Assembly: GCA_025459175.1 (NCBI GenBank)
Contig: JALORC010000080.1
Coordinates: forward strand, 443 to 64,442
Source: Planctomycetota bacterium
GTDB lineage: Bacteria; Planctomycetota; UBA1135; UBA2386
Direction: 5' to 3'
DNA: 64,000 bases
Part shown: positions 1-64,000 of the stretch, piece by piece
How the letters are laid out: each line of letters begins with the position of its first letter
Numbering within the stretch: position 1 is the first letter of the stretch
Program-made: the position numbers and the translations under genes
The notes under the pieces: generated by a model
Told to the model about the DNA's origin: nothing
Seen by the model: only the letters and a program-made list of their open reading frames with translations
Database searches by the model: none

Positions 1-933
1 ATAGGAGCCCACGTCGCCATAGTCAGCGGCGAATACCGTCAAGGTGCTCGCTGTGACTCCACCGTACTCATTGGGCAAGTTGGTCGGCAGGTCTACGCCG
101 TTCTTCCTCCAGCGAAATGTCGGAGTCGCGGAGCCTGCAGTCTGCACGGAGAAGTTGACGTTGGCGCCGACGGTCAGTGACGAGCTCTGCGGTTGTTGGG
201 TTACCGTACAGAGCGAGGCGCAAGGAGTGATCGCCACGTCGTCAACATAGAAGTAATTGAGCGAAGTGACGGGGTCCGTATTGAAGGCCCCGATGGTCAC
301 GGTGTAGTTCGTGCTTACAGGTGGATCGAAGACGCCGGATACGCTGGCATAACCAGCAGTTGATCCGACCAAGCGACTCACCTGAGGAGCCAGTCCGAGC
401 GGATTTCCTGGTGCGCCGATTGAGAAATGGACTCCCAGAGTAGCGGGAACGTTGCCATCCACGCGCCTCGCAAAGAACTCCACGAAGTATCGGTTGGACG
501 AAGCAAGCGTCGTTGTTGTGCCGCCGCGCAGGTACTCGCGATAGGACCCATTGGCCGGGTTGCCCATGGCGATGCCGATGTGGGCGTTGCCTGACCGTGG
601 CGATGGCGAGTAGTTGAGGCAGCCGATGTTGCCGGTCGAAGTATGGAAGTAGTCGGGTGAGTTGCTGCCGGTCCCGAGAGTCCAACCGCTGGCAAGGCTT
701 GCGCTGAAGTTGTTGGTGTTGATCGGGTTGCCACATGCCGGCAGGCCGTGATTCTGCTCGAAACCGCCATTGAACATGATCTGAGCACGTGCATTGCTTG
801 CCATGACGGCGGCCAACAGGCCCACAAAGCATCGCCCCACGACGCCAAGCCTGAGTGGGAACTTGCTGGTCGCATCGTCCGGTCGGACGCCATGGCAATT
901 GACGGGTGTGATGGTGGGAGGCATGGTTGGCAT
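1..933 (-). CDS. Secreted protein with C-terminal bacterial Ig-like domain (partial; 3' end lies beyond window start)
   Basis: Absent from the supplied ORF track because no stop lies inside the window. The reverse frame with codons ending at 933,930,...,3 has no stop (checked triplet by triplet). Translation starts MPTMPPTITPVNCHGVRPDDATSKFPLRLGVVGRCFVGLLAAVMASNARAQ (signal-peptide-like), then IMFNGGFEQNHGLPACGNPINTNNF... At the window edge it reads ...SSLTVGANVNFSVQTAGSATPTFRWRKNGVDLPTNLP..., which resembles bacterial Ig-like repeats. Start is 933 or 924. The region is visibly more AT-rich than its surroundings. Confidence 0.6.
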   Translation of the reverse strand, partial: MPTMPPTITPVNCHGVRPDDATSKFPLRLGVVGRCFVGLLAAVMASNARAQIMFNGGFEQNHGLPACGNPINTNNFSASLASGWTLGTGSNSPDYFHTSTGNIGCLNYSPSPRSGNAHIGIAMGNPANGSYREYLRGGTTTTLASSNRYFVEFFARRVDGNVPATLGVHFSIGAPGNPLGLAPQVSRLVGSTAGYASVSGVFDPPVSTNYTVTIGAFNTDPVTSLNYFYVDDVAITPCASLCTVTQQPQSSSLTVGANVNFSVQTAGSATPTFRWRKNGVDLPTNLPNEYGGVTASTLTVFAADYGDVGSY

Positions 934-1184
934 CGAGGTTTGATCGGGTCGCGAGAGTCGCGTCGGGTTCAGTGCCAGGGATGCCTCCAGCCGGACAAGA
1001 ATCTTGGGGCCGCGGGGCGGATCGAGCGCCGCCGTGCCTGTTCGGCCACGGGGCTTCGTAGCGAGCTGATCGGGCGGATCACAGCGCGCACCCGGGCCGT
1101 GGGTCAGGCCGTCGCCGCCGGTTCTGCGCGGCACCCAGGGCTTGACGAAACCGCCGGCGCCCTCTTTCCTAAGAGTCCTTTAGG

Positions 1185-3878
1185 ATGATCCGCCCAGCCA
1201 TCGGTTTCACGTTCTGCCTCGCCGCGTCCTCGCTCGACGCCCAGGCGCCGACCGACTGGTGGGCCTACCGCCCGGTGCAGCGCCCGGAGGTGCCGGCGGT
1301 CCGACGCGCCGATTGGGTCCGCACGCCGGTCGACGCGTTCGTGCTGGCGAAGCTCGAGGCGAACGGACTGCAGCCGGCCCCGGCTGCCGATCGCCATACG
1401 CTGCTGCGACGCATCACCTACGACCTGACCGGCCTGCCGCCGACGCCGGCCGAGATCGCCGCGTTCGTCGCCGACGACGGCGCCGATGCCTACGAACGGG
1501 TCGTCGACCGGTTGTTGGCATCGCCGCAGTACGGCGTCAAGTGGGCGCAGCACTGGCTCGACCTCGTTCGCTACGCCGAGACCGATGGCTACGAGCGCGA
1601 TCGGCCGAAGCCGGCCATCTGGCGCTACCGCGACTGGGTCGTCACGGCGCTGCAGAGCGACCTGCCGTATGCCGAGTTCGTGCACAAGCAGCTCGCTGGT
1701 GACGAACTGCCGGACCCGAAGGTCGCGGACCTGGTCGCCACCGGCTTCCATCGCCTCGGCATCTGGGACGACGAGCCGAGCGACCCGCTGCAGCATCGCT
1801 ACGACGACCTCGACACCATCGCCGACACGACGGCGCGCGCCTTCCTCGCCGTCTCGATGGGCTGTGCGCGCTGCCACGACCACAAGAAGGACCCGCTCAG
1901 CCACCGCGAGTACCACGGCTTCCTCGGCTTCTTCGAGAACCTGAAGCCGTACGACCTGCGCGCGCAGACGGTGCCGGTCGACGGTGCGCGCGCCCGCTTC
2001 GACGCCGCGATCGCCGACTACAGCGGCCGCCGCAGCGGTCTGGTCGCGGCGCTGTCGGCGCGCGGACGCTCGCGCTGGGACGAGCTGAGTGCGGTGCAAC
2101 AGCGTGAACGGCTCGAGCAGGCGCGCGCCGCGGTGCTGGCCAGCTATCCGGGCGATCGCGGCAGTGCGACGCAGTTGCTCGACGAGGTCGGCGACCGCCA
2201 CGGCGCCGTCGACGGCCAGGTGGTGCAGGTGCCGGGGCACCGTGGTCAGGCGCTGCGGTTCGACGGCGACGACGCAGTGGTGTTGCCGCGCCTGGTCGCG
2301 GATTCGTTCAGTGTCGCGTTCTTCGTGCGCAGCGATCAGCGCGGTGCGGGTCGCGACAGCGACCTGCGCTGGTTCACCGGCACCGGTCTCGTCGACGGCG
2401 AGGTGTCCGGCATCACCGCCGACTGGGGCATCGCGTGGCTCGGCGACGGTCGCGTGGTCGCCGGCACCGGCGACCCGGAGACGTTCGTCGGTTCGGGGCC
2501 GGGTCACCACGACGGGCAGTGGCATCACGTGGTGTTCACGCGCGATCAGGCCAATGGGCGCATCGCGCTCTACGTCGATGGTGGGCTCGCCGGCGAGGCC
2601 ACCGGCGGCACGCAGTCGTTGACCGCACCGCCGCGGCTCGTCGTCGGTCGGGCCCAGGTCGGTGGGCCGGGTTTCCGCGGCGATCTCGACGAGCTGCAGT
2701 TCTTCCTTCGGGCGCTGTCGGCGGCCGAGGTGGCGGCGCTGGCGTTGGAGCTGCCCGGCGGCATCGCCTCGGGTGCGGACCTCCAGGGGCAAGCGGAACT
2801 CACCGCGCTCGCGACGCTGCAGCGCCCCGACCTCGACACCGTCGACGTGTTGGCGGTCGCCGAGCACGGGCCCAACGGCCCGGTGCCGGTGGTGCGGCTG
2901 CGCGGCAACGTGCACAGCCAGGGTGCCCAGGTCGCGCTCGGGTTCCCGTCGATGCTCGGTGCGTCGTCGCCGCCAGCACTGCAGCCGACCGCCCACAGCA
3001 GCGGGCGCCGCACCGCGCTGGCGCGTTGGATCGTCGATCCCGCCAACCCGCTCACGTGGCGCGTGCTCGCCAATCGGCTCTGGCAGCACCATTTCGGCCG
3101 CGGCCTCGCGCGTTCGAGCAACGACTTCGGGCGCCTCGGCGACCTGCCGACGCACCCCGAACTGCTCGACTGGCTCGCCTGCGAAGTGCTCGCGCGCGGC
3201 CAGAGCCTGAAGGCGATGCATCGACTGCTGGTGACGTCGAACGCGTACCGGATGGCGTCGGATGCCGAACCGGACGCACTGGCGCGCGATCCGCTCAACG
3301 ACCTGCTGTGGCGGTTCGATCGCCGTCGTCTCACGGCGGAGGAAGTGCGCGACTCGGTGCTGGCGTGCAGCGGCGACCTCAACCTGGAGCTCGGTGGGCC
3401 GAGCGTGTTCCCGCCGATGCCGGCCGAGGTGCTGGCGACCGCGTCGAACCCGGACGCCGCGTGGGGGCGCTCGCCGCCCGAGCAGGCGGCGCGCCGCAGC
3501 CTCTACGTGCACGTGAAGCGCTCGCTGCCGGAGCCGTTGCTGTCGGCGTTCGATCGCGCCGACACCGATGCGAGCTGCCCGGTGCGCTTCGCGACCATCC
3601 AGCCGACGCAGGCCCTGACGCTGCTGAACGGTGAGTTCGCCAACGTGCAGGCCGAGCGCTTCGCGGCGCGGCTCGCGCGCGAGGCGGCCGAGGTGCGGGC
3701 GCGACTCGCACGCGGCCTCGAGCTGGTCACGCAGCGACCTGCGCGCGCGGCGGATCTCGAGCGGCTGCTCGCCCTGTTCGACGAGTTGCGGCGCGACCAC
3801 GGCCGCAGCGAGACCGAGGCCTTGCAGCGCTGCTGCCTGGTGCTGCTCAACTGCAACGAGTTCCTGTTCCTGGATTGA
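1185..3878 (+). CDS. DUF1549 / LamG-like / DUF1553 domain protein (PSD-type, planctomycete-style)
   Basis: 897-aa ORF. N-terminal part ...DAFVLAKLEANGLQPAPAADRHTLLRRITYDLTGLPPTPAEIAAFV...LASPQYGVKWAQHWLDLVRYAETDGYERD fits DUF1549. Central LamG-like segment: HHVVFTRDQANGRIALYVDG...DLDELQFFLRALSAAEV. C-terminal part ...LARWIVDPANPLTWRVLANRLWQHHFGRGL...LNCNEFLFLD fits DUF1553. The opposite-strand 898-aa ORF is an Arg-rich shadow. Confidence 0.9.
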   Translation: MIRPAIGFTFCLAASSLDAQAPTDWWAYRPVQRPEVPAVRRADWVRTPVDAFVLAKLEANGLQPAPAADRHTLLRRITYDLTGLPPTPAEIAAFVADDGADAYERVVDRLLASPQYGVKWAQHWLDLVRYAETDGYERDRPKPAIWRYRDWVVTALQSDLPYAEFVHKQLAGDELPDPKVADLVATGFHRLGIWDDEPSDPLQHRYDDLDTIADTTARAFLAVSMGCARCHDHKKDPLSHREYHGFLGFFENLKPYDLRAQTVPVDGARARFDAAIADYSGRRSGLVAALSARGRSRWDELSAVQQRERLEQARAAVLASYPGDRGSATQLLDEVGDRHGAVDGQVVQVPGHRGQALRFDGDDAVVLPRLVADSFSVAFFVRSDQRGAGRDSDLRWFTGTGLVDGEVSGITADWGIAWLGDGRVVAGTGDPETFVGSGPGHHDGQWHHVVFTRDQANGRIALYVDGGLAGEATGGTQSLTAPPRLVVGRAQVGGPGFRGDLDELQFFLRALSAAEVAALALELPGGIASGADLQGQAELTALATLQRPDLDTVDVLAVAEHGPNGPVPVVRLRGNVHSQGAQVALGFPSMLGASSPPALQPTAHSSGRRTALARWIVDPANPLTWRVLANRLWQHHFGRGLARSSNDFGRLGDLPTHPELLDWLACEVLARGQSLKAMHRLLVTSNAYRMASDAEPDALARDPLNDLLWRFDRRRLTAEEVRDSVLACSGDLNLELGGPSVFPPMPAEVLATASNPDAAWGRSPPEQAARRSLYVHVKRSLPEPLLSAFDRADTDASCPVRFATIQPTQALTLLNGEFANVQAERFAARLAREAAEVRARLARGLELVTQRPARAADLERLLALFDELRRDHGRSETEALQRCCLVLLNCNEFLFLD

Positions 3879-5329
3879 TGCCCATGCAACCGCGCAACAC
3901 GTTCTGCGGTCGAACCCGCCGCGAGTTCCTGGCCCAGGCCGGCGCCGGCTTCCCGGCGCTGGCGCTCACCGATCTGCTGACGCGCGACGGCGTGTTCGGC
4001 GGCGGCGGCGCCGGCGTCGGCGGCCCGCTGCAGCCGAAGGCGCCGCACCACGCGCCGAAGGCGAAGGCCTGCATCTTCCTGTTCATGTACGGCGGTCCGA
4101 GCCAGGTCGACACGTTCGACTACAAGCCGAAGCTGTACGGACTGGACGGCAAGACGATCGACATCGCCACCAAGGGCCGCGGCGGCGCGAAGGGCCAGGG
4201 GCGCGTGGTCGGCCCGAAGTGGAAGTTCCGGCAGTACGGCGAGTGCGGGCACCACGTCAGCGACCTCTTCCCGCACACCGCGCGCTGCGTCGACGACATC
4301 GCGTTCGTGCACAGCATGTACGCGGAGTCGCCGCTGCACGGCTCGGCGATGCTGATGATGAACAGCGGTCGCATCCTGTCCGGCGCGCCGTGCCTCGGTT
4401 CGTGGCTGACCTACGGGCTCGGTACCGAGAACCAGAACCTGCCCGGCTTCGTGGTGATGTTGGACCAGAGCGGCGGCCCGATCTCCGGCGCCAAGAACTG
4501 GAACAGCGGCTACATGCCCGCGGTCTACCAGGGCACCGTGTTGCGCTCGCAGGGCGAGCCGATCCTCGACCTCGCGGTGCCGAGCGGCATGACCGCGCGC
4601 GAACAGCGGCGCCTGCTCGACGCGCTGCGCGAGCAGAACGAAGCGCATCTCGCGATGCGCGCCGAGGACAGCAACCTCGCGGCGCGCATCCAGAGCTACG
4701 AACTCGCCTACCGGATGCAGTCGCATGCGCCCGAGGCGATCGACCTGGCCAGCGAATCGGCGGCCACGCGGCGCCTGTACGGGCTCGACGACCCGCGCAC
4801 CGAGGACTTCGGCCGCAAGTGCCTGCTGGCGCGGCGGCTGGTCGAACGCGGCGTGCGCTTCGTGCAGGTCTACTCGGGCGGCAACCACAACGACCACAAC
4901 TGGGACGCGCACGGCGACCTGGTGCTTAACCACGAGAAGCACGCCGGCGCCACCGACCAGCCGGTTGCGGCGCTGCTGACGGATCTGAAGCAGCGCGGTC
5001 TGCTCGACTCGACGATCGTGGTCTGGGGCGGTGAGTTCGGCCGCCAGCCGACCGCCGAGTACGCCGAGGGCACCGGGCGCGATCACGACTCCGAGGGCTT
5101 CACGATGTGGCTCGCCGGCGGTGGCATCCGCCCCGGCATCAAGGTCGGCGCCACCGACGAACTCGGCTACAAGGCGGTCGAGAAGCCGTTCCACGTCAAG
5201 CATCTGCACGCGACGATCCTGCAGCAGATGGGGCTCGACCCGAATCGCCTCGCGTTCTTCCACGCCGGCCTCGACCAGCGGCTGGTCGGCACCGAAGGGG
5301 CGCAGCCGATCCGCGAACTGATCGCGTGA
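3878..5329 (+). CDS. DUF1501 family protein (sulfatase-like fold) with twin-arginine-type signal
   Basis: Twin-arginine-like leader MPMQPRNTFCGRTRREFLAQAGAGFPALAL. Motifs ...FLFMYGGPSQVDTFDYKP... and ...VVWGGEFGRQP...GRDH... fit DUF1501, the usual partner of DUF1549/DUF1553 genes. Stop/start overlap TGATG at 3876-3880. The track start 3875 is TTG; ATG 3878 is preferred. Confidence 0.9.
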   Translation: MPMQPRNTFCGRTRREFLAQAGAGFPALALTDLLTRDGVFGGGGAGVGGPLQPKAPHHAPKAKACIFLFMYGGPSQVDTFDYKPKLYGLDGKTIDIATKGRGGAKGQGRVVGPKWKFRQYGECGHHVSDLFPHTARCVDDIAFVHSMYAESPLHGSAMLMMNSGRILSGAPCLGSWLTYGLGTENQNLPGFVVMLDQSGGPISGAKNWNSGYMPAVYQGTVLRSQGEPILDLAVPSGMTAREQRRLLDALREQNEAHLAMRAEDSNLAARIQSYELAYRMQSHAPEAIDLASESAATRRLYGLDDPRTEDFGRKCLLARRLVERGVRFVQVYSGGNHNDHNWDAHGDLVLNHEKHAGATDQPVAALLTDLKQRGLLDSTIVVWGGEFGRQPTAEYAEGTGRDHDSEGFTMWLAGGGIRPGIKVGATDELGYKAVEKPFHVKHLHATILQQMGLDPNRLAFFHAGLDQRLVGTEGAQPIRELIA

Positions 5330-5351
5330 GCGTTCGGTTTCGGCACCGCCT

Positions 5352-5615
5352 TCAGTTGCGCGATGGTCGGGGCGGGCTTGCTTCGTCGTCGTCGTCCTGC
5401 GACCCCATGTCCAGGGCGACCAGCGCCGCCAGGTAGAACGCGGTCTGATCGGGGCGCTCGGCCATGAATTCGCGGGCCACCGCGACGAACTCGCGGAAGC
5501 GGATCAGCCCGCCCTCGCCGCGGCCGAGCAGGCGGTTGCCGAAATCGATCGCGTGCGGAGTGGCGAGCCGTCGCAGCGAGGCGCGGGCGAGGGCAGGTGG
5601 GGACGGGTGATGCAT
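5352..5615 (-). CDS. Hypothetical small protein (87 aa), last ORF of the selenoprotein operon
   Basis: The ORF lies 108 nt downstream of the glycosyltransferase on the same strand. The sequence ...HAIDFGNRLLGRGEGGLIRFREFVAVAREFMAERPDQTAFYLAALVALDM... is not shadow-like in composition. No motif recognised and no clear RBS. Confidence 0.3.
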   Translation of the reverse strand: MHHPSPPALARASLRRLATPHAIDFGNRLLGRGEGGLIRFREFVAVAREFMAERPDQTAFYLAALVALDMGSQDDDDEASPPRPSRN

Positions 5616-5723
5616 GGGGCTGTCGCTTGGTCCTTCGCGGCCACACCGGGCCGCAGGACTTAGTGCGCGACCCGGGGCCGGCCGGGCGTGGATTTTCCGT
5701 GGCGAGGCGCGAGCTCCGCGTGG

Positions 5724-6701
5724 TCAGCGAGGCGGCAACACGCCGAGCTCGGTCAGCAGGGCGGCCAGCGCCGCGCGTTCGCGCGCCGGCGCCACCATCG
5801 GCTGCAGCTGCCGCGTGCGTTCGAGCAGCTGCGCGTAGAACCCCGGATCCTCGGCGCTGCGCCGCCACAGGGCCGCCAGGGCCGCGGCATCGCCGGGCGG
5901 GAACCGTCCCGGCCAGTCGGCACCGAGCAGGCCGAGGTTGCCGGGCACCGCAGTGGCGAGCAACGGGGTGCCGGCGGCGATCGCCTCGGAGACGACGTTG
6001 GCGCCGCCTTCGGCCGCGGACGGCACGATGCACAGGTGGCTGCTCGCCAGCAGCCGTCGCGCCGCGGTGCGCGGCAGTTCGCCGAGCCAGCGGGCGCGAG
6101 GATCGGCGGCGACGGCGGCACGCACCGCGGCGGTGGTCGCCGCTTCCAGCGGACTGCCCGCCAGCAGCAGCTCGCAACGCAGCTCGGCCGGCAGCAGGCG
6201 CAGTGCTTCGAGCGCCAGCAGCGGGGCTTTCACCGGGCGCAGGTGCGCCAGCACGCAGGCCCGGCAGCCGGCGGCGCGAGCGCTCCGGAACGCGGTCGCC
6301 GACTGCACGATCGTGCGTGCCTTGGCCCGCAGGAAGCCGGGGATCTGCACGATGGCGTCGGGCTGCAGGGCCACGATGGCACTGGCGCGCTCGAGCGCGG
6401 CCTGCGCCTGCGGGTCCGGCGTGAACTCCGGATAGACGTCGGTGCCGGCCAGCAGCACGACCACGCGCAGGCCTCGCAGCGCGGCCGCGGCGGCCGCCAC
6501 GCTGGCGGCGCTCTTCTGCGCGTGGATCGCGACCAGCAGTTCGCACGGTTCGCCTCGCCACTGTTGCACGAGACGCGGGCGCAAGCCGAGGCTGCGCAGG
6601 TGCGCCGCCCAGCGCAGCGCGGTGATGCGATTGCCATTGCGGCTGCCGCGGGCCGCCGGGGTGACCAGGAGCACGCGCGCGGCCGCGCCGGGCGGACTCA
6701 C
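5724..6701 (-). CDS. GT-B fold glycosyltransferase (family 1/4-like), possibly SenB/TIGR04348-like
   Basis: ORF 5724..6773 is trimmed to GTG 6701, which overlaps the stop of the upstream selenoprotein gene (GTGA). N-terminus: VSPPGAAARVLLVTPAARGSRNGNRITALRWAAHLRSLGLRP...ELLVAIHAQKSA. C-terminal half ...LLLAGSPLE...CIVPSAAEGGANVVSEAIAAGTPLLAT... is typical of GT1/GT4 enzymes. The GNRxTAxRWA N-terminal pattern resembles the TIGR04348/SenB selenosugar-synthase family as I recall it; this is not verified. Confidence 0.8.
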   Translation of the reverse strand: MSPPGAAARVLLVTPAARGSRNGNRITALRWAAHLRSLGLRPRLVQQWRGEPCELLVAIHAQKSAASVAAAAAALRGLRVVVLLAGTDVYPEFTPDPQAQAALERASAIVALQPDAIVQIPGFLRAKARTIVQSATAFRSARAAGCRACVLAHLRPVKAPLLALEALRLLPAELRCELLLAGSPLEAATTAAVRAAVAADPRARWLGELPRTAARRLLASSHLCIVPSAAEGGANVVSEAIAAGTPLLATAVPGNLGLLGADWPGRFPPGDAAALAALWRRSAEDPGFYAQLLERTRQLQPMVAPARERAALAALLTELGVLPPR

Positions 6702-6928
6702 CGTTCCTGCAGTTGGCTCAGGATCTGCTCGGCCTCCGGGAAGCGATCGCCGTCGCGATGTCGCTTGTCCCACAGCAGCCTGCCGTCGACGGTGACGACG
6801 AAGTCCCCGCGGCCACCGGGCTTCTTGTCGACGACGGCGCGCGGATGCACCCGCTGGATCGCGGCGGCCAGACCGGTCGCCTTGGGCAGGTAGTTTCAGA
6901 CCACGCAGTATTCGATCGTCACGCGCAT
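6698..6928 (-). CDS. SelW/Rdx-family selenoprotein (76 aa) with in-frame UGA = selenocysteine at codon 11
   Basis: Not in the ORF track because of the in-frame TGA at 6896-6898. Reverse-strand translation from ATG 6928: MRVTIEYCVV-U(TGA)-NYLPKATGLAAAIQRVHPRAVVDKKPGGRGDFVVTVDGRLLWDKRHRDGDRFPEAEQILSQLQER-stop (6698-6700). It aligns along its full length with the SelW/Rdx pattern: a beta1 strand, then a CxxU/CxxC redox motif, later GxFxVxVxGxLxxxK. Compare mammalian SelW VRVVYCGAUGYKSKY...[20 protein letters not shown]. A SECIS-like hairpin follows the UGA. Confidence 0.8.
6863..6881 (-). promoter_or_regulatory. Candidate bacterial SECIS hairpin
   Basis: Starting 14 nt 3' of the UGA, the mRNA reads GGCG-A-CC[GGUCU]GG-C-CGCC. 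That gives 6 G-C pairs with one A/C mismatch and a 5-nt apical loop beginning GGU. The loop resembles the GGUC-containing apical loop of E. coli fdhF SECIS at a comparable distance from the UGA. Folded by eye only. Confidence 0.5.
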
Positions 6929-6991
6929 GGCGGCGAGTCTACGGCGCGGAACTGGCTGGGACCAACGATCGCCTCGCCGGCGCGCTCGGGG

Positions 6992-7387
6992 TCAGCCTCG
7001 CGGGCGTCGGCCGGCGGCGATCGCCAGCAAAAGCCAGCCGATCAGGAACGCCACCCCGCCGAACGGGGTCACCGCACCGAGCCATCGCAGCCCGGTCCAC
7101 GTCATCGCGTACAACGAGCCGCTGAACAGCAGGATGCCCGCGACGAAGCTCCAGCCGGCCGCGGTCGTGCGGTGGCCCTGGCCGGCCAGCGCGCCGCAGC
7201 CGAGCAACGCCAGCGCGTGGTACATCTGGTAGCGCGCCCCGGTCTCGAACGTCACCAGGGCGGCGGCGTCGTAGTGGGCCTTCATGCCGTGCGCGGCGAA
7301 GGCGCCGAGTCCCACCGCGAGCCCGGCCAGCAGGGCGCCCAGGCGCAGGAACGGGGACCCGGAGCGGGGCGGCTCGATGTCGTGCAT
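6992..7387 (-). CDS. DUF423 family membrane protein (YgdD/TMEM256-like)
   Basis: 131 aa with about four hydrophobic helices. Motifs ...GLGAFAAHGMKAH...ETGARYQMYHALALL...LLFSGSLY... match my recollection of DUF423. Confidence 0.85.
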   Translation of the reverse strand: MHDIEPPRSGSPFLRLGALLAGLAVGLGAFAAHGMKAHYDAAALVTFETGARYQMYHALALLGCGALAGQGHRTTAAGWSFVAGILLFSGSLYAMTWTGLRWLGAVTPFGGVAFLIGWLLLAIAAGRRPRG

Positions 7388-7418
7388 CCGCCCATGCTAC
7401 GGGCCCCCTGGGCTCGGG

Positions 7419-7547
7419 TCAGCGGCAGTGGCGGACCGGCGGTCGGAAGCAGTGGCCGCCGCCGCGGTGGTGGTGGAAGTGGCAGGCGGCGAGGCTGGCA
7501 CCGAGCAGCGCCAGCACGAACCAACGGAACGAACGTCGCATCGTCAT
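7419..7547 (-). CDS. Small His/Cys-rich lipoprotein-like peptide (42 aa)
   Basis: ATG 7547 is preceded by GGAGG 7 nt upstream (reverse strand GGAGGCAATCCCATG). Sequence: MTMRRSFRWFVLALLGASLAAC-HFHHHRGGGHCFRPPVRHCR. It has a signal peptide with a lipobox-like LAAC. The 21-residue mature part carries 6 His and 3 Cys. The track shows it only as the tail of a 110-aa ORF. Confidence 0.5.
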   Translation of the reverse strand: MTMRRSFRWFVLALLGASLAACHFHHHRGGGHCFRPPVRHCR

Positions 7548-7663
7548 GGGATTGCCTCCGGGAAGGCGCGCCACAGCGCGCATCCCCAGCCGCGCGTTGG
7601 TGGCGGCGCCGGAGCATTCTGCCGACTTGGTCCCCGAGGCGGTGGCGGCCGATAACACCGCGC

Positions 7664-9586
7664 ATGCAGTCACTTCCTCGCTCGCGGTCGTTCGGCCTCG
7701 CGGTCTTGCTGGCATCCGCCCCATTGGTCGCGCAGGCGCCCGAGTTGTCACCGGTGACCGAGGCCGTGGCCGGGGTCGTGAACACCCTGCAACTGAAAGG
7801 GGCCGGTCTGGTCGCGGTGCGAGCCGGGGGCGAACTGCATCGCAGCAGCCACGGCAACTTCGACGCCGCGACGCCGCTGCCGATCGCCTCGGCGAGCAAA
7901 TGGCTCGCGGTGGCGGCGATCATGACCTTGGTCGATGCCGAACAGCTCGATCTGGATCAGCCGGTGGCTCGCTACCTGCCGGAGTTCGACCGCGACGACA
8001 AGCGCCGGTTGACCTTGCGGCAGTGCCTGGCGTGCACCGGTGGCGTGCCGGCCCGGTTGCCCGAATCGGTGCGCGGCATGGACATGAAGGCGTTCGTCGC
8101 GGAGGCGGCCGACACCGCGTTGCGCGAACAATCCGGAACGACCTTCCGGTACGGTGGGGTCGGCTTCCAGATCGTCGCCGCGGCCGCGGAGCGCGTGTCC
8201 GGCAAGTCGTGGCACGAGTTGTTCGCGACCGCGATCGCAGCGCCGCTCGGACTCCGCGACACGAGGTTCGGCACCCTGCAGCCGATCGGTGGCGAGGCCG
8301 GCAGTGCGGCGCTGCCGTGGGTCGCGGGGGGTGCTTTGTCCACGCTCGACGACTACGCGCGCTTCCTGCGCATGCTGGTCGGTCGCGGCGAACTCGACGG
8401 CGTGCGGGTGCTGCGCGCGAGCTCGGTCGAGTCGATGTTCCGCGATCAGGTGCCCGCGATGGTCGAGGTGCACGCGGTCGGCTTCGACGCCGACGATGTT
8501 CGCTACGGTCTCGGCACCTGGCTCCAGCGTCTGCCCGATGGCGCGATACGGGTCAGTGATCCAGGCGCGTTCGGCTTCACGCCCTGGATCGACCTGGACC
8601 TCGGCATCGGCGGGGTGTTCGGCGTCGTCGATCGGGCGGCGCGGGTGCTCGATCAGCTGAAGCGTGTGCAGCAGGTGCTGCGCACGACGGTGGCGTCACC
8701 GATGGTCGCCGGCACCGAACGCGAGGTGAAGCTGTCGCACGACGGCCGCGATCGTCGCTACCTGGTCCACGTGCCGCCGCACGACGGCAAGTCCGCGCTG
8801 CCCTTGCTGCTGGTGTTGCACGGTGGTGGCGGCAATGCGGATCAGGTGCGCGAGACCACGGGGCTGGCGACGGCTGGTGTGCGCGCGGGGTTCGTCGTGG
8901 TGTTCGCCGACGGCACCGGTCCGCTGCGGGGCAAGCTGCTGACGTGGAACTCCGGTGGCATCCCGGTCTGGGCCGTGGAGCACGGCGTCGACGACGTCGG
9001 GTTCCTGCGCGCCGTGGTCGCCTCGGTGCAGGGGCAGGTGGCGATCGACCCGCAGCGGGTGTTCGCGTGCGGTCACAGCAACGGCGGCATGATGTGCCAT
9101 CGCCTGGCGCGCGATGCCGGGGACCTGTTCGCCGGCATCGCCGTGGTGTCCGGAGCCATGAACCATCGCAGCAGCGACGCCCAGCAGCCGATCGCGGTGC
9201 TGCTGCTGCACGGCACCGCCGACCAGCACGTGCGCTACGAGGGCGGCGCGCCGACGAAGGCGATCGGCCGCGCCGGGGAGCGCGTCGATGCCTCGGTGCA
9301 GGACGCGATCGACTACTACCTCGATCGCAACGGGCTGCGCACCGAGAAGGTCACCGAGCGGTCGGGCAAGATCCGCATCGACGACTATCGCGAGGCGCGT
9401 GGTGGTGTCGCGTCGGCACCGGTGCGCGTGATCACCATCGAGGGTGCGGGCCACTCGTGGCCGGGCGGCAAGACACCGGTGCGTGCCGTCGCGGACACGC
9501 CGTTCCCGTTCGATGCGTCGGCGGCGATCGTGAAGTTCTTCGCCGAGTTCGCGCCGGTGCGGCCACCGGCCGCCACCCCGCGCTGA
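7664..9586 (+). CDS. Secreted fusion: beta-lactamase/PBP-like serine hydrolase + LpqC/PHB-depolymerase-like esterase
   Basis: The 957-aa ORF is trimmed to ATG 7664 (MQSLPRSRSFGLAVLLASAPLVAQA signal peptide). The N-terminal half contains ASASKW (SxxK). The C-terminal half contains ...RRYLVHVPPHDGKSALPLLLVLHGGGGNADQ..., GHSNGGMM (GxSxG) and LLLHGTADQHV. Confidence 0.85.
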   Translation: MQSLPRSRSFGLAVLLASAPLVAQAPELSPVTEAVAGVVNTLQLKGAGLVAVRAGGELHRSSHGNFDAATPLPIASASKWLAVAAIMTLVDAEQLDLDQPVARYLPEFDRDDKRRLTLRQCLACTGGVPARLPESVRGMDMKAFVAEAADTALREQSGTTFRYGGVGFQIVAAAAERVSGKSWHELFATAIAAPLGLRDTRFGTLQPIGGEAGSAALPWVAGGALSTLDDYARFLRMLVGRGELDGVRVLRASSVESMFRDQVPAMVEVHAVGFDADDVRYGLGTWLQRLPDGAIRVSDPGAFGFTPWIDLDLGIGGVFGVVDRAARVLDQLKRVQQVLRTTVASPMVAGTEREVKLSHDGRDRRYLVHVPPHDGKSALPLLLVLHGGGGNADQVRETTGLATAGVRAGFVVVFADGTGPLRGKLLTWNSGGIPVWAVEHGVDDVGFLRAVVASVQGQVAIDPQRVFACGHSNGGMMCHRLARDAGDLFAGIAVVSGAMNHRSSDAQQPIAVLLLHGTADQHVRYEGGAPTKAIGRAGERVDASVQDAIDYYLDRNGLRTEKVTERSGKIRIDDYREARGGVASAPVRVITIEGAGHSWPGGKTPVRAVADTPFPFDASAAIVKFFAEFAPVRPPAATPR

Positions 9587-9600
9587 CGGCGATCCGCGGC

Positions 9601-11766
9601 TCAGCGCGGCAGCACGGCCCACCACTCGGAGTCGAGCCAGTTGCTCGGTCCGTTGGGGATCTGGTCGTTGAGGATCGCATTGCAGCGAGCGACCAGCTGC
9701 GGATCGATGCCGGTCCAGATCTCCCGACCGATCAGCACCGAAGGCATGATCCACACCCAGAAGCTGATGCCGACGTGCACGTCGGGGCTGCCAGTGTAGT
9801 AGGCGCTGGCCGGCAGGGCTTCACCCTCGCGGAACCGCTCCTGGTAGCGGACCGCGGTCGCCGCGACCCAGCGGTTGTTCTCGAAGAAGATGCAGTAGTT
9901 GACGATCAGCCGCGAGATCTCGCGCGCCATGTCGAGGAAGCCCTGTTCGCCGGTGACTCGCCACGCGGCGAAGAAGCCCATCACCGCGATGCTGTGCTCC
10001 CAGACGATGATCGCCGGCACGCGCTCGCCGCTCTGCTCGAGGAAGGTGCCGTCGCTGCCGATGTCCAGCGCTCGGATCGGCTTGGTCGGATCGTTGACGA
10101 ACCGCGCACCGCGCCAGCGAGTCTGGATCGTCGCCAGGCGCTGCATCATCGTCGCCCGCAGCGCTGCCCGCTCGGCCGGGGCGTCCAGCAGCAGATACAT
10201 GTTGGACCAGGCCATCAGCAGCCGCCCTTCGGCGCGTGGCGTGTCCATCCAGTTGGGGACCAGCGACTTGTCGACCTCGGCGAGGTCGCGCAGCTGGTGC
10301 CGCAGCGCCCAGCTGCCGGTCAGGGCGAGCAGCGCGTTGAAGTTGTTCTGCGAGCGGTGCTGATCGTCCCACACGGTCCAGCCGGTGGTCGGCCACTGGT
10401 AGGGCAGCGGGCAGAAGAAGCCGAGGGTGTCGAGCGTGGTGCGGCAGTTCGGCAGCTGGTTGAAGCACTGCAGGCCCGGATGGTTGGCCTTGCGCATCGG
10501 CCGACCATCGCTCTCGCGGTAGTGGAAGCCGCGCATCATCGTCTCGGCCACCGAGTAGCCGGCATCGTAGATCCAGCGCGGGTCGCCGATCGTGACCGCT
10601 TGCGAACCCTTGGCGGCGCCGAAGTCCTCCTGGGCGCCGGTGCTCGCCGCGTTCTTGAACAGGCCGCGCGGCCGCTGCGAGAACAGGTCGGCAGGTTGCG
10701 TCAACATGCTGAGGAAGCTGCCCCAGCTCGAGTTGCTGTTCTGCACGCCGTTGTCGGCGCGGAACGGGATCGGCAGCTCCGGGACCATGCCGAACGCCAG
10801 CCACTTGTCCTCCCAGTGCCGCCACACGCCGACGCACGGGAAGAAGAACTCCGCGACCAGCTCGTCGACGCGGTCCTGCACCGACCACTGCTGGCCCAGG
10901 CCGTTGGTGACGTAGCTGGTCGGCACGATCGCGTTGCCCGGCTCGGCGAGGCACAGCATCGAGCCCTGCAGGTGCAGCCCCTCGCCGCGACCGAGCGTGC
11001 GCGGGCCGGTGACGGTCTGGATCCACTTGCCCTGGCTCGGGTGCCCTGGCGCCTGCGTCTGCACGAACGGCTGCGGCAGGCCGAGGCGGTTGCGGTAGTC
11101 GAGCTGCAGGTACTCACCGGTCTCGATCCACAGCCCGGCGAAGCTGTAGCTCATGCCGCTCATGGTCGGATCGCTGCAGGCGAACGAAGCCTCGAGCTGG
11201 ACCACGTCCTGGCCGACGTAGAGATACGCGTAGGCGTCGTAGGTGATCGGCGACGTGCCGAGGCGTCCCCACACATGGAACACGCGGCGCGCCGGCGAGG
11301 CGTCCTCGACCAGCTCGAGCTGCGGATTGGTGAGCCGGTGTTCGACCCCGGCGTTGTCGATCAACGTCGGGATCGGCACCAGGCCGGCCGTGTTGTCGCC
11401 GACCCAGTCGCTCATGCTCCACGGCTGGAAGGTCGCTGGCGCATTCGCCGTCGGCTGCAAGCTGCCGGTGACCTGTTGCAGTGGTGCGAAGTCGGCGAGG
11501 ATGTGGAACAGCACCGAGTGCTCGCCGATCGCGCTGCCCTTGTAGGCGAGCCAGCCGGCCGGTGCGAACCGGCATTGTGCTGGCAGCAGCGCGGCATCGA
11601 CGGCCGGCAGGGTGACGTCGACCCACTGCTTGCGCGGGGTGTTGGCCAGGTTCTGCAGCACGATGTCTTGCGCCGGGAGAGCGGGCGCGAGCAGGGCCGG
11701 CGAGAAGCTGAGCCCACCGCTGGTCACGATGGCCAGCAAGTGCGCATACGAGGATCTCGAAGTCAT
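9601..11766 (-). CDS. Hypothetical secreted protein (721 aa), no family recognised
   Basis: The 743-aa ORF is trimmed to ATG 11766 (MTSRSSYAHLLAIVTSGGLSFSPALLAPALPAQ, signal-like). Trp/Tyr/Asn/Phe-rich globular composition. The opposite 956-aa ORF is Arg-rich shadow. Confidence 0.75.
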   Translation of the reverse strand: MTSRSSYAHLLAIVTSGGLSFSPALLAPALPAQDIVLQNLANTPRKQWVDVTLPAVDAALLPAQCRFAPAGWLAYKGSAIGEHSVLFHILADFAPLQQVTGSLQPTANAPATFQPWSMSDWVGDNTAGLVPIPTLIDNAGVEHRLTNPQLELVEDASPARRVFHVWGRLGTSPITYDAYAYLYVGQDVVQLEASFACSDPTMSGMSYSFAGLWIETGEYLQLDYRNRLGLPQPFVQTQAPGHPSQGKWIQTVTGPRTLGRGEGLHLQGSMLCLAEPGNAIVPTSYVTNGLGQQWSVQDRVDELVAEFFFPCVGVWRHWEDKWLAFGMVPELPIPFRADNGVQNSNSSWGSFLSMLTQPADLFSQRPRGLFKNAASTGAQEDFGAAKGSQAVTIGDPRWIYDAGYSVAETMMRGFHYRESDGRPMRKANHPGLQCFNQLPNCRTTLDTLGFFCPLPYQWPTTGWTVWDDQHRSQNNFNALLALTGSWALRHQLRDLAEVDKSLVPNWMDTPRAEGRLLMAWSNMYLLLDAPAERAALRATMMQRLATIQTRWRGARFVNDPTKPIRALDIGSDGTFLEQSGERVPAIIVWEHSIAVMGFFAAWRVTGEQGFLDMAREISRLIVNYCIFFENNRWVAATAVRYQERFREGEALPASAYYTGSPDVHVGISFWVWIMPSVLIGREIWTGIDPQLVARCNAILNDQIPNGPSNWLDSEWWAVLPR

Positions 11767-12052
11767 GAGGTTCAACTGGTTGGTTGTTGGCGATGCGTCG
11801 GCGCCCGAGGGTGAGGCTTGGTCAATGGGCACCGTTCAGCGACGCGCCACACTGCACGCTCCACTGGCAAGGGGCCCATGCCAACCGACGCGCCGCCTCT
11901 ACGCAACGCGGCGACTCGACCGGTCGCAAGATTCTGCGAACGGCGATGCGTCGGCGCGAAATCAGCGCGCGTGCACGGGCCGGCGCAATGAAGTGCGTCC
12001 GTCCGTGGACAATGATCCACGAACTCCCGATGGCAACGGCGCTACCGCCCCA

Positions 12053-13717
12053 TTACCAGAACAGTCGCCAGCGCCAGGTGCGTTCCGCGTAGCCAGTGGC
12101 ACTGCGCACGGTGCCGAGTCCATGGCTGCGCAGCAATTCGCGTCGCGCACCGCGCGCCTCGTCGCTGTCCTCGCCCGGCTCGCTCATCGGCAGCGGCGAC
12201 ATGCTCCCGATCATCAACCACCACAGCTCCATCGGCAGTGCCACGAACGCGTCGAGTTCGGCGCGGCCGAGGCCGTGCACACCCGCCGGCAGGAAGCGCT
12301 GCAGCGGCGCGAACTCGTTCGCCTCGGCGTTGCTCGCCGCGGTCGTTGCGGTCGCCGAAGGGCCCTGCTTGCACTGCAGCAACGCCTTGGTCAGCAGCGC
12401 CTCGGCATCGTCGCCGCCGGCGATCACGCAGTGGCCGTGGCCGACCGCGAGCCACAGGTCGTAGCCGAACATGTTGCCGTAGCGATGCAGGGCGACGCCG
12501 TCCACGGTTTCGGTCGCCTCGCGCGACAGCAGCGGCTTGCTGCTGGCGATCAGTGTGTCGAGCCCGCGAGCGAACGCCTTCTCGTCGCCGAGCTGCCACA
12601 CCAGCGTCCAGGACACGTCGTCGGGATCCTCGAGGTCGGTGATCGGTTCGATCGCCAGCGCCACCGCGGTCGTCATGTGCGCGAGCAGATCAGCGTCCGG
12701 ATCGATGCCGGTCTCGCGCTTCATCTCGGCCTGCAGATCGGCCGTGGTGTCGCCCATCCACGATGCGACCACCGGCAACAGCGACGTGTACAGCGCGCGC
12801 AGGTCGAAGTGCCCGACCCGCCAACTGCCGCGCGGCCCGGTCAACCGACGCAGTTCCGGCACCGCCGTGGCCGCGGGACAGAGCGCCGCGAACATGCCGC
12901 GTGCGTCGCTGGTGAAGGCCTGCGCCAGTTCGGCCAGCACGTGCGGTCCGGCGGTGGCGATCGACATCTGCATCACCCCCAGGCTGTCGAAGCCGAGCGC
13001 GCGCAGTTCCTGCCAGTCGTTCCCGTCCTCGCCGGCCGCGGCCATCCGGAGGATGGTCGGCAGGTCGATCGACAACCGCAGCGCCGGAGTGTTCGGTGCC
13101 GGCACCTTGGCCGGACCGGCCAGCGCGCGCGCCGCGGTCAGCGTCGCGGCGAGCCGTTCGGCGCTGCCGGCACACACCAGCAAGCTGCTGCCGCTGGCGA
13201 ACGGCGCCGTCACCACGCTGTCGCCCTGGCTCAGCAGCGCGACCTTGGTGCCGTCGAGGTCGCGTTCGCCCCATTCACCGGGCAGCGCTTGTCGCTGTAC
13301 CGCGGTGAGGTCGGCGGCCAACGCCGCGAGGTCGGTGCGACCGTCGCCGTCGAGCACCAGCGCCATCGACAACACACCTTGGCGGTCGAGCGGGCCGGCG
13401 CTGCCGTCGAACCAGACCGCCAGTTGCACCCGGCCCTGGTAACCGAGCAGGCGGGCGCGAGCGGCCTCGTACTCGGCTTCGTCGCCGAACAACTGCTGCC
13501 AGTAGCCGAGCAGCGGCAGCACCTGCGGCTGCCACAGGCCCTGGCCCTGTTCGCTGGCGAGCAGGCTGCCGAGGTTGGTCGGCCCCAGTCGCGAGCGCCA
13601 GCCGTCGGGGCCGACGGTGTCGAGCAGCAGGTGCGGCGCCGCGGGCGGCGTCGCGGTCTGCGCCGGCAGGGCCAGCGCGGACGCGATCAGGGTGATGGCG
13701 AGCGAGAACGTTCTCAT
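12053..13717 (-). CDS. Hypothetical secreted protein (554 aa)
   Basis: ATG 13717 overlaps the stop of the upstream MFS gene (ATGA at 13714-13717). MRTFSLAITLIASALALPAQ is a signal peptide. Balanced composition. No family recognised. Confidence 0.75.
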   Translation of the reverse strand: MRTFSLAITLIASALALPAQTATPPAAPHLLLDTVGPDGWRSRLGPTNLGSLLASEQGQGLWQPQVLPLLGYWQQLFGDEAEYEAARARLLGYQGRVQLAVWFDGSAGPLDRQGVLSMALVLDGDGRTDLAALAADLTAVQRQALPGEWGERDLDGTKVALLSQGDSVVTAPFASGSSLLVCAGSAERLAATLTAARALAGPAKVPAPNTPALRLSIDLPTILRMAAAGEDGNDWQELRALGFDSLGVMQMSIATAGPHVLAELAQAFTSDARGMFAALCPAATAVPELRRLTGPRGSWRVGHFDLRALYTSLLPVVASWMGDTTADLQAEMKRETGIDPDADLLAHMTTAVALAIEPITDLEDPDDVSWTLVWQLGDEKAFARGLDTLIASSKPLLSREATETVDGVALHRYGNMFGYDLWLAVGHGHCVIAGGDDAEALLTKALLQCKQGPSATATTAASNAEANEFAPLQRFLPAGVHGLGRAELDAFVALPMELWWLMIGSMSPLPMSEPGEDSDEARGARRELLRSHGLGTVRSATGYAERTWRWRLFW

Positions 13718-14940
13718 GGCTTCTTGGTCGATGGTGTCGGCGGCAGTCCGCGCAGGGTCCAGTGCGCGACCAGCAGGCTGAGCACTGCCAACACGGCGCT
13801 GACGAAGTAGACGGCGCCGGCCGGCACACCGGCGTTCTGCGGGTCGATCGACCACGCGAACACGAACGCACCGAGCAACGGGCCGAGGATGTTGGCGAGG
13901 CTCTGCGCGCTGGTCAGGCCACCCTGCACGGCGCCCTGCTGGTCCGGCCGCACGCTGCGCGTGATCAGTGACTGGCAGGCCGGCATCGCGATGCCGCCGA
14001 GCGACGCGAACGCGACGGTGGCGTAGATCATCCAACCGGCGGTCGCGGTCGCGTAGCCGAGGTAGGCGAGCACGCCGATGCCGAGCCCGATCAGCACCGA
14101 GCGCCGTTCGCCGAGCTTCGGGATGATGCGCCGCGCGAGACCGCCTTGCACCAAGGCGGCGCCGAGGCCGACCGCGAACAGCGACAGGCCGACATCGCGC
14201 GGACCCCAGCCGTAGCGATGGCCGGTGTAGAGCACCCAGGTCGAGTGCAGCGCGAACTGCGCGACGTTGACCAGGAACAGCGCCCCGGCGAGTCGGCGCG
14301 CCAGCGGGTACTGGCCGAGCACCCCGAGCGCGGCCAGCGGGTTGCCGATCGCGCGCGCGCTGCGGCGTTCCGGCGGCAGCGACTCCGGCAGCACGAACAC
14401 GCCGTAGAGGCCGTTGCACAGCGCCATCGCGCCGGCGGCGTAGAACGGGTAGTGGATGTCGATGTCGCCGAGGATGCCGCCGAGCAACGGGCCGAGCACG
14501 AAGCCGATGCCGAACGCGGCGCCGACGATGCCGAAGCCGGCGGCGCGCTTCTCGGGCGTCGTCACGTCGGCGATGTAGGCGCTGGCGGCGGTGATGCTGG
14601 CGCCGGAGACGCCGTTCAGCGCTCGCGTCACGAACAGCCACGGCACCGTCGGCACCAGCGCCATCGCGATGTAGTCGAGGCCCGAGCCGAACATCGACAG
14701 CAGCAGCACCGGTCGGCGGCCGAAGCGGTCCGACAGCGCGCCCAGCACCGGCGCGAACAGGAACTGCATCGCCGCGTAGCAGGCGGTCAGCCAGCCGACG
14801 ATCGGCGCCGCGCTCTGTTCGGTGCCGCCCTGCAGCTGCATGACCAGCTTCGGCGCCACCGGGATGATCAGGCCGAAGCCGAGCACGTCCAGCAGGAGGA
14901 CGAAGAAGACGAAGCGCAGGGCGGGTTGCTTTTGGGTCAC
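13714..14940 (-). CDS. MFS transporter, TetA/TCR-like drug:H+ antiporter
   Basis: GTG 14940 (VTQKQPALRFVFFVLLLDVLGFG...). 408 aa with a 12-TM pattern. MFS motif ...LGALSDRFGRRPVLL... Overall resemblance to tetracycline-efflux-type MFS. Confidence 0.85.
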   Translation of the reverse strand: MTQKQPALRFVFFVLLLDVLGFGLIIPVAPKLVMQLQGGTEQSAAPIVGWLTACYAAMQFLFAPVLGALSDRFGRRPVLLLSMFGSGLDYIAMALVPTVPWLFVTRALNGVSGASITAASAYIADVTTPEKRAAGFGIVGAAFGIGFVLGPLLGGILGDIDIHYPFYAAGAMALCNGLYGVFVLPESLPPERRSARAIGNPLAALGVLGQYPLARRLAGALFLVNVAQFALHSTWVLYTGHRYGWGPRDVGLSLFAVGLGAALVQGGLARRIIPKLGERRSVLIGLGIGVLAYLGYATATAGWMIYATVAFASLGGIAMPACQSLITRSVRPDQQGAVQGGLTSAQSLANILGPLLGAFVFAWSIDPQNAGVPAGAVYFVSAVLAVLSLLVAHWTLRGLPPTPSTKKP

Positions 14941-15022
14941 GTTGGCGGTGCGGCGGGGGATTCGGATCGTGCCCGTTCGCCGCCTCGCGCGCCAACGATG
15001 CGCGGCTACAACACCGATCGCG

Positions 15023-16153
15023 ATGGCAGAACCGTTCAAGAACCTGATCGATCGCCGGCTGCTGGCGACCGCCGGCGCGCAGCTGCAGCGGGCGTGGGCG
15101 AAGTTCCCGTGTGCCGAGTTCGTGCGGCTGGCGAGCGATGGCCTCGACCGGCTGGAGCTGAAGGCGCGCGTGCTGCAGGTCGCGGCGGCGCTCGAGGCGA
15201 CGCTGCCGGCCGACTTCGATCGCGCCGCCGCCGTGCTCGAGCGTTCGTTGGCGAAGGCCACCGACAGCGCCGAGCTGAAGGGGCTGGTCGCCGGCGAGCA
15301 CGGGCTCGCCGGATGGATCATCTGGCCGCTCGGTGAGTTCGTCGCACGGCGCGGGCTGCCGCATCCCGAGCGGGCGCTCACCTGCCTGCGCGAGCTGACG
15401 CAGCGGTTGACGGCGGAGTTCGCGATCCGGCCGTTCTTGATCGAGCACGAAGAACTGACGCTGCGCACCTTGCGGCAGTGGTGCAGCGACCCGAGTCCGC
15501 ACGTGCGGCGGCTGTGCAGCGAGGGTTCGCGGCCGCGGCTGCCGTGGGGGCTGCGGCTGCAGCGGTTCTGCCAGGACCCTTCGCCGACCCTGCCGATCCT
15601 CGCGGCGCTGCAGGACGATCCGAGCGACTACGTGCGCCGCAGCGTCGCCAACCATCTGAACGACATCGCCAAGGATCATCCGCAGGTGATCGCGGGGTGG
15701 CTGCGCGAACACCTGCCCGCTGCCGGTCCGCAGCGGCGCGCCTTGCTGAAGCACGCGTGCCGCACGTTGATCAAGCAGGGCGATCGCGCGGTGCTGGCGG
15801 CGTGGGGGCTCGATCGGCCGCTGCGTGGTGCGGCCGAGTTGGCGATCGCGCCGCAGCGGGTGCAGGTCGGCGGCGCGGTCGAGCTCGCGGTGACGCTGCG
15901 GTCGGCGGCGAAGCAGGCGCAGAAGCTGGTCGTCGACTACGTCGTGCACCGCGTGCGCAAGGACGGCAGCACGGCGCCGAAGGTGTGGAAGGGATGGACG
16001 CTGGAACTCGGCGCCGGCGAGACGCGCGAACTGGTGCGGCGGCACTCGCTGCAGAAGGTCACCACGCGCACCGACCATCCGGGCCGGCACGCGGTCGAGC
16101 TGCTGGTGAACGGTGCAGTGGTCGCGCGCGGTGCGTTCGAGTTGCGAGGCTGA
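15023..16153 (+). CDS. DNA alkylation repair protein (AlkD/AlkC-like HEAT-repeat glycosylase family)
   Basis: Starts MAEPFKNLID... Signature segments ...SDPSPHVRRLCSEGSRPRLPWG... and ...DPSDYVRRSVANHLNDIAKDHP... There is an extra beta-rich C-terminal domain of about 110 aa. Confidence 0.85.
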   Translation: MAEPFKNLIDRRLLATAGAQLQRAWAKFPCAEFVRLASDGLDRLELKARVLQVAAALEATLPADFDRAAAVLERSLAKATDSAELKGLVAGEHGLAGWIIWPLGEFVARRGLPHPERALTCLRELTQRLTAEFAIRPFLIEHEELTLRTLRQWCSDPSPHVRRLCSEGSRPRLPWGLRLQRFCQDPSPTLPILAALQDDPSDYVRRSVANHLNDIAKDHPQVIAGWLREHLPAAGPQRRALLKHACRTLIKQGDRAVLAAWGLDRPLRGAAELAIAPQRVQVGGAVELAVTLRSAAKQAQKLVVDYVVHRVRKDGSTAPKVWKGWTLELGAGETRELVRRHSLQKVTTRTDHPGRHAVELLVNGAVVARGAFELRG

Positions 16154-16200
16154 GGCAAGGTATTCGCCCGTCATGCACCAGCACTCGAACGCCCCGCTGT

Positions 16201-18603
16201 TCAGGGCTGCAACCTGAGCTCCAGGCCGTCGCGGACCTCGCTGCGCCGCAGCAACTGCGGCGCCGAGATCGTGCAGACACCGTCCGGTCCCTGCGCGCAA
16301 AGGCGCAGCGCGACGTCGGCCGGCAGGTCGCTGAGCGAGAACCGACCGTCGGCCCCGGTGTAGCCGGCGATGTCGAGGGAGGGTGGCGCAGCGCCAGGAT
16401 CCGCCGCGCGCAGCCGCGCCCGCCAGCCGTCAGCCACCGCGTCGGCGAGCGGGCCGACGCCGACCGGAATGACCATCGCACCCGCGACCGGCGCGCCGGC
16501 CGCATCGACGACGCGGCCGCTCAGCGTGCCGCCGCGGTGCAGCGGGATGCGCAAGCCCGCGCGCACTTCCATCGCCCCGAGGTCGACCTCGAACACCGCC
16601 GGCGCGTAGCCCGGCACCCGCGCGACGAGCGCCTGACGACCGGGCTCGAGCGCCGTCTCGTGGAAGTCGGGAAAGCGTCGCTCGTAGTCGTCGGCGAAGG
16701 TCTGCGACGCCGGCAGCGGCACCAGGCGATCCGACGGCAGCGTCGAGTTGCCGTCGCGCACGCGCAGGACCTCGATCCCGAACACCGGCCAGGGCACCAC
16801 GGCACCGGTCTCGGCGTCGACGAACTCACCGTGCAGTTCGGCCATGTGGTCGCCGACGTCGCGCGGATCGTCGGCTCGCTTCAACCGGATCGGCACCAGC
16901 GAACCATCGGCGACCAGGCCGCGCCGCCGGGCCGGCGACAGCGTGTGGTCAGAGCTCACGTGCAGCGTGTGGGCGCCCTTGCCGAGCCCGTGGAACGACA
17001 GCCGGCCGTCCGCCGGCAGATCGGCCGAGGCCAGCGCATGCTGCAGGCCGGTCTCGTCGTGCTCGAGGCAGACGTTCGCCCAGGGCAGCGAGCCACCGTC
17101 GAGCCGCGCGACGTGCACTTCGAGGCTGCCGCCTGGCTCGAGCACGATCCGGTGCGACTGCGCGCCGGCGCGATCGAGTCGCAGCGGCACGTAGGCGGGC
17201 GCGTAGCCCGCCGGGCGACCGTCGACCAGCAACCACTTCGCGCCGAGACCACGACCCTGCAGCAACGCCGCGCCATCGCCGCCGGTCGTCGCGGTGGCCT
17301 CGACCGGTCCGTGGGCCAACCGCGGTGGTCCCTTCGCATCGGCTCGCAGCGACACCTCCACCGCAGGCAGCGGCATGCCGTCGCGCGCGGCGACCACGAC
17401 CGTGAGTTCGTAGCGCGTCATCGCCGTGCCGACGTCGGCGGGCAGCACCAGCGCCAATGGCGCCGCGTCGTGCGCGCGGGCGAACGGCAGTTCGTCGGTC
17501 TCCAGCAGCGTGCGCGTGCCCTCGACGACCCGCAGGCGGATCGAGTTCGGCCAGATCGTGTAGGGGCCGAGCTGCAGGCGGAAGCTGCCGTCGGCGGCCG
17601 TCGTCGTGGTGCCCAGCTCGTGCGGCTTCTCGCCACCGCTTGATGCGGCGATGACCTGCACGTTGGCGACGGGCCAGGCGCCGGCGTCGTGCACCGTGCC
17701 GAGGAACACCGAGGTCGTCCATTCGCGCAGCGTGGCATCGAGTTGGGCCGGCGGCACGGCCGCGGGAACGGCCGCGGCAGTGGTTCGGATCGGGTCCCGC
17801 GTCGGCAGCGATTCGGCTGGCGCGTCGGCCAGCGGGCTCGCGGCGCCGATCGCGCGAGCGGTCGCGCCGACCCGGTCAGCGATCGGGCTCGGGCTCCACC
17901 ACACCAGTGCCGCGACGGTAACCAGCACTACCGCCGTCGCCGCGACCGCCGCGAGTGTGGCGGTGATGCCGACCCCGCCGACGATCGTGCGCTCACCGAG
18001 CGCGAGCAGCCGCGGCTCGAGTCCGTCGGGCGTGGGCATCGGCTCCGCCGCGACCAGATCCGGCAGCCCCGCGAGCCCGACCGCGAAGCCGCGTCCAGCC
18101 AGCGCCGTGCGCAGCCGCTGCAGCGCGCGCTGCACGCGTTCGTGCGCCGTCGACGCCGGCACCCGCAGCGCCGTGCCGACCTCGGCGAACGTCAGCTGGT
18201 CCTGGCAGTGCATCTGCAGCGGCAGACGCAGGTCGTCGGGCAGTTCCGCCATCGCGGTGGCGAGCTGTCGCTGCAGCTCGGCAGCGTGGACCTCGGTGGC
18301 GGGGTCGCGGGAAGCGGCGGTCCGGTGCGGGTGCGCTGCGTTCATGGCGGTCTCCTCGTGTCGTTCCCGCCGTCGCCGCGCGCGCTGCGCGTTCGCCGCG
18401 AGTCGCGTCGCGAGCCAGCACAGCGTCGCCCGCAGGTCGCGTGCGGCCGTGAGCCGCACCTTGCCCTCCAGCACGCGGACGAACACGTCCTGCGTCACGT
18501 CGGCGGCCGCCTCGGCGCCGAGCCAGCGGCAGGCGCTGCGGTGCACCGCGGCGTGGTGGGCGCGCACGATCGACTCGAACTGGTCGCGGGAGATTCTCGG
18601 CAT
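16201..18603 (-). CDS. ECF sigma factor fused to TM helix and large extracytoplasmic CarboxypepD_reg-like region (800 aa)
   Basis: ORF 16201..18855 is trimmed to ATG 18603. Sigma region 2: ...DVTQDVFVRVL... Region 4 HTH: ...LPDDLRLPLQMHCQDQLTFAEVGTALRVPASTAHERVQRALQRLR... No stop follows. Next comes the TM helix ITATLAAVAATAVVLVTVAALVWW and about 530 aa with segments such as GRVVDAAGAPVAGAMVIP...GADGRFSLSDLP. Confidence 0.8.
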   Translation of the reverse strand: MPRISRDQFESIVRAHHAAVHRSACRWLGAEAAADVTQDVFVRVLEGKVRLTAARDLRATLCWLATRLAANAQRARRRRERHEETAMNAAHPHRTAASRDPATEVHAAELQRQLATAMAELPDDLRLPLQMHCQDQLTFAEVGTALRVPASTAHERVQRALQRLRTALAGRGFAVGLAGLPDLVAAEPMPTPDGLEPRLLALGERTIVGGVGITATLAAVAATAVVLVTVAALVWWSPSPIADRVGATARAIGAASPLADAPAESLPTRDPIRTTAAAVPAAVPPAQLDATLREWTTSVFLGTVHDAGAWPVANVQVIAASSGGEKPHELGTTTTAADGSFRLQLGPYTIWPNSIRLRVVEGTRTLLETDELPFARAHDAAPLALVLPADVGTAMTRYELTVVVAARDGMPLPAVEVSLRADAKGPPRLAHGPVEATATTGGDGAALLQGRGLGAKWLLVDGRPAGYAPAYVPLRLDRAGAQSHRIVLEPGGSLEVHVARLDGGSLPWANVCLEHDETGLQHALASADLPADGRLSFHGLGKGAHTLHVSSDHTLSPARRRGLVADGSLVPIRLKRADDPRDVGDHMAELHGEFVDAETGAVVPWPVFGIEVLRVRDGNSTLPSDRLVPLPASQTFADDYERRFPDFHETALEPGRQALVARVPGYAPAVFEVDLGAMEVRAGLRIPLHRGGTLSGRVVDAAGAPVAGAMVIPVGVGPLADAVADGWRARLRAADPGAAPPSLDIAGYTGADGRFSLSDLPADVALRLCAQGPDGVCTISAPQLLRRSEVRDGLELRLQP

Positions 18604-18842
18604 GCAGCGAATGGTCGGGGTGATCCTGGAGAACCGGCCGAGCCCCGGCATCCGGCGAATTCTGGGTGTTGCGGCTGCCGGCGTCGATGGGGCGACCCGC
18701 CGGCCCCGCCGGCTGCACCCGCGGGGGCTGGCGGGCCTGCCGGCCGCAACGTAGTTTGCCGGGGAAGTTGCAGCGGGGTTGAGCCCGGACCGTCGTGGCG
18801 GTCGCACCTCGGCACCAAGCAACCCGGCCATTCCGATCCAAC

Positions 18843-21245
18843 ATGCAGCATTCATTGTGGTCGACTTCGTGCACTGCCCTGCTGGCCACCACGGCCGCGG
18901 CCCAGTGCGTCTCCGCCTGGGAAAGCGCGGCCGACTTCGGCGTCAACGGCAGCGTGCGGGCAATGACCAACTTGGACCCCGATGGTCCCGGGCCGCTGCC
19001 GCCACAGCTCGTCGTCGCCGGTGCGTTCTCCGAAGCAGGTGGCACAGCGCTCGCGAACATCGGATTGTTCGAGCCGACCGCGGGCATCTGGTCGTCGCTG
19101 GGCAGCGGCATCGTCGGCAGCGTGTTCGCGCTGGCGGTGCTGCCGAACAACGACCTGGTCGCGGCGGGCGAGTTCACCGCGGCCGGCGGCGTGACCGTCG
19201 CCAACATCGCGCGGTGGAACGGCAGCAGCTGGCTGCCGCTCGGCCAAGGCCTCACCGGCGGCGCGATCCGCGCCTTGCTGGTCCGCGCCAACGGCGAGTT
19301 GATCGCGGGTGGTGCCTTCACCCAGGCGACCGGAGCCGTCGGTGACTTCGTCGCCAGCTGGAACGGCGCGGCATGGTCGGCGCTCGGCGCTGGCCTGTCG
19401 CAGGTAGGGGTGCTGATCGGCGTGTTGCCCGGGGTGGCCGGGCTCGGCACCCTGCCGAATGGGGACCTGGTGGCCGGTGGTGGCTTCAACCGATCCGGTG
19501 GCACCAACACCGGACCGGTGGCCCGTTGGAACGGCGTCGCATGGCAGTCGACCAATGCCCCCACGGGCGGGTTCGGGTTCCTGGTGTCGTGCGTGGCGAC
19601 GACCCAGCTCGGCGTGGTCGTCGGTGGCACCCTCAGCGCCGCCACGCTGCAGCGCTACGACGGTGCGGTGTGGACGGCCTTGCCCGCGCCGTCGACGCCG
19701 TCCAGCCTCGTCGAACTCGGCAACGGCGATCTGATCGCCGGCGGCACGTCCGTGTGGCGCTGGCGTGCGGGTGTGCTGACCACTCTGGGTAGCACTGGCC
19801 TCGGTGCAGTCCAAGCGCTCGCGGCCCTGCCCGGGGGCGGGCCCGGTTCGTTCGCCGCCGGGGGCACGTTCGCGAGCCTCGGCGGCAGCTCGGGGCGGGG
19901 CCTCGCGCGTTGGACCGGCGCGACGTGGGGCGGCTCGGCGGGATTCGCGGCTGCCACCACGGCCGTGACCGCCGACAGCAGCGGTCGGGTGATCGTGGCC
20001 GGCGAGTTCCTGGCGCACGGCACGACGCCGTTGCAGCGGATCGCCCGCTGGGACGGATCGGCGTGGCAGCCGCTGGGTGCGGGTCTGGGCTTCGCCGCCA
20101 CTTCGGTCGTTGCCCTCGACAATGGCGAGGTGCTGGCCTGCCGACCGGCGAATGGTGTGTGGCGGTGGGATGGTGCCACCTGGTCGCAGCTCCCGATCGG
20201 CGCCCTCGAGCCGACGCCTTTGCGCATGCGTGTGCACACGGATGGTCGGGTGCTGCTGGTGGGTCGCGCGATCAGCCTGTGGGACGGCGCGACCTTGCAG
20301 CTGGCCGACTGCTTCGGACCGCTCGCCGCGGCGCTCGAAGCCAACGGCAGCATCGTGGCCGGTGGGGAAGCGGGCACGGGCTGGAACGGGCTGTCCGGCA
20401 GTCCTCGCGTCGTTCGTTGGCAGAGCGGCACGTGGACGTCGCTGGACCCCACCTCGCAGTTCAACTTCTCCGTCGACGCGGTCGCGATCCTGCCGAACGG
20501 TGAGCCCGTGGTCGGCGGTGGTTTCACGACGCCCGCGTTGCGCGTCGCGCGACTCTCCGGCGGCGTCTGGCAGCAGCTCGGTGGTGGGCTGCCTTCCCGG
20601 GTGCTCGAGCTCGAGGTGTTGGCGAACGGCGACGTGCTGGCGCTCACGACCACGGACCTGTTCCGCTTCGATGGCGCCAACTGGCAGTTGGTGGCTGGAG
20701 CGCCGAGCAGTCCGAGCGCGAACCCGAGCGGGGTGGCCGACCTCGCCATCCATCCCGCCGGCGACGTGCTGCTGGCCGGTCAGTTCACGGTGTCGACCCA
20801 GAACTACGCCCGGCGGCGCAACTCCTGCACCGCGACGGCGGTCGCCGTGACGGGCGCGTGTGCGACGACCGGTGGCAGCAACCGGCTGGTCGCCAGCCAG
20901 TGGCCGTTGCTCGGCTCGCGGTTCCGTTCGCGCGGCAGCGAACTGTCGCCGGCAGCGGCATGGGCGCTCATGGTCACCGGTCTCGCGCCGACCTCGCTGC
21001 CGCTGAGCTCGGTGCTGCCGCAGGGTCAGCCCGGTTGCACGCTGGTGGCGAGTCCGGACCTGTTGACGCTGTTGCCGGTGCAGCTCGGCGCGGTGGACTT
21101 CGAGTGGCTCGTGCCGACCTCGCCGTCGCTGGTCGGGCTCGGGTTCCGCCAACAGGTGTTGCCGCTCGAGTTCACCGGTGCGGGTGCGTTGGCCGCGGTG
21201 ACCAGCACCAACGGCGTCGATGTCACCATCGGCGTGATGCCGTAG
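18843..21245 (+). CDS. Secreted beta-propeller-type repeat protein (paralog A) with shared C-terminal module
   Basis: ATG 18843 (MQHSLWSTSCTALLATTAAAQ signal peptide). About a dozen repeats of roughly 48 aa carry the core (A/V)RW(N/D)GxxWxxLGxG...LPNGDL(V/I)AGG. Examples: ANIARWNGSSWLPLGQGLTGG, FVASWNGAAWSALGAGL, IARWDGSAWQPLGAGLG. Confidence 0.8.
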   Translation: MQHSLWSTSCTALLATTAAAQCVSAWESAADFGVNGSVRAMTNLDPDGPGPLPPQLVVAGAFSEAGGTALANIGLFEPTAGIWSSLGSGIVGSVFALAVLPNNDLVAAGEFTAAGGVTVANIARWNGSSWLPLGQGLTGGAIRALLVRANGELIAGGAFTQATGAVGDFVASWNGAAWSALGAGLSQVGVLIGVLPGVAGLGTLPNGDLVAGGGFNRSGGTNTGPVARWNGVAWQSTNAPTGGFGFLVSCVATTQLGVVVGGTLSAATLQRYDGAVWTALPAPSTPSSLVELGNGDLIAGGTSVWRWRAGVLTTLGSTGLGAVQALAALPGGGPGSFAAGGTFASLGGSSGRGLARWTGATWGGSAGFAAATTAVTADSSGRVIVAGEFLAHGTTPLQRIARWDGSAWQPLGAGLGFAATSVVALDNGEVLACRPANGVWRWDGATWSQLPIGALEPTPLRMRVHTDGRVLLVGRAISLWDGATLQLADCFGPLAAALEANGSIVAGGEAGTGWNGLSGSPRVVRWQSGTWTSLDPTSQFNFSVDAVAILPNGEPVVGGGFTTPALRVARLSGGVWQQLGGGLPSRVLELEVLANGDVLALTTTDLFRFDGANWQLVAGAPSSPSANPSGVADLAIHPAGDVLLAGQFTVSTQNYARRRNSCTATAVAVTGACATTGGSNRLVASQWPLLGSRFRSRGSELSPAAAWALMVTGLAPTSLPLSSVLPQGQPGCTLVASPDLLTLLPVQLGAVDFEWLVPTSPSLVGLGFRQQVLPLEFTGAGALAAVTSTNGVDVTIGVMP

Positions 21246-21277
21246 CGGCCGCACGCGCCGAATCTTGCCCGGCCGCT
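21244..21277 (+). terminator. GC-rich hairpin at the stop codon of the propeller gene (possible terminator; no U-tract)
   Basis: AGCGGCCG (21244-21251) pairs perfectly with CGGCCGCT (21270-21277) across an 18-nt loop. The structure is seen in the sequence; terminator function is not shown. Confidence 0.25.
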
Positions 21278-21363
21278 CACGAGTTCTGCGCCGTGGCAGG
21301 TCACTGTTCGCGTCCGTGCAGCATCGACTTCGTCGGGTCTCTGCCTGCTGGCTGCGGCGCAGC

Positions 21364-21702
21364 ATGGCCTTGATCGTGCTCGGTACGACCAGCTTCCTGC
21401 TGGCCGCGCGCCTGCCGCGCTACCAATGCGCGGTCGTTCGTCCGGCGGTCGTGCTCGAGGTCGCGGCACCCGGGGCCCCGAGCTCCGGTGAGCCGTTGGT
21501 GGTGCAGACCTGGAACGTGTTCGGTCTGCCCTGTCCGGCGGGTCACGAGGTGTCGCGGCGCTGCATCGCTGCGGCGGCCGCGATCGTCGCGTCGGGCACC
21601 GATGTGATCGCGCTGCAGGAGGTATGGGACGACGACTCCCGTGTCCCGCTGCTGGCGACCGGTCATCACCGGTCGTCGACCTCGGACCTGCTCGCCCGAT
21701 GA
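21364..21702 (+). CDS. N-terminal fragment of an endonuclease/exonuclease/phosphatase (EEP) fold protein (112 aa; truncated, possibly pseudogene)
   Basis: Sequence MALIVLGTTSFLLAARLP...GEPLVVQTWNVFGLPCPAG...ASGTDVIALQEVWDD... corresponds to the first strands and the catalytic Glu of EEP/sphingomyelinase-like enzymes. The ORF stops after about 110 aa, and no remaining EEP segments are seen in any frame downstream. Its stop overlaps the next start (ATGA at 21699-21702). Confidence 0.45.
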   Translation: MALIVLGTTSFLLAARLPRYQCAVVRPAVVLEVAAPGAPSSGEPLVVQTWNVFGLPCPAGHEVSRRCIAAAAAIVASGTDVIALQEVWDDDSRVPLLATGHHRSSTSDLLAR

Positions 21703-22946
21703 GCGCTCCCGCGACGCCGTGGCCCGATTCGGCGCCGGCCGTCGATGCAGGCCACCTCGTCGATGCACGGTGGGATCGGTGTTTCGTCTGGGGTGGCGTG
21801 CTGCTGGTGCCGGTGCCGATCCTGTGCCACCTGCTGATGCAGGCGCTCGGGGTGCCGGTGGCCGTCAGCGAGGACCTGGTGACGTTGCTGGTGATGGTGC
21901 CGCTCGGCGGGCCACACGTGTTGGCGACCTTGCAACGAACCCTGTTCGACCGCCGATTCTGGCGCCACGATCGATGGCTCGCAGCCGGGGCCGCGCTGTT
22001 GCTGCTGCTGGTCGCCGCGACCGCGATCGCCAGCGCGTTCTTCGCGTGGACCCTCGCCGGTCGTCCGCTGATGACGTGGCTGCTGACGTTCTTCTTCTTC
22101 TGGGCCGGCCTGCACGTGCTGCAGCAGCACTGTTACGCGGCCCGGTGCCTCGGCGAGCGACGGCCGGTGGCACCGGGCCTCGGCTCCGATCGCGTCGACT
22201 ACTTGGTGCTGCTGCTGTCGCTGTATCCGGTGTCGCTGTTCCGGATGTCCATGGCGCGACCCGACGGCGCGAGCGGGGCCGCACCGGACGCCCTGGCGAC
22301 CAGGCTCCTGCGCGAGCTCGGCGCCAGTGGCGCGTTCGTCGACGACTACGTGTTCCGCATCGGTCGGGCGGTGCCGGTGCTGCCCGACTTCCTGCGCCAT
22401 CCGGCGATGTGGATCGGAGTCACCGTCGCTTTCGTGGCGGCGACGAGCGTGTTCGTGGTGCGGTCGTGGCAGGCCCGTCGACGCGGGGAACCGTTCGGCG
22501 CGCGACGGCGCCTGGTCGCGGTCGCCGCGGTTGCCGGTGCGCTGGTGCCGCTGTTCCCGAGTCTCGACGTGGCGTTCCAGGGCATCAATGCCTGGCACAG
22601 TTTCCAGTACCTCGGACTGGCCGTGCTGCTGCATCGCAGTGGTGCCGCGCTCGGCGTGAATGCCCCCGCACCAGCAGTGGCCGGGTTCCTGGCCTGGCGT
22701 CGAGCCGTGTCGGCGACCCTGCTGCTGGTCGTGCTGATCCTGGTCTTCGCGTTCGCGCTGCAGGTGGCGAGCGATGGCAGGTTCGTGATGTTCGGTCACG
22801 ACGAGCCCCCGACCGACGAGCGCGGGCGCTTGCTCTACCGACCCGGCAGCGTGTTGCTCGGCTACTACCTGTTCGGCTTCGGTTTCCTGCTGGTGCACTA
22901 CCTGTGCGACACGGTGCACTTCCTGCGCCGTCCGTCGGTTCGGTGA
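21699..22946 (+). CDS. Polytopic membrane protein (415 aa, about 9 TM), unknown family
   Basis: ATG 21699 (MSAPATPWPD...). Hydrophobic helices with conserved-looking His motifs: WAGLHVLQQHCY, INAWHSFQYLG, LLVHYLCDTVHF. The same-strand 440-aa ORF in the other frame (21641..22963) is Arg-rich and rejected. Confidence 0.75.
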   Translation: MSAPATPWPDSAPAVDAGHLVDARWDRCFVWGGVLLVPVPILCHLLMQALGVPVAVSEDLVTLLVMVPLGGPHVLATLQRTLFDRRFWRHDRWLAAGAALLLLLVAATAIASAFFAWTLAGRPLMTWLLTFFFFWAGLHVLQQHCYAARCLGERRPVAPGLGSDRVDYLVLLLSLYPVSLFRMSMARPDGASGAAPDALATRLLRELGASGAFVDDYVFRIGRAVPVLPDFLRHPAMWIGVTVAFVAATSVFVVRSWQARRRGEPFGARRRLVAVAAVAGALVPLFPSLDVAFQGINAWHSFQYLGLAVLLHRSGAALGVNAPAPAVAGFLAWRRAVSATLLLVVLILVFAFALQVASDGRFVMFGHDEPPTDERGRLLYRPGSVLLGYYLFGFGFLLVHYLCDTVHFLRRPSVR

Positions 22947-22983
22947 CGCCTGCAGCCACCTGAGGTGGTACTGCTACGCTGGC

Positions 22984-23586
22984 ATGATGAAGTTCTGCGC
23001 CGAATGCGGCGGTGCGCTCGAGGAACGTGAGGTCCAGGGCGATGGCCGCCGCCGGCACGTGTGCACCGTTTGCGCCCACGTGCACTACCGGAACCCTCTC
23101 GTCGTGGTGGGTTGCCTCGTGGAGAGGGACGACTCGATCCTGCTGTGTCGGCGGGCGATCGAGCCGGCGCACGGGCGCTGGACGACGCCGGCCGGGTTCC
23201 TCGAACTCGGCGAGACGATGCCGGCCGGAGCCAGGCGCGAGACGTTCGAAGAAGCCTCGGCGGATGTCGACATCATGGCACCGCACAGCTACCTGGAGCT
23301 GCTGCACATCGGCCAGGTCTACGCGATCTTCCGGGCGCGAATGAGGGCTCCAGATTTCGCGCCGGGTCCGGAGAGTCTCGAGTGCCGGTTCTTCCGTGCG
23401 CACGACATCCCGTGGTCCGAGCTGGCATTCCCGGCCGTGCATTTCGCGTTGCAGCTGCTGCTCGACGACCGTCGCGGCGGCTGTCGTCACGTGCATCACG
23501 CCCAGGTTCGCTGGAGCGGGGTGGGCTCGCGCTTCGACGCGAGCAACTACGAGCTCGTCGGGCACCTGCGGTCGCCGCTCGCCTGA
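22984..23586 (+). CDS. NUDIX hydrolase with N-terminal zinc ribbon
   Basis: MMKFCAECGG...HVCTVCAHVHY provides four Cys (CxxC...CxxC). NUDIX box: GRWTTPAGFLELGETMPAGARRETFEEA. Confidence 0.9.
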   Translation: MMKFCAECGGALEEREVQGDGRRRHVCTVCAHVHYRNPLVVVGCLVERDDSILLCRRAIEPAHGRWTTPAGFLELGETMPAGARRETFEEASADVDIMAPHSYLELLHIGQVYAIFRARMRAPDFAPGPESLECRFFRAHDIPWSELAFPAVHFALQLLLDDRRGGCRHVHHAQVRWSGVGSRFDASNYELVGHLRSPLA

Positions 23587-23617
23587 GCGACGGACTGGCG
23601 GTCGGCTGCTGCGGCGC

Positions 23618-25132
23618 TCACGCCGGCGCGCAGAGTGCCAGCAAGTCGGCCCGCCAGCGGTCGTCCAGCACCCGCGGTACTTTGTGCTGGCCACCGACCT
23701 TGCCGCGGCGCCGCAGCAGCTCCAGGAAGGTGCCGGCCGGCACGGCCTCGACGACCGGCGGGCGCAGGCCGTAGCTGCGGTGGGTGGCGTAGTCCTCGTT
23801 GCCGTCCTGCAACACACGGTCGAGTTCGCGAGCGAACGCCTGCGGCTCGCCCGGGGCGCGGTGGAACTGCACGTAGTAGCAGTGACAACCCATCGGCTCG
23901 CCGGGGACCGGGTAGTCGGTGGCGACCGCGAACTCCTCGACGCTCGCCGCGGTCGCGCGGGCCGCCGCCGCGATCGCCCGTTCCAGCTCGCCACCGCTCA
24001 CGTGCTCGCCGAACGCGTTCAAGGTGTGGGCGACCCGGCCCGCGAACAGGAGCCGCAGCGGGTTCGTCGACACGAAGCGGACCAGGTCGCCGATCAGGTA
24101 CGAGACGATGCCGGCATCGGTGGTCACCGCGACCGCGTAGTCGACACCGGGTTCGACCTCGTGCGCGAACAGGCGCCGCGCATCGGGCTTGCCCAGTTCC
24201 TCGGCCGGCACGAACTCGAACACCGCGCCGCGGTCGAGCAGCGGCAGCATCGCCGGGAGCGCGGCATCGTCCTGCACCGCGAGCATGCCGCCCTCCGACG
24301 CCGAATAGGTGTCCACCATGCGGAGCGGCCGACCCAGCAGCGTCTGCACCCGCTCCGCGTACGGAGCGAACGTGACCCCGCCGTGCACGAACAGCTGCAG
24401 GTTCGGCCACACCTCGCCGAGGTTCGCGACGCTCCGGCCCTGGGTCCGGCAATGGGCGAGCACCGCCTCACCGAACAGCACGATCCACGACGGCACGCCC
24501 GCGAGCATGCGCAGGTCGGCCGCGGCCGTCTGGGCGGCGGCAGCCGCGACCTTGTGTTCCCATGCGGTCAGGTCGCGGATGAAGCGGTCGGGTGCGTGCC
24601 AGCGTCGCATCAGCCGCGGCACATGGCGCGCCATGATGCCCGTGTTGTCACCGAGCCACACCGAGCCATGGCGGCGCAGCGCCGTCGAACCGCCGAGGAA
24701 CAGCAGCTTGCCGCCGAACAGGCTGGCCCGCGGATCGACCAGGTGTGGCACCAGCGCGTCAAAGCCGCCGCGCTTCTGGCTGGCGATCGTGGCGTCGCTG
24801 ACCGGCAGGAACTTCTCGCCGCTGGTGGTGCCCGACGACAGCGCCCAGTGGCGCACGAGCCCCGGCCAGAAGACGTTCTGCTCGCCGGCCCGGGCGCGTT
24901 CCCACCACGGCTTGCGCGCCGCGTAGTCCCCGAGCGGCACCGCTCGCCGCAGATCGGCCAGCGAACGCACGCGCCCGAGATCGTGTTCGCGCCCGAACTG
25001 CGTGCGGGCCATCGCCGCGGTGATCCGCTGCAGCAGTTGCTGCTGAGGCGGCATGGGATCGTGGGCATGGGCCCGCATCCGGGCGAGGCGGCGTCGCGCG
25101 AAGCGGCGGGCCACGGCGTCGATCCAGGTCAT
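23618..25132 (-). CDS. GH3 family acyl-acid amido synthetase-like protein
   Basis: ATG 25132 overlaps the GMC stop (ATGA). 504 aa. Motifs: ...WALSSGTTSGEKFLP..., ...TYSASEGG..., ...IGDLVRF..., and C-terminal ...RRRGKVGGQHKVPRVL... These match GH3 (auxin-responsive GH3-like) adenylating enzymes. Confidence 0.85.
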   Translation of the reverse strand: MTWIDAVARRFARRRLARMRAHAHDPMPPQQQLLQRITAAMARTQFGREHDLGRVRSLADLRRAVPLGDYAARKPWWERARAGEQNVFWPGLVRHWALSSGTTSGEKFLPVSDATIASQKRGGFDALVPHLVDPRASLFGGKLLFLGGSTALRRHGSVWLGDNTGIMARHVPRLMRRWHAPDRFIRDLTAWEHKVAAAAAQTAAADLRMLAGVPSWIVLFGEAVLAHCRTQGRSVANLGEVWPNLQLFVHGGVTFAPYAERVQTLLGRPLRMVDTYSASEGGMLAVQDDAALPAMLPLLDRGAVFEFVPAEELGKPDARRLFAHEVEPGVDYAVAVTTDAGIVSYLIGDLVRFVSTNPLRLLFAGRVAHTLNAFGEHVSGGELERAIAAAARATAASVEEFAVATDYPVPGEPMGCHCYYVQFHRAPGEPQAFARELDRVLQDGNEDYATHRSYGLRPPVVEAVPAGTFLELLRRRGKVGGQHKVPRVLDDRWRADLLALCAPA

Positions 25133-26664
25133 GGGGCGAGGGCGGTGCGTTGGCGCTGCCGGCGGCGGAACGCAGGACCATCCTGCACCTGCACCGGCGG
25201 GCGCACCGAGGCGATGCGCTGCACGGCGAGGTCGGCGGTGGCCATGATCGACAGCATCGGGTTCACGCGCACGCTGTGGGGGAACACGCTGCCGTCGGCG
25301 ACGAACAGGTTGTCGATGCCACGCACCCGGAAGTTCGGGTCGACGACGTCGCGCCGCGGGTCGCAACCGGCACAGGCACCGCCCTGGGGATGCGAACTGC
25401 CGAAGCCGATCAGGTCGTCCTGGCTGGCGAGCGCGTCGTCGAGGTGAGCCAGCGCGGCTTCGTCCTCGAGGATCGGCCGCTTGCTGCTGGGGATCAACAC
25501 CCGTCTGGCCCCGGCCGCGAACAGCGCGCGGGCCGCCGTGCGGCAGCCGTCGCGGAAGGCCTGCAGCTCGACTGCCGACATGCGGAAGCGGATGTCGGCA
25601 TGGTCGAACAGCGGCCGCAACAGCCGGTGGCCGAGACCGAGGAACACCTCGCCGCTGGGCTGCGTCGGCACCAGCACACCGAGTGCGGCGAGATGGCGAT
25701 AGCGCTGCATGACCGCGGCATGGTCGCCGTAGAAGCCCGGCAGCGTCAGCGCGAGCGACACCGGTGGATTCTGGATCTGCTCGATGACGAAGCGTTCGGT
25801 CAGATGGTGCACGCACATCTGATCGCCGTCGAAACCGTCGAGCGGTTGCGGGAAGTCGCCGAACACGATGCCGCCGGCGTTGAACGACGTGCGCTTGCCG
25901 GCCCGACCTCGATGCAGGCCGCTGCGCAGCAGCAGTTCCGGCGTGTTGATCGCGCCGCCGGCCAGGATGTAGCGACGCGCCAGCACCTGCACTTCCTCAC
26001 CGGTGACGGTGTCGCGCGCCAGCAGTCCGCGCACCGTGCCGCGGGCGTGGTCGATGCGGCGGATCTCGAGGTCCGCGTAGACGCTGGCGCCCCGATCGAC
26101 GGCCATCGGGATCCAGGTCTGCGAGGCGTCGAGCTTCTTGCCGTAGCGACAGCCGACGTTGCAGTAGCCGCAACCGATGCAGTCCAGCATCGCCTTCTGG
26201 AACGAGCCGGCTTCGGCACCGATGCGGCGCAAGCCATCGGCCAGCACCGCGGTGGCGGGGTTGTGCACGTCGACCGGCAGCGGGCTCACGCCCATCACGC
26301 CTTCGACGCGGTCGAAGGCCCGGCCGAGCTCGTCGGCCGGCAGTTCGAGGCCGTGGGCCGCGAAGCTGCGGCGCACGCTCTCCGGCATCCGGAAGCAGAC
26401 CGCGTTGGTCAGCACCGTCGAGCCGCCGACGCAGTTGCCCTGCAGCACGAACATGTTGGCGTCGTTGTTGGTCTGCGCGCCGCCGTCCTTGTAGAGCGTC
26501 GCGATCATCGCCGGCTCGTCGTGGGACAGGTCGCGCGGGTGCCGCCACGGTCCGCGCTCGATCACCGCGACCGAAGCACCTGCGGCCGCGAGGTGGTAGG
26601 CGACCACGGAGCCGCCGGCGCCGGAGCCCACGACCGCATACTCGGCGCGGATGACGCGCTTCAT
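25129..26664 (-). CDS. GMC family FAD oxidoreductase
   Basis: MKRVIRAEYAVVGSGAGGSVVAYHLAAAG (GxGxxG). Also ...CIGCGYCNVGCRYGKKLD..., ...GGAINTPELLLRSG..., and C-terminal ...HPQGGACAG...NLFVADGSVFP... ATGA overlaps at both ends (26661-26664 and 25129-25132). Confidence 0.9.
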   Translation of the reverse strand: MKRVIRAEYAVVGSGAGGSVVAYHLAAAGASVAVIERGPWRHPRDLSHDEPAMIATLYKDGGAQTNNDANMFVLQGNCVGGSTVLTNAVCFRMPESVRRSFAAHGLELPADELGRAFDRVEGVMGVSPLPVDVHNPATAVLADGLRRIGAEAGSFQKAMLDCIGCGYCNVGCRYGKKLDASQTWIPMAVDRGASVYADLEIRRIDHARGTVRGLLARDTVTGEEVQVLARRYILAGGAINTPELLLRSGLHRGRAGKRTSFNAGGIVFGDFPQPLDGFDGDQMCVHHLTERFVIEQIQNPPVSLALTLPGFYGDHAAVMQRYRHLAALGVLVPTQPSGEVFLGLGHRLLRPLFDHADIRFRMSAVELQAFRDGCRTAARALFAAGARRVLIPSSKRPILEDEAALAHLDDALASQDDLIGFGSSHPQGGACAGCDPRRDVVDPNFRVRGIDNLFVADGSVFPHSVRVNPMLSIMATADLAVQRIASVRPPVQVQDGPAFRRRQRQRTALAP

Positions 26665-27221
26665 CCGACCGCCCTCTGCAGCGCGGCGGCCGGATTCGGC
26701 CGGCGTTGGGCCGGCTGGCGCCGTTCGGCGACGGTCACGAAGCCCAGTCCCTTGGCGATCCGGGGATCGGTGTAGTAGCCCATGCGCACCAGTTGGCGAA
26801 CCAGCGCCGGGATCGCCAGCAGGCCGCGGGTGGTGGCCATGTGCCGTTCCAGGAACGCGGTGCGCTGCGGCAGCGGCAGTCGGGACAGCGGCGCCTTGCC
26901 GCGCAGTCGCGGCGCGTGCTCGAGCAGCGTCAGCAGGATCATGGTGCGCCAGTGCCGCGGCGAGCGCACCGCGGCGAGGTAGGCATCGACGTTGCGCGCG
27001 ACCTGCTGCCAGCCGCCCGGGGGCGGGGTTTGCAGCGTCGCTTCGGCATGGGCCGCGATGGTCTGTGCCTGCCGCGCACTCAGGGCGCGATAGCCAGCGG
27101 CAGCGCCGGCCCGCCGATCGCGCCGTCGCGACCACCACAGCCACGGAGTCAACGGCAGCCACAGGGGGCTCGCCAGCAGCGCAACGACGGCCGCCACAGC
27201 GACGCGGGCATTCAGCGACAT
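26661..27221 (-). CDS. Small membrane-anchored subunit, gluconate 2-dehydrogenase subunit 3-like
   Basis: 186 aa. N-terminal hydrophobic anchor: MSLNARVAVAAVVALLASPLWLPL. C-terminal ...LVRMGYYTDPRIAKGLGF... resembles the small subunits that accompany GMC-type dehydrogenases. Translationally coupled to the GMC gene. Confidence 0.65.
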   Translation of the reverse strand: MSLNARVAVAAVVALLASPLWLPLTPWLWWSRRRDRRAGAAAGYRALSARQAQTIAAHAEATLQTPPPGGWQQVARNVDAYLAAVRSPRHWRTMILLTLLEHAPRLRGKAPLSRLPLPQRTAFLERHMATTRGLLAIPALVRQLVRMGYYTDPRIAKGLGFVTVAERRQPAQRRPNPAAALQRAVG

Positions 27222-27319
27222 GAATGCATGCTCCGGGTCACGGTGAGGTCCGGAGCAGGGTTGCGTGAAGGTTCGGGATGGCGCACCGCGCGGTGGCCTC
27301 GGTCGCTAGACACCGGGTG

Positions 27320-27949
27320 ATGAGCGGTGCCCCGATTCCATCCGCTGCCGGCGCCTCGGCCGCTTCGGGCAGCGGTAGCTGGTTCCTGCGCAAGTTCCTG
27401 CGCGACCCCAAGGAGGTCGCTTCGGTCTGGCCGAGTTCGCGCTTCCTCGCGCGCGCGATGGTCGCCGGCATCGACATGGCGCCGGGTGAGTCGATCGTCG
27501 AACTGGGCCCGGGCACCGGCCCGTTCACCGACGCGATCGTGCCGAAGCTGGCTTCGGTACCAGGCGCCAGCTACCTCGGCATCGATCGCGATCCGGAGTT
27601 CATCGCCCATCTGCGGCGACGACATCCCGGGCTCGAGTTCGTGCAGGCCGATGCGTTCGCGCTGCCGGAGCTGCTGGCGGCGCGCCCGCAGCTGCGGGTG
27701 CGAGCGGTGCTGTCGGGGCTGCCGCTGGTGGCGCTGCCGAAACCACAGGTCACCGCATTGTCGGAGTTCGTGCACGGGCTGCTGCCGACCGGTGGTGCCT
27801 TCCGCACGTTCTCCTACCTGCACACGGTCGTGAACCCGGCGTCGTGGTGGCTGCGCGGGCTGCTGCGCGAACGCTTCGCGCGCTTCGTCGTCAATGGACC
27901 GGTGTGGCGGAACGTGCCGCCGGCGCTGGTGTTCGCGGCGCAGCGGTAG
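27320..27949 (+). CDS. Class I SAM-dependent methyltransferase (COG3963 phospholipid N-methyltransferase-like)
   Basis: ATG 27320. ...FLRKFLRDPKEVASVWPSSRFLARAM...IVELGPGTGPFT... is SAM motif I. Divergent from the GMC/GH3 operon. Confidence 0.8.
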   Translation: MSGAPIPSAAGASAASGSGSWFLRKFLRDPKEVASVWPSSRFLARAMVAGIDMAPGESIVELGPGTGPFTDAIVPKLASVPGASYLGIDRDPEFIAHLRRRHPGLEFVQADAFALPELLAARPQLRVRAVLSGLPLVALPKPQVTALSEFVHGLLPTGGAFRTFSYLHTVVNPASWWLRGLLRERFARFVVNGPVWRNVPPALVFAAQR

Positions 27950-27957
27950 ACTCGGCC

Positions 27958-30132
27958 ATGGCGGGGAGCACCGCTGCCGTTCCTGTCGTGCTCAGGCACC
28001 TACTCACCATCGACCTTGGCGCGACGTCGTTGGCGTTGCCGGTGGTCGGTGGCCTCGTGGCGTCCAAGGCAGCGACTGGTGACGGCAGGTGGACTGTGGC
28101 ACACTGGTCTCGGGAGCTGCGAGACATGCCATTCATGCTGCTTGGTCTATCCGTCTTGGTGTGGTCGACGGTCGTGCCGCAGGAGCCGCTGCAAATCATG
28201 CAGCCGCTGCAGCCGGTGCCAGCGTTTCTCGCCCAGCCGGTCTCTGCCTCGGCCGCCGATGCCCAGGTGTTTCGGGTCGTCGACGAGAACCAGCAGCCGG
28301 TGGCGGGTGCGAGCGTGTTCGTCGGGCATTGGGCGAACTTGGCCGATGTCGATCGTGGCGCGGCAGAGCACTTCTTCGTGGCAGATGCTCCGATCTGGGC
28401 GTCGGCCCGTGCGAACCTCCGCTTGCTCACCGATGCCACCGGCTCGGTTCGGGTGCCGAGGCTGGCCGGGGCCACGATCGGTGCGATCCACCCGGAGACC
28501 GGCGCCGTCGCACTCTGCCTGGTCGGAACGCGCATCCGCCTGCGCGGCCAGCGGGTGCCATTCCGCGTCGAAGTACTCGACGTCGAGGGTCGCCCGGCCG
28601 CGGGCGTGCCGGTGGGGATCGGGCGGAGCCTTGGCGTCCGAGGTGGCAACCGGGTCGGCGCGTTCACCGACGCGCAGGGTCGCGTGACCTTGCTGTGGCA
28701 GACGGAAGGCGAGCAGGCCGATGACCTCGAGGTGCGCGTGGCGTGTGTCGACGGCCCTACCACGGCGGCGCGTGTGCCATGGCCGGCCGCCGGCAGTGCG
28801 GCTCCGCTGGTGCAGCTCCGGTTGCCGCCGGTGGTCGGCTTGCGGCTGCAGCTGCGGGATGCGCGCGGTCAGCCGGTGAACGACAGCGCCGTGACGGCCT
28901 TTGGTCATCGGTATGGCGGCGTCACCAAGGCCGTGCGGGTCGCCGGCGACGAGTACTTCGTCTGGCCCATTGCGCCAGGTGGTGTCGTGCGCCTCGACCT
29001 GCGCCATGCGGGAGCCACGGGGGTGCACCAGAAGGAAGTGGTCGAAGTCGCCGCGGTAGCGGGCTCGGTCAAGACCGTGACGCTGCAGGTCGAGCACCGG
29101 CCGCGGGCGGTGGCAGATCCGCGTGTTGTCGCGGCGCTCCAGAAATTGATGGGGGCGCAGCCGGCAGGTGCCCTGCCACAGGGTGCCCTGCCGCAGGTTG
29201 GCATGCCGCAGATCATGATTCCCGTCGGCGGTCGCATGCCCAGCGCCACGGCAGTCGGGCGGATCGACTTGGCGCTCGACCCTGCGCTCGCGGCCATCGA
29301 CGGCCTTGCTTGCGAGCTGCGTCGACGGAACGCATCGGCCGAGCTTGAGCCGCCGGTGCTGCACTCGCTGCGGCTGCGGCATCAGGCTGGCAGCACGCCG
29401 CTACCAGCTCTGCTCGGGCAATCGAAGCTCTCCAGCGACCTCACGAGCCACGTCCTCGATCGCGTCGAGCCGGGCAAGTACCAACTGCGCGTCTTGCTCG
29501 GTAGCCAGGAAGTGTGGCGCGCCGCCAGCATCGACGTGCTCGCCGGCCCAGTGGGATCCGTCCCTGCGGCAGACGGCGTCCCGGCGGCCCCGCTGCCGAC
29601 CCGTTCGGTGCGCTTGGTTGACCACGACGGCAAGCCTTTGTCGGGGGCGCTGCTGGTGCAGGGCCACGCCAAACAGCGCATCGCCACGCTCGCGGACGGT
29701 ACCGCGACCTTGCCGCACGTGGCGGGAGTCCGCTGGCTCGCGACCTCGCCGAAGTGGCGCAGCTGCCTGCTCCCGGCAGACGGGGCCGAGGTTCGTACCG
29801 AGGTAGCGCTCGAGCCTCGCTGCCGCGTGCGCGTGGTGGCGGCGCCGAATGTCGTCGTGCCGGATGGGGTCTGGTTGTGCATCTCCAATCCGCTCGACCC
29901 GGAATTGGCCACGTGGCATCCGTTCCGGAATGGCAGTGACAACCTCGTGAGTCCGGACGGCGGCGGCACCGTGTCCCTCTCGCTGTGGGCGAAGTTCCGG
30001 TTTCTCGAACGCGTTCCCCTCGATTGGAGCTGGCCCATCGAGTTGCCCCCCGGCGATCGCGAAGTCGGGTTCGAGCTGCGCCTCGATGCCGAGCAGATCG
30101 AGCGCATCGGCACGTTGCTGTCGGATCGGTGA
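27958..30132 (+). CDS. Hypothetical envelope protein with CarboxypepD_reg-like beta-sandwich repeats
   Basis: 724 aa counted from ATG 27958; an alternative start at 28126 gives MPFMLLGLSVLVWSTVV. Repeats such as FRVVDENQQPVAGASVFV, VEVLDVEGRPAAGVPVGI, LQLRDARGQPVNDSAV and VRLVDHDGKPLSGALLVQ. Confidence 0.7.
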   Translation: MAGSTAAVPVVLRHLLTIDLGATSLALPVVGGLVASKAATGDGRWTVAHWSRELRDMPFMLLGLSVLVWSTVVPQEPLQIMQPLQPVPAFLAQPVSASAADAQVFRVVDENQQPVAGASVFVGHWANLADVDRGAAEHFFVADAPIWASARANLRLLTDATGSVRVPRLAGATIGAIHPETGAVALCLVGTRIRLRGQRVPFRVEVLDVEGRPAAGVPVGIGRSLGVRGGNRVGAFTDAQGRVTLLWQTEGEQADDLEVRVACVDGPTTAARVPWPAAGSAAPLVQLRLPPVVGLRLQLRDARGQPVNDSAVTAFGHRYGGVTKAVRVAGDEYFVWPIAPGGVVRLDLRHAGATGVHQKEVVEVAAVAGSVKTVTLQVEHRPRAVADPRVVAALQKLMGAQPAGALPQGALPQVGMPQIMIPVGGRMPSATAVGRIDLALDPALAAIDGLACELRRRNASAELEPPVLHSLRLRHQAGSTPLPALLGQSKLSSDLTSHVLDRVEPGKYQLRVLLGSQEVWRAASIDVLAGPVGSVPAADGVPAAPLPTRSVRLVDHDGKPLSGALLVQGHAKQRIATLADGTATLPHVAGVRWLATSPKWRSCLLPADGAEVRTEVALEPRCRVRVVAAPNVVVPDGVWLCISNPLDPELATWHPFRNGSDNLVSPDGGGTVSLSLWAKFRFLERVPLDWSWPIELPPGDREVGFELRLDAEQIERIGTLLSDR

Positions 30133-30392
30133 GGACGGAGCGCGGCGCCATGCCGCCATCGACCGGGCGAGGAGGTCGCGTGGTGCGGCGGTCAGGCCAA
30201 AGGCCTGCAGGCCGATCGGCCCGCGGAAACCGAGGTCGGCGAGCGTTGACAGCAGGCTTGGCAGGTCGTGGTCGCCGTCGTCGAGCGGCCGGATCAGGGT
30301 CGACCAGGCAGCAGGCGGAGCGCGTGGTGCGCGCGCGGCTGCGGGTTCCGCATGGTGGTGGCAGTCGACGATCTGGCCGTCCGCGGTAGTCC

Positions 30393-30476
30393 TGGGCGGA
30401 GTTGCTGCGGCGGGCGCTTGGGATCGAGGCTTTGGTCTGCCCCAAGTGCTCGGGAATCCGGCGGGTGCTGGCGCGA
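30393..30476 (+). mobile_element. Relic of an IS91-family (Y2) transposase C-terminus
   Basis: Translation WAELLRRALGIEALVCPKCSGIRRVLA matches the conserved C-terminal WAxLLxRVFxxDxLxCPxCGGxMRxIA motif of IS91-type transposases. An in-frame TAG lies two codons upstream, and nothing else of the transposase is present. Confidence 0.4.
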
Positions 30477-30547
30477 CGCGCGATGGTCGTGGCCGAGGAT
30501 GCGGGCTACCGAGGCTCAGGGCGACTTGCCGTGCGCCGGTCGCCGGT

Positions 30548-31669
30548 TCACGGCAGGATCGTCAGCGATGGGTTGCTCAGCTGCATGCCGCCGTTGGCGT
30601 CGAGGGCGATGCCCTGCCAGACGGCCCGCACCGCCGGCACGGGGCCACTGACCCACGGCAGGTTGTGGGTCACCGGTACGCCCGGTGCGAACACGCCGAA
30701 CGACAGCAAGAACGTCGATCCGGAGTCGATCCAAAGTGGATCCGGAATGCCGGGGATCGGGACCGGTTGCCCGATCAGGCCGAGTGCGATCACCCCGATC
30801 GAACCGGGTGTGCCGTGCAGTTCGGCCGCTACCTGCCCACCGGCAAACGTGGCGCGCATCCGTGGCATCACCTCGGCCGAGGCCACGATGCTGGCGCCGA
30901 AAGGAGCACCGTTGGTGAAGGTGACCGATGGCTCGTGGCGGACCGTGCCGGTGCCGCCGATGCAGGTCTGGGGCTGGCCGGTGATACCCGCCTGCAGCGT
31001 CGTGTTGCCCAGGATCCGGACCTCACCGCCGGTCATCACGATCGCGTTGGCGGGAGCGACGAAGACCCCGGCCAGCACGTTGCAGTCGCGGAGTTGCACC
31101 GTGCCCCCGGTGACGCTGAGCGCCGACCCCGAGGACACGCTGATCCGCGAGTTCTCGAAGGCGACGTTGCTCTGGGTCAACTCGGTGCGGAGCGATGCGG
31201 TCGGGCTCGACGCATCCTTGACCAGGACGGCGTTGCACTGCTGCGCAGTGAGAACGCCAAAGACCGACGCGCTCACGCCCAGTCGGTCCAGCAGCACGCT
31301 GCCTTGGCAGTTGAACAACGAAACTCTGCCGGCCCATCCCGGAAAGCCCGAGGCGACCGTGATGCCTTGGATCACCACACTCTTGCCCGTCGGTACTCCG
31401 GCCACGGCGACCCCCGCTGCTGAGGGTGTGGTACCGAAGACGATCACCCCCGGATCGGCCAGCACCTTCAGGCCCTTGCCCGAGATCGTCATGCCCGGGT
31501 ACGAGCCCGCACGAACGATCAATACCGCGCCGTCCGGGGCATTGGCCGCGGCGGTCGCCAGCGACGTGTAGTTCGCGCCCGGTCCGTTGTTGATGTCGAC
31601 GACGAAGGTCTGCGCCGAGACATTGGCGAGCACGAGTCCCGCGAGAAGTGCCGAGGTCACGACTTGCAT
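30548..31669 (-). CDS. Secreted right-handed beta-helix (pectate-lyase-fold-like) protein with shared C-terminal module
   Basis: ATG 31669 (MQVVTSALLAGLVLANVSAQ signal peptide). ...INNGPGANYTSLATAAANAPDGAVLIVRAGSY... is followed by repetitive G/S/V/T-rich rungs. The C-terminus is related to those of four other secreted proteins in the window. Confidence 0.75.
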   Translation of the reverse strand: MQVVTSALLAGLVLANVSAQTFVVDINNGPGANYTSLATAAANAPDGAVLIVRAGSYPGMTISGKGLKVLADPGVIVFGTTPSAAGVAVAGVPTGKSVVIQGITVASGFPGWAGRVSLFNCQGSVLLDRLGVSASVFGVLTAQQCNAVLVKDASSPTASLRTELTQSNVAFENSRISVSSGSALSVTGGTVQLRDCNVLAGVFVAPANAIVMTGGEVRILGNTTLQAGITGQPQTCIGGTGTVRHEPSVTFTNGAPFGASIVASAEVMPRMRATFAGGQVAAELHGTPGSIGVIALGLIGQPVPIPGIPDPLWIDSGSTFLLSFGVFAPGVPVTHNLPWVSGPVPAVRAVWQGIALDANGGMQLSNPSLTILP

Positions 31670-32009
31670 GCCGACATCATGGCGCCAGCAGGTCGCCAAG
31701 CGGGAGGGGCCTGCCTACCGCCGCGGCAGCAGTATCAGCCGAGGGATGGTGAGCTGGCGGCGACCACTCGTGGGTCGCGGCGGGGTAGCGGGTTGCGTGG
31801 TGACCGCGAAACCGGTGGTGCAGGAGGTGAAATGGGCAGCCGGGACCGGCCGCCCGGGGTGGAGATCGGGCGGCAAGGGCCGGGAGAGCGCGGCGCGGTG
31901 CGGGCATGGGCACCCGTTGTCGACTCACGCGGAGTCGGTAAGCCCGGGTGCTCCGGTGTTGACGATTCCCTGACACCTTCGTGCGGCGTTCCCGATCTCC
32001 TCCAGTGCC

Positions 32010-33383
32010 ATGAACGCTCGCCTCGGTCTCGCCGCCTTGCTGCTCGTCGCCGGGCTCGCGATCTGGTTCTCGTCGCAGCGGGAGGGCGCGAGCCTCGGCG
32101 GTCCGGTCGAGGTCGACGAGCCGACGGAATCGGTGGCGAAGCCACCGGATCGCCACGCCCCCGCCGAACGCGTCGAGGTCGAGGGCAGCGGCAACGAACC
32201 GGATGGCGGCGTTCGAGAAGCGGCCGCGCCCGGGCCGGAAGCCGAGGTGCCGACGATCGCCGAACTGCGCGAACTGGCGCGACCGACGGAGCCGGGCGTC
32301 GTGGAGGGCCTGGTGCTCGTCGGCAGGACCCCGCTCGCCACCGGCGGGCGCGTGCTGCACGTTCCCGGCTACTTCGCGACGATGCGCGGGCCCGGCGACC
32401 CGCGTGTGGACGCGCCGGAGCCGACGACGGTGTCGATCGACGGCAACGGAGAGTTCCGACTGCACGGTCTCGCCCGCGGTCGGCACACCGTCGCCGTGGA
32501 CCTCGGCCGCGGTCCGCGCCAGGCGACGAGCTTCGAAGTGGTCGAGGGCGAACGGGGGCGCCGCATCGTGATCGTGCTCGGCACCGCGCGCGTGTTCGGC
32601 CAGCTCTGGGATCCGGAGGGGCGTGCGCTCACCGGCGTGCGCGTGACGCTGTCGCACAGTGCGGACCGTTCGTTCGTGACGTCGTGCGTCAGCGCGGTCG
32701 ACGGCCGCTACGTGGTCGAGGACCTGCCGGCGGGCGAGTACTGGTTCGTCGTCGAGCCAAAGACGGCGGGTGGCGCCGCATTCGAGACCATGCAGAAGAT
32801 CTCGCTCGCGGTCGGCGAGGTGCGTCGGCTAGACGTGGGCTCGCCGAGCGGAGCGGCGATCGTGCGCGGGCGCGTGCTGCTGCGGAACGGCAGTCAGGCG
32901 CTCGGTGGCGGGCACCTGCACCTGCGGCGCAAGTCCGACCGCGCCTACTCGACGGTCGCCGTCGACGCGACGGGCGCGTTCTCGTCGCCGGTCGCCGCAG
33001 GCGAATACGAGGTCTCGGTGTCGTTCCGCGGCTGCGACGTCGAACGGTGGCAGGCGGCGGACCTCGCCGTCGGTCGCGCCGACGTCGCGCAGGACTTCGT
33101 CGTCGCAGCGACGCAGGTGATCGGGTCGCTGACCGCGACGGCGACGGGGCTGCCGCCCGAAGCCATCGATCGGAGTCATGTCTACGTGCAGTTGGCCAAC
33201 GGCGGGGTCCTGTGTTGCTTGATCGCGATCGACCGCAAGGGGCGGTTCGTCGTCGGTGGCTTGCACCCCGGTCGCTACCAGCTGGCTCTGCATCCCGCGG
33301 AACTGGAACTCGGGTCGCACGAGTTCGAGGTCGGCGCCGAGCAGGTGATCATCCCGCTGACCTTGGCGACGAAGGGGCGGTGA
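32010..33383 (+). CDS. Membrane-anchored CarboxypepD_reg-like repeat protein
   Basis: MNARLGLAALLLVAGLAIWF is an anchor. Repeats: VEGLVLVGRTPLATGG, FGQLWDPEGRALTGVRVTL...VDGRYVVEDLPAGEYWF, VRGRVLLRNG...ATGAFSSPVAAGEYEV. Confidence 0.75.
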   Translation: MNARLGLAALLLVAGLAIWFSSQREGASLGGPVEVDEPTESVAKPPDRHAPAERVEVEGSGNEPDGGVREAAAPGPEAEVPTIAELRELARPTEPGVVEGLVLVGRTPLATGGRVLHVPGYFATMRGPGDPRVDAPEPTTVSIDGNGEFRLHGLARGRHTVAVDLGRGPRQATSFEVVEGERGRRIVIVLGTARVFGQLWDPEGRALTGVRVTLSHSADRSFVTSCVSAVDGRYVVEDLPAGEYWFVVEPKTAGGAAFETMQKISLAVGEVRRLDVGSPSGAAIVRGRVLLRNGSQALGGGHLHLRRKSDRAYSTVAVDATGAFSSPVAAGEYEVSVSFRGCDVERWQAADLAVGRADVAQDFVVAATQVIGSLTATATGLPPEAIDRSHVYVQLANGGVLCCLIAIDRKGRFVVGGLHPGRYQLALHPAELELGSHEFEVGAEQVIIPLTLATKGR

Positions 33384-33728
33384 TCGGTGGGGGAAGGTTG
33401 CGCCTCGTTCGCGCGCACTGTCGCGCATGGCCGACGTCCGTGTTGCAGCTCCACGCGCAGCGGGAGGTGCACGATGGCGACGTCTTGTAGCTGGTGCAGC
33501 GCATTGTCGATCGCGCGCTGCGGGCGCTGCGCAAGGCGGTCAAGCGCCTGCTGCCGGGGCTCATCGTGTGCCGGCTGACGGCCGGCGCGGGTAAGCTGTC
33601 CGCCCAGCGACAAACGAGACTTTCTCAGTAGCACGCGGTGAATCCTTGAACAACCAGCCCGGCGTCATCGTCAGCGTCGTTGTCGGTAGCGCCACCATCG
33701 CCCAACGGCCCGACCGCGTAGGCGCTAC

Positions 33729-34958
33729 GTGAGCGCGCGCCATCCCGTGGAGTTGCACTGGGCCGACGTCGACCCTGCCCGCGTGCGCTGGACCCGCGAC
33801 GACCGCCTCCGCGCCGCGGCGGCCGCCGCGGTCCGCGCCCGCGACGAGTCCGTCCTCAACGACGCCATCGTCGCCACCTGCGGACCCTGGGCGGCGGGCT
33901 GGCGCTGGTGTCGCGACGAGGGCTCGTTGGGCGGCGGCGTCGTCAGCGCATGGTGTTGCCCGTTGCACTCGTTGGTCGGGGGCGACGACGCCATCGCTGC
34001 CCGCGCGCTCGACGCCGTGGACGAGTGGCGCGCGTGGCTCGTGCACCTGGCCGACGTCTTCGAGGCGCTGCGACCTCGGCCCGGCGACGACCTCGAGGTG
34101 CAGCTGGCGCGCGGCTGCACCCTCGTCCTCGCCGAGGTCGCCGATGCCACCGGCTGCGGCGACGCCTGGTACGTCCACGCCGAACAGGTGCTGTGTTGGT
34201 TCCTCGAGCACGGGGGCGCTTCAACCTCAAAAGCCAGGGCAGCGGTGGCTCAGGCCACGCGCGGGGTCTTCTCGTCGTGGTGCGGCGTCGCCGACGAGGT
34301 CGCCGCTCGAGTGGGCGCCGCCATCGCCGGGGCCGCGCGACACGACGTCCGCGTCGACGCGCCCGACGACCTCGCTCGCTACCGCGCATTCCGCCCCGCG
34401 CTCCCCGTCGCCGCGGCGCGACCGCGGGCGCCGCGCGAAAGCGCCCGCGACGGCCACGCGGCGTACATCGCCACGCACGACGCGGCCCGCGACGACGGCG
34501 AGCGCGCCCCTCGCCTCTTGGAAGCCCTGCGCCTGGCGCGGCAGCTCGCAGCCGACGGCGCCCTCCTCGATCTGGCGCTGCTGCGGCGGATGCACGCCGT
34601 CGCGTGCGGAGACGGCGGCGACCGACGCGGGCCCGCCTTCGCCAAGGGCGGCCGCGAGCGCTACGGCTTTGGCGACACCCTCGCCGCCGCCTGCGACGAG
34701 GCCCTCGTCGACGCCAACGACGTCGACGTCGACGTGGTGGATCGCGCCGCCCGCGCCTACCTCGACGTCTGCTTCTTCCACCCCTTCCACGACGGCAACG
34801 CCCGCGCCGCCCGCTTGGCCTTCGACTTCGTCTTGGCCCGCGAAGGCGTGATCGTCGACGACGTCACGGCGCTCTTTGCCTTCCCGATCGCCGCCACGCC
34901 CGAGGCCTGTGCCGCCTACGTTCGGCTGGTGCGCAGCGTCGTCGACAGCACACCCTGA
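33729..34958 (+). CDS. Fic/DOC family protein with non-canonical motif and unknown Trp/Cys-rich N-terminal domain
   Basis: GTG 33729; 409 aa. Fic motif HPFHDGNARAAR at 34779-34814 (canonical form HxFx[D/E]GNGRxxR). The N-terminal 250 aa or so (e.g. WAAGWRWCRDEGSLGGGVVSAWCCPLHS) is unrecognised. Codon usage is biased to C-ending codons (ctc, gcc, ccc), unlike neighbouring genes. Confidence 0.8.
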   Translation: MSARHPVELHWADVDPARVRWTRDDRLRAAAAAAVRARDESVLNDAIVATCGPWAAGWRWCRDEGSLGGGVVSAWCCPLHSLVGGDDAIAARALDAVDEWRAWLVHLADVFEALRPRPGDDLEVQLARGCTLVLAEVADATGCGDAWYVHAEQVLCWFLEHGGASTSKARAAVAQATRGVFSSWCGVADEVAARVGAAIAGAARHDVRVDAPDDLARYRAFRPALPVAAARPRAPRESARDGHAAYIATHDAARDDGERAPRLLEALRLARQLAADGALLDLALLRRMHAVACGDGGDRRGPAFAKGGRERYGFGDTLAAACDEALVDANDVDVDVVDRAARAYLDVCFFHPFHDGNARAARLAFDFVLAREGVIVDDVTALFAFPIAATPEACAAYVRLVRSVVDSTP

Positions 34959-35410
34959 TCGCGCCGCACCGACAAGGTCAACATGGCAGCGTGTCGTCGG
35001 CCAGGCGGCTGAGCACGGCCTCCCAGGCGTCGGCGTCGTTCAACGCCTCGCGGGTATCGGGCCAAAGGTCCGCCAGGTCGTCGAAGACCTGACCACCGAC
35101 GGCGACGGCGGCCGTCCCGATTTCACCACCTCTTCAGCCGCGTTTCATGACCGCATTGCATGTTCGGTCGTGGCGACACCAAAGTGCCAGCCGCCGACGA
35201 TCCCCGCCGCACGACCCGCCATCAGCATTCACGTTCACGACCGATGGTCTCGCCATGACCACCCGGACGCGGTCCCCTGCCCACCGAGTCCGTATGCGGG
35301 CGATGTGCTGCGAGTTCCGCAGCCAGTGTCAGGTGCAGGACATGAGCCAGTCAATCAGCTTCCGCACATGACACGTTCTGCTCCATCCATCGTCACGCTG
35401 ACGGCAACAA

Positions 35411-35887
35411 GTGCTCGCCGCCCTGCGGTTCGCCCGCCGCTTCTCCTCCATCGCCGGACTGTGCGGCTTTCCAGCGGCTGGCTACTACAACGCCACGAAG
35501 TTCGCTGTCGAAGGATTGTCGGAAGCCCTCTGGCAGGAGGTCGAGCCGCTGGGGATCCGAGTGATGCTCGTCGAGCCGAGCGGGTTTCGCACCGATTGGG
35601 CGGGCCGCTCTGCGAACGAAAGCAAGAAGCAGATCGCCGCCTACGCCGCGACGGCGGGAGCGTGGCGCAAGCAAGTGCGCGCCATCTCCGGCAAGCAGGC
35701 GGGCGATCCGGTGCGCGCTGCACAGGCGATCATCAAAGCTGTCGAGTGTCCCGAACCACCGCACCACCTGCTGCTGGGCAACGACGCCTACGACGCAGCC
35801 ACTGCCAAGCTCGAGCAACTGGGCCTGGAGTTCTCGGCGTGGGAGTCGGTCGCGCGCGCGGCCGACTTTCCGAAGGCGGAGCGATGA
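35411..35887 (+). pseudogene. 5'-truncated short-chain dehydrogenase/reductase (C-terminal about 55 percent only)
   Basis: ...RFSSIAGLCGFPAAGYYNATKFAVEGLSEALWQEVEPLGIRVMLVEPSGFRTDW... carries the YxxxK catalytic motif and the C-terminal half of an SDR. The Rossmann TGxxxGIG half is missing. An in-frame TGA lies 3 codons upstream of the GTG. Confidence 0.7.
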
Positions 35888-35893
35888 CTCGAA

Positions 35894-35938
35894 CTCCAGA
35901 AGCAACGCCCCGAGCCTGACGGTCGGCTCGTTCTGGAG
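35894..35938 (+). terminator. Hairpin 3' of the SDR relic (possible terminator; no U-tract)
   Basis: CTCCAGAA (35894-35901) pairs with TTCTGGAG (35931-35938). An inner stem pairs CGAGCC with GGCTCG around an 8-nt loop. Confidence 0.3.
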
Positions 35939-36112
35939 ATCCGTGGATCGAAGTCGGCGAGCGCGGGCTGCCGACGACTGCCGACGCAACGCGCGCGCCG
36001 CGGTCAGCGTCGCGCCCAATGCCGCACCTGCAACGCCTCGGGCGCCCACCCGACGCGCTGCTGACAACCGCTGGTCTGCGCGCGACGATCCGCTAGCGTG
36101 CGCGGCCCTCCC

Positions 36113-38263
<2,151 letters not shown>

Positions 38264-38393
38264 GCGGCCGGTCGACCCGGTCGAACGATGGTTGGGGGAG
38301 GCCGGCGCGGAATTTTCTTGGCCGCGGCGAGAGGAAAACGCGGGTGCTGGCGAAGCCTCGGTGGCGCGACGCGATCCGTCCGCCCCCTCCGCC

Positions 38394-39140
38394 ATGAACA
38401 CCGTCCTCACCGCGATCGCCGACCGTGCCAGCGCGATGCGCCATCACCCGTTCCTGCTGTGGCTGCGCACCGCCGAGCTGCCCGCTCGCGACCGGCTCGC
38501 CGCCTGGCTGCCGACTGCCGCGCCGTTCGTGTTCGGCTTCATGGACCTGAACGCCGAGGTGCTGCGCTACCCCGAGGTCGAGGCGGCCGGTGACCCGCGC
38601 CGGCAGGCGATCAACGACCACCTGGCCGAGGACGCGGTGCACTGGCCGTGGTACCTGCACGACCTGCAGCAGCTCGGGCTCGACGCCGTGCAGCCGCTGT
38701 CGCAGACGCTGCGCGACCTGTGGGGCAAGCGCACCCGCGCCCAGCGCACGGCGATGTATCGGCTGTGCCAGCTCGGCCAGCAGGCCGAGGCGCCGGAGCT
38801 GCGCTACGCGCTGATCGCGGCGCTCGAGGCGGTCGCGCACGAACTGTTCAAGACCGTGCTCGAGGTTGCGCTCCGCTTCGAACAGGACACCGGCCGCAAG
38901 CTGCTCTACCTCGGCCCGCACCACTTCGAGCGCGAGCCCGGCCATCTGACCCACCAGACCGATGCCGCTGACGCGCTGCTGCGCGACGCGCAACTCGATG
39001 CCGCGACCGCCGCCGAGGCCGAGCGCATCGCGCACGCGGTCTGTGACCTGATTGCCGCGCGTTGGCAGGAGTTCCTCGCCAACGCGCAGGCCTGCACCGC
39101 CTCCAAGCCCACCTCGACCACCGTCACCTGCCAGTCATGA
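38394..39140 (+). CDS. Heme-oxygenase-like fold protein (possible HO-like metalloenzyme), unknown function
   Basis: ATG 38394 (MNTVLTAIADRASAMRHHPFLLWLRT...). All-helical composition. Contains AEDAVHWPWYLHDL and LEAVAHELF (two E-x3-H spacings). The stop overlaps the halogenase start (ATGA at 39137-39140). Confidence 0.65.
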   Translation: MNTVLTAIADRASAMRHHPFLLWLRTAELPARDRLAAWLPTAAPFVFGFMDLNAEVLRYPEVEAAGDPRRQAINDHLAEDAVHWPWYLHDLQQLGLDAVQPLSQTLRDLWGKRTRAQRTAMYRLCQLGQQAEAPELRYALIAALEAVAHELFKTVLEVALRFEQDTGRKLLYLGPHHFEREPGHLTHQTDAADALLRDAQLDAATAAEAERIAHAVCDLIAARWQEFLANAQACTASKPTSTTVTCQS

Positions 39141-40645
39141 ACACCGTCACCACGAACGTTCCGTCCCGCACCCGCGTCCTCGTCCTGGGTGGTGGCCCTG
39201 CCGGCGCCACCGCCGCCGCGTTCCTGGCCCGCGCCGGGATCGAGGTGACGCTGATCGAGCGCGACGTGTTCCCGCGCTACCACATCGGCGAGTCGCTGCT
39301 GCCGTCGTGCCTCGAGATCGTCGAGCTGCTCGGTGCGCGCGAGCTGCTCGATCAGCAGGGCTTCCAGCGCAAGCCGGGCGCCTACCTCGAGTGGAAGGGC
39401 GAGCAGTGGACGCTCGACTTCGGCGAGCTGCGCGGCAACTACCAGCACAGCTACCAGGTGCCGCGCGCCGAGTTCGACCACATGCTGCTGAAGCACGCGG
39501 CGACCCAGGGGGTGCGCGTGTTCGAGGGCACTGCGGTGCGCCAGCTCGACTTCGACGGCGAGCGGCCGATCGCGGCGCAGTGGGAGCAGAAGGCAACCGG
39601 AGCCCAGGGCACCATCGGTTTCGACTTCCTGATCGATGCCACCGGGCGGCACGGCATCATGGCCAACCGCTACCTGAAGAACCGCCGCTTCCACGAGGTG
39701 TTCCGCAACGTCGCGATCTGGGGCTACTGGAACGACGTCGAGCGGCTGCCGGCGCCGCGCGACGGTGCGATCGCCGTCAGCTCGATCCCGCACGGCTGGA
39801 TCTGGGCGATCCCGTTCAGCGACGGGCGCATGAGCGTCGGCGTCGTGATCCACAAGGACGCCTACCAGGAGGCGCTGCGGACCAAGACCCTGCCCGAGCT
39901 GTATCGCGATGCGATCGCTTCGTCGTCGTTGATGACGAGGATGATGGCGCCGGGCACGCTGAACTCCGAGCTCAAGGTCGAACAGGACTACTCGTATGCG
40001 GCCGAGTCGTTCGCCGGGCCGGGCTACATGCTGGCCGGCGACGCGGCCTGCTTCCTCGATCCGCTGTTGTCGACCGGCGTGCACCTGGCGATGTACAGCG
40101 GCATGCTGGCGGCGGCGAGCATCGGCAGCACGCTGCGCGGTGAGGTCAGCGAACGCGAGGGGCTCGACTACTACGAGGCCAGCTACCGCGACGCCTACCT
40201 GCGCTTCCTGGTGTTCGTCGCCGCGTTCTACGAGACCCGCGGCAAGGAGGGTTACTTCGACACCGCCGGCAAGCTCAGCAACTTCGAGGTCGATCCGCGC
40301 AACATGCGGCGCGCGTTCCTCAACCTGGTGTCGGGTCTCGAGGACCTCGCCGAGGCCGAGCAGACCTCGGCGCACCTGATGGGCGAGATGAAGCGCCGCA
40401 TCCGCGAGAACCTCGATCTGCGCAAGGACAAGTCGCAGCTGCAGCAGGCCGGAGTCAAGGCCAAGGCCGAGGCCAACGCGCAGTTCTTCGACGGCATCGA
40501 GGGTCTCGCATCGCTGTCGCCGCGCAACGGCTTCAACGGGCTCTACGTGCGCACCGAACCGCACGTGCGGCTGGCGCGGGTCGCCGAGTGCATGGCGGCC
40601 GGTGCGGCATCCGGCGAGCTGCAGCCCGCTCATGCCGGCGTCTGA
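39137..40645 (+). CDS. Flavin-dependent halogenase (tryptophan-halogenase family, PltA/CndH-like variant)
   Basis: VLVLGGGPAGATAAAFLARAG (GxGxxG). HIGESLLPS. GFQRKPGAYLEW (candidate catalytic Lys). GWIWAIPF (WxWxIP). GDAACFLDPLLSTGVHLA. Confidence 0.85.
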   Translation: MNTVTTNVPSRTRVLVLGGGPAGATAAAFLARAGIEVTLIERDVFPRYHIGESLLPSCLEIVELLGARELLDQQGFQRKPGAYLEWKGEQWTLDFGELRGNYQHSYQVPRAEFDHMLLKHAATQGVRVFEGTAVRQLDFDGERPIAAQWEQKATGAQGTIGFDFLIDATGRHGIMANRYLKNRRFHEVFRNVAIWGYWNDVERLPAPRDGAIAVSSIPHGWIWAIPFSDGRMSVGVVIHKDAYQEALRTKTLPELYRDAIASSSLMTRMMAPGTLNSELKVEQDYSYAAESFAGPGYMLAGDAACFLDPLLSTGVHLAMYSGMLAAASIGSTLRGEVSEREGLDYYEASYRDAYLRFLVFVAAFYETRGKEGYFDTAGKLSNFEVDPRNMRRAFLNLVSGLEDLAEAEQTSAHLMGEMKRRIRENLDLRKDKSQLQQAGVKAKAEANAQFFDGIEGLASLSPRNGFNGLYVRTEPHVRLARVAECMAAGAASGELQPAHAGV

Positions 40646-40670
40646 GATCGCGGCACGTGGCGCGAGCTGC

Positions 40671-41354
40671 TCAGCCCTTGGCGAGCAGCTCGACCACGCG
40701 CTGGCACTCCGCGTCGAGATCGGTTTCGGGCACCTGCACGTGGAACGACACCACCTGCCGCAGGCAGGCGCGGAAGCGTTCGCGGGCCTTGCCGTAGGCG
40801 CGGTGCACGGCGTCGGGGTCCATCTGCCAGCGCGCGGCGATGTCGCGGATCGGCAGTCCGGCGCCGAACCGCAGCTCGAGCAGCTCGGCGTGCAGCTTCG
40901 CGCGCGGGTCGCCGGTGGCGGCCTCGGCCTGCATGGTGCGCCGCGCCTCGTCGACCAGGTTCTGCGCCCACTGCCGGTCGAAGAAGCGCGACAGCTGTTC
41001 CTCGTCGGTCGCGACCTCGGCGAACGCGCTGTCGCCGCCGACCACCTGCTCGCGGCGCCGCCCGCGCTGACGTTCGAACCGCAGCGCGATGTTGCGCACG
41101 ATGCCGAGCAGGAAGCTGCGGAACTCGCGGCCGGCATCGGCGCGCTGCAGCGGCCCGGCGTTCCCGAAGCACTCGAGCAGCACCTCCTGGCCGGCGTCGT
41201 CGACGTCGGCGGCGAGCGGCGTGCCGCGCCAACGCTGCTCGAGGTAGGCGCGGATCAGTCGCTGGTAGCTGCGGGTGAACAGCGACCGCGCGCCGTGCTC
41301 GCCGGTCGCGGCGCGCCGGATCAGCGTCCAACAGGTCTCGTGCTCGGTGCTCAC
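40671..41354 (-). CDS. ECF sigma factor (PF07638-like type usually paired with Ser/Thr kinases)
   Basis: GTG 41354 (VSTEHETCWTLIRRAATGEHGARSLFTRSYQRLIRAYL...). Region 4: ...ELLELRFGAGLPIRDIAARWQMDPDAVHRAYGKARERFR... Divergent from the kinase gene. Confidence 0.85.
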   Translation of the reverse strand: MSTEHETCWTLIRRAATGEHGARSLFTRSYQRLIRAYLEQRWRGTPLAADVDDAGQEVLLECFGNAGPLQRADAGREFRSFLLGIVRNIALRFERQRGRRREQVVGGDSAFAEVATDEEQLSRFFDRQWAQNLVDEARRTMQAEAATGDPRAKLHAELLELRFGAGLPIRDIAARWQMDPDAVHRAYGKARERFRACLRQVVSFHVQVPETDLDAECQRVVELLAKG

Positions 41355-41458
41355 CGTGCGGGCATTCTGTCCCCGCGGTCGCGGTGCCACAATCGCCGTG
41401 GCGCTGCGTTCGCCGGCGACCGCCTTCCTCGTCCTGGATCCAACTGCGGAGCTTCGTG

Positions 41459-44400
41459 ATGCCCCTCCCTGAAGATTCGGCCCCTCGGCCCGACCACGAT
41501 CCGGGCCAGTCCGTGGATCCGTTCGATGCGGCATTGCGCGCCGCCTTCGCGCCGTCGTCGGCTGCCAGTGGTCCGCCGAGCGTGCTCGCGATCCTGCGCG
41601 AGCGCACCGGTCTGGTGCTCCCGTCCTTGCGCGCGGACACGCCGGTGACGCCGGCGGCCGGCGCGTGCCGGTATCGGGTCCTGGGGGAACTGGGCCGCGG
41701 TGGCGTCGGCGTCGTGTTCCGCGGCCGCGACGAGGATCTCGGCCGCGACGTGGCGATGAAGGTGTTGCGCGGCGATGGCGGCCGTGATCCCGAGTTGCTC
41801 GAACGCTTCGTCGAGGAAGCGCAGATCGGCGGCCAGCTGCAGCATCCCGGCATCGTGCCGATCTACGAGATGGGGCTGCACGACGGCGAGCGGCCGTTCA
41901 TCGCCATGAAGCTGGTCGACGGCAGCACGATGGCAGCGGCACTGCAGGCGCGCAGTGGTCCAGCCGCGGACCGGCAGCGCCTGCTCGACGCGTTCGAACG
42001 GGTCTGCGAGACCGTCGCGTATGCCCATGCGCGCGCGGTGATCCATCGCGATCTGAAGCCGGCCAACGTGATGCTCGGTGCGTTCGGCGAGGTGATGGTG
42101 CTCGACTGGGGGTTCGCCAAGGTGCTCGGCAGCCTGGCCAAACCGTCGTCGTCGCAGCAGGTCGCCACGCGCCGCTCGGCGGACGAGAGCACGCACTCGC
42201 TGCACGGCTCGGTGATGGGCACTCCCGCATACATGCCGCCGGAGCAGGCGCGTGGCGAGGTCGAGCAGCTGGATGCGCGCACCGATGTGTTCAGCCTCGG
42301 CGCGGTATTGTGCGAACTCCTGACCGGTCGTCCGGCCTACTGCGGCAACCCGCACGAGATCATGTCGCGCGCGGTCGCCGCCGAACTCGACGACGCGCAC
42401 CGCGCGCTGCGGACCAGCGGCGCCGATCCGGCGCTGGTGCAGCTCGCCATGGACTGTCTGCAGGCCGATCCGGCGCGCCGGCCGGCGAACGCGGGCCAGC
42501 TCGCCGAACGGCTGCGTCAGCATCGCGAATCGGTCGCCGAGCGGGCCCGGGCCGCCGAGCTGCAGGCGGCGCAGGCGCAGGTGCGCGCGCGTGCGACCAA
42601 GGTAGTGGCGGCCACGATCACGCTGGCGTTGATGCTCGGCGGTGGCACCTGGTTCGTCGTGCAGCGGGACGCAGAGGCGCGGCGCACGGCGGTCGCGCGA
42701 CAGGTCAGCGACGCGATGCAGCAGGCGCGCGGGCTGTTCGGCCAGGCCGAGGGTGGGCTCGAGGTCGCGCGCTGGGAGCGGGTGGTGGCCGCGGCCGAGC
42801 AGGCCACGGCGCTCGCGGCTTCCGTCGATGCCGCGCCCGAGGCGCGCTCGCAGGCGCAGCAGCTGGCGGTCGAGGCGAGTGCGCGCCGCGAGGCGGCCCT
42901 GGCGGCCGCGGCGCAGCGCGGGCGCGAACAGGCGCTGCGCGAGCGCCTCGATGCGCTGCGCGCGCCGGCCGACGAGGACGTGGCGCGGCCGGGCTGGGAA
43001 CGGCGCGAAGCGGCGCGCCTCGACGCCGGCTACGCGGCGGCGTTCGCGGCGTTCGGAGTGACTCCGACCGAGCTGGCGAGCGATCCCGAATCACTGCGCG
43101 CATCGGCGATCCGCACCGAAGTGGTGGTGGCGCTCGACCACTGGGCCACCGCGTGCCGGGTGTTGGAGCGGGCCGGCACGCCACCGGTCGATCGTTCCGC
43201 GTCGGCGTTGCGCGCGTCGGCCGATCGTCTGGATCCCGCGAATGCGTTCGCGCGGCGCATGCGCGAGCTGCTCGCCGCCGAGCCGTGGGCGTTGCCGCCG
43301 CTGCTCGAGCTGGCGACCGGCCCCGAGCTCGAGCGACAGCCGCCGCTCGCCGTGTTCCTGCTCGGCGATGCGCTGCTGAAGGAGAACGCGACCGAGGCCG
43401 CGATCGCGTTGTTCGAGCGCGGTGTGCGGCTGCATCCCGGGGACTTCGTGCTGGCGTTCTGGCTCGGCATCGCGCGTCAGCGGTTGCCAGATCCGGACAC
43501 CGGCGTGGTGCTCCAGGAACTGCAGCTCGCGCGAGCGCTGCGTCCTGGCATGGCCGAGGTGTTGCACCGCATCGGCATGGTGCACCAGTACCGCGGCGAT
43601 GCGGCCCGGGCGCTGCAGTTGTTCGAGGAGCTCGCCCGCGCCGAGCCCGACAACGCGCACTGGCAGGAGCATCTGGGGCGCAACCTGTCGCGCCTCGGCC
43701 GCCGCGACGCGGCGCTGGCTGCGCAGCGGCGCGCGGTCGAGTTGCAACCGGCGGCTGCTTCGTGCCGCGTGGCCCTGGGCACGACGCTGTTGGCGACCGG
43801 CGATGCGGCGGGCGCGCGCGCGTCGTTCGAACGGGCGATCGAGCTCGACGCCGACTACGCGCCGGCCCACTTCGAACTGGGGCTGTTGCTGGACCGGCGT
43901 GGCGAACCAGCGGCAGCGCTGGCGCGGCTGCGTCGCGCGTTCGAACTCAGCGGTGCAGTCGAGCATCTGTGGAGCATCGCCAAGGTGCAGCAGAACGCCG
44001 GCGACCGGACCGGTGCCGCGGCGACGTTCCGGCGCACGATCGAGCTCGACCCCAAGTTCGCCGAAGGTCACTACGGACTCGGCTGTGTGCTGCGCGACCT
44101 CGAGGACCTGCGGGCGGCGATCGCCAGCCAGCGCGCGGCGATCGCGTTGATGCCGCGGCGCGCCAAGTACTGGTTCGAGCTCGGTGCGGGGCTGCTGCAG
44201 AGCGGCGATCCGGCGGCGGCCGAAGCGCCGTTGCGCAAGGCGATCGAACTGCAGCCCGACCACGCCGAGGCGCACGTGCAGCTCGGTGCCGCGCTGTCGG
44301 CGCGGAACCAGCACGAACCGGCGCTGGCGGCGTTGCGGCGCGGGCACGAGCTCGGCAGCGTTCGGCCCGACTGGTCCTATCCCTCGGCGGACTGGGTCGC

Positions 44401-44905
44401 CGAGGCCGAGGCGGTCGCGGCCCGGCACGAACTGCTGGCGGCGGTCGCGCGCGGCGAACAGGCAGCGGAATCGACGGCGCAGTGGCTCGAGGCCGCGGCC
44501 CAGGTCGGGCAGCAGGAAGCATGGTCGCTGGCGGCGCGCTGCTACGCGGGGCTGTTCGCCGCGCATCCGGAACTGCTCGCCGACGCCGTGGGTGGTCCGG
44601 TGCTCGCTGCCGCTGGCGCCGCGCTGCGGGCCGCGGGCCAGGATGCGATGCATGTCGGGGAACGGGCGGAGCTGCGCGAGGCGGCGCGGCAGTGGCTGCA
44701 GCGGGCGCTCGCCGGCCTGCGCGAGCAGCACGCTGCAGGGCGCGTCGGCGCCGAGCCGATGGCGGCGGTGTTGCGCGCCTGGCAAGCCGCACCGGAGTTG
44801 GCGGTGGTGCAGAGCACGGCGGCGTTGGCGGCGTTGCCGGCGGCCGAGGCCGCGGCGTGGCGCGAGCTCTGGCGCGAGGTCGCGGCGCTGCTCGGCACAC
44901 GTTGA
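41459..44905 (+). CDS. Ser/Thr protein kinase with TM segment and long TPR region (1148 aa)
   Basis: ATG 41459. YRVLGELGRGGVGVVFRG...VAMKVL...HRDLKPANVML...DWGFAK...GTPAYMPPEQ. Then TM helix VVAATITLALMLGGGTWFVV and multiple TPR-like repeats (...AIELDADYAPAHFELGLLL..., ...TIELDPKFAEGHYGLGCVL..., ...AIELQPDHAEAHVQLGAAL...). Confidence 0.9.
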   Translation: MPLPEDSAPRPDHDPGQSVDPFDAALRAAFAPSSAASGPPSVLAILRERTGLVLPSLRADTPVTPAAGACRYRVLGELGRGGVGVVFRGRDEDLGRDVAMKVLRGDGGRDPELLERFVEEAQIGGQLQHPGIVPIYEMGLHDGERPFIAMKLVDGSTMAAALQARSGPAADRQRLLDAFERVCETVAYAHARAVIHRDLKPANVMLGAFGEVMVLDWGFAKVLGSLAKPSSSQQVATRRSADESTHSLHGSVMGTPAYMPPEQARGEVEQLDARTDVFSLGAVLCELLTGRPAYCGNPHEIMSRAVAAELDDAHRALRTSGADPALVQLAMDCLQADPARRPANAGQLAERLRQHRESVAERARAAELQAAQAQVRARATKVVAATITLALMLGGGTWFVVQRDAEARRTAVARQVSDAMQQARGLFGQAEGGLEVARWERVVAAAEQATALAASVDAAPEARSQAQQLAVEASARREAALAAAAQRGREQALRERLDALRAPADEDVARPGWERREAARLDAGYAAAFAAFGVTPTELASDPESLRASAIRTEVVVALDHWATACRVLERAGTPPVDRSASALRASADRLDPANAFARRMRELLAAEPWALPPLLELATGPELERQPPLAVFLLGDALLKENATEAAIALFERGVRLHPGDFVLAFWLGIARQRLPDPDTGVVLQELQLARALRPGMAEVLHRIGMVHQYRGDAARALQLFEELARAEPDNAHWQEHLGRNLSRLGRRDAALAAQRRAVELQPAAASCRVALGTTLLATGDAAGARASFERAIELDADYAPAHFELGLLLDRRGEPAAALARLRRAFELSGAVEHLWSIAKVQQNAGDRTGAAATFRRTIELDPKFAEGHYGLGCVLRDLEDLRAAIASQRAAIALMPRRAKYWFELGAGLLQSGDPAAAEAPLRKAIELQPDHAEAHVQLGAALSARNQHEPALAALRRGHELGSVRPDWSYPSADWVAEAEAVAARHELLAAVARGEQAAESTAQWLEAAAQVGQQEAWSLAARCYAGLFAAHPELLADAVGGPVLAAAGAALRAAGQDAMHVGERAELREAARQWLQRALAGLREQHAAGRVGAEPMAAVLRAWQAAPELAVVQSTAALAALPAAEAAAWRELWREVAALLGTR

Positions 44906-45032
44906 GCGGTGCCCGCCTCGACGGGGTTACTGCGCCCTGCTACCGTGACCGCCGGAGTCCGACGTCGCCGCCCGCCCCTCGAGCGTTGTGACGGGATCCC
45001 GTGGTCGGCGCACGGCCGAGGAGAGAACGACG

Positions 45033-47225
45033 ATGCGATTCGCGAAGGCCAGGCACTTCTGTTGCGGGATGGCCATGCCCGCGTTCGGCGCTGCGGCACC
45101 GGCGGTTGCCCAAGGACTGCAGTGGCAGGTCGCCCGCGTGCTGACGGGTCGGCAGACCATGATGGCCTTCGACATCGCGCGCGGCAGGACCGTGCTGTTC
45201 GGCGGTCGGGATGGCTCCGGCACGCTGTTCGGCGACACCTGGGAGTTCGACGGGCTGACCTGGGACCGCCGTTCCGCCGCCGGTGGTCCTTCGCCGCGTT
45301 GGGTGCACGCCATGGCCTACGACGCGCAGCGACGGCGCGTCGTGCTGTTCGGCGGCGCCAGCAACGTCGTCCAGTACGACGACACCTGGACGTGGGATGG
45401 CGACCGCTGGACGTTGCATTCCCCGACGAATCGTCCACCGGCCAGCTCGGGCCACAGCATGTGTTACGACTCGGCGCGTGGTCGCATCGTGATGCATCAG
45501 CTTGCCAACTCCGTGCCCGGCACGCCCCAGACTTGGGAGTGGGACGGCAGCAACTGGCAGCAAACCACGATCGGTGGCCCGCCGCGGATGGAGGGCCAGA
45601 GCATGGCGTACGATCCGCTCCGGCAACGCGCCGTCGTCTACTCGCCGACGGTCCTCGGGCAACCGGGGCAGACCTGGGAGTACGACGGCGCCAGCTGGTC
45701 GTTGCGCAGCAACGTCGGCTCGCCGACGTCCTTGTCCGGTGTCGCACTGGCGTTCGATCCGGGCCTCGGCCGCATCGTGATGTTCGGTGGCAGCGGCTTC
45801 TTCGGTCCCATCGGTGGCACCTTGGAGTACGACGGCAACTCCTGGCAGGCGCCTGCCGGCAGCGGTCCTGCCCCGCGCTATGGCGCGAGCCTGGTCCACG
45901 ACACGCGACTGTCCGGCCTGGTGATGTTCGGCGGTGTAGCCGACGGCGCCACGTGGGTGCGACAAGGGGCGGTTTGGACCCAGGCAGTGCCGGCACCGTT
46001 CGAAACGGTCGGCGGCTATGTCATGGCGGCCGACGAGGCGCGCGCCGATGTGGTGCTCCGCAGCGAGTTGCTCGGTGTCGATGCAACCTGGTTGTGGAAC
46101 GGCAGCCAGTGGCGCCAGCAGGTCGGAACGAGCCCGTCGGCGATCTCCGGTGCGGCGATGACGTGGGACGGCAATCGGCAGGCCGTGCTGTGGTTCGGTG
46201 GCCGGGCCGGACCCGGCCTGGCGCCGCAGAACGCGACCTGGATCTGGAACGGCGCCTGGACCCAGCTCGCGCCGGCTGCCTCACCGCCGGCACGCCACGG
46301 TCACGCGATGGCGTTCGACCGCCAGCGGCAACGCGTGGTGCTGTTCGGTGGCAGCACCAACAGTTTGCTCGGGCCGAGCTCGGTGCTGTCGGACACGTGG
46401 GAGTGGGATGGTTTCACCTGGGTGCAGCGCACGCCGGGGATCCGTCCGTCGGCGCGTTGGCAGCACGGCATGGCCTACGACCCCATCCTGCAGCGCACGG
46501 TGCTGTGCGGTGGCACGGCGCTGGGGCTCGTGATCCAACCAGACACCTGGGAATGGGACGGCCAGGCCTGGGTGTTGCGTTCTGCGACCAGCGTTCCGGG
46601 TTTCCTGACCCAGCCACCGATGACCTTCGACCCGGCGCTGCAAGGTGTGGTGATCGCCGGCAACGCCAGCGGCACGTTCGCTCCGGTCGGCGTCTGGCAG
46701 TGGAGCGGTGGCGCCTGGCAGCAGTTGCCGACGTCGACCGCCAATGCACCTGCGGAGTTGGCGGGTTCCGACTGGTGCGTCGATCCGGGCCGCGGTCGCT
46801 TGCTGACCTACGGCGCGGGCGCGACCTTGCTGTTCGGAGCCTTGGTGCCACCTGCGGTCCAGGTCGTGGGGGCGCCTTGTCCGAACCCGCAGCTGCCGCT
46901 GCTGACCAGCAACGAGAGCTACCTCGGCAACGCGCGTTTTGCCCTCGAACTGATCGGCTCCCCCGGCGGCCTGTCCGCACTGGCCTGGTCGCTGGGATCG
47001 CAGTCGACGCCGATCGGCCCGTGCACGTTCCAGCTCGCCGCGCCGTGGGTGGCGGAAGTGGTGGTGGCCGACGGCTTCGGGATCTCGCGGGGCACGCCGT
47101 GGCCGCAGGCGCCGGTCTCGACGTGGCGGGGTCTGCCCATCTTCGCCCAGGCGGTGACTCTCGACCCGACCGGGCCACTGGGCCTCGGCTTCAGTGCGCT
47201 GCGTCAGTTCGTGCTCGGCGATTGA
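45033..47225 (+). CDS. Secreted Kelch-repeat protein with shared C-terminal module
   Basis: ATG 45033 is preceded by GGAGAG. Signal peptide: MRFAKARHFCCGMAMPAFGAAAPAVAQ. At least 10 Kelch-like units: GDTWEFDGLTW, DDTWTWDGDRW, PQTWEWDGSNW, GQTWEYDGASW, SDTWEWDGFTW, PDTWEWDGQAW... Confidence 0.85.
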   Translation: MRFAKARHFCCGMAMPAFGAAAPAVAQGLQWQVARVLTGRQTMMAFDIARGRTVLFGGRDGSGTLFGDTWEFDGLTWDRRSAAGGPSPRWVHAMAYDAQRRRVVLFGGASNVVQYDDTWTWDGDRWTLHSPTNRPPASSGHSMCYDSARGRIVMHQLANSVPGTPQTWEWDGSNWQQTTIGGPPRMEGQSMAYDPLRQRAVVYSPTVLGQPGQTWEYDGASWSLRSNVGSPTSLSGVALAFDPGLGRIVMFGGSGFFGPIGGTLEYDGNSWQAPAGSGPAPRYGASLVHDTRLSGLVMFGGVADGATWVRQGAVWTQAVPAPFETVGGYVMAADEARADVVLRSELLGVDATWLWNGSQWRQQVGTSPSAISGAAMTWDGNRQAVLWFGGRAGPGLAPQNATWIWNGAWTQLAPAASPPARHGHAMAFDRQRQRVVLFGGSTNSLLGPSSVLSDTWEWDGFTWVQRTPGIRPSARWQHGMAYDPILQRTVLCGGTALGLVIQPDTWEWDGQAWVLRSATSVPGFLTQPPMTFDPALQGVVIAGNASGTFAPVGVWQWSGGAWQQLPTSTANAPAELAGSDWCVDPGRGRLLTYGAGATLLFGALVPPAVQVVGAPCPNPQLPLLTSNESYLGNARFALELIGSPGGLSALAWSLGSQSTPIGPCTFQLAAPWVAEVVVADGFGISRGTPWPQAPVSTWRGLPIFAQAVTLDPTGPLGLGFSALRQFVLGD

Positions 47226-47244
47226 ACGCCCGTCTGAACGCCCG

Positions 47245-49275
47245 TCAGCGCACTTCGCTGCGCTGCGGCCGGAGCACGAACGGCTGCGCGCCGTTGCCGG
47301 CCGGTGCGGTCGCGAGATGGCCCGAGGCCGCCGCGGCTTCGACATACCACCGCCAGGCGCTGTCCTTCTGGTCGTCGTCGGCCGGTACCATGGCGCCGTA
47401 GACGCCATCGCCGGCCTTGCCGTCGCCGTGCTGGCCGTCGTCGTGCATCGGCACCGACGCGAACGCACCGAACTCGCCGCGGTCGTGGCGCAGCTGCACG
47501 CTGGTGGCGTCCTGCGCGGTGCAGACGACGTGCAGCGCACCGGCCTTCACCTCGCCGCGCGCCTCGCCCACGGTCGGCCAGGCGCCCTGCATGGCCGGAT
47601 CGGCGAGCAGGGCCTGGCGGCGGCTCTGGATGATCGCGCGCAGCGAGCCCGGCGCCGGCGCGCCCTGTTCGTCCTGCGCGAACGCCTTCGCGAACGCTTC
47701 GTAGCCGTACAGCGCGTGCACGTCCTGCTTCACCACCGGCTCGAGCAGCTGCTGCCAGCTGGCGAGCCGCGGTGCGATCGCCGCGTCGTCGAGCGCCTCG
47801 GCGATCGCGCGCAGGTTGGCGAGGTAGCGTTCCTTCCACGCCGGCACCTCGAGCAGCCGCCGCAGCAGCGGCCGATCGGCGCGGTTGGCCATCTGCAGCG
47901 GGCTGCTGGCGGCACCGCCCGGGCCACCGCCGCGGCGACCGCCGGGACCACCCGGACCCGCGCCAGGCGGTGCGCCACCACCGGCGTCGGGCCGCGGGCG
48001 GCCTTCCGGGCCACCGGCCGGCGGACCGCCGCCGCCCGCACCCGGCCCACCCATCGGCCCACCCGGCGGGCCACCCGGCCCGCGCCCACGCGCCCCGAGC
48101 AGGATCTCGTTGTTGTCGCGCGCCAGTGGATGGAAGCGCCCCTTCGGATCGCGATACAGAAGGTAGTCGCTGGCGCGCGCGTGGTAGCCGTCGTCGTCGC
48201 CGAGCGCGTTGTCGCAGGCGAGGAACCACAGCGCACCGTCGATGTCGAGATGCTGCGGCAGGATCGCCTCGAGGCGATCTGGCGGCGACTGCTCGAGCAC
48301 CGCGCAGAGATCCACCAGCGCCTGCCACGCCGCCGGATCATCCTTCGACTTGATCTGGTAGCTGCGCTGGTAGGCCGCCGGATCGTCGCCGAGGTACTTG
48401 AGGCCGCCGCCGCCGCTGAAGTCCGGCGGCACCTTCCAACGATCGCCCTTCTTGCTGCCGAAGTGATCGTCGGTGAAGTCCTTGTCGAACTGCTGCACCG
48501 CGACGTAGATGCCGTGGTCCTCGCCGTTGATGACGACCCGCACCAGCGCCGTGCGCGGCGCCGGCAGGAAGCGGTTGGCGAGCCAGCCGTGCAGCATCTC
48601 GCGCACGAACGACGCGTCGGTGTGCGCGTTCAGCAGGTCGAGGTTGCGCACGCCGTGCAGGCTCTGCTTGCTGTCGGCGTGGTCGAACGCGAGGTCGAGC
48701 GACTTCTTGCGCCCCGGGGCCATCATGAACGACGTGTTGCCGCGGAAGCCGAGGCCGACGTCGCGGTAGGTGATGCCGTCGATGGTGATCGTCACCGGCA
48801 CCTCGACGTCGGTGCGGTAGAAGTCGTTCAGCTCGGCGAACCAGTCGTCGCCGGGGATCTCGACGAAGAACGTGCGCACGAGATCGGGGTCGAACAGCGG
48901 CCGATCCGGGTAGCTCGGCACGTCGGCCGGCGTCAGTTTCTGCCCCTGCTTGGCGGTCGTGGGCTCGGCGCCACCTTGGCCGCCGGGGCCGCCCGGGCCG
49001 CCCGGGCCGCGGCGACCGCGCTGCGGCCGGTTCTCCTTCAGCCAGCCGCGCGCCGCCTGCCGTTCGGTCGCATCGAGGCGCCCGTTCCGGTCGGCGTCGA
49101 ACTGGGCCAGCACCGCGGTGGTCTGGTTCATGCCACCGGGGCCACCGCCCGGGCCGCCGCCGAAGCCGCCCGGGAAACCACCCGGCGGGCCGCCCGGCGG
49201 TTCCTGCGCCAGCAGCGGCGCACACAGAGCCAGCAGGCCGAAGGTCGAGAACAACGAGCGGGGGCGGTCGATCAT
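47245..49275 (-). CDS. CotH kinase family protein with N-terminal EF-hand loop and Gly/Pro-rich low-complexity segments
   Basis: Signal peptide MIDRPRSLFSTFGLLALCAPLLAQ. Perfect EF-hand loop DADRNGRLDATE (about 49063-49098). CotH-like core: ...FRGNTSFMMAPGRKKSLDLAF...LLNAHTDASFVREML...VINGEDHGIYVAVQQFDK... Three G/P-rich stretches. Confidence 0.85.
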   Translation of the reverse strand: MIDRPRSLFSTFGLLALCAPLLAQEPPGGPPGGFPGGFGGGPGGGPGGMNQTTAVLAQFDADRNGRLDATERQAARGWLKENRPQRGRRGPGGPGGPGGQGGAEPTTAKQGQKLTPADVPSYPDRPLFDPDLVRTFFVEIPGDDWFAELNDFYRTDVEVPVTITIDGITYRDVGLGFRGNTSFMMAPGRKKSLDLAFDHADSKQSLHGVRNLDLLNAHTDASFVREMLHGWLANRFLPAPRTALVRVVINGEDHGIYVAVQQFDKDFTDDHFGSKKGDRWKVPPDFSGGGGLKYLGDDPAAYQRSYQIKSKDDPAAWQALVDLCAVLEQSPPDRLEAILPQHLDIDGALWFLACDNALGDDDGYHARASDYLLYRDPKGRFHPLARDNNEILLGARGRGPGGPPGGPMGGPGAGGGGPPAGGPEGRPRPDAGGGAPPGAGPGGPGGRRGGGPGGAASSPLQMANRADRPLLRRLLEVPAWKERYLANLRAIAEALDDAAIAPRLASWQQLLEPVVKQDVHALYGYEAFAKAFAQDEQGAPAPGSLRAIIQSRRQALLADPAMQGAWPTVGEARGEVKAGALHVVCTAQDATSVQLRHDRGEFGAFASVPMHDDGQHGDGKAGDGVYGAMVPADDDQKDSAWRWYVEAAAASGHLATAPAGNGAQPFVLRPQRSEVR

Positions 49276-49375
49276 GCGAGCGGCGGGTTACGCGCAGCGG
49301 CGGCCATTGCCAACCACGGGACCGGAATGGTCGCCGCTCTTCCGCGCCGACGCCAGACTGCCTACCTTCCGCCCC

Positions 49376-50512
49376 GTGTACGTGCAGCCGGCGGATCTGC
49401 GGCTCGGCAACGCGCGCCGGGTGCTCGCCGCCCTGCAGCGCGCGTGGCCCTGCACGCGCCCTGAGCTCGCCCGCCGCACCGGGCTGTCGACGATGACGGT
49501 CGGCAAGGTCGCCGAGCAGCTGCTCGAACTCGGCCTGCTCGACGAGGCGCCCGGCGAACCGGTGCCAGGCCTCGGCCGGCCGCCGCGGCAGCTGTCGCCG
49601 AGTGCGCGCCTGCGCTTCGTCGCGATCGAACTCGGGGTGCACACGTCGACCGTGTGCCGGCTCGGGCTCGCCGGTGAGGCGGTGCCGCCGCGGCGGGTGT
49701 CGATCGCGATGCCCGGCAGCGCGGCCGAGTTCCTGGCCTCCGTCGGGGCGGCGCGCACGGCGCTCGGCCCCGAACCGGTCGAGGCGGTGTTGATCAGTGT
49801 GCCCGGCGTGCTGGATTCCGGTGGTCCCTCGATCGTCTATTCGCCCAACCTGCACTGGTCGGAGGGGTCCGGGCTGCTGCGTGCGCTCGGTGCGGCGTTC
49901 GGGGCGCCGGTATGTGCGGTGCAGGAAGCGCAGGCGCTCGCCCTCGGCCACCTCGCCGCCGGTACCGCTCCCGAGCACTTCCTGATGGTCGACTTCGGCG
50001 ACGGGGTCGGCAGTTCGGTGGTCACCAGCGGCAAGTTGCTCGGTGGGCCGCTGCCCCTCAGCGGCGAGATCGGGCACACGCCGGTGCCCGGCAACCTGCG
50101 GCGCTGCGGCTGCGGCGCGATCGGTTGCATCGAGACGCTGGCTGGCTGTGCCGGGTTGCTGGCGAGTCATCGGGAGGCGTGTGGGCGCGACGTCACCTGG
50201 GCCGATCTGCAGCGTTCGTTGGCCGGGGGTGAACTGCCGGACTGGCTGCTGCGCACGCTCGATGCGCTGGCGATGGTGCTGGCCGGCGCGTTGAACCTGT
50301 TGGGACTGCGCGAAGTGGTCGTGGTCGGTGCCGGCGCCGAACTGAGCCCGCGGATCGTGCCGCAGCTGCGGGAGCGGCTGATGGCGCACTCGCTGCTAGG
50401 GCGCTTCGGCGAGATCGAGTGCCGCCTCGCACCGGCGCGGCGGCAGCTGGGGTTGCTGGCGGCGGCGGTCGATCGGCGGCTGTTGCCGGAACCGGGGCGA
50501 GTGGCGCGGTAG
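49376..50512 (+). CDS. ROK family transcriptional regulator (NagC/XylR-like)
   Basis: GTG 49376 is proposed; the start is uncertain. wHTH: ...RRVLAALQRAWPCTRPELARRTGLSTMTVGKVAEQLLELGLL... ROK core with GEIGHTPV...CGCGAIGCIET zinc motif. Confidence 0.8.
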   Translation: MYVQPADLRLGNARRVLAALQRAWPCTRPELARRTGLSTMTVGKVAEQLLELGLLDEAPGEPVPGLGRPPRQLSPSARLRFVAIELGVHTSTVCRLGLAGEAVPPRRVSIAMPGSAAEFLASVGAARTALGPEPVEAVLISVPGVLDSGGPSIVYSPNLHWSEGSGLLRALGAAFGAPVCAVQEAQALALGHLAAGTAPEHFLMVDFGDGVGSSVVTSGKLLGGPLPLSGEIGHTPVPGNLRRCGCGAIGCIETLAGCAGLLASHREACGRDVTWADLQRSLAGGELPDWLLRTLDALAMVLAGALNLLGLREVVVVGAGAELSPRIVPQLRERLMAHSLLGRFGEIECRLAPARRQLGLLAAAVDRRLLPEPGRVAR

Positions 50513-50587
50513 GGTGCTGGTGCGGCTCGACGGCAGCGTGTCGGGGTGCCTCGGCGCAATCGCGACGGCACGATAGGATTCGCCGCC

Positions 50588-52984
50588 ATGAGTCACGACG
50601 ACGGACGGCGCGCCGCTGTGCTTCGCATTGGCGCGATGGCGGCTGTTGCCGCCTTGGCAGCCATGGCGCAATGCGGCCACTCATGGCTTCCTGGCCAGGG
50701 CCTGCCTGGCGTCAACGGCGTCGTGACCACGATGCTCGAATGGGATCGCGACGGGGCCGGGCCGGCTCCCGCGCTGTGGATCGTCGGCGGTCAGTTCACG
50801 TTCGCAGGCACCGTGCCGGCGAACAACGTGGCCGCGTTCGATCCGGCGACTGGCAGTTGGTCGGCGTTGGGCGCCGGCGTCCTGGGCGTCGTCCGGGAAT
50901 TGGTGCAGATGCCGAACGGCGATCTGATGATCAGTTCGAACGCATCCCTTGGGCTGGCGCGTTGGGACGGCGTCGCATTGACGCAGATGAGCGTGCCGAA
51001 TCTCCTCGCGATCGAGGCGATGGCGGTGCTGCCCGACGGTTCCTTGGTCGTCGGTGGCGTGTCGTCCGGCGACGCCGTCTGGCGTTGGAACGGATCGACC
51101 TGGCAGGGACTCGGCGCGACCGGCACGGTCTACGACCTCGTCGTTCTCCCCAGCGGGGAGTTGGTCGCTGGTGGGGTAGGTGCGGTGTTCGGACCGGCGG
51201 CGATCCGGACCTGGAACGGCACCGCCTGGTCGCCATTCGGAACGGTGTCGGGTTTGGCCAACGCCCGCGTGCGGAGCTTGCTGTTGCTGCCCAATGGCGA
51301 CCTGATTGCCGGCGGCGAGTTCCTGGCCGTCGATGGTGTGCCCGCCACTCGTGTAGCCAGGCGCACCGCAGTGGGCTGGCAGGCCATCGGCAGCGGCGTG
51401 GCGACCACGGTGAACGAACTGGCGGCGCTGCCGAACGGCGAGCTGTGGGCAGGCGGGACCGGAGTGCGGCGATGGGATGGCGTCGCCTGGTCCGAACTGT
51501 TGGCCGAAGGTGGCAACTTCGTGAACAGCATGCTGCCGATCGGCCAGGAGGTGCTCGTCGGCGGCACCTTCCAGCAGCTGGGTGGCGTTCCCGTGCTGAA
51601 CCTGGCGCGTTGGAGCGGTGGTGCGTGGTCGGCGCTGACCGGCGGTACCAATGGCAGCATCGAGTCGTTCGTGCGCTTGCCGAACGGTGCGGTGGTGGCC
51701 ATGGGCGGCTTCACGATGATCGAGGGTGTGGCCGCCGATCGCATCGCGCGGCGGACCGGAGCCACCTGGTCGCCGCTCGGCAGCGGCATCAACGGCACCG
51801 TGGTCGCCGGCACCGTCGCTCCCAACGGGGATCTCATCGCCGTCGGTGCCTTCACCCAGGCCGGTGGCGTCGCGGCCAATCAGGTCGCGCGCTGGAATGG
51901 TGCTTCGTGGTCGGCGCTCGGAGCCGGCGTGAACGGCTCGCTCGTGACCGTGGCGGCGCTGGCCAATGGCGAGGTGTTCGTCGGCGGCTATCTGAATCTG
52001 GTCGGCCTGCCGCAGGTCGCGCGCTGGAGCGGCGGCAGCTGGCAGACCGTGACCACGCCCAACTGGGGCCTCTGCATGGCGACGCTGCCGAACGGCGACC
52101 TGGTCGTCGGCGGCTTCGGTTGGGTCGCGCGCTGGACCGGTTCGGGCTGGGCGTCGCTCGGCGGCGGCGTCACCGGCTGGGTGACGCAGCTGGTGGTCGC
52201 CGGCAACGGCGACCTGATCGCCGCGGGCGGGCTCACCTCGGCGGGCGGCACGCCCGTGAACGGCGTGGCGCGTTGGAACGGCAGCGCCTGGTCGCCGATG
52301 GGTGCCGGGGTGTCGGGGCAACTGCGCGGCACGACGCGGCTGCCGAACGGCGATGTGCTGTTGTGCGGCGAGCTGTCGGGGCCCGGCCTCGGCCCCGTGA
52401 ATCTCGCGCGTTGGGATGGTGCTTCGTGGGCGCGGCTCGGACCGCCGATCACCGCCGGTACTGCGTACGACGCCGAGCTGTTGCCCGACGGCGCGCTCGG
52501 GGTCGCCACCGTCAGTGCCTTCGAGGCCGGTGGCAGCGCTGCGAGCTACCTCGCGCGGTTGGCGCCGAACTGTCCCGCCGTCATCGCACCGATCGGCCCA
52601 GGCTGCGCCGGGTCGGCCGGCCCGGGCGAGCTGCTGCCGATCAGTCTGCCGTTCGTCGGCTCGACCTACGCGGCCGTGATCACCGGCTGGCCGGTGCCGA
52701 GTCTCGGCCTGTCGATGTTCAGCAAGAACACTGCCTCGCTGCCGTTGCCGCAGCTGCTGCCGCAGGGTGTCGCGGGCTGCACGCTGTGGGTGTCGCCGGA
52801 CCTGCTGACGATGCTGGTGCCGACGGCGGGGCAGGCAGAGAGCACGTTCGCGATCCCGGCGGTGCCGTCCCTGGTCGGGCTGGACCTGCATCACCAGGTC
52901 GCGCTGCTAGAGTTCGCGGCTGCGGGCGATCTGGTCGCGGTCAGTGTCACCAATGCGGTGACTCTCACGCTCGGCGCGTTCTGA
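50588..52984 (+). CDS. Secreted beta-propeller-type repeat protein (paralog B) with shared C-terminal module
   Basis: ATG 50588 (MSHDDGRRAAVLRIGAMAAVAALAAMAQ). About 12 repeats with the same core as paralog A: AVWRWNGSTWQGLGATG, NLARWSGGAWSALTGG, NQVARWNGASWSALGAGVNG, NGVARWNGSAWSPMGAGVSG, VNLARWDGASWARLG. The N-terminus (AQC..SW...G.NG.V) and C-terminus are also parallel to A. Confidence 0.8.
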   Translation: MSHDDGRRAAVLRIGAMAAVAALAAMAQCGHSWLPGQGLPGVNGVVTTMLEWDRDGAGPAPALWIVGGQFTFAGTVPANNVAAFDPATGSWSALGAGVLGVVRELVQMPNGDLMISSNASLGLARWDGVALTQMSVPNLLAIEAMAVLPDGSLVVGGVSSGDAVWRWNGSTWQGLGATGTVYDLVVLPSGELVAGGVGAVFGPAAIRTWNGTAWSPFGTVSGLANARVRSLLLLPNGDLIAGGEFLAVDGVPATRVARRTAVGWQAIGSGVATTVNELAALPNGELWAGGTGVRRWDGVAWSELLAEGGNFVNSMLPIGQEVLVGGTFQQLGGVPVLNLARWSGGAWSALTGGTNGSIESFVRLPNGAVVAMGGFTMIEGVAADRIARRTGATWSPLGSGINGTVVAGTVAPNGDLIAVGAFTQAGGVAANQVARWNGASWSALGAGVNGSLVTVAALANGEVFVGGYLNLVGLPQVARWSGGSWQTVTTPNWGLCMATLPNGDLVVGGFGWVARWTGSGWASLGGGVTGWVTQLVVAGNGDLIAAGGLTSAGGTPVNGVARWNGSAWSPMGAGVSGQLRGTTRLPNGDVLLCGELSGPGLGPVNLARWDGASWARLGPPITAGTAYDAELLPDGALGVATVSAFEAGGSAASYLARLAPNCPAVIAPIGPGCAGSAGPGELLPISLPFVGSTYAAVITGWPVPSLGLSMFSKNTASLPLPQLLPQGVAGCTLWVSPDLLTMLVPTAGQAESTFAIPAVPSLVGLDLHHQVALLEFAAAGDLVAVSVTNAVTLTLGAF

Positions 52985-53084
52985 ACGCATGCGGTCGGCC
53001 GCTGCGCGCCATCGGCGATCGGTCGGGGTATCGCGGTCGGCACGGCTGTGCTCGAATGCACACCCTCTTTCGCGCCGTCACCGC

Positions 53085-54938
53085 ATGAACCATCGCCGTT
53101 CGCTCCGTCTCCTGTCCCTCGTGGCCTTCGCCGCGACCTTGCCGGCCCAATGGCCGAGCAACCCCGCCCAGAACCTCGCCGTCGCCGACGGCACCGGCGA
53201 GCAGGTGCTGCCGAAGATCGGGCTACGCCGCGACGGCGGCTGCTACCTCGGCTGGTTCGACAATCGCACCGGCGGCTACGAAGTCCGTCTGCAGCGCCTC
53301 GATCGCTTCGGCAACGAGGTCTGGCCCCACAACGGCATCGTCGTGTCGGCCAATCCGCAGTCGACGTCGTTGGTCGACTGGGACCTGATCACCGCCAAGG
53401 ACGACAGCTGCGTGCTGACGTTCACCGACACGCGCGCCGGTGCCGATCTCGACGTCTACGCGTATCGCTTCGATGCGGCCGGGGCGCCGTTGTGGGGCGC
53501 CAACGGCGTGGCCCTGTCGAACAACGCCGACTTCGAACCCAACCCGCGCGTCGTCGAGGCCAGCGACGGCGACTTCGTGTTCACGTGGGCCAACAGCGTC
53601 AGTCGCACGCTGCGGGTGCAGCGCCTCGATCCGCAGGGCGCGCCGCGATTCGCGCAGGACGGCATCGGCTTCCTCGGCGACAACGGTGCCACGCCGGGCT
53701 TCGTGCAGATCGTCGCGGCCGACGCCGGCAGCGTGATCCTGAGCTGGATGCGGGCGACGTCGTTCAGCGGCCAGCGGCATCTGCACGCGATGAAGTTCGA
53801 CGTGCTCGGCGCGCCGGTGTGGAACGGCGGCGTGCGCGTGGCGCTGTTCGACCAGGCCTCGGTGCCGATCGCGCACCAGCACAAGATGTTTGCCGACGGC
53901 CAGGGCGGCGCCTTCGTGTCGTGGCACTTCGCGACCGGCCAGCAGTTCCGCGGCCGCGTGCATCGCCTGTCGGCGGCCGGCGTCGAGCTGTGGCCACACA
54001 ACGGCGTCGACGTGTCGGCGACGACGAACAGCGTGTTCGATCCGGCGCTGGCGGTCGATGCGGCGACGCAGTCGGCGATCGTGTTCTGGAACGAACGCAA
54101 CCTCGCGCAGTCGGCGTGGGGCATCGGCGCGCAGCGGCTCGATGGTGCGGGCGCGCCGCAGTGGGGTGCGAACGGGATCACGCTGGTGCCGATCGGTGCC
54201 TCGGTGCTGTTCGCGCCGGTGGCGGCGCCGTTCGCCGGCGGCGCGTTCGGCGCGGTGCTCGAGCAGGCGGTGGGCAGCCAGGACAAGGCGGTGCGCGCGT
54301 TCACGCTCGATCCGGCCGGCGCCACGACGTGGGCCGGCGCCACCTACGCGAGCACGGCGTCGAGCGACAAGCTGCGGCTGCAGCTGGCGAGCACGCGTTC
54401 GGGCGCGGCGGTGCTGGCCTGGACCGATCTGCGCAACGGGCCGGGCGATCTGTTCGCGCAGGCGATCGGCAGTGATGCGTCGCTGCCGCCGGTGCGCGGC
54501 ACCGAGCTCGCGTATGGCTGTGGCGTCAATCCGGCCAACAGCCTGACCGCCGATCGGCCGCCGGCGTTCGGCATCACGATCACGGTCGCGGTCGACAATC
54601 CGGCGGCGACGCAGGCACCGGGCGCGCTGCCGCTGTTGCTGCTGGCGACCGCTCCCGCGCCGGGGTTCCCGTGCGGCATCAGCGTGCCCGGGTTCGGGCT
54701 CGCGGTGGGCGGCGGGCCGGGCGAACTGCTGCTCGATCCGGCGACGCTCGGGCTCAGCGTGCTGATGCCACCGTGGGTCGGGCCGGGCCAGCCGTCGTCG
54801 CTGCCGTTCCCGCTGCCGTACGCGACCGGCCTGCTCGGGCTGTCGCTGTACCTGCAGGCGGCCCTCCTCGACCTGACCCCGGCCGCCGTGGTGCCGATCG
54901 GCTTCACCTCCGCGCTGCGCTGGCAGCTCGGCTACTGA
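53085..54938 (+). CDS. Secreted repeat (propeller-like) protein with shared C-terminal module
   Basis: ATG 53085 (MNHRRSLRLLSLVAFAATLPAQ signal peptide). Repeats of about 60 aa with (R)LDxxGxxxWxxNGVxV. Examples: RLDRFGNEVWPHNGIVVS, RFDAAGAPLWGANGVALS, RLSAAGVELWPHNGVDVS, RLDGAGAPQWGANGITLV. Confidence 0.75.
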   Translation: MNHRRSLRLLSLVAFAATLPAQWPSNPAQNLAVADGTGEQVLPKIGLRRDGGCYLGWFDNRTGGYEVRLQRLDRFGNEVWPHNGIVVSANPQSTSLVDWDLITAKDDSCVLTFTDTRAGADLDVYAYRFDAAGAPLWGANGVALSNNADFEPNPRVVEASDGDFVFTWANSVSRTLRVQRLDPQGAPRFAQDGIGFLGDNGATPGFVQIVAADAGSVILSWMRATSFSGQRHLHAMKFDVLGAPVWNGGVRVALFDQASVPIAHQHKMFADGQGGAFVSWHFATGQQFRGRVHRLSAAGVELWPHNGVDVSATTNSVFDPALAVDAATQSAIVFWNERNLAQSAWGIGAQRLDGAGAPQWGANGITLVPIGASVLFAPVAAPFAGGAFGAVLEQAVGSQDKAVRAFTLDPAGATTWAGATYASTASSDKLRLQLASTRSGAAVLAWTDLRNGPGDLFAQAIGSDASLPPVRGTELAYGCGVNPANSLTADRPPAFGITITVAVDNPAATQAPGALPLLLLATAPAPGFPCGISVPGFGLAVGGGPGELLLDPATLGLSVLMPPWVGPGQPSSLPFPLPYATGLLGLSLYLQAALLDLTPAAVVPIGFTSALRWQLGY

Positions 54939-54984
54939 TTCGGCGCCGGCCTCGGCCCGGCGACGTATTCGCCGCCGCGCCGAA
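54939..54984 (+). terminator. Structured GC-rich hairpin directly after stop codon (possible terminator; no U-tract)
   Basis: TTCGGCGC (54939-54946) pairs with GCGCCGAA (54977-54984). Inner pairings are GGC/GCC and GGCG/CGCC around the loop ACGTATT. Confidence 0.25.
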
Positions 54985-55002
54985 GCGGTCTAACTTGGTG
55001 GC

Positions 55003-55434
55003 ATGGAAACGCTGGTATTGCCCTGTCCGTCGTGTGCGGCGTTGAACCGCCTGCCCAAAGCCCGCCTCGGTGACGGCCCGAAGTGCTCGTCGTGCCAGCA
55101 CGCCTTGCTCGGTGGCCCGGTCGCACTCGACGCCGCGTCGTTCGACCGCGTCGTCACCAGGACCACGCTTCCCGTCGTCGTCGACTTCTGGGCCGGCTGG
55201 TGCGGCCCGTGCCGCCAGATGGCGCCGCACTTCGCCGCGGCGGCGCAGGAACTCGCCGGGCGGTTCGTGTTCGCGAAGGTCGACACCGAGGCCGCGGCCG
55301 AGGTCGCCGCGCGCTTCGCGATCCAGTCGATCCCGACGCTGGTGCTGCTGCAGCAGGGGCAGGAGGTCCGGCGTCAGAGCGGGGCGATGCCGAAGGCCGC
55401 GCTGGTGCAGTGGCTCGGCGGCGTCACGCGGTGA
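55003..55434 (+). CDS. trxC: Thioredoxin 2 (zinc-finger N-terminal extension + WCGPC thioredoxin domain)
   Basis: METLVLPCPSCAALNRLP...GPKCSSCQHAL provides two CxxC motifs. Then ...VVVDFWAGWCGPCRQMAP... and ...IQSIPTLVLL... Confidence 0.9.
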   Translation: METLVLPCPSCAALNRLPKARLGDGPKCSSCQHALLGGPVALDAASFDRVVTRTTLPVVVDFWAGWCGPCRQMAPHFAAAAQELAGRFVFAKVDTEAAAEVAARFAIQSIPTLVLLQQGQEVRRQSGAMPKAALVQWLGGVTR

Positions 55435-56206
55435 CAGGGACCTCGTGCACGCTGATTCGCCCGTGCCGCAACCAGCCCTCGGTCAGCAGCCAGGTGCGCG
55501 CGTCGGTCACCGGTCGCACGATGGCGTCGATGCCGTGCACGGTGATGCGTTCGCGAAAGCCTGCGAACCACGGCGCCGACGTGAACGTGTCGATCGCCTG
55601 CGGCACGCTGACTTCGCGGCCTTCGGCAGCGTGCTTCTTCCCGTTGCCGAACACGTAGCGCAGCGCGTTGCGCACCTCGCGCGGCGACTTGAGGATGTGG
55701 TCGTGGTAGCGGTCGGCGAACACGCTGCCGCGGCGTGACCAGAGCTTGTTGAGTGCTCGCGCGATGCGGATCAGCAGGCCCTGCAGGCCGCGGCTGAGCG
55801 CGTCGCGACCTTCGGCTTCGCAGATCAGGTGCAGGTGGTCGTTCAGGACCGCGTAGTGGCAGAGGCGGAACTGGCCGCTGAGGTTGCGGGCGCAGCCGGC
55901 CGCGAACGCCGCGCGCAGCGCGTCGTAAGCGGGCTTGCTGCGCAGACGGGGCAAGCCGCCGCGCAGCTTCAGCGTGACGTGCACCGGGAAACGCTTCGCG
56001 AGCGGTGCGCGCTGGCGGTGCTCGACGCCGGGGCGCCCGGGGACCTTCGGTTTGCGACCAGCACCGGGACGGGCACCGCCGTGCCCGGGGCGGAACGGCA
56101 GCAATGGCGCGGTGGGCTTGCCCTTGGCTCGGCTCCTGACGCCGGACTTCGAGTCGGTGGCCTGGCGCCGCTTTGCTTCTGATCGGTGCTCGGAGATCTT
56201 CGCCAT
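55424..56206 (-). mobile_element. Y1 HUH transposase, IS200-like / REP-associated tyrosine transposase (RAYT)-like
   Basis: ATG 56206; 260 aa. Basic N-terminus with ...GGARPGAGRKPKVPGRPG...PVHVTLKL... HUH motif: LNDHLHLICE. Catalytic Tyr region: VRNALRYVFGNGKKH. The 3' end overlaps the trxC 3' end by 11 nt (convergent). Confidence 0.8.
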
Positions 56207-56388
56207 CTTGATAGGGCGGAAATATAGGTTCGGCCTGCTGAACATGCAAGCAAGCGACTCGAGATCCCGCGGCGGAGGTGACATGGCGGGAGATGCGAGA
56301 GCCGACCTGAGACAGGGCCGTTGCGCGCCGCTCGGTCACCGGTCGGGGACGCGACGATGTCGCGAGACCGCCGACCCGGTTGTTTGCG

Positions 56389-59300
56389 CTACCGCGGCTG
56401 GAAGCGATACGACAGCGCGAACGTCTCGATCGACGGCGACAGCGGCGGGTTGCTGTCGATGTTGTTGCCGGTCACGAAGCGCCAGTTCACGTAGCGGATG
56501 TCGCGCGGCGTGAACACCTCGTTGGGGCCCTGGTACTGCGCGGTGAACACCGGATCGAACAGGTCGTTCGGCTCCTCGACGTAGCGGGTCACCGTGCGGT
56601 TGTAGGGATAGGTCCACCAGTTGCGCCCGCCGCGGGTGTCCCACTTGCGGAGGTGGGCGTCGCCGGCCTTGCGCGGGTCGAGCGGGAAGTTGATCGACGT
56701 CGGCCGCAGCTGCTGCCGCATGCTCGCGTCGTAGATCGCGTTCGGGAACAGCGCGTTGTTGCCGTTCATCCACGCACTCCAGTACCACGGCAGTGGATCG
56801 ACGATGCCGGCGGCGCGGTACTGGGCCACCCACGAAGTGCCGGCTTCGAGGCGCGACAGCGGTGGATCGAAGCTGGCCGCGAGCCGCGGCAGCAGGCCGT
56901 CGGGCAGCGTGCTGGCGTCGTTCTCGAGGAAGAACGGGCCCAGGCGCGGATCGGCGAAACCCTCCGGCACCCGGTGCGGGTTGTGCAGATCGAGGAAGCC
57001 CGAGGTGATCACGCTCTGGCGTCGCACCAGGTCGAGCATGATCCAATACAGCGTGTTGTCGCCGCCGGTGAACGGTGCCGGCGGGGTCACCGCGCCGGCC
57101 AACGTGAAACCGCCGGCGGCCTCGGTCCAGGCCTGGTCGGCCGGGGTCCGGCACAGCGGCGGCGAGCCGTTGGCGAGCGCGCCGCGGCCGCCCGAGAACA
57201 CGCGGAAGTTCGGCCGTTCGTTCGATTGGGTCGTGATCGCGGTCTGCCAGCCGTTGGTGCCGAGCGCGATGTAGCCGTCGCCGTCCGGCAGCTCGGCGGT
57301 GTCGCACCAGGTCCAGAAATCGGCCAGCAGCGGCATCGCGATGCTGCCGACGAGGCCGCCGGTGAAGTTGTCGATGCCGCCGGTCAGGTTCTCGTTCGGC
57401 AGGTCGTTCCAGAACGAGCCGGTGAAGTTGACGTTGCCAGGCAGCCCGCCGACGTCGACCGTGCGGCGGCCCTGACCCATCGCGAACGGCGACGAGATGT
57501 GCGGTGCGTACGGCTGCGGGGCGCGATCGGAACCGGCCTCGGCGCCGCGGCCACCTTGCTCCATCACCGTCTCGTCGCGGAAGACGAAGAACGGGCGGCG
57601 GAAGCTCGGCAGCGGCAGGAAGCGATTGGTCCCGGTCGGCTCGAGCACGGCCGCCACCGACGCGATCACCAGCGGGGCGTCGACGTAGGCGGTGGTGCGC
57701 GGCGCCTGGCTCTCGACGCCGCTGCCGTTGCCGGACGGGATCGGGTTCCACAGGAAGTTCCGTTCGAACAGGTTCCGCAGTCCCGACTGCGGCATCGACG
57801 GCAACGCGCTGGTGGCGCCGACACACGGAGTCGGGCGGTACTCGGCGTGTCCGAGCCACAGGCTGAGGCGATCGAACTCGTCGAACGACAGCTGGCCCTC
57901 GCGGAACGGCGCCCAGTACATCTGCTCGATGTCGAGGTTGAAGTCGGCGGGATCGGTGCGCGACAAGCTGAGGTCGATCTCGCGCCACACGGTCTGCAGC
58001 CGACAGCCGTACGGGTTCAGCGGGTTCTGGATGCCGCTGCCGACCGCGACGCGGGACGTGCCGATCCCCGTCTGCGCCTGGCCGCTGACGGTCGCCGGGC
58101 ACCACGCGAGCGGGTTCGGCAGTGCCGGCGGTGGGGTCGGTGTGACGAACGGCGCCTGGTTCCGGTCGTCGGCGATCGCGCGGGTGCGAATGGTCGGTCG
58201 CCCCTCCAGCCGGCCGTCGATCTGCACGTACGACCCGAACAGGTCGTCGAGCGGGGCCGCCGCCGCTCGCGCGCCGAGGCCGGGCGGCTGCACCTCCTCG
58301 GGGCGGAACCAGCTCGGATTGCTGTCCTCGTCGTTGGACTCGAAGCGCCGCACCACCGACACCGCGATGTTGTCGGCGACCAGTGGTCGCCCGCCGTCGC
58401 GGCGGGTGTCGAGCGAGAACGGCAGCACGAAGGCGCTGGCATTGGCCGGGGTGCTGCCCTGCAGGTCGAGTGCATTGCCCGCCAGATCGCGGATGCCACC
58501 TTGCGGCGACGCCGAGATCACGTGCAGGAAGTAGCGATGGTCGGCCCCGGGAGCCGGATTGCGCATCGCGCCACCGAGATAGAAGCCGCTGTTCGGCTGC
58601 AGCCGCAGCGTGGTCTGCGAACCGTCCTCGTCGATGACACGGGCCGCGACCAGGAACGGGGTGCGGTACTTCGCTTCGTCGAACGCGCCCGGGTCGAGGC
58701 CCGGACTGGCGGTGCCGTTCGGCCGTTCGGCGACGAACTGCTCGCGCCGCGCGACATCGGTGAGATCGCGCATCGCGAAGTAGAACGTGTCGGCCCACTG
58801 CACCGAGTCGAGGTCGACCGGCTTGGTGAAGCGCACGATGGCGGCGGCGAACGGCGACAGCGACTCGTTCGGCCGCGGCTGCACGCCGTTCTGCGGCAGC
58901 GGTCCGGGCGTGAACGACACGAAGTTGCGCGGGTCGTCGCCACCGCCCGGGCCGCCGGCGCGGAACTCGGCGCTGCAGATCGCGCGCGGGGCGTTGGCGA
59001 CCAGCCAGGACGGCCGCTGCAGTTCGTCAGTGGGGAAGTCGGGGCGGTTGCTCGGGTCGATCGCCTCGAGCCCGGCGATGGGGCGAATGCGCACGCGCAC
59101 TCGTGCCGTGGCCGGGTCGATCGCGTCGTCGGTCGGCTCTACGATCACCTCGCCGCCGGTGAACTCGGTGGTGGTGCCGGCGACGAAGCGGAACACGTCG
59201 CCGCGGTCGATGCCGTGCACGAGGTCGCCCTTCCACACGGTGATCTCCTGGGCGCTGTCGCCGATCGCCTCGACGCGTTCGAGATACATCGGGATGTCGC

Positions 59301-60270
59301 CGACCAGGCGCAGCGGCAGGTTGTCGCGCACGAAGCCGCTGGCCAGATCGGCCGAGACGTCGCCGCGGTTGCCGCTGCGGAAGTCGCGCACGACGGCGTT
59401 GCGCGCCCCGTTGTCGCGCCCGAGCAGGCCGTTCCGCGGTTCGCGCAGGCTCGGCAGCGCGAGCGGGCCCTCGAGGGCCAGGGCGATGCGCAGGTTGGCG
59501 CCGATCGCATCGTCCGATGCCGGCATGCCGGCCGGGTTGTTGGCGCTCGCGTAGGCGAAGCCTTCTTCGCCGAGCAGCACCGGATCGAGCACCATCTCGC
59601 GCTCGCGCACGACGATGCGCACCGGCAGCGGCTCGAACGCGTTCGGCTGCTCCGGGTCGCCGGCGATGCGCAGCAGCTGCACTGCTTCGGTGTTGCGCGT
59701 GCCGCGCACGCGGCCCTGGTCGTCGCGGGCGACGAAGAAGTCGTCGTCGACGCCGAGTGGCGCGGTGAAGGAGAGGCGCAGCGCGGCGTTGCGGGGCACG
59801 ACCGAGAACGGGAAGCCGGGGCGGTTCTCGCCGTATCGCATCGGCGTCACTTCGCGCAGTTCGTCGTCGAGCGCATCGAAGGCGCGGGTGAACGCAGGGT
59901 CGTCGAGGTCGCGCGGGATCAGCAGGCGCGGTTGCAGCGTCGCCGGGTCGGTGCCGAAGAAGTCGTACTGCACCTGCGCGTCGAGCAGTTCGGAGCCGTC
60001 CGGGCGTTGGTCCGCGATGTCGGCGCCGATCACGACGTCGCGCCGGAACAGGGTCGGGATCGGGCCGTCGGGGCTCGGGCGCAGGCCGTAGACGTCGACG
60101 AGGCGGCCGTAGTCGACGCGCTGCAGCTGCGGTTGGGTGGTGTCGCCGGGCTGCAGTCCACCCGGGCGACCGCTGCCGCGTTCGCAGCCGCACCACAACA
60201 CGAGCAACAGCGCGAACCGGCAGCGGGGGCGGTCGCGGTACGGAACCGGGGCCGGGCAGGGAATGGCCAT
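56389..60270 (-). CDS. Very large hypothetical lipoprotein/secreted protein (1293 aa), no family recognised
   Basis: ATG 60270 is preceded by AAGGAG 7-8 nt upstream. N-terminus: MAIPCPAPVPYRDRPRCRFALLLVLWCGC. Diverse Trp/Tyr/Phe/Asn/Asp-rich composition throughout. The 1547-aa opposite-strand ORF is Arg/Ala/Val/Glu shadow over this span. Confidence 0.8.
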   Translation of the reverse strand: MAIPCPAPVPYRDRPRCRFALLLVLWCGCERGSGRPGGLQPGDTTQPQLQRVDYGRLVDVYGLRPSPDGPIPTLFRRDVVIGADIADQRPDGSELLDAQVQYDFFGTDPATLQPRLLIPRDLDDPAFTRAFDALDDELREVTPMRYGENRPGFPFSVVPRNAALRLSFTAPLGVDDDFFVARDDQGRVRGTRNTEAVQLLRIAGDPEQPNAFEPLPVRIVVREREMVLDPVLLGEEGFAYASANNPAGMPASDDAIGANLRIALALEGPLALPSLREPRNGLLGRDNGARNAVVRDFRSGNRGDVSADLASGFVRDNLPLRLVGDIPMYLERVEAIGDSAQEITVWKGDLVHGIDRGDVFRFVAGTTTEFTGGEVIVEPTDDAIDPATARVRVRIRPIAGLEAIDPSNRPDFPTDELQRPSWLVANAPRAICSAEFRAGGPGGGDDPRNFVSFTPGPLPQNGVQPRPNESLSPFAAAIVRFTKPVDLDSVQWADTFYFAMRDLTDVARREQFVAERPNGTASPGLDPGAFDEAKYRTPFLVAARVIDEDGSQTTLRLQPNSGFYLGGAMRNPAPGADHRYFLHVISASPQGGIRDLAGNALDLQGSTPANASAFVLPFSLDTRRDGGRPLVADNIAVSVVRRFESNDEDSNPSWFRPEEVQPPGLGARAAAAPLDDLFGSYVQIDGRLEGRPTIRTRAIADDRNQAPFVTPTPPPALPNPLAWCPATVSGQAQTGIGTSRVAVGSGIQNPLNPYGCRLQTVWREIDLSLSRTDPADFNLDIEQMYWAPFREGQLSFDEFDRLSLWLGHAEYRPTPCVGATSALPSMPQSGLRNLFERNFLWNPIPSGNGSGVESQAPRTTAYVDAPLVIASVAAVLEPTGTNRFLPLPSFRRPFFVFRDETVMEQGGRGAEAGSDRAPQPYAPHISSPFAMGQGRRTVDVGGLPGNVNFTGSFWNDLPNENLTGGIDNFTGGLVGSIAMPLLADFWTWCDTAELPDGDGYIALGTNGWQTAITTQSNERPNFRVFSGGRGALANGSPPLCRTPADQAWTEAAGGFTLAGAVTPPAPFTGGDNTLYWIMLDLVRRQSVITSGFLDLHNPHRVPEGFADPRLGPFFLENDASTLPDGLLPRLAASFDPPLSRLEAGTSWVAQYRAAGIVDPLPWYWSAWMNGNNALFPNAIYDASMRQQLRPTSINFPLDPRKAGDAHLRKWDTRGGRNWWTYPYNRTVTRYVEEPNDLFDPVFTAQYQGPNEVFTPRDIRYVNWRFVTGNNIDSNPPLSPSIETFALSYRFQPR

Positions 60271-60483
60271 GAGGGGTCTCCTTCGCGGCCACCGCGGGCG
60301 GTGGCACGATGCGTCGCCGGTCCGGCGAGGGGGACGCTTCGTCGAACCGGCCGCTGCGTGACAAACGCCGTGCCGGGGTGTCGTCGTCGCAGTTGCTCAG
60401 GGGGGGCGTGGTGCGGCGAGGCCTCGCGAGTGCTCTGCGAGCGGAATGCAGGTGCGCTTTCGCTCCGCGCAGCAGCGGTCCTC

Positions 60484-61023
60484 ATGCGACCGGAGCCAGG
60501 GGCGCCGCTGGAGAGCAGGGTGCGGGAGCTCTGGCGATCGAGTTCGCAAAGTGCTTTGACCGCCGAACGCGCTCGCCGCATGGTCGCCACTTGCGACCTC
60601 GACGCTCTCGGGGACACGGTTCTGTACGTCTTGACAGGCTCCGGCGTCGCGATGGATACCGTAGGTGCCGTGCGCGGTGCATTGGCGCAGCGTGACCATG
60701 GCCATGCCCATGAGGTATTGAGTGTGTTCGACGGAATCGCGTGGGCTGCGGAGTTCATTGTGCCGGAGTCGCGCGAGGCTCGAGTCCGACTGCTGCGTTT
60801 GCGGGATCCGGTGCTCTTCGTTCGTGTGTTGCGCGAAATGCAACGGGCCAACCAACTGGGCCCCGAAGATCTGCGCCTGGCGAGGGCAATGATGGCTGAT
60901 CTGGGCGAAGGTCTGGTGCGGGTGCCGATCGAGGATGGCGGGTACTCCAGGGTGGTCGGAGAGCAGTGCATTCGACGACTGCAGCTGGCACTCGAGGTGC
61001 TGCTGGAGGAACGCGGCGGTTGA
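60484..61023 (+). CDS. Hypothetical protein (179 aa)
   Basis: This is the 3' end of the 1547-aa plus-strand ORF, beyond the start of the lipoprotein gene. Composition changes to protein-like: ...VLYVLTGSGVAMDTVGAVRGALAQRDHGHAHEVLSVFDGIAWAAEFIVPESREARVRLLRLRDPVLFVRVLREMQRANQLGPEDLRLARAMM... GC is visibly lower. The start is uncertain (ATG 60484 or GTG 60429). Confidence 0.55.
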   Translation: MRPEPGAPLESRVRELWRSSSQSALTAERARRMVATCDLDALGDTVLYVLTGSGVAMDTVGAVRGALAQRDHGHAHEVLSVFDGIAWAAEFIVPESREARVRLLRLRDPVLFVRVLREMQRANQLGPEDLRLARAMMADLGEGLVRVPIEDGGYSRVVGEQCIRRLQLALEVLLEERGG

Positions 61024-61068
61024 TCGGCGGGTCTCCGGCGGCGGCGTTATCTCCCATGCATCCCGCGT

Positions 61069-61118
61069 GCGCGACCGCCGAGTTGGCGGCATGCGCAGAA
61101 TCGACGTGGGCGCTCGGC
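61069..61118 (+). repeat. 50-nt repeat, copy A (42/50 identical to copy B at 63421-63470)
   Basis: GCGCGACCGCCGAGTTGGCGGCATGCGCAGAATCGACGTGGGCGCTCGGC. Aligned base by base with copy B, there are 8 mismatches and no gaps. It contains the small hairpin CCGCC-gagtt-GGCGG. Confidence 0.6.
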
Positions 61119-61311
61119 TTGGTGAGATCCGCCAGGTGCCAGACGGTGGTCCGGGACCGCAGCTCGAGTTTCCCGCGCCTTTGCGGTGTGCGTGGACGGA
61201 CTGACTCTGACGGCGGAACCTGGCAGCCTGCTTCCAGACCATCGGTGGCCCTCCGCCTGGTGCTGCGGCGCGGGTAGAGTCTCGGCTCGTTCCTGGCCTG
61301 CCAGCTCCACC

Positions 61312-61818
61312 ATGCGCGACAAGACACCGCTCGTGTTTGCCCTGTTCGCTGCGGCAGCTTGCCGAGAAGCAGCGAGATCTGGACCGACCGATCCCGCGCT
61401 GCAGGAGCTGCTCGGTGCCACTCGCATCGAGATCTACGCACTCGATCTCCTCGACACTCGGGATCGACCGGCGAGTGCGCCACCGCTGGAAGCGAGCCGC
61501 GTGTTCCACGACTGCGAGATCCTCGGCCGTGCCGAACTGGTGGCGCCAGCGCAGCGCGAACGGCTCGTGAGCCTCTTGCAGCGTGGCTTCGACGAGAACG
61601 ACACCAAGGTAGGGAAGTGCTGGGCTCCGCGTCACGGCGTGCATGCCGAGTTTGCCGGTGGCAAAGTCGACCTGGTGGTCTGCTTCCAGTGCCTGCAGGC
61701 AGAAGTCTACGACAGCCGCAGCAACGCCGGCGCGCGCCGCCACGAGCTGATCGCGGACAGCGTCGAGCCGGAGGTCACGCAGATCTACCGCGCACTCGGG
61801 TTGCGCATCGCCGACTGA
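61312..61818 (+). CDS. Hypothetical lipoprotein (168 aa)
   Basis: ATG 61312. MRDKTPLVFALFAAAAC is a signal peptide with lipobox AAAC. Then ...IEIYALDLLD...FHDCEILGRAEL...KCWAPRHGVHAEFAGGKVDLVVCFQCLQAEVY... No family recognised. Confidence 0.6.
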   Translation: MRDKTPLVFALFAAAACREAARSGPTDPALQELLGATRIEIYALDLLDTRDRPASAPPLEASRVFHDCEILGRAELVAPAQRERLVSLLQRGFDENDTKVGKCWAPRHGVHAEFAGGKVDLVVCFQCLQAEVYDSRSNAGARRHELIADSVEPEVTQIYRALGLRIAD

Positions 61819-62004
61819 CGCAGACAGAGCGGCGGGGCACGCATCCGGCTCAGGCCCACGGCCGCAGCCGGCGCGAATCCGGTGCGACATCCAGCGGCGG
61901 CGGCAGCAGCGCGCCAGCCAGGGTGGCAGCCGGAGCGGCTGCCATGAAGCGACTGTCCATCGTCGTCTCGGCCTGATCGCGGCTGCCGCCGGCCGGTGGC
62001 TCGG

Positions 62005-63330
62005 TCATCCCGCCGGCGGCACTGCAGGCGCGCGCGGCTCGATGGCCTTCACCAGGACCCGCGAGCGACGCCCACTCTGTTCGTAACGGGCGCGCCGTTC
62101 GGGCGGCAGATCGTCCGGGCTGCCGTCGGCAAAGCCGGCCTTCGACCGGAAGTAGTTGAACGTCTGCGTGGAGAGCGCGAGCAGTGTAGTGAGTCCCGCC
62201 TCGCGCGCCCGGTCCTCGACGAACTGGACCATGCGTCGGCCGATGCCCTGGTTCTCGTGCGAGGGCCGCACGGAGAGGCATGCCAGCTCGCCCTTGTTCT
62301 GGTCGGGATAGACGTGCAGGGCGATGCAGGCGACCGGGTTGCGGTCGACCTCGAAGAGAAAATAGTCGCCGATGCGCCGCTCGATGTCGGCCCGCGATCG
62401 CGGCAGCAGTTCCTCGTTCTCCACCGACAGGTGGATCAACTTCTCGATGCTGCGCGCGTCGCGTTTGCGCGCCTTGCGGATCTGTCGGTACGCGTTGGCA
62501 TGCACCAACGTGCCGATGCCCTCGTTCGAGAACACCTCGGCCAGCAGGCCCTCGTCGACTCGCCCGTCGATCACGTGCACGCGAGCGACGCCGGCCTTGC
62601 AGGCGGCGACCGCATGGCGCGCCTTGCTGACCTGCTCCGGTGCGACGGCACCGCGCTGCAGCGCCTCGGCGAGTTCGTCGACGGCGAGGTGGTGGGCGAG
62701 TTCCTTGTTCACCACGAGGCCGTCCGCCGTCGTGATGAAGATGACCTTGACCGCGCCGATCGCCTTGGCGATCTCCACGGCCACGGCATCCGAGTTGACG
62801 CGGTAGCTGCGGCCGTCGCCGTCGATGCCGAGCGGCGGCACCACCGGCACGATGCCGCTCTGGAGCAACATCTGCAGGGGTTCGACGTCGATGCGCTCGA
62901 CCCGTCCCGTGCAGAGATGGTCGATGCCACGCAGGATGCCCATCGGGTGGGCGATCACGGCGTTCGTGCTGGCGCCGCGCAGATCGGCGACGCTGAGCCC
63001 GGCGAGCACCTCGTGGGTCACGCGGTTGGCCGCGGTCAGGGCCAACTGCAGCGTCGCGCCGTCGGTGACTCCCGAACCATCGAGGTTCGACGCGACGACG
63101 CCCTTCTCGGTGGCCAGGGCCTGGATCTGCGCGGCTGCCCCGTGCACGAGAACGGTGCGGATGTTGACCGACCAGAGCACCGCCACGTCCATCAGGATGT
63201 TGCCGAAGTTGTCGTCGCCGACGATCGCGCCATCGATCGCGATGACGAACGTCTTCTCGCGGAACTGCGGGATGTAGCGAAGGATGCCCCTGAGGTCGGT
63301 TGGCCGCATGACGAGTGTGTTGGGCATCAC
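62005..63330 (-). CDS. argA: Amino-acid N-acetyltransferase (N-acetylglutamate synthase; AAK + GNAT domains)
   Basis: ...FREKTFVIAIDGAIV...VLVHGAAAQI... and ...PVVPPLGIDGDGRSYRVNSDAVAVEIAKAIGAVKVIFIT... form the amino-acid kinase fold. The C-terminal GNAT part is ...ELACLSVRPSHENQGIGRRMVQFVEDRAREAG... Confidence 0.9.
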   Translation of the reverse strand: MMPNTLVMRPTDLRGILRYIPQFREKTFVIAIDGAIVGDDNFGNILMDVAVLWSVNIRTVLVHGAAAQIQALATEKGVVASNLDGSGVTDGATLQLALTAANRVTHEVLAGLSVADLRGASTNAVIAHPMGILRGIDHLCTGRVERIDVEPLQMLLQSGIVPVVPPLGIDGDGRSYRVNSDAVAVEIAKAIGAVKVIFITTADGLVVNKELAHHLAVDELAEALQRGAVAPEQVSKARHAVAACKAGVARVHVIDGRVDEGLLAEVFSNEGIGTLVHANAYRQIRKARKRDARSIEKLIHLSVENEELLPRSRADIERRIGDYFLFEVDRNPVACIALHVYPDQNKGELACLSVRPSHENQGIGRRMVQFVEDRAREAGLTTLLALSTQTFNYFRSKAGFADGSPDDLPPERRARYEQSGRRSRVLVKAIEPRAPAVPPAG

Positions 63331-63420
63331 TACACCACCGGCGCTCCCGGTCCGAGAGGGTTCTGCCCTGGTCGCTGGTTAGCGTCCGACGGCGGCGTGA
63401 ACTTCCCGTGGATCGCGCGC

Positions 63421-63470
63421 GCGTGACCGCCAAGTTGGCCGCATGCAAAGAATCGACGTAGGCACGCGGC
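63421..63470 (+). repeat. 50-nt repeat, copy B (same orientation as copy A)
   Basis: GCGTGACCGCCAAGTTGGCCGCATGCAAAGAATCGACGTAGGCACGCGGC. A third partial match to the GAGTTGGCGG core lies at 63486-63495. Confidence 0.6.
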
Positions 63471-63889
63471 CGACGACCCGCAGCGAGTTGGCGGAGTGGT
63501 GCTCGCCGGCGTCGGCCGACCCGCATCCAGCGGGATGGGCGTGGCGGAGTATGCCTGTCCCCTCTGCGTCTCGATCCCGACGCCCTGCCAATGTCATCGC
63601 CGGCTCGGAACGACGAGGCGCGAAGTCGAGGTCGTCGGCACGAAGCTCGCCGAGGTGACGCTGGCGCGATCGGCAGGGGTCACGGCGGACGGCCTCGGAG
63701 TGCGGGTTGGCTATGGGCTCCGCAGCATCGAAGTGCCGCGCGGTATCGACGAAAGTGATCCGCGTGGTCTGGTTGCGGCATGAATGGGATTTCCACCTTC
63801 CCGAACTGACCGCGCCACCTGACCCGGAAGCGACGGGAGATACCCCACGGCCCTCCACCCCTGGCACCCCAGCCAGGAAGGAAGTCCCG

Positions 63890-64000
63890 ATGACGTGCGA
63901 AGCAGAAGACCTCATCGCCCGCCCCATGCAGCAGTCCTCACCGCCGCTGATCCCGCGGTTGTTCGGCGGCACCGAGATGACCGCCGTGGATGGGGCGGGC
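63890..64000 (+). CDS. 5' end of a hypothetical gene running off the window
   Basis: ATG 63890 is preceded by the strong purine-rich RBS AGGAAGGAAG. Open for all 37 codons to the window end: MTCEAEDLIARPMQQSSPPLIPRLFGGTEMTAVDGAG. It is too short to assign. Confidence 0.35.
   Translation, partial: MTCEAEDLIARPMQQSSPPLIPRLFGGTEMTAVDGAG

Follow-up and report, generated by a model that had tools for sequence, protein, structure and literature searches.

On the reverse strand of the analysed stretch of Planctomycetota DNA (64 kb long and here called the window), a reading frame opens with an ATG at 6928, meets a TGA at its eleventh codon and, if that codon is passed, runs on in the same frame to a second TGA. 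The question raised by this locus is whether both parts belong to one gene, with the first TGA decoded as selenocysteine (Sec), and which signal would direct such decoding. The features of the frame are as follows:

6698..6928, minus strand: predicted Rdx/SelW-like selenoprotein CDS, 76 residues including U, Sec as residue 11, stop TGA at 6700-6698
6896..6898, minus strand: in-frame TGA, predicted Sec codon (codon 11), TGA in 40 of 40 related loci
6896..6907, minus strand: predicted C-V-V-U redox motif (codons 8-11), codon 8 being TGC (Cys)

Translation of the minus strand from ATG 6928 gives MRVTIEYCVV, TGA 6898-6896, NYLPKATGLAAAIQRVHPRAVVDKKPGGRGDFVVTVDGRLLWDKRHRDGDRFPEAEQILSQLQER and the stop TGA 6700-6698, and the 76-residue frame proposed in the first-pass annotation was reproduced in this way. 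The ATG start is kept in all orthologs, with in-frame stops shortly 5' of it in several, and in all 23 tabulated sequences codon 8 is TGC and codon 11 is TGA. Judged from the sequence, the region 6928-6698 is most probably (about 90%) a functional gene of the Rdx family (SelW/SelT/SelH), with a thioredoxin fold and the motif Cys8-Val-Val-Sec11, Sec being inserted by means of an mRNA hairpin. A gene on the opposite strand of 6698-6928 was considered and rejected, as the plus-strand ORF of 957 aa at 6713-9586 becomes a real gene no earlier than about 7664, where a beta-lactamase/S9 gene starts.

Profile searches were run on the 76-aa protein with U replaced by C. PF10262 (Rdx) was matched with 61.2 bits (cutoff 22.6, E=1e-16) over residues 2-74 of 76, and TIGR02174 (CXXU_selWTH) with 51.9 bits (cutoff 34.2) over residues 3-74. 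Both alignments extend across the TGA, and the SelW/Rdx assignment made at first reading stands. The family had also been called not new, in agreement with the Sargasso Sea survey of 2005, in which SelW-like proteins were the most abundant of the bacterial selenoprotein families (PMC1088965); it is established among the selenoprotein families of bacteria, and Cys forms are few in it (PMC1088965, PMC1794560). The score on NF041051 (SelTWH_Campy), the one selenoprotein equivalog that NCBI has curated for this family, is 77.3 bits and lies below the cutoff of 88, which places the protein outside that equivalog and may explain why the Sec codon was not rescued by NCBI's pipeline. In phmmer searches, the Rdx structures 3DEX (6e-9), 2FA8, 2OKA, 2OBK, and 2OJL were matched, and U11 stands opposite the second Cys of CxxC in 3DEX and 2FA8. 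The AF2 model was computed for the ortholog P0001, which is 68% identical to the window protein, and has a pLDDT of 72.9. It consists of strand beta1 (residues 2-6), CxxU, helix alpha1 (residues 11-27), and then the remaining fold. When this model was compared with the PDB in Foldseek, the best 23 matches were all Rdx, SelW, or MIEN1 structures, with TM scores of 0.64-0.77.

Forty related loci from Planctomycetota MAGs and metagenomes were collected, namely 22 genome loci, the locus L027, and 17 metagenome loci. Codon 11 is TGA in all of them (22/22, L027, and 17/17, respectively); no TGC, TGT, TGG, TAA, or TAG, and so no Cys form, was found at this position among the 40 loci. Neither the ATG nor the TGA varies, down to an identity of about 51%. 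No frame-breaking indels were found across the 40 orthologous loci, and the protein is conserved on either side of the TGA; the first-pass annotation had made conservation past codon 11 its test. The pN/pS ratio is 0.38 for codons 2-10, 5' of the TGA, and 0.57 for codons 23-58, 3' of it; according to these ratios, purifying selection is acting on both sides of the TGA.

In public gene calls, the Rdx gene is shortened to 41-64 residues and listed as "Rdx family protein" or as unnamed ORFs. The JGI call for the window gene is a 50-aa ORF starting from GTG 6850 (L001 10538-10690), while the NCBI calls on orthologs give a 63-aa product. At least six different starts were chosen by the gene callers, and no downstream start codon is conserved. 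The earlier view that annotation had missed the gene is thus right in that the public calls truncate it, but a part of the gene is present in them, as the 50-aa JGI ORF shows. In the JGI product of ortholog P0001, codon 11 is given as W; the terminal TGA is printed as W as well, which identifies a translation artefact.

The candidate signal for Sec insertion lies just downstream of the TGA:

6863..6881, minus strand: putative bacterial SECIS-type hairpin, assigned by comparative pairing, covariation, and bSECIS criteria

The stem pairs 6881-6875 with 6869-6863, in which six of the seven positions are paired and one is an A.C mismatch in the window copy. The apical loop at 6874-6870 is GGUCU, and the whole element, GGCG-A-CC[GGUCU]GG-C-CGCC, starts 14 nt after the UGA. 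The same structure at 6881-6863 is recovered by RNAfold, with -7.7 kcal/mol for the 19-nt element, at the position indicated at first reading. According to the published bSECIS criteria (PMC13188914), the loop has 3-9 nt, the stem 4-16 bp, a G stands within the first two loop positions, the distance from UGA to loop is 16-37 nt, and the MFE is at or below -7.5 kcal/mol. The window hairpin has a loop of 5 nt, a stem of 7, a UGA-to-loop distance of 21 nt, and an energy of -7.7 kcal/mol, which passes the limit narrowly. The loops of the orthologs, [A/G]GU[C/U]U, fit the pattern N1-G-[G|U]-N-N2. Considering its A.C mismatch and its energy barely past -7.5 kcal/mol, the window hairpin is of the weakest kind among those seen.

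Folding of the single 61-nt stretch was no better than that of shuffled sequences (z=+0.83), and the significance of the SECIS therefore comes from comparative data only. For these, 32 distinct orthologs, 500 shuffles, and slid registers as control were used. Paired cells made up 93.3% across the orthologs and 28-62% in slid registers, and the covariation score was 0.234, compared with 0.095 in shuffles and reached by none of the 500. Changes on both sides were found in three stem pairs and in none of the other four of the seven. Pair 21-33, formed by two synonymous wobble sites of Ala codons, is GC in 28 orthologs, AU in three, and GU in one, and is never broken. Loop positions G26 and U27 are invariant across the orthologs. 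At codon 19, all 23 sequences have AGT or GGT despite the varying amino acid; xGT is a rare codon choice at a GC3 of about 0.9, and it is kept here across the replacement of Ser by Gly or the reverse. For codons 17-21, H3 is close to 0, compared with 1.0-1.6 in the invariant PGGRG motif, and pS is halved in the hairpin codons. As judged from these aligned orthologs, the hairpin is maintained in the clade, and synonymous sites in it show compensatory changes. Its GGU-starting loop, pointed out in the first-pass annotation as a bacterial SECIS feature, agrees with the published consensus (PMC13188914), and the hairpin around it covaries. Runs of the Ala codons GCC and GCG could account for a part of its palindromic character. 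An Rfam search of 5300-7500 gave chance matches only, with no bacterial SECIS model among them.

Elsewhere in the window, TGA is an ordinary stop codon: it ends 20 of the 22 genes with family matches, the Rdx gene included. In a GC3-based scan of the 64 kb, the Rdx gene was the sole coding ORF interrupted by TGA, and the feature is therefore specific and not a chance product of GC-rich DNA. For the Sec machinery, GC3-selected window ORFs were scanned with NCBIfam models, tRNA scans were run, and E. coli SelD, SelA, and SelB were used in tblastn on the window and all loci. Neither the 64-kb window nor about 0.4 Mb of sequence flanking the related loci yielded selA, selB, selD, or tRNA-Sec. The complete Sec machinery has been reported for some Planctomycetes (PMC4807772), and SenB, which is encoded by the adjacent gene described below, requires selenophosphate (PMC10891094), so that SelD is implied in this genome.

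The decoding may be pictured as follows. A ribosome would arrive at UGA 6898-6896, where the mRNA hairpin 6881-6863, with G-U in its apical loop, would recruit SelB.GTP.Sec-tRNA(Sec). Sec would be inserted instead of termination, and translation would run to the stop at 6700-6698. The product would most likely be a small thiol-dependent oxidoreductase cycling between a selenol/thiol pair and a selenenylsulfide, as suggested by its family.

The gene callers' output corresponds to a different reading, in which the TGA is a real stop and only a downstream ORF is made (50 aa from GTG 6850, or 63 aa), or the locus is a decaying pseudogene; the weakness of the window hairpin is in line with this. 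Against it, purifying selection on the ten codons 5' of the TGA is not exceeded elsewhere in the gene, and these codons encode beta1 and the fold's catalytic Cys. The shortened product would be without the redox motif, no downstream start is conserved, at least six different ones having been called, and ATG and TGA do not change in any of the 40 loci, which together leave this reading extremely improbable. Reassignment of TGA over the whole genome (code 4 or 25), with Trp or Gly at codon 11, would agree with the W in the JGI product of P0001, but that product has W at its terminal TGA too. With TGA terminating 20 of 22 window genes and no further coding ORF with in-frame TGA in 64 kb, this explanation is effectively refuted.

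Two explanations accept that the TGA is recoded. The conserved TGA, the hairpin, and the coding on both sides indicate recoding but not which residue is inserted, and a SECIS/SelB-type system could use a tRNA(Sec)-like tRNA charged with Cys or another amino acid. Natural Sec-to-Cys recoding systems have been described. The absence of selA from all sequences searched would suit this possibility, which is nevertheless highly improbable: Sec is the default result of such an architecture, the family belongs to the classic CxxU selenoproteins (PMC1088965), selenophosphate production by the organism is implied by the adjacent SenB, and a Cys product should have let some lineages drift to TGC or TGT, which none of the 40 did. 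It is also very unlikely that the selenoprotein is true and the hairpin 6881-6863 a by-product of the Ala-rich sequence A-x-[SG]-L-A-A-A, with the real SECIS elsewhere. The Ala GCC/GCG codons of both arms are partly self-complementary, four of seven pairs are without two-sided change, and the element is confirmed by no Rfam model. On the other side, the wobble positions in both arms and the loop either do not change or change in pairs, unlike those of equally conserved residues elsewhere, which are free to vary; xGT is retained at codon 19 across the Ser/Gly change at that GC3; G-C went to A-U through two synonymous changes in three lineages; and the bSECIS model is matched exactly in position as well as in loop pattern (PMC13188914). 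Insertion of Sec at codon 11, directed by the hairpin at 6881-6863, is the reading followed below.

The Rdx gene lies among the following genes:

5724..6701, minus strand: gene of SenB-type Se-glycosyltransferase, 325 aa, downstream of Rdx, GTG start at 6701-6699, matching TIGR04348 and 8FBX
6992..7387, minus strand: DUF423 small membrane-protein gene, upstream of Rdx, PF04241 with E=2e-27, 63 nt before the Rdx ATG
5352..5615, minus strand: p87, conserved ORF of 87 aa downstream of SenB, without Cys, assigned by tblastn conservation

The GTG start of SenB overlaps the Rdx stop as GTGA, and the same start was called by JGI. On TIGR04348 the SenB gene scores 302.2 bits, which is borderline to the cutoff of 300, and it matches V. 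paradoxus SenB (8FBX) in full length with E=7e-53. Residues N20, T23, H58, D86, R155, V157, K158, E231, and E239 are kept, as read by counting positions in the 8FBX alignment against PMC10891094. DUF423 is upstream of Rdx in most clade-1 loci. The p87 ORF has no Pfam or NCBIfam match, and tblastn located it behind Rdx or SenB in many loci, some of which are without SenB. A class-I SAM methyltransferase is often near the DUF423-Rdx-SenB-p87 group. The Rdx gene is probably co-transcribed with the upstream DUF423 and the downstream SenB genes.

Rdx and SenB are close together on the same strand in at least 11 distinct lineages. From this, the GTGA overlap, and the SenB catalytic residues, which are all kept, Sec-Rdx could be taken for a dedicated part of a selenosugar module without SenA and SenC (DUF423, Rdx(Sec), SenB, p87) and not for a free-standing antioxidant. 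Within such a module, Rdx might serve to hold the selenosugar or its precursor in the reduced state, or might pass on selenium. The proposal is unlikely: no SenB gene lies between Rdx and p87 in L011, L016, L020, L030, and L038/39, and a second Rdx clade is located in an unrelated context with Band_7, MarR, and pseudouridine synthase. Synteny extends over the whole region and takes in unrelated genes as well, and the adjacency of Rdx and SenB may therefore reflect only relatedness. Neither senA (EgtB-like) nor senC/selD was found in the window and the 10-kb flanks of L001, L027, and L031. If true, such a module would give a bacterial SelW-like protein its first assigned function and would define in Planctomycetota a new selenometabolite pathway.

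The case for a selenoprotein gene at this locus is well supported, but the gene adds an ordinary member to its family; as SelW-like selenoproteins with a coding-region SECIS have been known from bacteria since 2005, the biological gain is incremental. The truncated calls lose the catalytic CxxU motif, and a whole clade of Rdx genes in Planctomycetota is affected, here with 40 loci. Corrected annotation would add a selenoprotein to the carrier genomes and mark them as likely Sec decoders. The 32 distinct orthologous hairpins, with clear covariation at synonymous sites, could be used to train or benchmark predictors of SECIS and selenoproteins in high-GC genomes. The recurrent neighbour, an orphan SenB-type Se-glycosyltransferase, provides a testable clue to what bacterial SelW-like proteins do.

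Compared with known systems, the downstream gene relates the locus to the senABC selenoneine cluster, as it is a full-length SenB homolog (TIGR04348) with key residues kept; unlike in that cluster, there is no senA (EgtB-like) or senC/selD within about 10 kb. The SenB discovery preprint makes no mention of an Rdx selenoprotein neighbour. With the E. coli fdhF-type bSECIS (PMC13188914), the window element shares a coding hairpin just 3' of the UGA, a G-U loop, and a spacing within 16-37 nt, but the sequence is unrelated, no bulged U is evident, and the window stem has the A.C mismatch. Mammalian selenoprotein W (2NPB) and MIEN1 (2LJK) have the Rdx fold and CxxU or CxxC at the same position; their sequence identity is about 23-26%, and the eukaryotic SECIS is in the 3' UTR and structurally unrelated. 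The solved Cys-containing Rdx proteins SAV_2001 (3DEX), Atu0228 (2FA8), and PA (2OKA), and those of P. fluorescens (2OBK), B. parapertussis (2OJL), and V. cholerae (2P0G), share the fold with TM scores of 0.64-0.77. They are recognised by sequence with E down to 6e-9, and IEYC..C.[WY]LP.A aligns between them and the window protein; they have CxxC (for example CTQC) in place of CVVU, reach about 100 aa through extensions at the N- or C-terminus, and are 20-37% identical. The closest likeness is to the bacterial SelW-like/Rdx selenoproteins (PMC1088965, PMC1794560), which are about 75-85 aa long, with CxxU between beta1 and alpha1, a thioredoxin-like fold, a Sec-UGA, a SECIS hairpin behind it in the coding region whose small apical loop contains G, few Cys forms in close relatives, and a presumed redox role. 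From these, the window protein differs as a member of a distinct Planctomycetota subfamily with the C-V-V-U motif and the signature KPGGRGDFVV.

The gene at 6698-6928 (-) is, with a probability of about 0.9, an Rdx/SelW-like gene predicted to encode selenocysteine (Sec), with a conserved SECIS in its coding region and systematically truncated in public annotation. Its minus-strand frame runs from ATG 6928 through MRVTIEYCVV, an internal TGA (6898-6896) and 65 more sense codons to the end TGA at 6700-6698; coordinates, peptide and hairpin position (6881..6863) agree with those from which the first-pass annotation had proposed a selenoprotein here. The window has G+C content of 71%, and in its real genes GC3 is about 0.85-0.95. 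This coding-type signature is present both 5' and 3' of the internal TGA, and a six-frame search of the 64 kb for ORFs that a TGA interrupts and that have such GC3 on both sides recovered only the Rdx gene. Reassignment of TGA to a sense codon is very unlikely, as 20 of the 22 genes in the window with family hits end in TGA, the Rdx gene included.

When C was substituted for U in the search, the 76-residue protein matched Pfam Rdx PF10262 with 61.2 bits (cutoff 22.6) over residues 2-74, and thus across the TGA, as had been proposed from the alignment of both sides. NCBIfam TIGR02174 "CXXU_selWTH" gave 51.9 bits (cutoff 34.2), and NF041051, a curated Campylobacter-type selenoprotein equivalog, 77.3 bits, which is under its cutoff of 88. 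Sequence matches among solved structures were bacterial Rdx proteins 3DEX, 2FA8, 2OKA, 2OBK, and 2OJL, and also human MIEN1; the second Cys of CxxC in solved Rdx proteins aligns with residue 11. A structure model of the ortholog P0001 (68% identical to the window protein; pLDDT 72.9) has the order beta1(2-6), CxxU(8-11), alpha1(11-27), beta2, beta3, beta4, and alpha2. Its best 23 PDB fold matches, mouse SelW 2NPB among them, are all Rdx, SelW or MIEN1 (TM 0.64-0.77).

Among 26 close relatives found by protein search, 25 are N-terminally truncated, with 41-64 residues and differing starts, and those from NCBI carry the name "Rdx family protein". In two NCBI MAG annotations of this name (P0004 and P0007, 63-64 aa), M is placed at the Leu14 codon, by which beta1 and the CxxU motif are lost. 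P0001 (locus L027, 10001-10231) is the sole full-length entry and prints W at position 11. This could be taken for a Trp variant, but the DNA there has TGA and the JGI product prints W for the terminal TGA also, so the W is a database artefact.

A genome scan (one genome per species) yielded 22 loci, nearly all labelled as Planctomycetota MAGs, and a JGI metagenome scan 18 loci, 17 of them spanning codon 11. In every locus, nine codons separate the ATG from the TGA, which is followed by [N/S/D]Y[L/Q/E/R]P. Codon 11 is TGA in 40/40 loci, at protein identity down to about 51%, and Cys, Trp, another stop or frame-breaking indels were found in none of the 40; conservation continues past the TGA, a check that the first-pass annotation had set. 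According to Nei-Gojobori estimates on 31 sequences, pN/pS is 0.38 for codons 2-10 (pS 0.41) and 0.57 for codons 23-58 (pS 0.49). The former value indicates that the ten codons 5' of the TGA are translated and selected as protein, and in-frame stops just 5' of ATG in several orthologs fix the start codon. In 19/23 sequences the last base of the codon before the UGA (6899-6901 (-)) is T, GTT being unusual at such GC3. The codon after it (6893-6895 (-)) has the form [A/G/T]xC; its last base is C in 23/23 and its first is A in 20/23. Both biases may stem from a requirement of Sec insertion for a particular local context.

When TGA and the 47 nt after it are aligned without gaps, the stem is formed by columns 18-24 and 30-36 (6881-6875 with 6869-6863 in the window). 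The loop is [A/G]-G-U-[C/U]-U, with G26 and U27 invariant. The bacterial SECIS consensus has an apical loop of 3-9 nt and a stem of 4-16 bp (PMC13188914, Fig. 2A legend), G within the first two bases of the loop, usually in the form N1-G-[G|U]-N-N2 in which N1 pairs with N2, a UGA-to-loop distance of 16-37 nt, and MFE of -7.5 kcal/mol or lower (PMC13188914). Compared with it, the window hairpin has the exact loop pattern, spacing of 21 nt, a stem of seven positions, and energy of -7.7 kcal/mol with an A.C mismatch (orthologs -7.2 to -15.3). No Rfam model matched the hairpin, and by single-sequence folding of the window region alone (z=+0.83) selection on the RNA would have gone unseen.

In 32 distinct sequences, 93.3% of hairpin cells are paired, and shifting the 3' arm by 1-3 columns lowers this to 28-62%. 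Changes on both sides occur at three pairs, and the covariation score is 0.234 versus 0.095 in shuffled alignments, with 0/500 shuffles attaining the observed value. Because the hairpin sits in conserved codons, synonymous sites were examined. At third positions, entropy is close to 0 in codons 17-21 but 1.0-1.6 in the invariant PGGRG motif, and pS of the hairpin codons is half of that in the remaining gene. At codon 19, 23/23 sequences have AGT or GGT, so that G-T, a rare choice at such GC3, is kept across a Ser/Gly switch. Pair 21-33, formed by two Ala wobble positions, is GC in 28, AU in 3, GU in 1 and broken in none (GCA...GCT in locus L038, for example). This synonymous-site pattern shows that selection acts on the RNA, not on the peptide.

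Genes surrounding the Rdx gene

1185-5329 (+), PSCyt2/PSD1 (DUF1549/DUF1553) and DUF1501 gene pair, Planctomycetota-typical
5352-5615 (-), p87, conserved ORF of 87 aa after SenB, no family hit
5724-6701 (-), SenB-type glycosyltransferase, 325 aa, downstream; start codon GTG at 6701, sharing GTGA with the Rdx stop
6992-7387 (-), DUF423 membrane-protein gene, upstream of Rdx on the same strand

No terminator-like sites breaking the minus strand were found in the Rdx region. The glycosyltransferase passes the SenB equivalog TIGR04348 narrowly (302.2 bits, cutoff 300), matches V. paradoxus SenB over its full length (E=7e-53), and keeps N20, T23, H58, D86, R155, V157, K158, E231, and E239 (positions counted in the V. 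paradoxus SenB alignment), which are the residues highlighted in the SenB structure paper (PMC10891094). Since SenB uses selenophosphate, the organism very probably has SelD. Neither senA nor senC/selD was found within about 10 kb, so this is an orphan SenB; of the 2,353 TIGR04348 genes counted in the SenB discovery preprint, only 827 are in senABC clusters, and Rdx is not named there as a neighbour.

The order beta-lactamase/S9, DUF423, Rdx, SenB, p87 is shared by at least 11 distinct related lineages, but unrelated flanking genes are also syntenic there, and Rdx and p87 occur without SenB between them in L011, L016, L020, L030, and L038/39. In a second TGA-Rdx clade (L012, L013, L014, L018; e.g., L013 3537-8805) the neighbourhood is quite different: two Band_7/SPFH genes lie upstream of Rdx, which is followed by MarR and an RluA-type pseudouridine synthase. 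On these grounds the Rdx-SenB link counts as a lead, not as an established finding, and this adjacency is the sole element that might open something new.

Several relatives keep the DUF1549/DUF1553 and DUF1501 pair in synteny with the Rdx cluster. Products of p87 have 82-104 aa, no cysteine and no Pfam or NCBIfam hit; besides the window, p87 is in L003, L005, L007, L009, L010, L011, L016, L021, L024, L027, L030, L031, and L038. In most clade-1 loci it comes after Rdx or SenB, and it is still beside Rdx where SenB is absent. One lineage (L019 6483-6564, L032/L033 10483-10564, L034 9707-9788) has a tRNA-Arg(GCG) gene between Rdx and SenB, on the opposite strand. A recurrent neighbour of Rdx or SenB is a class-I SAM-dependent methyltransferase gene, which in five loci lies between the two on the opposite strand; the window has none at that position.

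Methyltransferase genes (Methyltransf_11/25) beside Rdx or SenB in related loci

L003 6296-7273 (-)
L005/L006/L010 about 6210-7234 (-)
L015 1441-2415 (-)
L024 2216-3034 (-)
L027 11686-12825 (+)

Other genes of the window

13714-15468 (-), MFS transporter, Tet(A)/(B)/(C) efflux-like; 316.8 bits is well below the cutoff of 475, so it is a generic MFS pump and is not called as a tetracycline-resistance gene
55003-55434 (+), TrxC-type thioredoxin with N-terminal zinc ribbon, in convergent overlap with the end of the next gene
55424-56284 (-), REP-associated tyrosine transposase-like gene, 43.6 bits, below the cutoff of 80

No selA, selB, selD or tRNA-Sec gene was found in the 64-kb window, which matches contigs of JGI metagenome 3300037462 that stop within its bounds, or in any flank of the related loci; complete Sec machinery is present in some Planctomycetes (PMC4807772). 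Residual doubt on the Rdx gene concerns the Sec machinery in the organism and the identity of the residue inserted at the UGA. SelW-like proteins, among which Cys forms are few, are an abundant and long-known family of bacterial selenoproteins (PMC1088965, PMC1794560), and the Rdx gene is a further case of this already known kind.
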